Shown: piece by piece, positions 1-12,870 of the stretch
Position numbering within the stretch: the stretch's first letter is position 1
Layout: the number at the start of each line of letters is the position of its first letter
Source of the DNA: a virus
DNA length: 12,870 nucleotides
UHGV virus genome: UHGV-2005248
Direction: 5' to 3' (one strand)
The notes under the pieces: generated by a model
Told to the model about the DNA's origin: nothing
Database searches by the model: none
Seen by the model: the letters and a program-made list of their open reading frames with translations, nothing else
Made by a program: the position numbers and the translations under genes

Positions 1-89
1 TAGCGCTGATGTCCGGCAGTGCTTTTGCCGTTACGCACCACCCCGTCAGTAGCTGAACAGGAGGGACAGCTGATAGAAACAGAAGCCAC
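1..89 (-). CDS. insA: IS1 InsA, N-terminal 29 codons only (gene runs off window start)
   Basis: Minus-strand translation from GTG at 89-87 gives [30 protein letters not shown], matching the InsA N-terminus as I recall it. Confidence 0.7.
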
Positions 90-144
90 TGGAGCACCTC
101 AAAAACACCATCATACACTAAATCAGTAAGTTGGCAGCATCACC
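1..144 (-). mobile_element. IS1 insertion sequence, terminal part (element continues past window start); 23-bp terminal inverted repeat at 122-144
   Basis: Reverse complement of 91-144 reads ggtgatgctgccaacttactgatttagtgtatgatggtgtttttgaggtgctcc, which I recognise as the IS1 end; reverse complement of 1-89 encodes the InsA N-terminus. Recognition from memory, not a database search. Confidence 0.8.
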
Positions 145-750
145 CCGAGGATTGAAAAGCTCAAATCTCTTGATGTTTCTTTTGTTTTTTGAGTAAAAGT
201 TTAAAGTGAAATATATTAGCACCTGTCTAAGATCGTAAACACTAAACTTCCTATCTCCTGATTTTATTTCCACAAGAACATTTGAATAATAAATATCGCC
301 ATATGAATTATTTATTACTCCGCATCCATCGAATTGTGGAGACACTTCAATTTGGTTTTCCATTCCATATCGAGACAAAATGTTTCTTGCTATTTCCCTT
401 ATGGCATTGTACTCAACCATGCTTAAGGGTAGCTTGAAGTTAGAACCGTAAGCGAACCGCTGTAGATATTCTTTTGTTTTTTCAAAAACAACCTGAAAAT
501 CAGCATTATGGAAGATATCATGTGCTGAAAGAATATTTCTGTCTAACGAATCATTCTGTATTGCCCTATATAAATTAAATGCGCACTCATTAACAAAGAC
601 GTTATTTGACCTATTAGCGCAGTCATCTAGAGGAGGATAAACGTCCTCGATGAGACTGCCGTTAATGATGCGTATGAAATTATTAGCATTTGGAAGCAAT
701 TGATTCCAAAATGAAGTGAATTTTCGAGAAAACGTTAATTCAGATATCAT
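118..750 (-). CDS. hypothetical RT-associated protein (candidate effector); 3' end disrupted by IS1, so the stop in the ORF track is not native
   Basis: 210-aa ORF whose start overlaps the RT stop by 4 nt. Its last 8 codons and stop (GDAANLLI, 118-144) are encoded by the IS1 terminus, so the native C-terminus is unknown. No hydrophobic TM segment. Weak D-x8-E-x-K pattern (GDIYYSNVLVEIK) that could be a PD-(D/E)xK nuclease motif. Confidence 0.55.
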   Translation of the reverse strand: MISELTFSRKFTSFWNQLLPNANNFIRIINGSLIEDVYPPLDDCANRSNNVFVNECAFNLYRAIQNDSLDRNILSAHDIFHNADFQVVFEKTKEYLQRFAYGSNFKLPLSMVEYNAIREIARNILSRYGMENQIEVSPQFDGCGVINNSYGDIYYSNVLVEIKSGDRKFSVYDLRQVLIYFTLNFYSKNKRNIKRFELFNPRGDAANLLI

Positions 751-2375
751 AGCGCATCCTCAAGATTTCTTGCGGTATGCCTTTTACTTGCCCAATCCCT
801 GTAAATCACCTCTACAAAGTTGAATGTTTTCTTATTATGCTCTCTCCAGTGCCGTCCTTCATCACCTAAGATGTAACTGGAAACGATCAATAGTCTTCTC
901 TGCAACGGATGCATTGCAGAGAAATTTTTTTTGATATCAGAAAGCCATGCGTAAGAATTAATTTTTGCCATTGACTGTGTAACTATGTTCTTGACTAAGA
1001 TGCTTTCTGGATTGTTATTGTATATTTCACTAAGGATTAGGGTGGATTTTTCTGAATTTTCTTTTGAGAGCATTCGGGCTACATAGGCTAAGTTGAGCTC
1101 AGTACTCAAAATATATGAATCTTGTTTAATTAGTGCAGTTATTTTATCAAGAATAATATCTTTGGTTTCTGTGCTTAATTTTTGCCAGTTGGAGTTAGCT
1201 ACTTGAATTATAGTTGTAAATATTGGATATAACTCATGCAAGTTATTAAACATTACTTTGAAAGCACTACTTATTATTTCATCTGATGTTGCTGAGAATG
1301 CCTTTATCAAATGCTTGCTAAAAGATTGGTTAATTTTTGATTTTTGTAACTCACTACTCAGCATAGCTAACAAGTCAAAATCTTTTAAAGATTCCTTTAT
1401 CTCTTCATATTCCTCTATCGCATTTGCTGAGTAAGGATCGAATCTTATAGGAAGACTCATAAATTTAGCCTTCATAGGAGATTCTTCATCTTCATCATTA
1501 CCATGCAACTTAGCTTTAGTTACTGAAAGGAACTCTTCTTTAGTAACAATATTGGTTTTTTGTTTCTGTAAAGTTAGCCCTTCATTTTCCATCAGTTTTT
1601 TACTAAGCAAAGTTAAAATCTTATGAGCATCCTCTCTAGAGTTACAAAAAATAACAAAGTCGTCGACATAACGCTTATAGTTGATTCTATTCATAGACAA
1701 TAATTTATCAATAGAATCTAGAGCTAGTTCTGCTAATATTCTAGAGGCAGGACATCCAACTGGTACTCCATATGATTTTGTTTCACTAAATGTCTGTAGT
1801 AATTTCTTGATTTTCCCAGAGTAATCTTTATTGGGGTCGACTCTATCTAACGCATTTTCTAAACGGTGGTGATAAATACGCGGATAGAAATCTGCTATAT
1901 CGCATGTAAGTACATACTTTATTTCATCGTTAGAACATTCAGAGATACTGTCTTCTTGATATTTTCTCCAAGAGATCTCTTTATCAAAAAGAGAACCATC
2001 AGCAAGGTTTGGTTTAAAGCGATATGAATAAACCTGCGTTTTAGTAGATCTATTCCTTTCAATATCATCAGCGATTTTTAAAACTAACCCAAGAAAAAAA
2101 GCATTCCAGAATGGATCAATTTGGGTCGCCCACCTGTAACCATAATAACCAATACTTGAAAAGCTATTAATTATGTTTGGTGGAATCTCGATCCTTTTAT
2201 TTTCAAAGTCATTAAATGTTTGCATTAATGCAGTTTTTACTTTCTCCTTATCATCTTCAAATAACCGACTTTCAAATGGGTAAGGGAAAATATCTGTATC
2301 GCCGTGCTTTATAATATTTTCCAATGCAAGCTCAAAGCAATTTTCTAGTTTACTACTATCAAACTCGTTACTCAT
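747..2375 (-). CDS. reverse transcriptase, Abi-class (AbiK/AbiA/Abi-P2-like) with long C-terminal extension
   Basis: 542 aa. RT palm motifs in canonical order: LTCDIADFYPRIYHH (motif A-like), YGVPVGCPASRILAELAL (motif B-like), YKRYVDDFVIF (YxDD catalytic motif), GLTLQKQKTNI (motif D/E-like). The pattern resembles AbiK as I recall it rather than retron or group II intron RTs. AAGGAG Shine-Dalgarno 7 nt upstream of ATG. Strongly AT-rich. Confidence 0.85.
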   Translation of the reverse strand: MSNEFDSSKLENCFELALENIIKHGDTDIFPYPFESRLFEDDKEKVKTALMQTFNDFENKRIEIPPNIINSFSSIGYYGYRWATQIDPFWNAFFLGLVLKIADDIERNRSTKTQVYSYRFKPNLADGSLFDKEISWRKYQEDSISECSNDEIKYVLTCDIADFYPRIYHHRLENALDRVDPNKDYSGKIKKLLQTFSETKSYGVPVGCPASRILAELALDSIDKLLSMNRINYKRYVDDFVIFCNSREDAHKILTLLSKKLMENEGLTLQKQKTNIVTKEEFLSVTKAKLHGNDEDEESPMKAKFMSLPIRFDPYSANAIEEYEEIKESLKDFDLLAMLSSELQKSKINQSFSKHLIKAFSATSDEIISSAFKVMFNNLHELYPIFTTIIQVANSNWQKLSTETKDIILDKITALIKQDSYILSTELNLAYVARMLSKENSEKSTLILSEIYNNNPESILVKNIVTQSMAKINSYAWLSDIKKNFSAMHPLQRRLLIVSSYILGDEGRHWREHNKKTFNFVEVIYRDWASKRHTARNLEDAL

Positions 2376-3552
2376 TCACATTCTCCTTAATAAAAATATA
2401 ATCTGAATACCACTGCATCATATCACGGCGTTTATCAATATATTGAGCATGATTATACGTACCTCTAATATTATTCTTATCTATATGAGCAAGCTGTATT
2501 TCTATCCAAGCCGAATCATATCCTTTTTCGTGGAGGATAGTAGATAAGGAATGTCGAAATCCATGACCAGTAAGTTTTCCACCATAACCAATACGCTTGA
2601 TAACTTGGTTAATACTCGCCTCACTCATAGGCTTGTTCGGATCGTTCCGCCCCGGAAAAACATAACTATACTTCCCTGTCATCATCTTGAGTTCATTTAG
2701 CAAATCTAACGCTTGAGTCGACAAAGGCACAAGGTGTGATCTGCGCATTTTCATCCTTTCAGCAGGAATTTCCCAAATAGCGTTATCTAAATCAAATTCT
2801 GACCATAATGCCGCACGTAATTCGATGGTTCTAACACCTGTAATCATGAGCAATTTCGTGGCAATCAGGACAAGCCGACTTCCGGTATATCCGTTTAAGG
2901 CGCGAAGAAAATCAGGTATCTCATTAGCCTTTAAGAACGGGAAATGATTTGATTGGTGTACATTGAGGGCGCTTGAAAGATCCGCAGCAGGGTTAAACTC
3001 AGCCCTTCCAGTAGCAATGGCATAGCGGAAAACTTCTGAGCATCGCTGCCGAACTTTGCGCATTTTTTCTAATGCACCGCGCTTTTCGATTTTACGCAGC
3101 ACATTAAGCAGTTCTAGCGGTTTAATCTCTCCCACTGGCCTTGTTCCCACATAAGGAAAAATGTCGTTCTTAAACGCTTCCATGATGTCTGATGCATATC
3201 CCGCCGACCATTTGGTAGACTTCTGTTGATGCCACTCTCTGGCTATCTTTTCGAAGGCGTTCTCTGACTCTGTTTGCAGAGCCAGCTTTTGCTCTTTTCG
3301 AACCTCACTAGGGTTCTTTCCTTCTGCCACAAGTTTTCGAGCTTCATCACGACGGGAACGAGCATCAGCAAGAGTGATCGTTGGGTAAACACCAAGCGAG
3401 ATCATTTTGGGTTTACCGGCATAGCGATAACGAAATCGCCAGCTTTTACTTCCATTTGGCTCTACAAGTAAAGACAACCCTTGCCCATCCCCAAGTGTAT
3501 AGGCTTTAGCTTCAGGTTTAGCACGGCGAATCTGCATATCATTTAGGGGCAT
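2368..3552 (-). CDS. int: tyrosine site-specific integrase, P4 family
   Basis: 394 aa. N-terminal Arm DNA-binding signature (AKAYTLGDGQGLSLLVEPNGSKSWRFRYRYAGKPKMISLGVYP ... RDEARKLVAEG). C-terminal catalytic region with HGFRHS box and terminal Tyr region RGTYNHAQYIDKRR. Immediately downstream of a tRNA 3' fragment in the same orientation. Confidence 0.92.
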   Translation of the reverse strand: MPLNDMQIRRAKPEAKAYTLGDGQGLSLLVEPNGSKSWRFRYRYAGKPKMISLGVYPTITLADARSRRDEARKLVAEGKNPSEVRKEQKLALQTESENAFEKIAREWHQQKSTKWSAGYASDIMEAFKNDIFPYVGTRPVGEIKPLELLNVLRKIEKRGALEKMRKVRQRCSEVFRYAIATGRAEFNPAADLSSALNVHQSNHFPFLKANEIPDFLRALNGYTGSRLVLIATKLLMITGVRTIELRAALWSEFDLDNAIWEIPAERMKMRRSHLVPLSTQALDLLNELKMMTGKYSYVFPGRNDPNKPMSEASINQVIKRIGYGGKLTGHGFRHSLSTILHEKGYDSAWIEIQLAHIDKNNIRGTYNHAQYIDKRRDMMQWYSDYIFIKENVNE

Positions 3553-3604
3553 GTGTATAGAATTCCAAAATCGAACAGGAACATATACATAATCCTATAC
3601 ACAT
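3551..3604. repeat. 10-bp perfect inverted repeat (atgtgtatag / ctatacacat) overlapping the integrase start codon; candidate operator or regulatory site
   Basis: 3551-3560 is the exact reverse complement of 3595-3604, with a 34-bp spacer. Confidence 0.3.
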
Positions 3605-3628
3605 TTAGTACTGGATTCTACTGGAAAG

Positions 3629-3700
3629 TTATGGACTAATACGAACAGTAAAAACAAAAAATCTTTTATAAAACAGTGCGGTTATGGATAAATACGGATG
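3629..3700. repeat. two imperfect 20-bp direct repeats (gttatggactaatacgaaca / gttatggataaatacggatg); candidate arm-type integrase binding sites
   Basis: 3629-3648 and 3681-3700 share 16 of 20 positions. They lie between the int start and the tRNA-derived att core. Confidence 0.35.
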
Positions 3701-3716
3701 TTTGAAGAAGTGGAGA

Positions 3717-3762
3717 TGGTGCCGATAATAGGAGTCGAACCTACGACCTTCGCATTACGAAT
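3717..3762 (-). other. 3' 46 nt of a tRNA-Thr(CGU) gene (anticodon loop through CCA end) = attachment-site core; not an intact tRNA
   Basis: Minus strand reads ATTCGTAATGCGAAGGTCGTAGGTTCGACTCCTATTATCGGCACCA (anticodon loop with CGT, T-arm GGTTCGACTCC, acceptor 3' strand, CCA). Sequence from 3763 onward cannot supply the acceptor 5' strand (no GCCGATA) or a D-arm. Confidence 0.75.
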
Positions 3763-4097
3763 TATAAGAATCCGCTTCTAATTCAAAGCATTACCCCATC
3801 AACACTGCGCTCACACGTCCCACCACATCAAAACATGTAAAGCCTTGCAAGCCATTGCGAGGCCTTATGTGTCTCAGTTTTGTCCCACCTTGTATTACGA
3901 CTTGCATAGCCAATGAAGATAAACGTGACGACAAACGGCGCAGCAGTCTTCTTTTCCTTCATACTTTCCCCACCCAGCATGCATACCTTCTACCATAACT
4001 GTAGTGAATGTCTGTTATGAGCGAAAATCGGAAGTTAGTGTCCTCATAATTTTGATAGAATGTTCGAACTTTTCCTTTCTAAGAAACTTGAGAAGTT

Positions 4098-4529
4098 ATG
4101 AAAAAATCACTCGTGCTAGTTATGTTTCTTTTCTCAGCTTGTGTTACTGCGAGTAATGACCTAGATCTATATGATAATCAAGGCAACGCCGTCGTTTATA
4201 TTTCACTTGATGACGAGTTGACTTTATATAGTTGGGAGGGTGAACCAAGCGCCTACCTTAAACATAACCAGAACAATGAGTTTGATGTTTATGGATTCAA
4301 TGGGAATCATTTAGGCTGGTTTACTAATGGTATGTTGATTGATCACGATGGCTATGTTGCCTGTGCAGTAAAAGACATGGTTACCACACCTAATTTGCCA
4401 TCACTTAAATCACTTAAGAGCCTCAAGCCTCTAAAATCGCTAACGGAACTTCCCCCTCTTTTCCCGCTGCTAAAAAATGCCTTTGGTCAGACAAATTGTT
4501 CTTTGTTAGTAGCTTCAGGTGTTGCATAA
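4098..4529 (+). CDS. hypothetical exported protein, possible lipoprotein, with short SLK tandem repeat
   Basis: 143 aa. N-terminal signal-peptide-like segment MKKSLVLVMFLFSAC with Cys after a lipobox-like FSA. AT-rich. C-terminal PSLKSLKSLKPLKSL repeat. Confidence 0.5.
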   Translation: MKKSLVLVMFLFSACVTASNDLDLYDNQGNAVVYISLDDELTLYSWEGEPSAYLKHNQNNEFDVYGFNGNHLGWFTNGMLIDHDGYVACAVKDMVTTPNLPSLKSLKSLKPLKSLTELPPLFPLLKNAFGQTNCSLLVASGVA

Positions 4530-4847
4530 ATCCACAACGGATGCATTTCTTGAAAGGGATGCCCCTCCAGAGGATAAAATGCTTACGGTATCCGCTCCTG
4601 ACACGGAGCGGACCAATCAGGTGGTTGTAAGGTCCGCTATGAGCAAGAAGCGGAAGTTGGCAGTTTTGTGGACTGTCCCCACAAAAGTGACTACAGAAAT
4701 AGTTGCAATTCATAATTGATCATGGGTTGTCAGTTAAACTCGTGGCGATTTAAATAGACTAATTGGGAGTGCGTCCATTACTTATATCTTGTAATGTTAA
4801 CTATCAGAAATGATACAAAGATAATATGTCTTTAAAGAAAAGACTGA

Positions 4848-4875
4848 TGGCGAAAAGTGGCCCGATGAGGGCCAC
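4848..4875 (-). terminator. rho-independent terminator downstream of flxA
   Basis: Perfect 7-bp stem GTGGCCC/GGGCCAC (4857-4875) with 5-nt loop, followed on the minus strand by TTTTCG. Lies 14 nt after the flxA stop. Confidence 0.55.
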
Positions 4876-4889
4876 AATACGGCTGTCAC

Positions 4890-5222
4890 TTAGACGTAAA
4901 TATCAATGGTGCCAGCGGTATTTGTATCGTCTTTTTTCTCTTCTTTTTTATCAGGCTGAACTGTCGCGTCTTCATTCTTTTTCTCTGCCTGCTGCCTTAA
5001 CAACTGCTCCAGTTGAGCCCTGAGGCTTTCAATTTGCTTCTGTACCAATGCAGCCATTTCTTTTTTCTGCTGTGTCGTCATCCCCTCTTCCGATGAGATT
5101 TTCCCAAGCTTTTCAGTCAGCACCTGAATTTGTCTTGTGATTTTGGCTATTTCTGATGTTCCTTCCGGGGCGGAGTTGTTTGAAATAACGGTTGAGGTAT
5201 TTCCCTGAATTGTGACAGACAT
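4890..5222 (-). CDS. flxA: FlxA-like protein (FliA-regulated small coiled-coil protein)
   Basis: 110 aa with a Q/K/E-rich coiled-coil middle (MAALVQKQIESLRAQLEQLLRQQAEKK); size and composition fit the FlxA family. Preceded by a near-consensus sigma-28 promoter and an AAGGAG Shine-Dalgarno. Confidence 0.7.
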   Translation of the reverse strand: MSVTIQGNTSTVISNNSAPEGTSEIAKITRQIQVLTEKLGKISSEEGMTTQQKKEMAALVQKQIESLRAQLEQLLRQQAEKKNEDATVQPDKKEEKKDDTNTAGTIDIYV

Positions 5223-5245
5223 AGATTTCTCCTTTTAAAAAAGCA

Positions 5246-5272
5246 CTATCGGCATGCACAAAAAAATCTTTA
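5246..5272 (-). promoter_or_regulatory. sigma-28 (FliA) promoter for flxA
   Basis: Minus strand reads TAAAGATT-N11-GCCGATAG against consensus TAAAGTTT-N11-GCCGATAA (one mismatch per element, correct spacing). The -10 element ends about 23 nt upstream of the ATG. Confidence 0.6.
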
Positions 5273-6023
5273 ATCGTATTTCTTGTGTCATTAATTGTTT
5301 GATGTTCAGATTGTTTTCCTCGCGGGCTGGCGCGCCTCAGAAAGTAAAGCTTGTTGACAGGGGTAAACGTTCGGCAATAATTTTCTGCCGCATGCGGGTG
5401 TTGCATAAAACGTGCTACGTTCCTTTATCGACAGGTCAGGTCACCGCTCACCCGCCGACGAGAAAGCAACACTGACATGCTAAAGCAAAAAATAGATGAA
5501 TAAGTTGAGTTGTGCATATGTAGCCTGACCGTCACAAAGTATATGGTGTCTGTACCAGTAAGATGATGGCCGGACTCTTTAAAAACGAGCTGACCTGCAC
5601 AATACAGGATGGACTTAGCAATGGCTGCTCCTGGCACATAGCAGCCCTAGAGACAGTGGCGTAAAGTCATGGAGGGTCGGTGGCAGGAGATGCAAATCCT
5701 CTCATACAAAAATACGTAAAATCAATAACGGCTAGAGCTAGAAATCATTCAATACTCGCACTATCTAACATTTACCAGCCAACCGCAGCACGTCTTGCAT
5801 ACGACCTGTCTGCGGTTTCAATCACCTCTCACCACCAGTCCCATCAATAATAATTAAACAGCGCCTAAACAAAATAAATAACAACAAGTCAACAACCTCG
5901 ACAGGATGCCGATGGGATGATGAAGAGATAAGAAAGAATAACTAGTAAAGCCCTAAAACGTCAGCGTTCAGACGCGTTTTTTACTTAACCGGTAACAAAT
6001 ACGTTGTATCATAGCAACATAAA

Positions 6024-7973
6024 ATGATTGTTCTAAATCAGATTAACTCCTCACTTTTGTACAATGTCGCTTACAGGTATACCATGAAATCCGAGACGCT
6101 AACTGTCCAACAACTTTTTCAAGACCGCCGACAATACTGCGTTCCATTCTATCAACGTGCCTATGTATGGACTCAGCGAAACCAATGGTCAGCTCTACTG
6201 GAGGATATCCTAGAGAAAGCACAATCCCGGCTCTCGGGTACAAAACCAACTCCCCATTTCCTTGGTGCAGTGGTACTGGAACCTCAACCAAAAAAAGGAT
6301 TATTAGGTGTAGATTCCATACATATTATTGATGGTCAGCAACGATTGACCACTCTTCAATATGTTCTGGCATCCATCCGATTAGCATTACGTGCGACAGA
6401 TCTTTCCAACTTAGAGCCTCTCATTTCGTCTTGCCTGAAAAACTCAAACGAAGACACAATGCGAAATAAAGAAGTAGAGCGCTTCAAACTGTGGCCAACT
6501 TTTCGGGATCAAACTCATTTTATTCAAAGTTTTAATGTTGAAAATATTGACGATATCCGGAATGTATTCTCTGATAGTTTCACGCAGCATGGTACGTTGC
6601 GTAAGCATTTTAATCACCCGCCATCACTAGAAGCATTATGTTTTTTTACTGAAGCCTTTATAAAGTGGATTAAAATAGAAAATCACTCACCACGAGAAAA
6701 TGCTGTAGCATTAATTGAGGCTGTCTTGACGGATCTGAAACTAGTAAGCATATTTCTCGAGGCTGAAGATGACGCTCAAATAATTTTTGAAACATTAAAT
6801 GGCAGAGGTGCGGAACTTCATGCCACAGATCTTATTCGCAATTATATTTTTATGTGCGCTGAACATGAAAATATTAATGCTGTTGAATTATATGAGAATG
6901 AGTGGAAGATCTTTGAAGATACGTACTGGTCAGAAAGACAACGTCGTGGTCGTATTAATAAACCACGCATGGAGTGGCTAGTGCATGCGACATTGCAATC
7001 AGAAAGGCAACGTGAAATCGATCTGTCTCGTCTTTACAATGAGTATCGTGATTATGTAAGTAAGGACTTGCCTTCACAACGAGCAGATCTGCAAGTAAAG
7101 CGCCTCAAACAATATGCATCACAATATAAAGAATTGGTTGGTGGTTTTGGCACAACCCCCATCTCACACTTTGGACATCGCATCGCAGCCTATGATGTGA
7201 CGACACTTTATCCGCTTGCTTTGTTCATTTCGATAGCTAACATCGCCGATGATGAGAAAGCAGCCATGTATAATGATCTTGTCTCCTACGTAGTACGAAG
7301 AGCCGTATGTGGCCTGACGCCAAAGAATTACAACAATGTATTTATGAATGTATTGCGGCACTTGTCTAAAACGGAAATTTCCAGTGTTGAGTTACGTAAT
7401 ATCCTCAATAGCTTAAATGGCGAAGCCTCACGTTGGCCTGGGGACTCAGAATTTCTCAACGCTTGCATCAATGCTCCACTTTATCCTGGCAGGCTCGACG
7501 CACCGAAAATGCGCTCAATGTTAACGGAACTTGAAAGAGAACTTTGTCGCCAAGTGAAGACAGAGAAGCCTGATGTTCCAAATCTTTCTAACCTCGATAT
7601 CGATCATCTTATGCCTCAAAGTTGGTATTCCTGTTGGCCTCTCGAAAATGGTCATATGGTGACAAATTCAGATGCTACGGTATTGAACCAAATTGTTCTG
7701 TCTGGAACCGATCTTACCCCTGAACAGCTACTGGTAAGGAAACGGCAACAAGCGATAGCTACGTTGGGAAATCTAACATTGCTTAACCTTAGCGTAAACC
7801 GTTCTGTTCAGAATGCTGTATTTCTGAAAAAACGTGATGCTCTCATCGTCCACACCAATCTACGACTGAACATTCCACTTATAGTTAAGGATAAATGGGA
7901 TGAGGATGAAATCCTGGAGCGGGGTAAAAAGTTGGGGGAAATTGCATTGAAAGTATGGCCAAAACACGATTAA
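6024..7973 (+). CDS. GmrSD-like type IV (modification-dependent) restriction endonuclease, DUF262 + DUF1524 fusion
   Basis: 649 aa from the first ATG; the more likely start is ATG 6084 (MKSETLTV...), which has an AGG upstream. N-terminal DUF262/ParB-like signature including IIDGQQRLTTL. C-terminal His-Me finger (DUF1524-like) DIDHLMPQSW ... GNLTLLNLSVNRSVQN. Confidence 0.75.
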   Translation: MIVLNQINSSLLYNVAYRYTMKSETLTVQQLFQDRRQYCVPFYQRAYVWTQRNQWSALLEDILEKAQSRLSGTKPTPHFLGAVVLEPQPKKGLLGVDSIHIIDGQQRLTTLQYVLASIRLALRATDLSNLEPLISSCLKNSNEDTMRNKEVERFKLWPTFRDQTHFIQSFNVENIDDIRNVFSDSFTQHGTLRKHFNHPPSLEALCFFTEAFIKWIKIENHSPRENAVALIEAVLTDLKLVSIFLEAEDDAQIIFETLNGRGAELHATDLIRNYIFMCAEHENINAVELYENEWKIFEDTYWSERQRRGRINKPRMEWLVHATLQSERQREIDLSRLYNEYRDYVSKDLPSQRADLQVKRLKQYASQYKELVGGFGTTPISHFGHRIAAYDVTTLYPLALFISIANIADDEKAAMYNDLVSYVVRRAVCGLTPKNYNNVFMNVLRHLSKTEISSVELRNILNSLNGEASRWPGDSEFLNACINAPLYPGRLDAPKMRSMLTELERELCRQVKTEKPDVPNLSNLDIDHLMPQSWYSCWPLENGHMVTNSDATVLNQIVLSGTDLTPEQLLVRKRQQAIATLGNLTLLNLSVNRSVQNAVFLKKRDALIVHTNLRLNIPLIVKDKWDEDEILERGKKLGEIALKVWPKHD

Positions 7974-8223
7974 TGCAATTAATAAAATGATTATAGCGGC
8001 TTTACATTAGTAAGGCCGCTACTCACTATTAAATCCTTTAATTTGCAACAAGAACAGCAGTGTCAGCCCTAGGTTTCGGACTTTGTACCGCTTATCTTGT
8101 CTTCAAAAATCAGCTCGCATCCTGCACAGCTCAACGCATTACGTTGTAGATCGGTGTTCTGGTCATTTGTTGATACGCGTACATAGCCAATAAGCATGGT
8201 AGCTCCCCCTGACAAAAGCAGGA

Positions 8224-8559
8224 ATGATGCCATTTGCTCGTTATTTCTGCATTTTCATAAACGTTGGTTTTGGAGAAGGTGCTAACTGGGTTATGTTACC
8301 TGGAGGAATGATAATTCAGCGTGTTTATCTTGGATTTCCTGTTGGCACCAATGTAAGACACATAACTCTCCCCCGGTCGTTTACAACAACGAACTATTCC
8401 ATCTCAATTAACTGGAATGATATCGGTACTGTAACAACTGAAACACAATCGCCAGCAAATGTGGCGGTTGTTCATCAAACAAAATCATTAACAGGGGCCA
8501 GCATCTGGCAGGCAGGTCCCGGGGGATTTAATGTGGACATTATAGCGGTGGGGTATTGA
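8224..8559 (+). CDS. tail-fibre C-terminal fragment (alternative variable tip, S'-like), likely remnant
   Basis: 111-aa ORF ending 2 nt before the plus-strand tfa. Frame is closed upstream at 8200-8202. Position mirrors the tail-fibre tip genes of invertible segments; no recognisable motif. Confidence 0.35.
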
Positions 8560-8560
8560 T

Positions 8561-8989
8561 ATGTACGTATGGAGCGCTAAAGCAAATGGCTTTTTCCCCA
8601 TATCGGAGAAAGAAAAATTTGAGGCATCAGGTCTGTGGCCTGATGATGGTGTAATAGTCAGTGAGGAAGAACATAAAAAGTTATTTATGGATATTCCACC
8701 AGGAAAACAGATTGGAACACTGAATGGAAAACCAGCACTGATAGATATTCCTCAGCCGACCCAAAAGGAATTAATAGCTATTGCTGAAGTTAAAAAATCC
8801 CAATTACGGGAAAAAGCTGACAGTGAAATATCCTGGCGTCAGGATGCTGTTGATGCTGATATCGCAACTGATGAAGAAACTTCAACTCTCACCGAATGGA
8901 AGAAATACCGAGTGCTGCTGATGCGTGTTGATACTTCAACAGCACCCGATATTGAATGGCCTACGCCTCCGGCAGTTCAGGCCAGATGA
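8561..8989 (+). CDS. tfa: tail fibre assembly protein (Tfa chaperone)
   Basis: C-terminus [23 protein letters not shown] is the conserved Tfa C-terminal signature (compare TfaE ...[23 protein letters not shown] as I recall it). Confidence 0.85.
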
Positions 8990-9566
8990 CATCCGGCGCG
9001 GTGCTGGGATCTGTTGCCGTCACCGCGTCAATGTAATCCAGCACAGCGTTAAGCCGGGTTGTTTCTGCCTGCGTCAGTTTCCGCCCGGCCTGTAATTTCA
9101 GCTGAATCAGACTAATGGAAGCCATTGCTGCATCAATCAGTGACTGGCGCTGTGCTTCTGCCGCTTCTACTGCGGCGCTATGCTGTGCCTCAGTATCGGT
9201 CACCCATTTCTCACCATCCCATTTATCGTATGGCGTTAATGGGGCGATAGTGGTTGTATTTTCAGGGTAATCACCCGGAACTGTGATTTCTCTGGTATCT
9301 CCCGTTTCGGTACTATAGACAACTTCACCGCGATGGTCTGGCACATATTCCCATGAATTTAAATCTACAGAGCGACAGATTGCATAACCAGCTTTATGTA
9401 TACCTGGTGCATCCAAACAGGAACATGCCGGGATACCGACGCCGACAGCGAGATATTCAGTTGATGTAGAAATATATTCCCGCGTTTCACCATCATAATT
9501 ATAAATGATAATGTCTCCTGCTTTTATGGCAATGAGTTCGCTATTTAATATAGCTTTATTCATCAT
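8961..9566 (-). CDS. tfa: tail fibre assembly protein (second, divergent Tfa)
   Basis: 201 aa. Tfa-like core ([14 protein letters not shown]) and C-terminal [14 protein letters not shown]. Start overlaps the tail-fibre gene stop by 4 nt. Converges on and overlaps the plus-strand tfa by 29 nt. Confidence 0.8.
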
Positions 9567-10237
9567 GCGGCCCTCACAATATAATTAAAAGCGATGTTAC
9601 GAGGACGAGTTTCTGTACCTACATTTCCACTAATTTCACCATAACGTTTAACACTACGAGAGCTAAGAGCTCGTAGTGAGGAAGGCACCTTAAGACCGGG
9701 TTCGTCCGTTTTAACTATTCCCCCGTCACCGTATGTAGCCAGTATTCCTGGGTTTACTCCTTCCCGTGCACTTCCTGCGGCGAGTCCGTCCCCTGTCCAT
9801 AATTCCATATAGTGTGCATGGTCCAAAATTGTGTGTGGCTGCCAATTAAGCAAAGCGCGACCAGTATCAATCCCGCGACCGTCATCCCAGCCACGAATAA
9901 ATTCACCGCGTAAATCAGGCAATTTATTGGTCTGGTAAGCCTTTGCCAGTTCCGGGTATTCTTCAGCAGAAAAAGCCGCACCATTGCATTTCAGCCAGCC
10001 TGTTGGCGGAGTGGCTGAGGGCCACGGAACAGGCACACCAACGGGTAATGCCGAACCTTCTCCCAAACCAAGGTTTTCGAGAGCCGTTTTCACCGTGCCA
10101 TCCGATTTGATATCGCCAAACGGATTCTTGCGGCTTAACAGCAGCGCACGAAGCGCGGTAAGCAACTGGTCGTGCCGCCCCTTCTCCAGGCTGGCACCGG
10201 ATGCCTCCACCACGCTGCAAAGCTCCTCCTGCAACAT
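9563..10237 (-). CDS. tail fibre protein, C-terminal part with phage tail-collar domain (5' portion missing)
   Basis: Collar-domain-like motif [40 protein letters not shown]. The frame stays open upstream of the first ATG to 10339, then hits a stop beside N-gene-derived sequence. Confidence 0.7.
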
Positions 10238-10854
10238 GTCAAAGTAGTCATCATCCAGATCGGTGGCAGGCGTGCCTGTCTGGGGGTTACCACGGGTAAA
10301 ACCGTTCTTACCCGCGCCGAACTTATCCTTCTGCGCGGTTTACCGATAACGTCGTTCTGCACGAAATCCGCCACACCATCGATACTGAAACCGCTGAAGC
10401 TGTCACTGATGCAGTCATCCAGTGCAGAACAGGATGACATCAGCGTCTGCGCCGTCGCCGCACCTGATGTGGGGTAAGAGAGTTCTCCTGCTTCGACAAA
10501 CTTCAGGTCAAAGCGGACAATACGCCCTTCACTTTTCGATGTGCTGACCCGAACTTCCCCGTCAACACAGACTTTCAGCTCACCATATGTCGGGTGGACA
10601 AGCGTGCCGGGACCGGGTTTATTCAGCGCTTCAATCAGGCGATCGCGCTGGTCAAAGCAGTCATCTCCCACCACATAAGCTGTGATGGACGGGCGGAAAG
10701 TGACTTTTCCCAGATCTTCGGTATAGGGCTTGTCGCGGTTCGGGTATTCATGTGTTTCCACACGGCGACCGGTTCCCGCACTTTCTTCTTCAACCTTAAA
10801 CGGCACACCTCGAAATGACGCATCCTGTAGCCTGTCTTTCCACGTCATATACAC
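10135..10854 (-). pseudogene. Mu-like DNA circulation protein N, N-terminal fragment; reading frame degenerates after about aa 170
   Basis: N-terminus MYMTWKDRLQDASFRGVPFKVEE..RRVETHEYPNRDKPYTEDLGKV..AYVVGDD..RDRLIEALNKPGPGTLVHPTYG fits the DNA-circulation N-terminal domain pattern as I recall it. The last ~70 aa of the ORF are R/C/W/P-rich, out-of-frame read-through of tail-fibre sequence. Confidence 0.6.
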
Positions 10855-10860
10855 TCCGAA

Positions 10861-10889
10861 AATAAAAAAGCCACCTATTAGAAGGTGGC
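10861..10889 (-). terminator. rho-independent terminator after the 176-aa moron gene
   Basis: Stem GCCACC/GGTGGC (10870-10875 / 10884-10889) with 8-nt loop, followed on the minus strand by TTTTTTATT (10861-10869). Confidence 0.6.
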
Positions 10890-10909
10890 CTTGTAATGAA
10901 TTTTATTAA

Positions 10910-11440
10910 TTAGCGGGTCAGAAACAACGAATCTTTATACTTTTGCTGTTGTTCATTTAAATACTTAGCTGTTTCATCGCTGGCAAATGGAAATATTACC
11001 GTATTTTTAGGCATGGTAATTTCTTTTTTGTCCAGCGTCAGAGTAAACATAGGAACATACTGAGCAGAGTAACGCACCGCAGAAACGAGCTCTAGTTTAG
11101 ACTCTTCAATAACACTTAAATTATCCAGGCTAACTTTCTCTTCATCTTTTTTCTTTGACGCATTTAAAGTTTTTATTACTTTATTTAATTTCTCCTGAAA
11201 ATCCTCCTTAAAGTTTTCAGGATTGCCGTCGACAACAAGAATCTGTTCACCCTGATTATCTGGAAAAATAATCTTTGCACTTATCAATTTATTTTCTTTA
11301 TAAACATCACCAAGTTTTATGGCTCCTCCAGATAACTGAATAATATGTTCATCTTTAAAGGAGATGTTGCCAGAGATTATGAGAGATGAAAAAATAGCCG
11401 CTGCTCCAAGAATTACACTTGCTGTGATATAGCCTTTCAT
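10910..11440 (-). CDS. hypothetical membrane-anchored protein (AT-rich moron inside tail module)
   Basis: 176 aa. Single N-terminal hydrophobic helix ITASVILGAAAIFSSLIISG, then a K/E-rich soluble domain. Markedly more AT-rich than the flanking tail genes. Has its own terminator. Confidence 0.6.
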   Translation of the reverse strand: MKGYITASVILGAAAIFSSLIISGNISFKDEHIIQLSGGAIKLGDVYKENKLISAKIIFPDNQGEQILVVDGNPENFKEDFQEKLNKVIKTLNASKKKDEEKVSLDNLSVIEESKLELVSAVRYSAQYVPMFTLTLDKKEITMPKNTVIFPFASDETAKYLNEQQQKYKDSLFLTR

Positions 11441-11531
11441 TTTTCGCCTATTAACATTTTTCTAAATGTGCATTAATTCTATCACTCTATTTATGACTTA
11501 CAACCAGCAATACATGTGAGGGGAATCCTGG

Positions 11532-12455
11532 CTACCAAAATCGGGTATAGCCAACATCGTGATTTATATCAATGCCACTGGAGCGTGTTTCCGTAACCCG
11601 CATACCTGGTGGCATATTTATAAATGATACCTTGATCTCACCATCAACTTTTGGCGCGGTAGCTTTATTAATCATGAAGGGATTCGAGCCTGTGGCATCG
11701 GAGGCGTTGTTTGCCTGAGCCGGATCCACCGCCGGATAAGGAGTGTATCCCCGTGCCGGTATTCCCGTCCCATAAGCATCATAAGCACCCGCGCCCCACT
11801 GCGCAGAGTTAATGGCATCGACCGTGTCACCGGAACTGTCGGTAAACCACTCAATAATTGGCTTCAGCTTGTCCCACATATCCTGAAACCACTTAACAAC
11901 CGGCCCCCAGTTATTGATCACCATCCCCAGCGGCGACCAGGCAAAAACTTTCTTAAGGAGTTCCCAGCCAGCCTCAAAATAAGGACCAATGGTTTCCCAG
12001 AGCTTCTTGAAATAAGGTCCGACAACATCCCAGTTAGTGATAATTAATCCCGCAGCCAGGGCTATCGCCGTCGCAATCATGCCAATCGGCGTCATCGACA
12101 TGATCCTGCTGACAATGCTGATGGCACTGCCCACGCCCATCAATCCCAGTTTCAGAATCGCAAGACCGGCAGCAAGCCCGACGACGCCGCGAATAACCCG
12201 GGGATTTTCATCCGCAAACTTCGTGAATTTTTCCCCCAACTCCCCCAGCCATTGCGTGATATTTTTGGCGTCACCAGAAAATGCGCCGCCAATAGCCGCA
12301 AGGCCGTTAGTTGCGGTCCCCGTCATTGCCTCCCACAGGTTGGACAGCGTACCAAGCTGTGCCTGAACACGTTTATTCAGGCTGGCCTGTTTATTCATCT
12401 TTTGCTGGATCTGATCGTAACCATCCTTTCCTTTATCGATCAGCGCATTGACCAC
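11532..12455 (-). CDS. phage tail tape measure protein, C-terminal portion (5'-truncated)
   Basis: 307 aa from GTG. G/A-rich hydrophobic segments (GVVGLAAGLAILKLGLMGVGSAI, IGMIATAIALAAGLII) and W-rich repeats typical of tape-measure C-terminal regions. Frame is open only to 12518, so the N-terminal bulk of the gene is absent. Confidence 0.6.
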   Translation of the reverse strand: MVNALIDKGKDGYDQIQQKMNKQASLNKRVQAQLGTLSNLWEAMTGTATNGLAAIGGAFSGDAKNITQWLGELGEKFTKFADENPRVIRGVVGLAAGLAILKLGLMGVGSAISIVSRIMSMTPIGMIATAIALAAGLIITNWDVVGPYFKKLWETIGPYFEAGWELLKKVFAWSPLGMVINNWGPVVKWFQDMWDKLKPIIEWFTDSSGDTVDAINSAQWGAGAYDAYGTGIPARGYTPYPAVDPAQANNASDATGSNPFMINKATAPKVDGEIKVSFINMPPGMRVTETRSSGIDINHDVGYTRFW

Positions 12456-12555
12456 CTGAAGGGTTTCGGCATCATCACCAAATATTGCCTTAAGTACACC
12501 TGTTCGCTTACGGGATGTTTATGGAACGCTTTAACGAGTTATCGGAGTTACGCAA

Positions 12556-12870
12556 ATGCGCATGAATGTTTTCGAAATGGAAGGGTTTCTTCGTGGGAGA
12601 TGTGTACCGCGAGATCTGAAAGTAAATGAAACAGATGCTGAATACCTGGTGCGTAAATTCGATGCGCTTGAAGCTAAATGTGCAGCACAGGAAAACAAAG
12701 TAATACCAGTGTCAACTGAACTGCCACCAGCAAATGAAAGTGTTTTGTTATTCGATGCTAACGGAGAAGGCTGGCTAATTGGCTGGCGTTCTCTCTGGTA
12801 CACCTGGGGACAAAAAGAAACCGGAGAATGGCAGTGGACATTTCAGGTCGGGGACCTTGAAAACGTCAAT
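12556..12870 (+). CDS. hypothetical phage protein, DUF551-like (partial, runs off window end)
   Basis: Open frame from ATG 12556 (GGAG upstream) to the window end with no stop; not in the ORF track because it has no stop in the window. W-rich pattern ELPPANESVLLFDANGEGWLIGWRSLWYTWG resembles DUF551 prophage proteins as I recall them. Confidence 0.45.
   Translation, partial: MRMNVFEMEGFLRGRCVPRDLKVNETDAEYLVRKFDALEAKCAAQENKVIPVSTELPPANESVLLFDANGEGWLIGWRSLWYTWGQKETGEWQWTFQVGDLENVN

Follow-up and report, generated by a model that had tools for sequence, protein, structure and literature searches.

The window analysed here, a stretch of 12,870 nucleotides from the virus genome UHGV-2005248, begins inside an insertion sequence, and an open reading frame (ORF) that lies next to the gene of a reverse transcriptase (RT) stops within that insertion sequence. 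The locus raises the question of whether this ORF encodes an RT-associated protein in its own right or is what remains visible of a longer gene and, in the latter case, which system has been interrupted, by what kind of event, and with what consequence for its function.

An IS1 end supplies the last codons of the ORF

In the initial annotation, positions 1–144 of the window had been taken for IS1, with a terminal inverted repeat ending at 144, and the final eight codons and the stop of the ORF (118–750, minus strand) had been ascribed to the insertion sequence. Both claims are borne out, with coordinates and codon count exact. Positions 1–144 align with one end of an annotated IS1A of 768 bp in Escherichia coli A27, its terminal 144 bp (locus L008, 5759–5902), and are identical to it at 144 of 144 positions (E = 8e-76); base 144 is the last position identical to IS1, and the outer end of the inverted repeat is located there. 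A search of 5,426 complete E. coli genomes matched this segment to IS1 copies, annotated as IS1 transposase, in 4,963 of them. Like IS1A, the window possesses the terminus in full, the 23-bp inverted repeat and the start of insA, which, from our reading of the sequence and general knowledge of IS1, we take to be the GTG at 89–87 (minus strand), with the gene running off the window. Unlike the annotated 768-bp copy, the element shows one end alone in the window. IS1 and the RT operon read in the same direction.

On the native side of the junction, positions 145–3762 are 100% identical to an IS-free locus (L002, 6001–9618). The 606 nt from position 750 down to position 145 make up exactly 202 codons, ending in ...FELFNPR, and the junction falls on a codon boundary. 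The 210-aa product of the ORF consists of these 202 native residues followed by eight that are encoded by IS1 (Table 1).

Five contigs encode exactly this 210-aa protein, and they derive from at least two samples (ENA ERZ1742002; ERZ918720 together with Logan ERR525885). The three readable junction contigs stop 29, 126 and 158 nt into IS1. In comparisons of the window with junction contigs, one was 100% identical over 10.4 kb and the other had 4 differences in 10.7 kb. Because the junction is shared by independent assemblies, it represents a real, inherited allele and not an artefact of assembly or of a vector. The junction was found in 0 of the 5,426 complete E. coli genomes, in which the best matches span only positions 145–900 of the window.

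Table 1. Features at the IS1 junction and in the adjoining satellite (positions in the window).
Feature	Position	Strand	Basis
IS1 left end (IS1A type)	1..144	-	Identity to the IS1A of L008
IS1 terminal inverted repeat GGTGATGCTGCCAACTTACTGAT, 23 bp	144-122	-	Part of the IS1 left end
IS1-encoded ORF tail, 8 codons (GDAANLLI) and TAA stop	118..144	-	Translation; in no homologue
Native part of the DRT8 PD-(D/E)xK nuclease effector, 202 of 246 codons	145..750	-	PADLOC RTasPDDEXK; IS-free alleles
UG7-group reverse transcriptase, 542 aa, YVDD, intact	747..2375	-	PADLOC Drt8; Pfam RVT_1
P4-type tyrosine integrase of the satellite, intact	2368..3552	-	Pfam Arm-DNA-bind_3, Phage_int_M, Phage_integrase
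Attachment-site core, partial thrW (tRNA-Thr), 3' part	about 3716..3762		Alignment; BLAST against L002 and L007

The interrupted gene encodes the nuclease effector of a DRT type 8 system

The RT matches the PADLOC profile Drt8 over nearly its entire length (E = 4.9e-166; profile positions 4–492 of 493) and Pfam RVT_1 (E = 1.2e-18). Its translation contains the YVDD motif and is identical to the RT of the WP_000064054.1 loci, and its gene overlaps the start of the nuclease gene by 4 nt. The ORF itself, described at first simply as the partner gene of the RT, matches the PADLOC profile RTasPDDEXK (E = 6.7e-61) and could be confirmed as the PD-(D/E)xK effector of DRT type 8 (PADLOC; PMC9226505). 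Since IS1 interrupts the gene, the match extends only over profile positions 1–187 of 226, compared with 1–224 for the intact allele.

DRT type 8 consists of a UG7 RT and a PD-(D/E)XK nuclease effector, designated 'cluster 17' (Mestre et al. 2022, PMC9226505). The system protects E. coli against T5, and mutation of the active site of either the RT or the nuclease abolishes defence; UG7 systems have also been reported in the variable regions of P4-like satellites (PMC9226505). The window resembles DRT type 8 in the RT profile, in the profile of the RT-associated PD-(D/E)xK nuclease, in the gene order, with the RT preceding the nuclease, and in its location in a P4-like variable region, and its copy differs from the intact E. 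coli allele solely by IS1 after codon 202 of 246. The locus is thus an unremarkable case of IS1 interrupting a defence gene that is already known and annotated in PADLOC, within a hotspot that is likewise known, and does not represent a new system.

It had been proposed that the intact system should be sought in IS1-free homologues, and there it was found, as two genes encoding the 542-aa RT and a 246-aa nuclease (WP_000622599.1). Among the 5,426 complete genomes of E. coli searched, 104 contain the nuclease gene at full length (741 bp) and without an IS, and the IS-free alleles sampled are 100% identical to the window over positions 145–3700. After ...FELFNPR (R202), the IS-free sequence runs on as MGITYSDTIVNLCKELAFIQPEELYFEIMNSITEENFIVTEMQR. 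The residues lost in the window allele are the last 44 aa, which are conserved and correspond to 135 bp of the gene.

A database search yielded more than 50 full-length homologues of 241–259 aa, mostly 246 aa, from Enterobacterales, Snodgrassella, Colwellia, Pseudoalteromonas, Oceanimonas and other hosts. We looked among these for IS-free proteins with the C-terminus GDAANLLI, and none of the more than 50 ends in this way. With 210 aa, 202 of them native, against 246 aa in the intact allele and 241–259 aa in the family, the window ORF is a disrupted member of DRT8. The C-terminal 44 residues are conserved across the homologues in both length and pattern. In the alignments, N200-P201-R202, immediately before the break, is invariant, M203 and G204, immediately after it, are at least 90% conserved, with G204 invariant in the 52-sequence alignment (A2), and the residues D152, E161 and K163 are invariant.

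IS-free loci place the cassette in the psu-int hotspot of P4-like satellites

In the IS-free loci, the integrase gene is followed by the genes of the RT and the nuclease, a convergent psu and delta/ogr, after which the remainder of a P4-like satellite extends as far as the alpha primase. Loci with this order from psu to the alpha primase match positions 145–3762 of the window fully, with one 1-bp gap in L001. The integrase, which is annotated as such in L001 and L002, overlaps the start of the RT by 8 nt. The region between psu and int is a defence hotspot of P4-like satellites (Rousset et al. 2022, PMC9122126), and the DRT8 cassette of the IS-free loci sits exactly between integrase and psu, at thrW. 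The window holds the integrase side of this hotspot, and the psu side falls beyond IS1. The cassette is AT-rich, with a GC fraction of 0.30–0.39 across positions 1–2400 of the window. DNA of this kind is the type of target preferred by IS1.

The attachment-site core is common to L002, where an intact thrW lies beside int, and to the satellite-free site L007; a search of the window with ARAGORN found no complete tRNA. At this core, the satellite ends on its int side and meets a neighbouring prophage remnant. The P4-like satellite and the prophage remnant are arranged in tandem at thrW, between paoD and proA.

In the intact loci, the nuclease gene is the last of its operon and converges with psu, and a terminator-like hairpin is located about 140 nt beyond the native nuclease stop. 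Because of this position, only 135 bp of the defence system are absent from the window. Two statements of the initial annotation have to be read in this light. The native C-terminus is indeed missing, by 44 aa, but the wording that it has been replaced goes too far, being true of the window only. Similarly, whatever lies downstream is missing from the window, as had been stated, but it includes no further component of the defence system.

A simple IS1 insertion as the likely origin of the allele

Our best explanation, to which we assign a probability of about 80%, is that the window carries an IS1-disrupted DRT8 nuclease gene in a P4-like satellite at thrW, that this copy of the system is likely inactive, and that a recent simple transposition is the likeliest event. 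In this explanation, a P4-like satellite at thrW carries the two-gene DRT8 system, a UG7 RT followed by a putatively RecB/Cas4-like nuclease, in its psu-int hotspot. The AT-rich nuclease gene has received an IS1 precisely at the boundary of codons 202 and 203, so that reading continues for eight codons into the IS1 end and stops, giving a 210-aa product devoid of the last core-adjacent β-strand and of three helices. As a working model of the intact system, a DNA product made by the RT upon infection would license the nuclease. The mechanism of DRT8 is listed as not established in a 2026 overview (PMC13213688), and our literature search for an established mechanism found none.

Intact loci and the window share the RT, the integrase and the 606 nt that form the 5' part of the nuclease gene at 100% identity, and the event therefore appears to be recent. 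On balance, we favour a simple transposition, with the 3' remnant of the gene and the rest of the satellite located beyond IS1. The predicted target-site duplication is of 9 bp, CCGAGGATT (noted earlier as ccgaggatt from position 145). We scanned for the far side with a pattern made up of native sequence, 0–14 nt, and then the other IS1 end. Neither this pattern nor that of the near-side junction had a match in the metagenome, GTDB-genome and viral contig collections; since the near-side junction is equally absent from the collections scanned, the absence of the far side carries no information.

The exact 44-aa remnant beginning at M203 has been annotated once as a separate ORF (EIG91658.1, E. 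coli 97.0246), possibly of another allele, which hints at a simple insertion with a surviving 3' remnant. In A27, an IS1A resides in the same hotspot (NZ_CP028748.1; L008, 5750–6535), between the genes of a UvrD helicase and an ATP-dependent nuclease (a Gabija-like pair), and a perfect target-site duplication of 9 bp, GTTTAAGCT, borders it on both sides. By analogy, this may be taken as an indirect hint that the window allele, too, arose by simple insertion. The A27 element is also a second case of IS1 in an AT-rich cassette of the hotspot.

Alternatively, the 3' end of the gene might have been lost, along with psu and everything else in the satellite, through a deletion that IS1 caused next to itself or through recombination of one IS1 copy with another; the native end would in that case really be gone, as the title of the initial annotation has it. 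In favour of such a loss, the far side is present on no contig, its pattern has no match in any collection, and P4-like elements at this site are often degraded, as in L002 with its primase and derepression pseudogenes. However, the near-side junction is missing from the same collections, which makes the negative result uninformative, an E. coli genome at NCBI does contain an ORF for precisely the 44-aa remnant, and the IS1A in the hotspot of A27 was inserted cleanly, with 9 bp duplicated. We therefore regard a deletion or recombination as somewhat unlikely.

Predicted consequences of the truncation

The structural context of the break was examined in an AlphaFold model of a full-length homologue, 87% identical to the nuclease, built with the 52-sequence alignment (pLDDT 91.7, pTM 0.88; pLDDT of about 97 for residues 201–230). 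In the modelled core, D152 begins the strand 153–155, E161 lies within the strand 158–162 with K163 directly after it, and Q176 and Y180 are located in the helix 171–185, which is followed by the strand 195–200. The position of IS1 corresponds to a β-hairpin turn, between N200-P201-R202 and M203-G204. The catalytic elements D152, E161-x-K163 and Q176/Y180 are all upstream of the break and are kept. The parts removed are the strand 205–210 and the helices 211–219, 223–235 and 237–245.

The nuclease shares the D...ExK and Q-x3-Y motifs with PD-(D/E)xK nucleases of the RecB/Cas4/Dna2 type. The best Foldseek matches of the model are Dna2, AdnA, the Cas4-like ACE1, RecB, AddA and MGME1, and these fold matches, though weak (best E = 1.5e-3, TM about 0.3–0.4), are consistent in indicating a nuclease of the RecB/Cas4/Dna2 type. 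In contrast to nucleases of this type, the DRT8 nuclease has no Fe-S cysteine cluster. A Pfam search of the nuclease gave no match, and a search of PDB sequences with the family profile gave nothing meaningful.

Because 18% of a compact, conserved domain is lost, loss of function is the likeliest outcome despite the retention of the catalytic residues. The truncated nuclease quite probably misfolds or malfunctions, in which case this DRT8 copy would no longer defend. The allele is present in two slightly diverged genomes; its persistence in them fits a neutral loss and is no proof of lost function.

We consider it unlikely that the truncated nuclease is still active, or active in an altered form, and that this copy of DRT8 goes on defending, perhaps under different regulation or with a different toxicity; on this view, no more than a C-terminal appendage would have been lost. 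An active product could draw on the retained D152, E161-x-K163 and Q176/Y180, as well as on the main helix of the core and four of its strands, and at least two genomes, slightly diverged, have kept the allele. However, the 44 lost residues are conserved in length and sequence in Enterobacterales, Snodgrassella, Colwellia, Pseudoalteromonas and others, they are modelled at very high confidence within the globular domain, and the break comes directly after the invariant NPR, with the PADLOC profile reached only to position 187 of 226.

That the truncation is a functional change seems very improbable to us. It would then either have produced a deregulated or re-specified effector or be part of a recurrent on/off route of IS1 insertion and excision, which could relieve autoimmunity caused by a toxic DRT8 nuclease, by way of the AT-rich cassettes of the hotspot. 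Such a reading would be favoured by the fact that the allele has been maintained in its lineage and not swapped out.

A junction artefact, whether a chimeric contig joined at a repeat or contamination by a vector (pACYC184/Tn9, with an IS1 fragment), is hardly credible and was rejected, given that, even though the window starts inside a repeat, probably at a contig end, and IS1 fragments do occur in cloning vectors, the identical junction is common to separate assemblies of at least two independent samples made with different assemblers, the junction contigs hold IS1 stretches of the three lengths given above, and the 144 nt are the natural end of IS1, closing precisely with the inverted repeat.

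Disrupted copies are rare in complete genomes

Among the 106 complete E. coli genomes that contain the cassette, the nuclease gene is full length in 104, and no IS was seen in this gene in any of the 106. Recurrent IS hits on the nuclease gene had been considered as a candidate pattern and were rejected on account of these 104 full-length copies. Other genes of the cassette region are split by insertion sequences in a few cases: the DRT8 RT gene by IS3 in one genome (EN-1077, NZ_CP159209.1; L006, 5754–7148), and the integrase gene by IS1SD in two genomes, both of chicken isolates (hits H16 and H17). The rarity of disrupted copies in complete genomes agrees with the report that recognisable defence-gene pseudogenes are rare in P4 hotspots, accounting for less than 1% of pseudogenes (NAR 2026, PMC13586616). 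Set against the hotspots described there, the window copy is one of the uncommon disrupted cases.

In draft E. coli assemblies, many partial nucleases are found at contig ends (P0057–P0070 and P0076–P0083), either N-terminal parts of 126–182 aa or C-terminal parts of 72–109 aa. Other disrupted alleles are seen near codon 129/130, where P0068 ends in ...RYGKPN and P0075 and P0072 begin at M130. Such sequences may reflect either IS insertions or low coverage of AT-rich DNA; the partial proteins of draft assemblies could be due to assembly breaks in AT-rich DNA and were left out of the evidence for disruption.

For annotation, ORF 118–750 is to be treated as an IS1-disrupted pseudogene of the DRT8 nuclease effector and not as a 210-aa protein, and the locus is to be left out of tallies of intact defence systems. 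Recognisably inactivated defence genes are uncommon in P4 hotspots, and this is one more example of them. As a natural C-terminal truncation, the allele could show whether the conserved 44 residues matter for DRT8 defence. Any such structure-function point would be small but usable for a system whose mechanism is not established (PMC13213688).

Other genes in the window

The island beside the satellite encodes an intact type IV (modification-dependent) restriction enzyme of the GmrSD type (6024–7973, plus strand), which matches Pfam GmrSD_N and GmrSD_C as well as PADLOC mREase_IV (E = 0). In other strains, the position of this gene is occupied by the RT of retron Ec67 or by a set of DUF4062, HTH and RT genes; given these different cassettes, it is a second variable defence locus. 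Between the attachment-site core and the GmrSD gene, there are two further genes, one for a secreted "4-fold beta flower" protein (Pfam Bflower; 4098–4529, plus strand) and one for a FlxA-like protein of the kind found in the Qin prophage (4890–5222, minus strand).

The segment 8069–9566 contains the remnant of a Pin-type invertase, a 54-aa ORF with a Resolvase N-terminal domain, beside convergent tail-fibre-assembly genes, and looks like a decayed invertible tail-fibre segment. Another ORF, of 176 aa (10910–11440, minus strand), has a GC content of about 36%, a hydrophobic N-terminus and no Pfam match. It is inserted between a tape-measure fragment and the DNA-circularisation gene, which are adjacent in L008, and may be a moron or cargo gene. 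Within ORF 10135–10854 (minus strand), at about position 10340, the sequence passes from the N-terminus of the DNA-circularisation protein to the tail-fibre (Collar) gene, out of frame. Compared with A27 (L008, 15447–19959), about 4.5 kb of baseplate genes are deleted at this point, and the neighbouring prophage is therefore a remnant.

Follow-up and report, generated by a model that had tools for sequence, protein, structure and literature searches.

The window, that is, the whole stretch of 12,870 nucleotides that was analyzed, contains the integrase-side end of a P4-like phage satellite that is inserted in E. coli at the thrW site (tRNA-Thr). The locus at this end very probably carries, in the psu-int hotspot of the satellite, a DRT type 8 (DRT8) system, in which a Class 1 UG/Abi reverse transcriptase (RT) of the UG7 group is paired with a RecB/Cas4-like PD-(D/E)XK nuclease (246 aa when intact). 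This is the best explanation overall, because the two genes match the PADLOC profiles Drt8 and RTasPDDEXK, the RT and the integrase (int) are identical to RefSeq proteins encoded beside an intact 246-aa partner, and a tRNA-Thr half-site is present. In this copy the nuclease gene is interrupted by IS1, and the system is probably inactive. Integrase, RT and soluble partner are all encoded on the minus strand, chained by overlaps of 8 and 4 nt:

3717-3762, minus strand: copy of the 3' half of tRNA-Thr (46 nt, anticodon loop to CCA), identical to the final 46 nt of the tRNA-Thr annotated beside proA
2368-3552, minus strand: P4-type tyrosine integrase of 394 aa, identical to WP_001130497 (Arm-DNA-bind_3, Phage_int_M, Phage_integrase); its last 8 nt, stop included, are also the first 8 nt of the RT gene
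2383-2388, minus strand: AAGGAG Shine-Dalgarno sequence for the RT, within the 3' end of int and 7 nt before the RT ATG (junction sequence ATTAAGGAGAATGTGAATGAGTAA)
747-2375, minus strand: RT assigned to DRT8 (UG7), 542 aa, identical to WP_000064054; matches PADLOC Drt8 and RVT_1
1647-1670, minus strand: RT catalytic motif YVDDFVIF (Y236-F243), with V237, D238 and D239 invariant in 42 homologues
753-1421, minus strand: RT aa 319-541, a C-terminal domain made up of helical repeats only (alphaRep-like), as predicted in the AF2 model
118-750, minus strand: truncated DRT8 partner gene (RTasPDDEXK or "cluster 17" PD-(D/E)XK nuclease); native codons 1-202 occupy 145-750, and 118-144 hold 8 IS1-derived codons and a stop
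262-297, minus strand: nuclease catalytic core D152-x8-E161-x-K163 (GDIYYSNVLVEIKSG), with D152, E161 and K163 invariant in 43 homologues
211-225, minus strand: Q176-x-x-x-Y180 motif of the partner
1-143, minus strand: left end of IS1, comprising the terminal inverted repeat GGTGATGCTGCCAACTTACTGAT and the first part of insA, interrupting the nuclease gene after codon 202; window and contig end within IS1

DRT type 8 was described as the association of a UG7 (variant 1) RT with a "cluster 17" PD-(D/E)XK nuclease (Mestre et al., 2022, NAR 50:6084, PMC9226505). A member of the family protects E. coli against T5, mutation of the active site of either the RT or the nuclease abolishes defense, and UG7 has been reported in P4-like hotspots (PMC9226505). 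The present locus shares with this system the gene order, the overlap of the two genes, the catalytic motifs and the residence in a P4-like hotspot; it differs in that the nuclease gene is cut after codon 202 of 246. The original prediction, a two-gene anti-phage RT module with a soluble PD-(D/E)XK partner, agrees with DRT8, for which defense by a family member is published (PMC9226505); its claim that this architecture is new does not hold. A two-gene Abi RT system distinct from all described UG/Abi systems is highly improbable here: AbiK, Abi-P2 and DRT4 are indeed single-gene systems, no NCBIfam model names either protein, and the partner, recognized by PADLOC only, has no Pfam family and is labeled "hypothetical protein" in RefSeq, but both proteins match dedicated PADLOC DRT8 profiles and the pair of RT and nuclease has been described and validated as DRT8/UG7 variant 1 (PMC9226505), which refutes the proposal. 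Publications already cover the system, its architecture of two genes, its activity against phages and its residence in P4 hotspots, and both genes are recognized by standard defense-finder profiles, so the locus matters little as a discovery.

The RT matches the Drt8 profile with E = 4.9e-166 and 552 bits (profile positions 4-492 of 493), followed by RT_UG21 as the second-best PADLOC profile (128 bits); Pfam RVT_1 also matches (E = 1.2e-18). Besides the catalytic motif, the protein contains DIADFYP (aa 159-165), PVGCPASRILAEL (aa 205-217) and GLTLQKQKTNI (aa 266-276). The motifs, gene overlaps and Shine-Dalgarno sequence that had been predicted are all present on the minus strand. A retron, group II intron or DGR origin of the RT, with an incidental neighboring ORF, is extremely improbable. 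A weak palm-domain likeness to group II intron and retron RTs exists, seen in NCBIfam TIGR04416 (78 bits), in retron_St85 (56 bits) and in PDB palm matches, but these scores lie far under the curated cut-offs (300 and 235 bits, respectively) and the Drt8 score far exceeds them. Furthermore, Rfam gives no match for intron, retron or DGR RNAs, the full-length predicted fold is that of Class 1 UG/Abi polymerases with an alphaRep domain, and the partner is linked to the RT at every sampled locus. Placement of the RT in one of these clades, which the original prediction had considered, was rejected on scores and is refuted for practical purposes. Class 2 UG/Abi systems with an ncRNA template (DRT2, DRT3, DRT9) were likewise rejected: no Rfam match and no conserved non-coding block flanking the pair was found across 9 loci, in E. 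coli the RT gene begins within int, leaving zero intergenic space upstream, and NCBIfam Drt2 and Drt3a/b score far under their cut-offs.

The AF2 model of the RT (pLDDT 89) consists of helices only over aa 319-541, and the C-terminal ~240 aa are non-RT. The best full-length Foldseek matches are DRT4/UG15, DRT6 (TM 0.59/0.64), Abi-P2, AbiA and AbiK. Judging from this model, the RT is predicted to group with DRT4, DRT6 and the Abi polymerases, i.e., with the untemplated and protein-primed enzymes of Class 1. DRT4 (UG15) and DRT6 (UG12), its best structural relatives, have in common with it the RT palm and fingers and the C-terminal helical-repeat domain; they also defend against T5, and by analogy protein-primed untemplated ssDNA synthesis would be a likely shared mechanism. 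However, they are only 14-17% identical to this RT, the NCBIfam Drt4 model scores 76 bits (cut-off 450), and both are single-gene systems that, instead of a dedicated nuclease, use host exonucleases and a phage 3'-end-binding protein. The proposal of an Abi-class RT is borne out by the UG/Abi Class 1 fold, the C-terminal alphaRep domain and the full-length matches to AbiK, AbiA and Abi-P2 (Foldseek E 1e-9 to 1e-10, ~500 columns), systems that share the same abortive-infection logic. This likeness is at the level of the fold only, and membership in these three groups was rejected: AbiP2 scores 82 bits versus 552 for Drt8, and AbiK and AbiA are absent from the best 25 PADLOC matches. In contrast to the present pair, AbiK, Abi-P2 and AbiA belong to separate UG/Abi groups and are single proteins (AbiA with a HEPN domain), none of them with a PD-(D/E)XK partner. 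Candidate priming tyrosines of the RT are Y118 and Y315; the equivalence of Y118 to the priming Tyr125 of DRT4 remains a guess, the profile alignment beginning only at DRT4 residue 133.

The partner matches RTasPDDEXK with E = 6.7e-61, but only over profile positions 1-187 of 226; its intact homologues extend to positions 221-225. The predicted D-x8-E-x-K element is real and is retained in the window. In addition to its three residues, R167, D173, R175, Q176, Y180, N184 and N200-P201-R202 are invariant, and all of these precede the IS1 junction; the invariant N-terminus (MISE..F..FTSFWN) is specific to the family. The QxxxY motif is typical of RecB/Cas4-family nucleases. A fold search with the predicted structure places the partner with RecB/Cas4/MGME1-like ssDNA nucleases. 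Nevertheless, identity to PD-(D/E)XK nucleases of the RecB/Cas4/MGME1/Dna2 type is only 7-15%, the four-cysteine Fe-S cluster signature of Cas4 is absent (only C143 is conserved), and, unlike these enzymes, the intact partner (246 aa) stands by itself as a protein devoted to an RT. As had been predicted, the partner has no transmembrane helix: the maximum 19-aa Kyte-Doolittle mean is 0.84 and the predicted model is globular. Searches gave no match in PHROGs and nothing meaningful among PDB sequences with the partner profile (interferon gamma, E = 0.35). At E ≤ 1e-10 the family comprises 740 cluster representatives (clustering at 50% identity); almost all of those listed are 230-246 aa long, with the profile matched to position ~236-244.

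RT and partner form a conserved pair, joined by a 4-nt overlap in all 9 of the independent loci sampled, from alpha- to gammaproteobacteria; the possibility that the two never co-occur elsewhere, also raised at the outset, is contradicted by this linkage. In the window, the RT stop and the partner start share ATGA, and in the intact pair the nuclease is translationally coupled to the RT. The int stop and the RT start overlap within ATGAGTAA. Because the RT ribosome-binding site lies within int and the genes overlap, transcription probably runs through int. In a promoter scan, promoter-like sites were no more numerous than in shuffled sequence. The "operon fusion" to int that the original prediction described is real and occurs also in Yersinia and Serratia, where the junction is a 3-nt gap or a 4-nt overlap and the integrases are ~40% identical, but it is no property of DRT8 as such. 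The pair is found without an integrase in Thalassospira, Pseudoalteromonas, Acinetobacter and other loci. It is very unlikely that the coupling of int to the RT is functional, in the sense that satellite DRT8 would be expressed within the integrase operon, with defense co-regulated with integration and excision or with the pair contributing to satellite biology; a lesser variant of this idea is that the IS1 truncation would turn two-gene DRT8 into a working RT-only system like partner-less UG7.

The P4-like satellite ends at the tRNA-Thr half copy (3717-3762), which represents its att site on the integrase side. The match to other satellite copies ends at 3758-3815, and the window contains no intact tRNA. 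About 105 complete E. coli genomes carry an identical but intact int-RT-partner locus, situated between psu and int, and the P4-like elements with the intact allele carry alpha primase, icd, delta/ogr and psu. The psu-int interval of P4 satellites is reportedly a defense hotspot (Rousset et al., 2022, Cell Host Microbe 30:740). The locus resembles it in its cargo, a defense system, and in the exact position of identical alleles: those identical over window positions 145-3758 sit between psu and int in complete genomes. It differs in that the window holds int and the att half-site without the psu side, which lies beyond IS1 and the contig end, and in that the satellite here belongs to a series of degraded elements arranged in tandem at thrW. 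Judging from the adjoining P4-type int and the identical alleles, this copy probably occupies the hotspot as well.

The match to the intact allele stops at window position 144, and the IS1 terminal repeat begins at 143/144; thousands of E. coli records annotate the sequence of positions 1-144 as IS1-like transposase elements. Partner residues 1-202 are identical to the 246-aa protein WP_000622599 up to R202, and the last 8 codons of the 210-aa ORF (GDAANLLI*) are read from the IS1 terminal repeat, so that the native C-terminal 44 aa of the nuclease are lost and replaced by 8 IS1-derived aa. A problem caused by IS1 had been suspected from the start, but 210 aa was still taken as the size of the partner; this is the length of the truncated allele (202 native and 8 IS1-derived residues). 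The lost part is predicted to comprise strand 205-210 and helices 211-244, and it includes M203, G204, I205 and F239, each at least 90% conserved. Because IS1 removes one core β-strand and three helices, DRT8 would most likely be inactive in this copy.

A truncated copy that still works, either with a sufficient 202-aa core or with the RT acting alone like partner-less UG7 and host nucleases supplied in trans, is rather unlikely. Every invariant catalytic residue is retained, but a predicted core β-strand and three helices are missing and nearly all of the family representatives listed, out of 740, are full-length. Both int and the RT are intact, with sequences identical to those of other strains. 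About half of the UG7 RTs have no nuclease partner (165 members), and the nuclease has been suggested to be accessory or supplied in trans (Mestre et al., PMC9226505); thus, the RT may keep part of its function without the partner, and the IS1 allele might not be wholly inactive. In the partner-associated variant, however, mutation of the nuclease active site abolished defense (PMC9226505). Several assemblies of gut metagenomes retain the allele (68 sequences make up the P0008 cluster), yet the IS1::nuclease junction occurs in 0 of 5,426 complete E. coli genomes; no complete E. coli genome carries the whole window, and all finds of the truncated allele are metagenome contigs likewise ending in IS1. 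The locus offers a clear natural case of a satellite-borne defense system that IS1 has probably inactivated (or remodeled).

For intact DRT8, the mechanism was listed as "not yet established" in an overview of May 2026 (PMC13213688), and a literature search found no published one. The structural pointers obtained here, namely the RecB/Cas4/MGME1-like fold with QxxxY, the Class 1 RT fold and the tyrosines Y118 and Y315, may help such work. DRT4, DRT6, AbiK, Abi-P2 and AbiA synthesize ssDNA from a protein primer without using a template, T5 ORF55 triggers DRT4, DRT6 and DRT9, and the ssDNA made by DRT4 is kept harmless by host 3'-5' exonucleases (PMC12783706). The mode of DNA synthesis, the trigger and the role of the nuclease proposed below for DRT8 are extrapolated from structural relatives that are 14-20% identical. 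As in AbiK, Abi-P2, AbiA, DRT4 and DRT6, an RT oligomer would constitutively make ssDNA without a template, primed from its own tyrosine. Infection by a T5-like phage would alter the fate of that DNA, e.g., through a phage protein shielding its 3' end. The nuclease may then, tentatively, be the executor that degrades DNA; it might possibly instead process or release the RT-bound ssDNA into an active or toxic form. Both roles are suggested by its likeness to enzymes acting on ssDNA ends and by the requirement of its active site for defense. The outcome would be abortive infection.

Alternatively, the nuclease could be a housekeeping "antitoxin" that clears uninfected cells of the ssDNA made by the RT, as host ExoI does for DRT4, and be neither effector nor maturation enzyme. 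This is quite unlikely. The control of DRT4 ssDNA by host exonucleases is a precedent, the modeled fold of the partner resembles ssDNA exonucleases, and the tight translational coupling suggests a fixed stoichiometry. However, nuclease active-site mutants lose defense and do not become toxic or hyperactive (PMC9226505), and selection should act against an IS1 knockout of an antitoxin-like gene beside an intact RT, yet this allele recurs.

The locus, in a P4-like satellite at thrW, holds a copy of the published DRT type 8 (DRT8) system that IS1 has truncated, and as such is already known. Its three ORFs follow one another head-to-tail, all on the minus strand of the window:

118-750, minus strand: partner ORF, 210 aa (ORF call)
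747-2375, minus strand: reverse transcriptase (RT), 542 aa (Pfam RVT_1, E 1.2e-18)
2368-3552, minus strand: P4-type integrase (int), 394 aa (domains Arm-DNA-bind_3, Phage_int_M and Phage_integrase)

The original prediction, made from the sequence alone, is confirmed as an observation: RT, partner and P4-type integrase are present, with the tight junctions it described. The int stop and RT start overlap by 8 nt (common sequence ATGAGTAA), and an AAGGAG 7 nt upstream of this overlap places the ribosome-binding site of the RT within int (2368-2388); the RT stop and partner start overlap in ATGA. The quoted RT motifs were located at aa 159-165, 205-217, 236-243 (YVDD) and 266-276. The partner contains the D-x8-E-x-K element (D152-x8-E161-x-K163) and, having a maximum 19-aa Kyte-Doolittle mean of 0.84 and no hydrophobic stretch, is soluble, with no TM helix.

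The further claim that an RT plus a soluble nuclease forms an undescribed architecture is wrong, because Mestre et al. (2022, PMC9226505) already describe exactly the same system. A UG7 variant, congruent with the phylogeny, is linked to "cluster 17", a remote PD-(D/E)XK homologue; the pair, reconstituted in E. coli K-12 and named DRT type 8, gave robust protection against T5. The anti-phage function first proposed was correct. Defence was abolished by mutating either the RT catalytic site or the PD-(D/E)XK active site, and UG7 also occurs in P2/P4 variable regions (PMC9226505). PADLOC profiles identify both proteins. The RT matches Drt8 (E 4.9e-166, 552 bits, profile positions 4-492 of 493); RT_UG21 comes second (128 bits), and AbiP2 scores 82 bits. 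The partner matches RTasPDDEXK (E 6.7e-61) over only profile positions 1-187 of 226; intact homologues extend to positions 221-225. Membership of Drt2-5, retron or group II intron RTs was rejected, all NCBIfam scores being far under the cut-offs.

The RT-partner pair is a real unit, as its neighbourhood conservation makes plain. In all nine independent contexts examined (Thalassospira, Pseudoalteromonas, Morganella, Yersinia, two in Serratia, Acinetobacter and two metagenomic) an RTasPDDEXK gene follows the RT with a 4-nt overlap, at identities to the window down to 46% for the RT and 33% for the partner. The partner has a ribosome-binding site, GAGGA, within the final codons of the RT (RT C-terminus 750-770, partner N-terminus 738-750). 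The family shows no variation in the partner N-terminus (M-I-S-E, then TF..KFTSFWN.LLPN) or in the last RT residue, L542. Together these features suggest that translational coupling of the pair is conserved, and the invariant residues possibly reflect a contact between RT and nuclease. On one metagenomic contig, a GmrSD-DUF4268 gene stands directly after the DRT8 pair. Outside the window, an 896-aa metagenomic protein (P0180) combines protein-kinase domains (PF07714/PF00069) with a fused UG7-like RT, which shares 56% identity with the RT of the window.

The coupling of int to the RT, originally termed an operon fusion, is also real, and it is seen again in two other genera. A gap of 3 nt separates int from the RT start in a P4-like element of Yersinia (L013 4366-4370), and a 4-nt overlap joins the genes in both Serratia contexts, one of them a tmRNA-site island (L015/L016 4355-4358); the P4-type integrases of these loci are only 39-40% identical to that of the window, against 60-66% for the RTs. 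Other lineages carry the pair without any integrase and with its own upstream region of 120-370 nt. Most simply, this reflects readthrough from int into whatever cargo comes first in the hotspot; int and RT may be functionally co-regulated.

The RT is 100% identical to WP_000064054 and the integrase to WP_001130497, and window positions 145-3758 match E. coli ECCRA-119 base-for-base. The intact int-RT-partner block is found in about 105 of 5,426 complete E. coli genomes, where the pair lies between psu and int of a P4-like satellite (alpha primase-helicase, icd-like, ogr/delta, psu). Rousset et al. (2022, PMC9122126) defined this psu-int site as a defence hotspot. The integrase-proximal att site of the satellite is the following:

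3717-3762, minus strand: exact 46-nt copy of the tRNA-Thr 3' half, from anticodon loop to CCA (sequence match)

ARAGORN detected no whole tRNA in the window; in related genomes, the intact tRNA-Thr adjoining proA lies ~8-10 kb further on. Rightwards from the att site, the window runs into a different, degraded island, and thrW appears to hold a stack of several degraded elements. Just past the att site of the same satellite, ECCRA-119 (L001 12117-16370) encodes a DUF4062 protein, an HTH protein and a 568-aa RT-domain protein, a second, different RT and candidate RT-based defence locus; the window DNA at this position is different.

An IS1 end occupies window positions 1-143, and the last eight codons of the partner ORF (GDAANLLI, then stop) derive from the IS1 terminal repeat. 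As far as R202, the partner does not differ from the 246-aa RefSeq protein WP_000622599, the junction falling directly after the invariant N200-P201-R202. All catalytic residues are kept despite the insertion; the predicted strand 205-210 and helices 211-244 are lost. An exhaustive profile search (E<=1e-10) gave 740 representatives of 50%-identity clusters. The lost C-terminal 44 aa are a conserved part of the domain, because nearly all representatives listed stand alone, have a length of 230-246 aa and align to the profile as far as position ~236-244. On the predicted structure, the fold is probably compromised, and this DRT8 copy is likely to be non-functional. Neither the IS1 junction nor the whole window occurs in the 5,426 complete E. 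coli genomes searched. The truncated partner forms a cluster of 68 member sequences, on human-gut metagenome contigs where its neighbours are those seen in the window and which likewise terminate in IS1.

In fold comparisons, the partner model scored highest against MGME1 (10.2), the AdnAB nuclease domain (10.0), Dna2 (9.7) and Cas4-family ACE1 (9.1), with Exo5, RecE, RecB, AddA, Cas4 and lambda exonuclease lower. The model thus places it in the PD-(D/E)XK branch acting at single-stranded DNA ends. The residues invariant in the family fit this assignment: D152, E161, K163 and R175-Q176-x-x-x-Y180, a QxxxY motif of the kind typical of RecB-family nucleases. In the model of the RT (pLDDT 89), aa 319-541 form a repeat domain made up of helices only. 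Among PDB structures, the RT is matched best over its full length by DRT4/UG15, DRT6 (TM 0.59/0.64), Abi-P2, AbiA and AbiK, so that in fold it is likest the Class 1 UG/Abi polymerases.

AbiK, Abi-P2, AbiA, DRT4 and DRT6 are oligomeric, protein-primed, template-independent ssDNA polymerases; the product of DRT4/DRT6 is cleared by host exonucleases until T5 ORF55 shields its 3' end, upon which ssDNA builds up and the cell dies (PMC12783706). The mechanism of DRT8 was still "not established" in a May 2026 overview (PMC13213688). Its RT would synthesize protein-linked, untemplated ssDNA, which would be the substrate of the dedicated RecB/Cas4-like nuclease. Three observations agree with untemplated synthesis: Rfam has no match anywhere in the window, the loci compared share no conserved flanking non-coding element, and in E. 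coli there is zero intergenic space upstream of the RT. As for priming, our guess falls on two candidate residues, the invariant Y118 in the palm and Y315 in a conserved RT-alphaRep linker (D313-P314-Y315-S316) modelled with low confidence; the profile alignment to DRT4 falls short of the region with Y118. Elsewhere the priming residues are Tyr125 (palm) in DRT4 and Tyr298/303 (linker) in AbiA (PMC12783706). The nuclease may plausibly be the executor, licensed by the RT product, or, almost as plausibly, may process or release the RT-bound DNA. That it is purely housekeeping is improbable; a positive role is favoured because nuclease-dead mutants lose defence rather than turn toxic.

The island beyond the att site contains the following features:

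4098-4529, plus strand: Bflower (4-fold beta-flower) protein gene
4890-5222, minus strand: FlxA-like gene
6024-7973, plus strand: full-length GmrSD-type type IV (modification-dependent) restriction enzyme (Pfam GmrSD_N and GmrSD_C; PADLOC mREase_IV, 1440 bits)
8069-8233, minus strand: N-terminal fragment of a Pin/resolvase-type invertase
8224-8989, plus strand: tail-fibre C-terminus gene
8961-9566, minus strand: tail-fibre-assembly gene
9563-10237, minus strand: Collar-domain ORF
10135-10854, minus strand: DNA_circ_N protein ORF, only 239 aa, overlapping the Collar-domain ORF
10910-11440, minus strand: 176-aa ORF of low GC (~0.33) with a hydrophobic N-terminus (KD 2.11); full-length match to phrog_5485 (unknown function)

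The GmrSD gene is a second defence gene, ~2.3 kb past the att site. The Bflower and FlxA-like genes occupy the interval between the two; in related genomes (L003, L004) it holds IS3 insertions or a type ISP restriction-modification enzyme. The Pin-like fragment adjoins tail-fibre and assembly genes of opposite orientation, and 8069-9566 resembles an invertible host-range segment that has decayed. Next come the remains of a Mu/P2-like tail module (Collar, DNA_circ_N, tape measure). This module is internally deleted, since related genomes such as L003 hold baseplate genes between Collar and DNA_circ_N. The 176-aa ORF is an insertion, flanked by the DNA-circularisation and tape-measure genes of this GC-richer module (~0.52-0.57), and is possibly a moron.

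What the first reader, a model, noticed from the sequence alone, without database searches (positions are those of the whole stretch)
3551..3762. Integrase lies beside only the 3' 46 nt of tRNA-Thr: signature of tandem or composite islands at one tRNA site
The minus strand carries the anticodon loop through CCA of a tRNA-Thr(CGU) and then sequence that cannot complete a tRNA. With tRNA-targeting integrases, int normally sits next to the reconstituted intact tRNA, and a bare 3' fragment marks the far end of an element. An int next to a fragment implies a second element (the phage debris to the right) integrated later into the same tRNA, or a rearrangement. The int leader also has two 20-bp direct repeats and a 10-bp inverted repeat over the int start, which could be arm-type and regulatory sites.
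Basis: partly seen in the sequence, partly recalled or inferred. Interest (0 to 1): 0.45.

Follow-up and report, generated by a model that had tools for sequence, protein, structure and literature searches.

The report
Tandem satellite and prophage at thrW
The 46-base tRNA-Thr fragment is the shared joint between a decayed SfV/e14-like prophage and a P4-like satellite that sit one after the other in the E. coli thrW integration hotspot, which is a common and well-known arrangement.

Summary
Window 3717-3762 (minus strand) is an exact copy of positions 31-76 of E. coli thrW, tRNA-Thr(CGU). No complete tRNA or other RNA gene lies there. These 46 bases are letter for letter the published att core of phages SfI, SfII, SfV, SfX and P22.

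Window 145-3762 is 100% identical to a P4-like satellite that abuts an intact thrW in strain H3. It carries a P4-type integrase followed by a DRT type 8 defence cargo. Window 3716-8278 is 99.8% identical to the attR end of a complete 42.5-kb prophage in strain YF-1. The two matches overlap only in the 46-base core.

Among 5426 complete E. coli genomes:
- 948 have the empty site.
- 340 have the phage end on the native flank.
- 120 have the satellite integrase on an intact thrW.
- 325 have the window's tandem junction.

The repeats in the integrase leader are real. The "inverted repeat" is made of a 9-mer, CTATACACA, which recurs at both ends of the satellite. A related island carries a different 9-mer at the same places, so these are probably arm-type Int sites.

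Which element arrived first cannot be decided. The arrangement is ordinary and already known.

The parts
1..144 (.). End of an IS1 copy that cuts off the satellite's cargo region. The IS continues beyond the window's left edge.
   Evidence: Window 1-144 matches, at 91% identity, the end of an annotated IS1 family transposase element in strain D3. Identity to the P4-like element of strain H3 starts at 145.
145..750 (-). N-terminal 202 codons of the PD-(D/E)XK nuclease partner of the DRT type 8 system. The C-terminal end is replaced by IS1. The mechanical ORF 118-750 reads into the IS.
   Evidence: The full-length 246-aa version in strain H3 hits PADLOC RTasPDDEXK at E=5.5e-69. The window aligns to it only from 145.
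747..2375 (-). Drt8 reverse transcriptase (542 aa). It is defence cargo in the variable region between int and psu of a P4-like satellite.
   Evidence: Pfam RVT_1 at E=1.2e-18. PADLOC Drt8 at E=4.9e-166 over the full length. In strains H3 and 18AR0366 it sits between int and psu.
2368..3552 (-). P4-type tyrosine integrase of the satellite (394 aa).
   Evidence: Arm-DNA-bind_3, Phage_int_M and Phage_integrase domains. 100% nucleotide identity to the int of strain H3, which is annotated WP_001130497.1. 46-47% identical to integrases of CUS-3, g341c and phiEt88.
3553..3716 (-). The int-side arm of the satellite's attachment site, which is also the int leader. It holds three copies of the proposed arm-type motif: CTATACACA at 3595-3603 (+), a degenerate copy ATATACATA at about 3584-3592 (+), and an inverted copy at 3552-3560 (-) that abuts the int ATG. 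It also holds two 16-nt direct repeats at 3628-3643 and 3681-3696.
   Evidence: Positions are conserved in relatives whose leaders are 76-93% identical. The D3 island changes all copies together to GATACCCCC.
3717..3762 (-). The 46-nt 3' part of thrW, tRNA-Thr(CGU). It is at once the attR core of the prophage and the tRNA-side core of the satellite. It is not a functional tRNA.
   Evidence: Identical to the published att core of SfI, SfII, SfV, SfX and P22 (PMC3636060).
3763..4097 (.). The attR-proximal arm of the SfV/e14-like prophage.
   Evidence: Contiguous with the core at 99.8% identity in strain YF-1, where it ends a complete prophage. Partly shared with phage phi458.
4098..8233 (+). Cargo (moron) region of the prophage. 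It contains a 4-fold beta-flower protein (4098-4529), flxA-like (4890-5222, -), a ydfV remnant (5425-5637, -), a GmrSD/DUF262 type IV restriction enzyme (6024-7973) and a remnant of a pin-type invertase (ORF 8069-8233, -).
   Evidence: Pfam. PADLOC mREase_IV at 1440 bits. The annotation of YF-1 carried over through the 99.8% alignment.
8224..12870 (-). Decayed tail module of the prophage. It holds tail-fibre and tail-fibre-assembly genes in both orientations (8224-8989 +, 8961-10237 -). A roughly 4.5-kb deletion joint lies at 10340/10341. The N-terminal part of the DNA circularisation protein is at 10135-10854, a hypothetical gene at 10910-11440, and part of the tape-measure gene at 11532-12455.
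   Evidence: Pfam. In the piecewise alignment to YF-1, window 10341 joins YF-1 locus 24660 to 29172. The context in strain cM2a agrees.

Best explanation
The window covers the joint between two mobile elements that occupy the E. coli thrW integration site in tandem. In the direction of the tRNA the layout is:

proA - intact thrW (outside the window) - SfV/e14-like lambdoid prophage, now decayed - 46-nt thrW 3' fragment - P4-like satellite (int, Drt8 defence cargo, cut off by IS1) - ... yagP side.

**How it arises.** Each element carries in its attP a copy of the 3' part of thrW, and its tyrosine integrase recombines that copy with the tRNA gene. Integration rebuilds the tRNA at one end and leaves a bare 3' copy at the other end. 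When a second element enters a site that is already occupied, one core copy ends up between the two elements. Here that copy serves both as the attR core of the prophage and as the tRNA-side core of the satellite. This is why the satellite's int, which normally follows an intact thrW, follows only 46 nt.

**The leader.** The 164-nt stretch between the core and int is the int-side arm of the satellite's attP. The CTATACACA copies are most likely arm-type sites bound by the N-terminal arm-binding domain of Int. The inverted copy at the ATG would let Int repress its own synthesis. The two 16-nt repeats are probably sites for a second protein, either an excisionase/Vis-type factor or Int itself.

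**Shown and inferred.** The sequence identities, the junction position, the population states and the motif distribution are shown. Protein binding, autoregulation and the order of arrival are inferred.
For: **The core**
- It is an exact 46-nt thrW 3' fragment, and no tRNA is present in the window.
- The same 46 bases are published as the att core of SfI, SfII, SfV, SfX and P22 (PMC3636060).

**The two flanks**
- Window 145-3762 is 100.000% identical to strain H3. There the order is proA - thrW(intact) - int - RT - nuclease - psu - delta - ... - Icd-like - derepression protein - primase.
- Window 3716-8278 is 99.8% identical to YF-1. There the fragment lies directly on the yagP flank and closes a complete prophage whose own int abuts the intact thrW.
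- Strain cM2a shows the same with a 21-kb decayed prophage.
- The two matches overlap only in the core.

**All four site states exist among 5426 genomes**
- Empty: 948.
- Phage end on the native flank: 340.
- Satellite int on intact thrW: 120.
- Tandem junction as in the window: 325.

**The same fragment has different left-hand neighbours**
- A mobilisable island in strain D3 whose Int is 63% identical.
- A complete P4-like element in O157 strain 319.

**Precedent in the literature**
- Tandem integration at thrW has been produced experimentally with SfI and SfX (PMC3306764).
- Use of a resident prophage's attR as attB has been shown for Sp10 and Rac (PMC2669165).

**Arm-type sites**
- CTATACACA occurs 4 times in 32.5 kb of strain H3, against 0.06 expected. 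Two copies lie 12 bp apart near the far-end core and two lie in the int leader and at the int start.
- The D3 island has GATACCCCC in the same geometry.
- The int has an arm-binding domain.
Against: - The intact thrW and the far end of the satellite are not in the window. No genome in the collection holds the whole window; the best covers 60%. The tandem state of this particular genome therefore rests on relatives.
- The core is identical in both partners, so it carries no trace of which element came first.
- No binding or expression data exist for the leader motifs.
- An RNA hairpin of -17 kcal/mol that covers the AUG would be preserved by the same sequences, so a role at the RNA level is not excluded.
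- The satellite copy here is cut by IS1 and may no longer be mobile.
Confidence: 0.9

Rival explanations
1. Order variant A. The P4-like satellite was resident next to the intact thrW, and the SfV/e14-like phage later integrated into the rebuilt tRNA. That pushed the satellite away and left the 46-nt copy between the two.
For: - In the laboratory SfI entered the tRNA-proximal attL of a resident SfX prophage at thrW (PMC3306764).
- The identical satellite sits on an intact thrW in other genomes.
- The same satellite (99.6-100% identical) is found next to phages with at least three different cargo regions: the window, 18AR0366 and E6474.
Against: - The final structure is the same as in variant B.
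- The same phage end is also found next to three different left-hand neighbours: the yagP flank, the D3 island and the satellite.
- The phage is heavily decayed, which would fit an older resident.
Confidence: 0.5
2. Order variant B. The phage was resident, and the satellite later integrated into the phage's attR fragment. That fragment still holds the last roughly 17-20 nt of thrW that the P4-type Int uses.
For: - The far-end core of the satellite in strains H3 and D3 is only TGGTG-CGATAATAGGA, about 17 nt of the tRNA's 3' end with one base missing. The 46-nt fragment therefore contains the satellite's whole target.
- Use of a resident prophage's attR as attB is documented (PMC2669165).
- The phage-only state is common, at 340 genomes.
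Against: - Nothing distinguishes it structurally from variant A.
- I tested the idea that each integrase can use only one of the two sites, which would fix the order. Ten genomes carry the reverse junction of phage int end, 17-nt core and satellite alpha arm. That idea fails, so the order carries no information.
Confidence: 0.4
3. A single element plus a rearrangement. Int once lay beside an intact thrW, and a deletion, IS event or other illegitimate recombination removed the 5' 30 nt of the tRNA and brought in unrelated phage debris.
For: The region is rich in IS elements and deletions: IS1 at 1-144 and a 4.5-kb deletion at 10340/10341.
Against: - The break falls exactly at the boundary of the published 46-base att core.
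- The DNA to its right is the normal attR arm of an intact prophage at 99.8% identity.
- The same junction is found in 325 genomes.
- An accidental deletion would not reproduce this boundary.
Confidence: 0.03
4. Int belongs to the right-hand phage. On this reading there is one element with its integrase at the fragment end, as with intF of CP4-6 in K-12.
For: In K-12, intF lies 110 nt from a 49-nt thrW fragment at the far end of CP4-6. An int beside a fragment can therefore be a normal layout for a single element.
Against: - Here int lies on the 3' side of the fragment and on the same strand, which is outside the element that the fragment closes.
- Int and its leader are 100% identical to a P4-like satellite that exists alone on thrW.
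- The phage's own integrase is at the other end, next to the intact thrW, in YF-1 and cM2a.
Confidence: 0.02
5. The inverted repeat over the int start acts as an RNA hairpin that hides the start codon and controls translation, rather than as DNA sites for Int.
For: The predicted hairpin has a 13-bp stem at -17 kcal/mol that includes the AUG. Both arms are fully conserved in relatives.
Against: - The same 9-mer occurs twice, 12 bp apart, at the far end of the element, about 8.4 kb away, where no hairpin with the leader is possible.
- The D3 island changes all five copies together, including the two at the far end.
- A DNA-binding role explains all the copies. A hairpin explains only two of them. 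The two roles could coexist.
Confidence: 0.15

Closest known systems
att core of Shigella flexneri serotype-converting phages SfI, SfII, SfV and SfX and of Salmonella phage P22 at tRNA-thrW
   Same: The 46-base core is identical letter for letter (PMC3636060). The host site, downstream of proA, is the same. The relative YF-1 has the HK97-type head and Mu/e14-type tail gene set, like that described for SfV and SfI. The phage integrase abuts the rebuilt tRNA.
   Different: The cargo next to attR is not the gtrABC O-antigen modification cluster. It is a beta-flower protein, flxA-like and a GmrSD type IV restriction enzyme. The prophage in the window is a remnant with a 4.5-kb deletion.
Tandem SfI-SfX lysogens of S. 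flexneri (PMC3306764)
   Same: Two elements sit in tandem at thrW with an att core copy between them. This was produced experimentally by sequential infection.
   Different: There both elements are full phages with the same 46-bp core and related integrases. Here the second element is a P4-like satellite whose integrase is of another type and uses only about 17 nt of the tRNA's 3' end.
P4-like satellites of Enterobacterales (PMC8628076), including the P4-like prophage Sp2 of O157 Sakai (PMC2669165)
   Same: A P4-type integrase sits at one end, followed by a variable cargo region and then psu, delta and the rest of the core set in 100%-identical relatives. O157 strain 319 shows the same layout: thrW, phage remnant, fragment, then a P4-like element. 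Tandem elements are mentioned for this family.
   Different: Only int and part of the cargo lie in the window. The copy is cut by IS1, and in H3 and 18AR0366 the primase end is also damaged. The equivalence of strain 319's elements to Sakai Sp1 and Sp2, and their location at thrW, rests on my memory. It was not stated in the text I read.
CP4-6 cryptic prophage of E. coli K-12 at thrW (intF and its thrW fragment)
   Same: It uses the same tRNA site and carries a bare thrW 3' fragment beside an integrase gene at the yagP side.
   Different: The fragment is 49 nt, not 46. intF is 466 aa, divergent from the fragment and on its 5' side, so it belongs to the element that the fragment closes.

Membership tests
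Functional tRNA-Thr(CGU) gene | Complete cloverleaf of about 76 nt with acceptor, D, anticodon and T arms | tested here: not met
   ARAGORN finds nothing and Rfam finds nothing. Only positions 31-76 of thrW are present, and the upstream 30 nt are unrelated.
SfV/P22-type attachment site at thrW | The 46-base core ATTCGTAATGCGAAGGTCGTAGGTTCGACTCCTATTATCGGCACCA | tested here: met
   Exact match at 3717-3762 to the core printed in PMC3636060.
SfV/P22-type attachment site at thrW | The core closes a prophage whose other end carries the cognate integrase next to the rebuilt thrW | tested here: inconclusive
   The other end is outside the window. The feature is met in relatives that share the arm at about 99-99.8% identity: YF-1 and cM2a.
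P4-type (arm-binding) tyrosine integrase | N-terminal arm-binding domain, central domain and C-terminal catalytic domain | tested here: met
   PF13356 at 9e-28, PF22022 at 2e-35 and PF00589 at 1.2e-25. The candidate catalytic residues R241, H330-x-x-R333, H356 and Y366 were read by eye from the sequence and not tested further.
P4-like satellite | [quoted passage not shown] | tested here: inconclusive
   Only int is inside the window. In strain H3, 100% identical over 145-3762, RefSeq annotates psu, an ogr/Delta-like protein, an HTH regulator, an Icd-like protein, a derepression protein (partial) and a primase (partial) in the P4 order. I did not run profile searches on those genes.
P4-like satellite | int lies next to the att site, with the intact tRNA on the int side when the element is alone | tested here: met
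   120 genomes carry this int leader running into an intact thrW and the proA spacer, many at 100% identity. In the window the tRNA is replaced by the 46-nt fragment.
DRT type 8 defence system | Drt8 reverse transcriptase together with an intact PD-(D/E)XK nuclease partner | tested here: not met
   The RT hits Drt8 at 4.9e-166. The partner hits RTasPDDEXK at 5.5e-69 in H3. In the window it loses its C-terminal 44-45 codons to IS1.

The most novel reading that the evidence does not exclude
The leader could show concerted change of five binding sites: two on the far arm, two on the int arm and one inverted at the int ATG. The sites read CTATACACA in this satellite and GATACCCCC in an island whose Int is 63% identical. 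If so, these thrW elements would be a natural matched pair for working out how P4-type arm-binding domains read their sites and how Int shuts off its own gene. Separately, the tandem state (325 genomes) outnumbers the satellite-alone state (120 genomes). That might mean an occupied thrW is a preferred landing site rather than an accident.
Probability: 0.15. Interest if true: 0.3.

Novelty: already known. Interest (0 to 1): 0.1.

Why it matters
The result matters mainly for annotation. The 46-nt piece should be labelled as an att core or pseudo-tRNA that marks the border between two mobile elements, and not as a damaged tRNA gene. The integrase should be assigned to the P4-like satellite on its left, not to the phage remnant on its right.

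The locus also illustrates how defence genes pile up at one tRNA hotspot. Here they are a DRT type 8 system on the satellite and a GmrSD type IV restriction enzyme on the prophage. No new principle is involved.

Tried and rejected
1. **Fixed-order hypothesis.** I supposed that each integrase can use only one of the two available sites. The phage Int would need the anticodon region with the 5' half of the tRNA. The satellite Int would need the 3' end with the native flank. The order phage-then-satellite would then be forced. Two results reject this. Ten genomes carry the reverse junction of phage int end, 17-nt core and satellite alpha arm. The phage's int-side arm also imitates the native flank downstream of thrW.

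2. **A second exact core copy.** I looked for one at the far end of the satellite using 12-mers and found none. Alignment then showed a degenerate copy with one base missing, TGGTG-CGATAATAGGA.

3. **More copies of the 16-nt direct repeat.** I searched elsewhere in the element for GTTATGGAYWAATACG. Only the two leader copies turned up, plus one 3-mismatch hit in proA that is probably chance. These repeats are therefore specific to the int-side arm.

4. **An int promoter.** The simple promoter scan found no sigma-70-like site on the int strand in the leader, so the int promoter remains unlocated.

5. **A genome holding the whole window.** None was found. The best covers 60%.

6. **The weak Rfam hits.** IS009, Phe_leader and sR41 are all below their gathering scores and outside the region of the finding. 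I did not pursue them.
Full report
**Observation**

The minus strand of window 3717-3762 reads ATTCGTAATGCGAAGGTCGTAGGTTCGACTCCTATTATCGGCACCA. This string occurs once in the window, and none of 200 shuffles gave a match. It equals positions 31-76 of K-12 thrW, tRNA-Thr(CGU). The identity stops exactly there: the 30 bases upstream (aatgctttgaattagaagcggattcttata) bear no relation to the 5' part of the tRNA.

ARAGORN finds no tRNA or tmRNA anywhere in the window. Rfam at E<=1 reports nothing in this region. The fragment is therefore real, is far beyond chance, and is not part of another complete RNA gene.

The integrase gene (2368-3552, minus strand, 394 aa) lies on the same strand, 164 nt downstream of the fragment's CCA end. 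It has the three domains of P4-type integrases: Arm-DNA-bind_3, Phage_int_M and Phage_integrase.

**What lies on each side**

A local BLAST of the window against fetched loci gave a clear picture.

- Window 145-3762 is 100.000% identical to the chromosome of strain H3. There the gene order is proA, intact thrW, int, RT, a 246-aa protein, psu, an ogr/Delta-like protein, a hypothetical protein, an HTH regulator, an Icd-like protein, a derepression protein, a primase fragment, then yagP. This is the gene order of a P4-like satellite as described in PMC8628076.
- Window 3716-8278 is 99.8% identical to strain YF-1. There the same 46-nt fragment lies directly on the chromosomal yagP flank and closes a complete prophage. 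That prophage has terminase, portal, an HK97-type capsid, a Mu/e14-type sheath, tube and baseplate, lysis genes, Q, and repressor genes.
- The prophage's other end in YF-1 carries its own 372-aa integrase, which ends 14 nt from an intact thrW next to proA. From fragment to tRNA it spans about 42.5 kb.
- The two homology blocks overlap only in 3716/3717-3762, which is the core. This is the signature of a site-specific recombination joint shared by two elements.

**Identity of the core**

The 46 bases are printed as the att core of phage SfI in PMC3636060. That paper states the core is identical in SfII, SfV, SfX and P22. The right-hand element is therefore an SfV/e14-like thrW phage, and the fragment is its attR core.

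**State of the two elements in the window**

*The satellite.* It is cut at 144/145 by an IS1 end. This removes the C-terminal end of the PD-(D/E)XK partner of a DRT type 8 system. The RT hits Drt8 at 4.9e-166, and the full-length partner in H3 hits RTasPDDEXK at 5.5e-69.

*The phage.* It is a remnant.

- Its cargo region is intact up to 8278. It holds a beta-flower protein, flxA-like, a ydfV remnant, a GmrSD type IV restriction enzyme and a pin remnant.
- The tail-fibre region differs from YF-1.
- A deletion of about 4.5 kb joins the tail-fibre gene to the DNA circularisation gene at 10340/10341.
- Only part of the tape-measure gene follows.
- Strain cM2a matches the right part best (3716-12870). 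There a 21-kb remnant of the same phage runs from the fragment to an intact thrW with the phage int.

**Population picture**

I searched junction-specific queries against 5426 complete E. coli genomes and counted places that cover at least 80% of each query.

| State of the thrW site | Genomes |
|---|---|
| Empty (yagP flank, intact thrW, proA), many at 100% identity to the sequence I predicted | 948 |
| Phage arm plus fragment directly on the yagP flank | 340 |
| Satellite-type int and leader running into intact thrW and the proA spacer | 120 |
| Int, leader, fragment and phage arm, as in the window | 325 |

These counts depend on the megablast coverage threshold. They include diverged leaders such as the O157 type, which is 81% identical in the leader.

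The fragment can also be followed by other elements. In strain D3 it is followed by a mobilisable island whose integrase is 63% identical. O157 strain 319 has thrW, a phage remnant, the fragment and a complete P4-like element. From memory, this corresponds to Sp1 and Sp2 of O157 Sakai. PMC2669165 confirms that Sp2 is P4-like, but the text I read does not give its site.

**Mechanism**

Both elements use tyrosine integrases that recombine an attP copy of the tRNA's 3' part with thrW. This rebuilds the tRNA at one end and leaves a bare copy at the other.

The phage's identity block is 46 nt, from the anticodon loop to CCA. The satellite's far-end copy in H3 and D3 is only TGGTG-CGATAATAGGA, about 17 nt of the 3' end with one base missing. 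The two integrases therefore act at different places within the same tRNA.

When both elements are present, one core copy lies between them. That is why the satellite's int faces only 46 nt.

Tandem integration at thrW has been produced in the laboratory: SfI entered the attL of a resident SfX (PMC3306764). Use of a resident prophage's attR as attB has also been shown, for Sp10 and Rac (PMC2669165). Either route gives the structure seen here.

I tested whether the order is forced by site requirements, and it is not. Ten genomes carry the reverse junction. The phage's int-side arm also imitates the native flank. The order of arrival remains open.

**The leader repeats**

The direct repeats exist as 16-mers that match at 14 of 16 positions, at 3628 and 3681. 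This was reached in 4 of 300 shuffles. The inverted repeat has a perfect 10-nt core and 13 of 14 over the longer arms, and it covers the int ATG. This was reached in 1 of 300 shuffles.

Comparison with relatives says more than these statistics. In leaders that are 76-93% identical to the window's, both arms of the inverted repeat are unchanged and the direct repeats keep their positions.

The arms of the inverted repeat are copies of one 9-mer, CTATACACA.

- In 32.5 kb of strain H3 this 9-mer occurs four times, against 0.06 expected. Two copies lie 12 bp apart about 75-95 nt from the far-end core. One lies in the leader, and one is inverted at the int start.
- A degenerate fifth copy, ATATACATA, lies 11-12 bp before the leader copy (read from the sequence).
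- The D3 island has a different 9-mer, GATACCCCC, in the same geometry. Two copies lie 12 bp apart on the far arm, two lie 12 bp apart in the leader (one with a mismatch), and one is inverted immediately before the int ATG.

Sites on both arms of attP that change together with the integrase are what is expected of arm-type Int sites, and the integrase has an arm-binding domain. The copy at the ATG suggests autoregulation by Int. From memory, negative control of P4 int by Int and Vis has been reported, but I could not read that paper here.

An RNA hairpin of -17 kcal/mol covering the AUG is also possible. It does not explain the far-arm copies.

The 16-nt repeats occur only on the int arm. D3 has its own pair at the same positions. 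They probably bind a second factor. This is inference.

**Comparison with K-12**

CP4-6 also ends in a thrW fragment beside an integrase gene, intF. There the fragment is 49 nt, and intF is divergent from it and on its 5' side. An int beside a fragment is therefore not in itself evidence for two elements. The strand and side of int relative to the fragment decide the matter, and here they point to two elements.

**Verdict**

The arrangement is common, found in about 6% of complete E. coli genomes. Its core sequence is published, and tandem occupation of thrW has been shown experimentally. It is already known and of low interest beyond correct annotation.

Noticed in passing
window 145-2375 (-): A DRT type 8 defence system (Drt8 RT plus a PD-(D/E)XK nuclease) sits as cargo between int and psu of the P4-like satellite. 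The RT start overlaps the int stop by 8 nt, which suggests co-transcription with int. In the window the nuclease gene is cut by IS1 at 144/145, so the system is probably inactive.
   Followed up: partly
window 6024-7973 (+): A GmrSD/DUF262-DUF1524 type IV restriction enzyme that targets modified DNA (PADLOC mREase_IV, 1440 bits) is carried as cargo near the attR end of the prophage. In Shigella Sf phages the gtrABC cluster occupies this position.
   Followed up: partly
window 8069-10237: This is the remnant of an invertible tail-fibre switch. A short pin-type recombinase fragment (ORF 8069-8233, -) is followed by tail-fibre C-terminal and assembly genes in both orientations (8224-8989 +, 8961-10237 -). 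A sub-threshold Rfam hit to IS009 (55 bits, gathering score 117) lies inside the assembly gene at 8721-8940.
   Followed up: no
window 10340/10341: A deletion joint of about 4.5 kb. Relative to strain YF-1 it removes ymfQ, the baseplate J, gp46 and V genes, the baseplate assembly gene and most of the DNA circularisation gene. It fuses the tail-fibre gene region to the circularisation gene's N-terminal part.
   Followed up: partly
L007 7715-7732 and L004 about 10200: The far-end core of the satellite and of the D3 island is TGGTG-CGATAATAGGA, which lacks one G/C relative to thrW (GGCACCA becomes GCACCA). This suggests that the P4-type Int exchanges strands within the last few bases of the tRNA and that the imperfect copy comes from the element's attP.
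   Followed up: partly
L006 12010-12031 compared with L003 17980-18001: The phage's int-side arm next to the tRNA 3' end (GTAACTTATTGATTTAAA) imitates the native chromosomal flank (GTAACTCTTTGATTTTAA). Strain D3's chromosomal flank carries the phage version, as if left behind by an earlier cycle of integration and excision.
   Followed up: no
ten E. coli genomes, e.g. NZ_CP123240.1 3966060-3966502: These carry the reverse-order junction: the end of a phage-type integrase gene, the 17-nt degenerate core, then the satellite's alpha-side arm. In YZLc1-3 the satellite's int-leader hit carries no tRNA annotation, which may mean arrays of three or more elements at thrW.
   Followed up: partly
L007 7850-8150: Repeated TGTTCACC-type octamers and longer GGGTGAACA...TTCACC repeats lie next to the satellite's far-end arm. 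From memory they resemble the P4 ori/crr iterons bound by the alpha protein.
   Followed up: no
window 3842-3875 (+): Two overlapping terminator-like hairpins lie in the phage arm between the core and the beta-flower gene. The scan found 2, against 0.4 expected.
   Followed up: no

Follow-up and report, generated by a model that had tools for sequence, protein, structure and literature searches.

Probable remains of an e14-type P inversion module, with a truncated pin gene and both crossover sites, in an Escherichia coli prophage

The tail-fiber locus of virus genome UHGV-2005248 described herein is very likely a decayed e14-type P DNA-inversion module, the Escherichia coli relative of the Mu G/Gin and P1 C/Cin systems. 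It was analyzed in a window of 12,870 nucleotides, to which all positions refer. Elements of this kind have already been described, meaning that the locus represents a known system in decayed form. Between positions 8074 and 10341, the window matches an e14-like E. coli prophage that has an intact pinE (EC974) at 98.8% identity, with 28 substitutions and no gaps (blastn). The flanks of the segment are 94 to 98% identical to pinE/stfP of the K-12 prophage e14. The host-range layout of Mu G, P1 C, and e14 P, which a first-pass annotation had recognized in this DNA, can be narrowed by the match to the pinE-bearing prophage to that of an e14-type P segment.

In its intact form, the element encodes the serine invertase Pin, which is assisted by Fis; the enhancer to which Fis binds is located in the 5′ part of pin itself. 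Pin acts on two 26-bp sites in inverted orientation, the first within the fiber gene and the second a short way upstream of pin, and exchanges the DNA at their central dinucleotide. Inversion exchanges the C-terminal receptor-binding tip of the fiber together with the matching assembly chaperone. The parts that survive here are both crossover sites, both cassettes of a tip and a tfa gene (with their ORFs open), and the first 124 nt of pin; the remainder of pin, the start of the fiber gene, and all baseplate genes are lost. The decay that the first-pass annotation had suspected is borne out by the missing 3′ part of pin and by a 4511-bp deletion that took away the fiber start and the baseplate genes. 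The element is located at the proA/thrW locus. A tRNA scan of the window returned none, so the window contains no attachment-site tRNA.

Inverted 26-bp sites

Matching inverted crossover sites, which had been reported as missing from the ends of the cassette, are present at 8252–8277 (plus strand) and 10083–10058 (minus strand), and both contain the published e14 repeat. They were located by inverted-repeat and motif searches. The pin-proximal, pixR-like site at 8252–8277 reads TTTTCATAAACG TT GGTTTTGGAGAA, and the fiber-proximal, pixL-like site at 10058–10083 on the minus strand reads CTCTCGAAAACC TT GGTTTGGGAGAA. The top inverted repeat of the region is 22 nt long (8259–8280 and 10055–10076) and 91% complementary. 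The only occurrences of the published e14 repeat, TTGGTTTGGGAGAAGG, are at 8264–8279 (plus strand) and 10071–10056 (minus strand), with 0 expected in 200 shuffles, and the sequence of the fiber-proximal site is identical to this published repeat (PMC12529663). Both sites share the central TT (8264–8265 and 10071–10070), which would be the point of exchange. The distance from site centre to site centre is 1806 bp.

Comparison of six loci supports this assignment: the outer half-sites do not vary among them, and each inner half cosegregates with its tip. In addition, the homology to FG92-1, which is 99.9% identical over 4.5 kb, breaks at 8280, right at the repeat.

Truncation of pin

The 42-codon 5′ remnant of pin lies on the minus strand at 8069–8197 and is recognized as a resolvase N-terminal domain (PF00239, E = 9e-9). 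It starts with an ATG at 8197 and ends with a TAG at 8071–8069 (MLIGYVRVSTNDQNTDLQRNALSCAGCELIFEDKISGTKSET). Herein, codons 1 to 41 are those of pin and are followed by one foreign codon and the stop; the intact gene comprises 184 codons (555 nt including the stop). The stub is colinear with intact pinE through pin nt 124, and homology ends at window position 8074, as seen by blastn and by alignment with pinE and the cin genes of P1 and P7. In relatives, the same stub carries the PGAP label "recombinase family protein, incomplete, missing C-terminus". The earlier statement that no recombinase gene is present therefore holds insofar as no functional invertase gene adjoins the cassette, and the ORF list of the 12.9-kb window contains no intact invertase ORF there; it fails for the gap of about 250 bp, which houses the remnant. 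The size of this gap between cassette and nuclease gene was given correctly, as the latter ends at 7973.

The stub keeps whole the interval homologous to the Fis-dependent recombinational enhancer (8108–8179, minus strand; pin nt 19–90), as defined by homology to P1/P7 cin. It is identical to pinE at 69 of 72 positions and to P1 cin at 55 of 72. GenBank annotates the enhancer at nt 19–90 of P1 cin and nt 19–86 of P7 cin; these annotations, together with PMC3798978, served to place it. In the Hin system, about 100 bp separate the enhancer from hix (PMC3798978); in the present locus, the distance of pin nt 19–90 from the centre of pixR is 86 to 157 bp. The stub may hence still function as an enhancer. 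A scan of it for degenerate Fis motifs (GNNYRNNWNNYRNNC scoring) gave weak candidates only, at the same positions as in P1 cin. A simple scan for sigma-70 promoters around the stub and the pin-proximal ORF (7950–8450) found none, a result that is neutral as to expression of this ORF.

The neighboring gene at 6024–7973 (plus strand) encodes a predicted GmrSD-type type IV, that is, modification-dependent, restriction enzyme. Both of its Pfam domains exceed the cut-offs, namely GmrSD_N (DUF262; 6.9e-34) and GmrSD_C (DUF1524/HNH-type; 5.1e-20), and PADLOC assigns it as mREase_IV over its full length with 1440 bits. The gene occupies the cargo slot that is taken by mcrA in K-12 e14, where the order is stfE–pinE–mcrA–icdC. 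The same junction of DUF262 gene and stub is found in H22, EC_J_9, IHE3034, UTI89, and FG92-1, and the arrival of the DUF262 gene coincides with the loss of the 3′ part of pin. A hairpin follows the gene on its 3′ side, with arms of 12 nt at 7994–8005 and 8010–8021 (plus strand) that are 92% complementary and enclose a loop of 4 nt. It sits within the foreign DNA that replaces the 3′ part of pin and is probably the terminator of the DUF262 gene; a simple terminator scan did not call it.

Alternative fiber tips and their chaperones

Between the two sites, the segment carries two cassettes that converge. As the first-pass annotation had described, the two tfa genes overlap, sharing 29 nt, and each is preceded by a fiber-tip ORF; Caudo_TAP domains are found in both tfa products. 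The tfa gene of the gp53-like tip (8561–8989, plus strand) encodes 142 amino acids (Caudo_TAP, E = 1.7e-33). That of the collar-domain tip (8961–9566, minus strand) encodes 201 amino acids (E = 4.4e-31) and is of the tfaE type, the name it bears in the annotation of relatives. The ORFs ahead of them are located at 8224–8559 (plus strand, gp53-like_C) and 9563–10237 (minus strand, Collar domain), respectively.

The pin-proximal ORF at 8224–8559 matches gp53-like_C with an E value of 7.5e-5, just below the Pfam cut-off. Its first 14 codons lie outside the segment and are followed from 8266 by the alternative fiber C terminus, which is unfused at present. Its counterpart in relatives is labeled "gp53-like domain-containing protein" by PGAP, and K-12 stfE is its positional equivalent. 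The variable fiber C terminus with the collar-domain tip (9563–10069, minus strand; Collar domain, E = 2.1e-15) is currently joined in frame to the constant fiber part across pixL. Analysis of the reading frames shows open in-frame fusions in both orientations of the segment.

Loss of the fiber start and baseplate genes

Beyond pixL, a remnant of the constant N-terminal fiber part, of the stfP type, extends over 10072–10341 (minus strand) and is 97.6% identical to K-12 stfP. The initial 19 nt of the fiber gene are missing, and with them the start codon; the translation of the remnant has a stop upstream and no start. Homology to the EC974 prophage ends at position 8268 of the latter, whose fiber CDS starts at 8287, and resumes on the other side, where window positions 10340–11828 correspond to 12780–14268 of that prophage. 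Compared with EC974, the deletion of 4511 bp has removed ymfQ, baseplate J, gp46, V, the baseplate assembly gene, and the C-terminal two-thirds of the circularization gene. The remaining N-terminal third of this Mu gpN-like DNA-circularization gene (10342–10854, minus strand; DNA_circ_N, E = 1e-34) is joined out of frame to the fiber remnant, creating a fusion ORF at 10135–10854. A complete fiber gene with a start, positioned downstream of baseplate genes as in a functional tail-fiber operon, is not found. Because the fiber start and the baseplate genes are deleted, inversion in this window would change no functional tail fiber.

Inversion in trans

Upon loss of the 3′ part of pin, the segment would be unable to invert itself, yet it would stay a competent substrate for an invertase of the Gin/Pin family supplied in trans. 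The first-pass annotation had taken the switch to be frozen or decayed. Relatives with the stub junction carry the segment both ways, making frozenness an unsafe inference. Genomes with DUF262/stub junctions derived from the window divide into 12 and 67 between the two orientations, and those with the ST95 allele into 24 and 79, many of them being 100.0% identical over 1000 nt. UTI89 and IHE3034 can be compared directly: their flanking stretches of 4513 and 2588 bp are 100% identical, and between these an interior of 1939 bp is precisely inverted. Judged from these genomes, identical stub alleles in other E. coli have demonstrably inverted since the truncation. Since both orientations occur behind an identical stub junction, a mechanism of inversion in trans is needed as an explanation: the orphaned switch has been flipped after truncation by an enzyme from elsewhere and is not intrinsically frozen. 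The deletion allele of the window itself was found in one orientation in four of four assemblies.

Such inversion has precedents, as PinQ and PinR invert the e14 P segment in trans, Fin of Fels-2 inverts the Salmonella H segment, and PinE inverts Mu G (PMC12529663). The segment is probably still flippable by an invertase encoded elsewhere. Possible sources were sought with a chimeric query that combines a DUF262 marker, the 3′ part of pinE, and pinQ, and that returns the number of matching places per chromosome, plasmids being separate records. Among ST95 genomes, about half have one place per chromosome and the others two to five, counts that do not give the nature of the extra places. Within the sensitivity of blastn, about half of 60 ST95-type stub chromosomes contain no pinE-3′-like or pinQ-like DNA; inversion may thus lie in the past or happen sporadically instead of being ongoing. 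Orientation and place count showed no significant association by estimate in a hand-compiled set, where 7 of 10 versus 11 of 27 genomes had at least two places. A Logan contig that ends 82 nt inside the segment was considered as a sign of mixed orientations and rejected; its break lies off the repeat, within part of the collar domain that is also found in other prophages.

Competing explanations

How much of the switch is left to operate in this host can be read in different ways. That it is an inert fossil, facing no compatible invertase and decaying while locked with the collar tip and tfaE on the fiber remnant, has somewhat less than an even chance. The four colinear, single-orientation assemblies of the deletion allele speak for it, as do the many stub chromosomes in which neither pinE-3′-like nor pinQ-like DNA is detectable and the fact that the prophage is already devoid of the fiber start and baseplate genes. 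Against it, all four cassette ORFs are open, with just the 28 ungapped substitutions relative to the intact prophage, and the cis sites are intact. Moreover, invertases of the Pin family are widespread in E. coli (of 5426 genomes, 5053 match one or more parts of the composite DUF262/pinE-3′/pinQ query), and minority orientations are possible, for which four assemblies are too small a sample. The literal form of the earlier claim, an irreversibly frozen cassette with neither invertase sequence nor crossover sites left, is extremely unlikely: the cassette indeed has no adjoining intact invertase ORF, but this reading is refuted by the pin stub and both crossover sites as well as by the polymorphic orientation of the same stub allele. 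Two separate and complete tail-fiber operons converging by chance would likewise yield two oppositely oriented pairs of tip and tfa. The chance of this is negligible, and the idea is refuted by a layout that is colinear with stfP–tfaP–tfaE–stfE–pinE of e14; upstream of the pin-proximal tip there are just 14 codons, a fiber shaft being absent, and this tip starts at a crossover site whose match lies within the other fiber gene. The two orientations could also stem from RecA-dependent homologous recombination, via short repeats or via cassette replacement from other prophages. Exchange between prophages does occur, as seen from mosaic cassettes and from FG92-1, whose flanks are 99.9% identical to the window and whose interior is partly different. 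For the orientations, this route is nonetheless very unlikely, as the otherwise identical interior of UTI89 and IHE3034 is precisely inverted, with breakpoints within a repeat of 15 to 20 nt, which is shorter than efficient RecA substrates, and the exchange point lies at the centre of a Gin/Hin-type site.

A further and unlikely possibility is that the module has been domesticated for defense against phages under control in trans. Herein, the pin-proximal ORF would give rise to a StfE2-like receptor-masking protein, toggled by a PinQ/PinR-type invertase, in a defense island with the type IV restriction enzyme and DRT8. In K-12, inversion driven by PinQ yields StfE2, which is made from the pin-proximal start and blocks adsorption of T2 (PMC12529663). 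The present locus has the corresponding start codon as well as both in-frame products, in relatives a CDS beginning at this start is annotated by PGAP in either orientation, the cassettes are intact next to deleted phage genes, and defense genes are nearby. However, no consensus promoter was found by the simple sigma-70 scan, the tips are unlike those of K-12 stfP/stfE (similarity being limited to tfaE and part of the collar tip), and recent decay likewise explains the open ORFs. The stub junction is, in addition, a single historical event, and its position therefore carries no statistical weight. It is quite unlikely that the orphan P segment and, of its dead invertase gene, precisely the stub with the enhancer have been kept as a host-domesticated switch that is run by the invertases of other prophages and toggles small tip proteins, which would mask receptors like StfE2 does, in a cluster with the type IV restriction enzyme and DRT8.

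Relation to other inversion systems

The decayed P module is best appreciated next to the P region of K-12 e14 (stfP–tfaP–tfaE–stfE–pinE–mcrA). Both have the same gene order, the same crossover repeat, and the same 29-nt overlap of the tfa genes (tfaP 4133–4546 and tfaE 4518–5120 of the K-12 region sequence). The published K-12 segment measures 1797 bp (PMC12529663; PMC4272514), compared with the 1806 bp between site centres here. In contrast to K-12 e14, pinE is cut to 42 codons, the DUF262/GmrSD gene stands in place of mcrA, the fiber start and baseplate genes are deleted, and the element resides at proA/thrW instead of icd. The gp53-like tip and the 142-residue Tfa are unrelated to the K-12 stfP variable part and tfaP at the DNA level, and the segment is in the opposite orientation compared with the MG1655 reference. 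Further relatives are the stub-bearing e14-like prophages of ST95-type strains (UTI89, IHE3034, S88, and APEC O1) and of H22, EC_J_9, and FG92-1, which have an identical DUF262/pin-stub junction and identical pix sites. Most stub-bearing relatives keep the full tail and baseplate module and are found at ssrA, tRNA-Pro, or icd, whereas the window allele has the extra 4.5-kb deletion.

Mu G/Gin and P1 (P7) C/Cin belong to the same mechanism class, meaning a Fis/enhancer-dependent serine invertase that acts on 26-bp sites inside the fiber gene. They have alternative Sv/U and Sv′/U′ cassettes, and their enhancer is situated within the invertase gene, at its 5′ end. At the DNA level, pinE is 72 to 74% identical to gin and cin. 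Mu Gin and P1 Cin are intact, whereas pin is truncated in the present locus. The invertase gene of P1 is directed into the segment and has cixL at its 3′ end; here, the site is upstream of the pin start. Flipping by the invertase of another prophage is likewise seen for PinQ/PinR on e14 P and Fin on the H segment (PMC12529663). Both of these segments additionally have their cognate invertase, whereas the cognate gene is dead here.

Biological significance

What seemed a frozen cassette without invertase and sites is the P-inversion module known from textbooks for e14, in which pin is truncated; RefSeq annotation had already flagged this truncation. In about 100 or more complete E. coli genomes, including the well-studied ExPEC strains UTI89 and IHE3034, the switch has lost its own enzyme to a defense-gene swap, yet both orientations exist. 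This bears on the recent claim that inversion of the P segment by the trans-acting PinQ/PinR has an anti-phage role. For the calling of invertons from genome sequence, a missing neighboring recombinase does not equal a locked segment. These E. coli genomes are a natural example of how an invertible segment can persist after its invertase is gone, provided that the cis sites, and probably also the enhancer, survive.

Identity of the invertible region

The fibre cassette contains two tail-fibre-assembly (tfa) ORFs of the Caudo_TAP family at 8561-8989 (+, E 1.7e-33) and 8961-9566 (-, E 4.4e-31), which converge with an overlap of 29 nt. Each has a fibre-tip ORF ahead of it: 8224-8559 (+) matches gp53-like_C with E 7.5e-5, just below the Pfam cut-off, and 9563-10237 (-) carries a phage tail Collar domain (E 2e-15). 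The ORF list and domain matches thereby bear out the convergent pair behind fibre tips described in the first-pass annotation, and its comparison with Mu G, P1 C, and e14 P also holds. In a megablast search of 5,426 complete E. coli genomes with 7900-10900 as query, the e14-like prophage of strain EC974, annotated in the order phage tail protein-tfaE-tfa-gp53-like protein-pinE, aligned with 8074-10341 without gaps at 98.8% identity. K-12 e14 has the order stfP-tfaP-tfaE-stfE-pinE-mcrA-icdC, its tfa overlap is also 29 nt, and it shares 94-98% identity with the window across the pin and stfP flanks; the segment interior, however, is oppositely oriented in MG1655. Hence, the locus is an e14-type P-inversion region proper, beyond resemblance. 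With crossover sites, in-frame tips, and convergent tfa genes but no intact invertase, the element is a decayed member of the e14 P/Mu G/P1 C family.

Crossover sites and exchange point

The top inverted repeat within 7900-10900 pairs 8259-8280 with 10055-10076 (22 nt, 91% complementary). It coincides with two 26-bp sites, one pin-proximal (8252-8277, +; TTTTCATAAACG-TT-GGTTTTGGAGAA) and one fibre-proximal (10083-10058, -; CTCTCGAAAACC-TT-GGTTTGGGAGAA). The published repeat of the e14 P segment, TTGGTTTGGGAGAAGG (PMC12529663), occurs in the window at these two sites only, with 0 and 1 mismatch (0 expected, 200 shuffles); matching crossover sites, which had earlier been looked for in vain, are thus present at both cassette ends. 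Invertases of the Gin/Pin/Cin/Hin type act on a pair of inverted sites and exchange strands at the 2 bp in the centre of each (PMC3798978). In the six loci compared, the outer half-sites are constant, with TTTTCATAAACG-TT beside pin and CTCTCGAAAACC-TT beside the constant fibre part, and the inner half-sites, with their T/G polymorphism and the opening codons of the tips, move as one with the tips. These half-site data would map the exchange point to the central TT, in the same way as for Gin/Pin/Cin/Hin.

Compared with the FG92-1 locus, the 4.5-kb flank is 99.9% identical and stops exactly at 8280, past which FG92-1 has the collar tip in the inverted position; homology returns at 99.6% from 10058. 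Frame analysis of the fusions yields open in-frame products in both orientations: the constant part, ending in ...KTALENL, continues into the collar tip or the gp53-like tip, and the other tip joins a 14-codon pin-proximal start. Mosaicism also extends to the cassette as a whole (window 8266-10069, FG92-1 9467-11267). The FG92-1 flanks are 99.6-99.9% identical with the window up to the crossover sites, and its interior matches at 93-95% over about 500 nt, the remainder being unmatched; the window interior is instead 98.8% identical with EC974. It appears that prophages have swapped whole cassettes, whose edges fall at or close to the crossover sites.

The pin stub and its enhancer homologue

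The ~250 bp between nuclease gene and cassette, for which the absence of any gin/pin/cin-type recombinase gene had been noted, holds a 5' stub of pin. Its ORF begins at the authentic ATG at 8197 (minus strand), is translated as MLIGYVRVSTNDQNTDLQRNALSCAGCELIFEDKISGTKSET before a stop, and matches the N terminus of the Resolvase catalytic domain (PF00239, E 9e-9). The stub retains pin nt 1-124. Homology with intact pinE ends there (window 8074), and the DNA to the left flanks the DUF262/GmrSD gene on its 3' side. In the relatives H22, EC_J_9, IHE3034, UTI89, and FG92-1, the stub bears the PGAP label 'recombinase family protein, incomplete, missing C-terminus'.

The Gin/Pin/Cin/Hin reaction is activated by Fis on an enhancer (PMC3798978), which is annotated at cin nt 19-90 in the curated P1 record and at nt 19-86 in P7. 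Nucleotides 19-90 of the stub are identical with intact pinE at 69/72 positions and with P1 cin at 55/72, and lie 86-157 bp from the centre of the pin-proximal site, similar to the ~100 bp of hin (PMC3798978). This interval is a putative enhancer; by homology, all known cis elements would be kept in the window and the enzyme alone missing. Its retention matters for the question of whether the segment can still serve as a substrate. Deletion of pinE is reported to give a locked mutant (PMC12529663); a possible reason, put forward here and not by the PinQ authors, is that a cis element within pinE was lost.

Rearrangements and their consequences

Three rearrangements set the window apart: the pin cut, a 4511-bp deletion, and an interior inverted relative to MG1655. 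The nuclease gene (6024-7973, +) contains GmrSD_N and GmrSD_C domains and is a full-length match to the PADLOC model of a type IV methyl-directed restriction enzyme (1440 bits). The slot held by the DUF262/GmrSD module (5741-8073) is occupied by mcrA, also a type IV enzyme, in K-12 e14 and by three hypothetical genes in EC974. The pin end of e14-like prophages may thus serve as a slot for cargo or defence genes, at which the swap to DUF262 clipped pin. The identical DUF262-stub junction is found in many E. coli strains, including H22 (icd), EC_J_9 (tRNA-Pro), IHE3034 and UTI89 (ssrA), and FG92-1, with prophages carrying it at four chromosomal sites (icd, ssrA, tRNA-Pro, and the proA/thrW region). 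The exact window allele is present in four public assemblies (99.97-100% identical), adjoining gpt-frsA-crl-phoE-proBA and an integrase, a position interpreted as the thrW/CP4-6 site of E. coli.

The deletion is a 4511-bp jump relative to EC974 at 10340/10341 (window 10340-11828 corresponds to 12780-14268 of the EC974 record). It took out 19 nt at the start of the fibre gene, two-thirds of the DNA-circularisation gene, ymfQ, and the genes for baseplate J, gp46, V, and baseplate assembly. The surviving N terminus of the circularisation gene (DNA_circ_N, 1e-34) now continues into the fibre remnant in a different frame. Both decay events, the pin cut and this deletion, are now mapped precisely. 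Since the fibre gene is startless and the baseplate genes are absent, inversion in the window is unable to give any particle a different host range. The four cassette ORFs have all stayed open, and the 28 ungapped substitutions relative to the intact EC974 prophage cause zero amino-acid changes in the constant part and collar tip, which fits recent decay. The open ORFs would also be compatible with an anti-phage role of the pin-proximal ORF, like that of K-12 StfE2 (cf. PMC12529663), a reading that is speculative and improbable; a sigma-70 scan of 7950-8450 found no promoter.

Surrounding genes

The left part of the window holds a DRT8 pair, consisting of a PD-(D/E)xK partner (118-750, -; PADLOC RTasPDDEXK, 6.7e-61) and the Drt8 reverse transcriptase (747-2375, -; 4.9e-166), beside a P4-type integrase (2368-3552, -). 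This island (118-3552) has a GC content of just 0.30-0.39 and is missing from FG92-1, whose locus is otherwise 99.9% identical, with homology beginning at window 3716. Positions 1-144 are 99.3% identical to an IS1 end (IS1B in EC_J_9, L003 16998-16855) and either adjoin the PD-(D/E)xK gene (ORF end at 118) or overlap it at its 3' end. Genes for a 4-fold beta-flower protein (4098-4529, PF21784) and a FlxA-like protein (4890-5222, PF14282) lie in the stretch from the integrase island to the DUF262 gene, where the FG92-1 annotation adds a ydfV fragment; these are Qin-type prophage leftovers. Additional prophage remnants make up 10910-12510: a 176-aa ORF (10910-11440, -) without family matches, whose EC974 counterpart is a 'hypothetical protein', and a tape-measure gene reduced to its C-terminal 307 codons (11532-12455, -). 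Tape-measure homology stops at about 12510, and 12506-12870 is a 99.7% match to the yfdR (CPS-53-type) region of FG92-1; this point marks a further deletion or fusion junction.

Inversion after loss of the invertase

Each junction query ran from the DUF262 3' end through the stub to the central TT and from there into either the native or the flipped interior. At ≥80% coverage, the window-derived native junction matched 12 genomes and the flipped one 67, all annotated 'DUF262 | recombinase family protein'. With the IHE3034 (ST95) allele as template, the repeated search gave 24 genomes for the native and 79 for the hypothetical flipped junction. Among the matches listed for the latter, 30/30 cover all 1000 nt at 100.0% identity, and their carriers include UTI89, S88, NU14, APEC O18, and ATCC 11775. 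Compared directly, UTI89 and IHE3034 have 100% identical flanks (4513 bp and 2588 bp) and a 1939-bp interior that is inverted with 2 mismatches, both breakpoints lying within a 20-nt repeat. Both strains bear the stub; hence, at least one precise inversion followed pin truncation, which requires an invertase acting in trans. Such inversion is known for PinQ and PinR on e14 P, for Fin on the H segment of Salmonella, and for PinE on Mu G (PMC12529663), and e14 inversion is readily observed in MG1655 cultures (PMC4272514).

By marker and probe blastn, pinE-3'-like or pinQ-like DNA was undetected in about half of 60 stub-bearing ST95-type chromosomes, so flipping of stub alleles may be sporadic or historical. 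The window's own allele has one orientation in 4/4 assemblies found. A Logan contig carrying it (SRR13582024) ends at window 9988, 82 nt inside the invertible segment; this end was considered as a sign of mixed orientation and rejected, as repeated collar-domain sequence explains it better. Of the verdict 'frozen or decayed', decay stands, given the cut pin and the lost fibre start and baseplate genes, and frozen does not follow, stub alleles elsewhere occurring in both orientations; the window's own allele may still be locked in its host. The stub is annotated in RefSeq relatives and inversion in trans is published; the addition here is population evidence for flipping of a P segment orphaned by the loss of its invertase.

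What the first reader, a model, noticed from the sequence alone, without database searches (positions are those of the whole stretch)
10861..11440. AT-rich membrane-protein moron inserted between tape measure and N genes
A 176-aa ORF with a single N-terminal TM helix and a K/E-rich soluble domain sits where Mu-type tails have tape measure directly followed by N. It is much more AT-rich than its neighbours and has its own strong intrinsic terminator, the hallmarks of a moron. Prophage morons with small membrane proteins are frequently superinfection-exclusion or abortive-infection genes, and I do not recognise this sequence.
Basis: partly seen in the sequence, partly recalled or inferred. Interest (0 to 1): 0.6.

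Follow-up and report, generated by a model that had tools for sequence, protein, structure and literature searches.

The report
Prophage cargo gene for envelope protein
A small, AT-rich accessory gene in the tail-gene cluster of a decayed E. coli prophage encodes a membrane-anchored periplasmic protein of an uncharacterised phage family; it is a typical "moron", plausibly blocks infection by other phages, and that function is untested.

Summary
A 176-aa ORF lies at 10910..11440 on the minus strand. It has one N-terminal hydrophobic helix and 34.5% GC, against 52-54% in the flanking genes. It sits between a tape-measure remnant and a truncated N/DNA-circularisation gene and is followed by a hairpin plus T-run terminator.

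It is a real gene: dN/dS is 0.06-0.18. It is accessory, not structural. SfV, SfI, SfII, SfIV and YeP1 have nothing in this slot. SKA5/AH07, 720R4, one E. coli prophage and EPP-1 carry unrelated small genes there, and three of those four encode exported proteins.

The protein belongs to PHROG 5485 (function unknown). About 79 clusters at 50% identity were found, with no Pfam, NCBIfam, PADLOC or PDB match. Relatives occupy the same slot in other Enterobacterales prophages. They also occur in an E217-like baseplate module and between Q and holin in a lambdoid prophage. A probable remote, lipoprotein-anchored homologue occurs in virulent Pseudomonas phages.

The closest analogue, not homologue, is the HK97 gp15 moron.

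Best guess, about 0.4: superinfection exclusion at the cell envelope. No phenotype was tested. This is a new member of a known kind, of moderate interest.

The parts
10910..11440 (-). 176-aa ORF (identical to RefSeq WP_000679479.1, 'hypothetical protein'), a member of PHROG 5485
   Evidence: dN/dS is 0.06-0.18 among homologues. The AlphaFold model built with 57 sequences has pLDDT 92.3.
11372..11437 (-). codons 2-23: N-terminal hydrophobic helix, read as an uncleaved signal anchor (N-in, C-terminal domain in the periplasm)
   Evidence: Hydropathy 2.08 over residues 4-22. AlphaFold helix 2-23. Lys2 lies on the N side. There is no small-x-small cleavage motif in this member. The topology is inferred, not shown.
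10913..11344 (-). codons 33-176: soluble alpha/beta domain. It consists of a beta hairpin, two strands, a helix (74-93), two long strands and a C-terminal helix (149-171). Family motifs are GxVxLGxVYxE and VxYxSExxPxFxL.
10857..10892 (-). intrinsic-terminator-like hairpin (stem 10892..10867) plus T-run, immediately upstream of the ribosome-binding site of N
   Evidence: An equivalent hairpin plus T-run is present in every occupied slot and in the empty slot.
11476..11503 (-). sigma-70 promoter-like site, TTGTAA-16 nt-TAGAAT, with TG two bases upstream of the -10 hexamer
   Evidence: This is a consensus match only (9 of 12 plus TG), and the number of such sites in the region equals the shuffle expectation.
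11441..11531 (-). AT-rich (34% GC) spacer between the tape-measure stop codon and the ORF start. It contains the promoter-like site and an AGG Shine-Dalgarno-like triplet at 11447-11449.
   Evidence: The left boundary of the cassette relative to SfII lies just after the tape-measure stop codon.
11532..12455 (-). flanking gene: the 3' part (307 codons) of the tail tape-measure gene. The 5' part is deleted in this window.
   Evidence: The intact gene encodes 610 aa in strain GE3.
10135..10848 (-). flanking gene: the 5' part of the N/DNA-circularisation (baseplate hub) gene. It matches N only to about residue 172. After that it runs out of frame across a deletion into tail-fibre sequence.
   Evidence: The intact gene is 1329 nt in strains cM2a and GE3.

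Best explanation
The feature is a moron-type accessory cassette of an SfV-like temperate phage (HK97-type head, Mu-type contractile tail) that now survives in a decayed E. coli prophage.

The cassette occupies a variable cargo slot between the tape-measure gene and the N/baseplate-hub gene. It consists of an AT-rich spacer with a candidate promoter, one ORF, and a terminator that abuts the ribosome-binding site of N.

The ORF encodes a protein of an uncharacterised phage family, PHROG 5485. An N-terminal signal anchor is predicted to hold a compact alpha/beta domain of about 145 residues on the periplasmic face of the inner membrane.

The most likely role is superinfection exclusion at the envelope. 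The protein would be made from the prophage, and also by read-through late in lytic growth. Its periplasmic domain would interfere with an incoming phage after adsorption, for instance by engaging tail-tip or tape-measure components, or the membrane site they use, so that DNA does not reach the cytoplasm.

Shown here: gene reality, accessory status, slot variability, family breadth, predicted fold and anchor.
Inferred: topology, expression from the lysogen, and the whole exclusion mechanism.
For: Real gene. dN/dS is 0.06-0.18. The AlphaFold model has pLDDT 92.3.

Accessory.
- The slot is empty in SfV, SfI, SfII, SfIV and YeP1.
- About 1088 of 5426 complete E. coli genomes have the SfV-type junction. 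Only 179 carry this gene, and 85 carry the SKA5-type gene.
- Strain GE3 has an apparently complete prophage with the identical protein.

Slot cargo is mostly envelope-directed. SKA5/AH07 and 720R4 encode proteins with classical signal peptides.

The family is mobile between accessory sites.
- It lies between tape measure and N at 34-58% identity, alongside two tape-measure alleles that are only about 40% identical to each other.
- It lies in an E217-like baseplate module.
- It lies convergent to a TMP_3 tape-measure gene.
- It lies between Q and holin in a lambdoid prophage.

Every copy is AT-rich: 31-40% GC against 47-57% in its flanks.

A probable remote homologue of the domain is anchored by a lipobox in virulent Pseudomonas myoviruses: Foldseek E 2e-6, hhalign 71% probability and E 3.6e-5, four phages. 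Virulent phages do not carry host-fitness cargo, so this points to a phage-directed envelope role.

Architectural precedent. HK97 gp15 is a moron next to the tape-measure gene. It encodes an inner-membrane protein that blocks genome entry in a manner that depends on the incoming phage's tail (PMC3594210; layout).
Against: No phenotype, expression or localisation data exist.

No literature was found. Searches for the accession and for the PHROG number returned zero papers.

There is no hit in PADLOC and no homology to HK97 gp15 (hhalign probability 0.3%). T4 Imm/Sp, P22 SieA, Cor and Llp were not compared.

The promoter is only a consensus match. Such matches are as frequent in shuffled sequence, and the upstream regions of homologues are not conserved.

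The gene is co-oriented with the late tail operon and has no terminator upstream. Expression could therefore be purely late.

The hydrophobic N-terminus could be a cleaved signal peptide in some members (SGA-type sites), which would give a soluble periplasmic protein.

One homologue lies next to ordinary chromosomal genes, although one side of that contig is missing.
Confidence: 0.4

Rival explanations
1. Lytic-cycle accessory for the phage's own benefit. The protein would be made late, together with the tail genes. It would act on the envelope of the producing cell, for example by masking or modifying a receptor or entry site so that progeny are not wasted on debris or on already infected cells. 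This is the logic of T5 Llp. It could alternatively tune envelope breakdown.
For: The gene has the same orientation as the late tail operon in nearly all contexts, with no terminator between the tape-measure gene and the ORF. Probable remote homologues of the domain occur as lipoproteins in virulent Pseudomonas phages, which have no lysogenic state. The gene has stayed in the same tail-module slot over deep divergence.
Against: It is dispensable for plaque-forming relatives. One homologue is transcribed convergently to the tail genes. Another lies between Q and holin. This rival overlaps the best explanation, because Llp-type proteins also exclude superinfecting phages.
Confidence: 0.2
2. Lysogenic-conversion or host-fitness factor unrelated to phages. 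It would be an envelope protein that changes stress tolerance, serum resistance, adhesion or similar traits, like lambda Bor or Lom.
For: It has moron features and envelope targeting. A family member lies in the Q-holin region of a lambdoid prophage. The gene is intact in this window although both neighbours are truncated. One homologue lies next to chromosomal metabolic genes.
Against: Probable remote homologues in virulent phages argue for a phage-directed role. The family recurs next to tape-measure, hub and spike genes in three different tail-module types. There is no similarity to any known virulence or fitness family.
Confidence: 0.2
3. Abortive-infection or toxic membrane effector. The protein would sense an infecting phage and then damage the inner membrane, killing the cell before progeny are released.
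For: It is a small single-pass membrane protein encoded on a prophage.
Against: The protein has only one hydrophobic helix and a large, well-folded periplasmic domain. There is no partner gene, no match to PADLOC models, and no cytoplasmic part beyond residue 1 that could sense infection.
Confidence: 0.07
4. Conserved structural or assembly component of the Mu-type tail or baseplate.
For: Its position is conserved between the tape-measure and hub genes down to 34% identity, and it lies in an E217-like baseplate module. Pairwise identity of the protein correlates with that of its neighbours (Spearman 0.72-0.83; the pairs are not independent).
Against: It is absent from infectious phages SfV, SfI, SfII, SfIV and YeP1, and is replaced by unrelated genes in others. 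It has a membrane anchor. The same protein variant pairs with tape-measure alleles that are only about 40% identical. It also occurs outside tail modules.
Confidence: 0.03

Closest known systems
HK97 gp15 moron (Juhala et al. 2000; Cumby et al. 2012; reviewed in PMC3594210)
   Same: Both are single small AT-rich ORFs inserted in the tail operon next to the tape-measure gene. Both are followed by a GC-rich hairpin plus T-run that abuts the start of the next tail gene (compared). Both are absent from close relatives. Both products are predicted or shown to be inner-membrane proteins. gp15 blocks genome entry in a way that depends on the tail of the incoming phage.
   Different: They are not homologous (hhalign probability 0.3%). 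gp15 has 62 aa and is YebO-like, with almost no periplasmic domain. This protein has 176 aa with a folded periplasmic domain of about 145 residues. The gp15 moron lies upstream of the tape-measure gene in a siphovirus, whereas this cassette lies downstream of it in a contractile-tail module. The function of gp15 is demonstrated; the function here is not.
T4 Sp (and Imm) and T5 Llp or phi80/N15 Cor: envelope-anchored exclusion proteins (established knowledge; listed in PMC11436027)
   Same: These are small phage-encoded proteins tethered to the envelope by an N-terminal helix (Sp) or a lipid anchor (Llp, Cor). Each has a periplasmic domain that neutralises a step of entry by an incoming phage. 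This family likewise shows both kinds of anchor: a transmembrane helix here and a lipobox in Pseudomonas phage ventosus.
   Different: Sequence and fold similarity to these proteins was not tested here, because their sequences were not fetched. No target (tail lysozyme, FhuA or other) is known for this family.
PHROG 5485 (and its fragment family PHROG 34391), function unknown
   Same: The window protein matches the profile end to end (E 3.8e-108, residues 1-176 of 176). All 57 diverse relatives also match it. This is true family membership.
   Different: The family carries no annotation, so membership says nothing about function.
Defence or cargo hotspots of temperate phages and satellites (for example the P2/P4 hotspots and the lambdoid Q-S region; established knowledge)
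   Same: A fixed intergenic position flanked by conserved genes holds alternative, unrelated, compositionally atypical genes in otherwise collinear genomes.
   Different: The cargo here consists of single small genes, three of four for exported proteins, not recognisable multi-gene defence systems. No anti-phage activity has been shown for any of them.

Membership tests
Moron (Juhala/Hendrix definition, as restated in PMC3594210 and PMC5567305) | Present in some but absent from other closely related phage genomes at the same position | tested here: met
   The slot is empty in SfV, SfI, SfII, SfIV and YeP1. It is occupied by this gene in 179 E. coli genomes and by unrelated genes elsewhere.
Moron (Juhala/Hendrix definition, as restated in PMC3594210 and PMC5567305) | Nucleotide composition differs from that of the surrounding genes | tested here: met
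   34.5% GC against 51.5% and 53.8% in the flanking genes. The same contrast holds in every homologous locus.
Moron (Juhala/Hendrix definition, as restated in PMC3594210 and PMC5567305) | Own promoter upstream | tested here: inconclusive
   TTGTAA-16 nt-TAGAAT with an upstream TG lies at 11503..11476. The count of such sites equals the shuffle expectation, and the upstream regions of homologues are not conserved.
Moron (Juhala/Hendrix definition, as restated in PMC3594210 and PMC5567305) | Factor-independent terminator downstream | tested here: met
   A hairpin plus T-run lies at 10892..10857. A similar terminator is also present in empty slots.
Moron (Juhala/Hendrix definition, as restated in PMC3594210 and PMC5567305) | Expressed from the repressed prophage | not testable with these tools
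   This needs RNA-seq, 5'-RACE or reporter fusions in a lysogen.
Superinfection-exclusion protein | Located in the cell envelope | tested here: inconclusive
   Only prediction is available: one N-terminal hydrophobic helix and a lipobox in the remote homologue. No localisation data exist.
Superinfection-exclusion protein | Expression blocks infection by other phages at or before DNA entry, without killing the cell | not testable with these tools
   This needs plating, adsorption and DNA-entry assays.
HK97 gp15 / YebO family | Sequence homology to gp15 or YebO | tested here: not met
   hhalign of the 57-sequence profile against HK97 gp15 gave probability 0.3%.
PHROG 5485 | Full-length match to the family profile | tested here: met
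   E 3.8e-108, residues 1-176 against profile positions 1-176 of 176. All 57 of 57 relatives match.
Mu-type tail structural gene set | Conserved in infectious relatives and matching a known tail or baseplate family | tested here: not met
   It is absent from SfV, SfI, SfII, SfIV and YeP1. It has no Pfam or tail-PHROG match.
Known anti-phage defence systems (PADLOC-DB 2.0) | Match to any defence-protein model | tested here: not met
   0 families at E up to 1.

The most novel reading that the evidence does not exclude
The junction between the tape-measure and hub genes of Mu-type contractile tails is a dedicated, long-lived hotspot for envelope-directed anti-phage cargo. PHROG 5485 would then be a new and widespread family of exclusion proteins with a fold not seen in the PDB. 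It would be anchored either by a transmembrane helix (temperate Enterobacterales phages) or by a lipid (virulent Pseudomonas phages), and would block DNA delivery by contractile-tail phages through contact with tail-tip or tape-measure components.
Probability: 0.3. Interest if true: 0.65.

Novelty: new member of a known kind. Interest (0 to 1): 0.42.

Why it matters
Few exclusion proteins that act at the inner membrane are known, and how they work is poorly understood. gp15, SieA, Imm and Sp remain the main examples.

If this gene excludes phages, it would add a structurally new family. That family has a confident model, two kinds of anchor, and a natural set of matched phages with and without it, which makes mechanism studies tractable.

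Independently of function, the comparison defines a variable cargo slot in SfV-like phages with at least five alternative small genes. About 1088 of 5426 complete E. coli genomes carry this type of junction. The slot is a compact place to look for prophage-encoded envelope functions that affect phage therapy and the host range of serotype-converting phages.

Tried and rejected
Searches with no useful result.
- Sequence libraries gave nothing: Pfam, NCBIfam and PADLOC, and Pfam on all 57 relatives.
- A PDB sequence-profile search gave only chance hits at E of about 0.7-0.8.
- The AFDB50 fold library was unavailable.
- tblastn of the protein against 50,697 phage records found nothing. The gene is known only from prophages and metagenomic viral contigs.
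- Paper searches for the accession, for the PHROG number and for the slot found nothing specific.
- Rfam and tRNA scans of the window were empty.
- A repeat search found no flanking direct repeats or insertion scars.

Homology tests that failed.
- HK97 gp15 is not homologous.
- The SKA5-type and 720R4-type slot proteins are not homologous.
- The Tai and Tab tail-assembly-blocking defences were read about and set aside. They sit at other loci and act in the cytoplasm.

Technical dead ends.
- The profile search in the word-indexed protein database recovered few distant relatives.
- Locus searches with the broad alignment failed for lack of a conserved stretch.

Rejected ideas.
- A structural tail gene, for the reasons given under the rivals.
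- A recent one-off acquisition from a low-GC donor. All relatives are AT-rich, down to 34% identity.
- A lipoprotein in this window, because the protein has no cysteine.

Full report
**What is in the sequence**

The window is E. coli DNA. It carries the remains of an SfV-like prophage, with an HK97-type head and a Mu-type contractile tail, of the kind found next to thrW/proA.

On the minus strand, an ATG-initiated ORF of 176 codons lies at 10910..11440.
- Upstream at 11532..12455 are the last 307 codons of a tape-measure gene (PHROG 17727 and PHROG 28).
- Downstream at 10135..10854 is the 5' part of the N/DNA-circularisation baseplate-hub gene (Pfam DNA_circ_N 1e-34, PHROG 184).
- Both neighbours are truncated in this window, whereas the ORF and its flanking signals are intact.

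The ORF is 34.5% GC (GC3 30.5%), against 51.5% and 53.8% for the neighbours.

Residues 4-22 form the only hydrophobic stretch. The rest of the protein is polar, with a K/E-rich helix and linker at about residues 75-103. The protein has no Cys or Trp.

A 10-bp hairpin with 5 G-C pairs, followed by a T-run, lies at 10892..10857, just before the ribosome-binding site of N.

A promoter-like site, TTGTAA-16 nt-TAGAAT with an upstream TG, lies at 11503..11476. Such matches are no more frequent here than in shuffled sequence.

**Is it a gene?**

Yes.
- The identical protein is annotated in RefSeq as WP_000679479.1.
- The 677-bp cassette is present at 99% identity or more in 179 of 5426 complete E. 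coli genomes.
- Homologues from prophages of other genera, taken in pairs with unsaturated synonymous divergence, give dN/dS of 0.06-0.18.
- AlphaFold with a 57-sequence alignment gives a confident model: mean pLDDT 92.3 and pTM 0.77.

The model has an N-terminal helix (residues 2-23) and a short linker. These are followed by a compact alpha/beta domain: a beta hairpin (33-42), two strands (46-58 and 65-72), a helix (74-93), two long strands (114-126 and 132-143), and a C-terminal helix (149-171).

**Is it accessory or structural?**

It is accessory.

Empty slots. In the plaque-forming phages SfV, SfI and SfII the flanking DNA is 95% identical to the window, but about 620 bp are missing. The tape-measure gene is followed directly by a hairpin plus T-run and then by N. 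SfIV and Yersinia phage YeP1 also have no gene in this position.

Other cargo in the same slot.
- Phage SKA5 and Pantoea phage AH07 carry a 164-170-aa protein with a classical signal peptide.
- vB_EcoM-720R4 carries a different 162-aa secreted protein.
- An E. coli prophage in strain GN05505 carries an antisense 'OB-fold protein'.
- Edwardsiella phage EPP-1 carries a bacterial PH-domain protein.
- The two of these tested, the SKA5-type and 720R4-type proteins, are not homologous to the window protein.

Frequencies in E. coli. About 1088 complete genomes have the SfV-type junction. Of these, 179 carry this gene and 85 carry the SKA5-type gene. Subtracting these and other insert-bearing junctions from the 809 genomes with full-length junction matches suggests that most slots are empty.

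Cassette boundaries. The alignment places the left boundary just after the tape-measure stop codon and the right boundary inside the terminator stem. The T-run and the ribosome-binding site of N are shared by all versions.

The gene is not confined to wrecks. Strain GE3 has an apparently complete prophage with the identical protein between an intact 610-aa tape measure and an intact N.

**The family**

The protein matches no Pfam, NCBIfam or PADLOC model. It matches PHROG 5485 (function unknown) end to end.

An exhaustive profile search of 1.84 billion cluster representatives found 79 proteins at E up to 0.001. Apart from a number of short fragments, they are 165-200 aa long and have the same architecture. 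All 57 that I aligned match PHROG 5485.

Conserved motifs are N-x-[IV], then G-x-V-x-L-G-x-V-Y-x-E just after the anchor, V-x-Y-x-S-E-x-x-P-x-F-x-L in the long hairpin, and a C-terminal F-[IL]-K.

Named members come from Escherichia, Leclercia, Lelliottia, Edwardsiella, Mangrovibacter and Citrobacter.

Genomic contexts.
- Fifteen viral or prophage loci (41-55% identity) have the gene between tape measure and N. These modules carry two tape-measure alleles that are only about 40% identical to each other.
- Two further relatives at 34% identity occupy the same slot in modules whose N protein is 27-43% identical.
- A 30%-identical member lies in an E217/Pam3-like baseplate module, between hub and spike genes.
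- A 23%-identical member lies convergent to a TMP_3 tape-measure gene.
- A Citrobacter-type member (33-35% identity) lies between antiterminator Q and the holin of a lambdoid prophage.
- One member lies beside chromosomal metabolic genes, on a contig that ends at the gene.

Every copy is AT-rich, at 31-40% GC against 47-57% in its flanks. The low GC is therefore a persistent property of the family and not the trace of a recent transfer.

All tail-module copies are followed by a strong hairpin plus T-run.

**Fold comparisons**

Among predicted viral structures there is one significant match, a 144-aa 'lipoprotein' of the virulent Pseudomonas phage ventosus (Foldseek E 2e-6, TM 0.64).
- I located it as CNR37_00111 in MG018930.
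- It begins with a lipobox (LLTGC), followed by TKDTIIHTRSAVVNVGEVTAE, and ends in FSYLK. These echo the family motifs.
- Profile comparison supports remote homology over 131 columns (hhalign probability 71%, E 3.6e-5).
- Relatives of it occur in three more virulent Pseudomonas myoviruses.
- The domain is therefore tethered to the envelope in two different ways and is also kept by phages that never lysogenise.

**How it most likely works**

*Topology.* Inferred topology is N-in, with the folded domain in the periplasm.
- Lys2 precedes a hydrophobic helix of about 19 residues, which is longer than a typical signal-peptide core.
- This member has no small-x-small cleavage site, although some relatives have SGA-type sites.

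*Closest precedent.* HK97 gp15 is also a moron next to the tape-measure gene, with a nearly identical hairpin and T-run abutting the next tail gene. It inserts in the inner membrane and blocks genome entry in a manner that depends on the tail of the incoming phage (PMC3594210). It is not homologous.

*Best estimate.* My best estimate, at about 0.4, is envelope-level superinfection exclusion. Four observations support it:
- the cassette architecture;
- the envelope bias of the slot's alternative cargo;
- the family's recurrent placement next to tape-measure, hub and spike genes;
- its presence in virulent phages.

In a phage whose late transcription is driven by an antiterminator, the terminator would stop only transcripts that are not antiterminated. 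An antitermination protein is annotated in the GE3 prophage. That is the moron logic, but it is inferred here.

*Rivals.*
- A late-expressed accessory that serves the phage's own cycle, about 0.2. This partly overlaps the best explanation.
- A host-fitness conversion factor, about 0.2.
- An abortive-infection effector, about 0.07.
- A structural tail component, about 0.03.

**Novelty and value**

The kind of element is well known. The specific protein family is uncharacterised, has no solved structural relative, and has no literature that I could find.

The definition of a multi-allelic cargo slot between the tape-measure and hub genes in a common E. coli/Shigella phage group is a useful by-product.

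I rate it a new member of a known kind, with moderate interest.

Noticed in passing
window 118-3552 (minus strand): A P4-like tyrosine integrase (2368..3552) is followed by a reverse transcriptase (747..2375; PADLOC Drt8, E 4.9e-166) and a PD-(D/E)XK partner (118..750; RTasPDDEXK, E 6.7e-61). Together they form a DRT type 8 defence islet on an integrative element.
   Followed up: partly
window 6024-7973 (plus strand): A 649-aa GmrSD/DUF262 type IV modification-dependent restriction enzyme (PADLOC mREase_IV, E = 0; Pfam GmrSD_N and GmrSD_C) sits inside the prophage remnant. A 4-fold beta-flower protein (4098..4529) and an FlxA-like protein (4890..5222) lie nearby.
   Followed up: partly
window 9563-10854 (minus strand): The N gene matches N only to about residue 172. 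It then runs out of frame into an ORF with a phage tail-collar domain (9563..10237). The rest of N and the baseplate genes seen in strains cM2a and GE3 have been deleted.
   Followed up: partly
window about 12455-12870: The tape-measure gene is cut to its last 307 codons and joined near 12510 to yfdR-like phage DNA. No complete E. coli genome in the collection spans this junction (0 places with at least 80% coverage). This particular deletion may therefore be specific to the source strain.
   Followed up: partly
L006 2506-3018; L008 2636-3130; L036 1894-2382; L034 1407-1793; L009 2534-2911: The same slot between tape measure and N holds at least four other unrelated cargo genes. Two are distinct secreted proteins of unknown function: the SKA5/AH07 type, present in 85 E. 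coli genomes, and the 720R4 type. The other two are an antisense 'OB-fold protein' and a bPH_1 domain protein.
   Followed up: partly
L015 about 5961-5977, L016, L018, L020 about 5961-5979, L026 about 3979-4002 (between the tape-measure stop codon and the homologue start): Several homologous loci carry a short palindrome or hairpin (for example GCTAT-N7-ATAGC) upstream of the gene, with folding z-scores down to -3.4. The window's own upstream region has none (z +0.75). This could be an operator or a 5'-UTR structure.
   Followed up: no
all family loci (L002-L029) and window 10910-11440: The family keeps 31-40% GC in hosts and flanks of 47-57% GC, even between members only 34% identical. This suggests a maintained compositional constraint and not recent import. 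Silencing or regulation of AT-rich DNA is one possibility.
   Followed up: no
L044 1995-2429 (MG018930 51995-52429, minus strand): A probable remote homologue of the domain occurs as a lipobox-bearing protein in the virulent Pseudomonas phage ventosus. Relatives occur in UAVern, Bitten and vB_PF_Y1-MI. It lies among small early or middle genes, not in the tail module.
   Followed up: partly
window 8069-9566: Two tail-fibre-assembly genes face each other (8561..8989 plus strand; 8961..9566 minus strand), next to a gp53-like fibre tip (8224..8559). In related strains this region is adjacent to a pin-type recombinase or a fragment of one. It looks like the remnant of an invertible host-range segment.
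   Followed up: no
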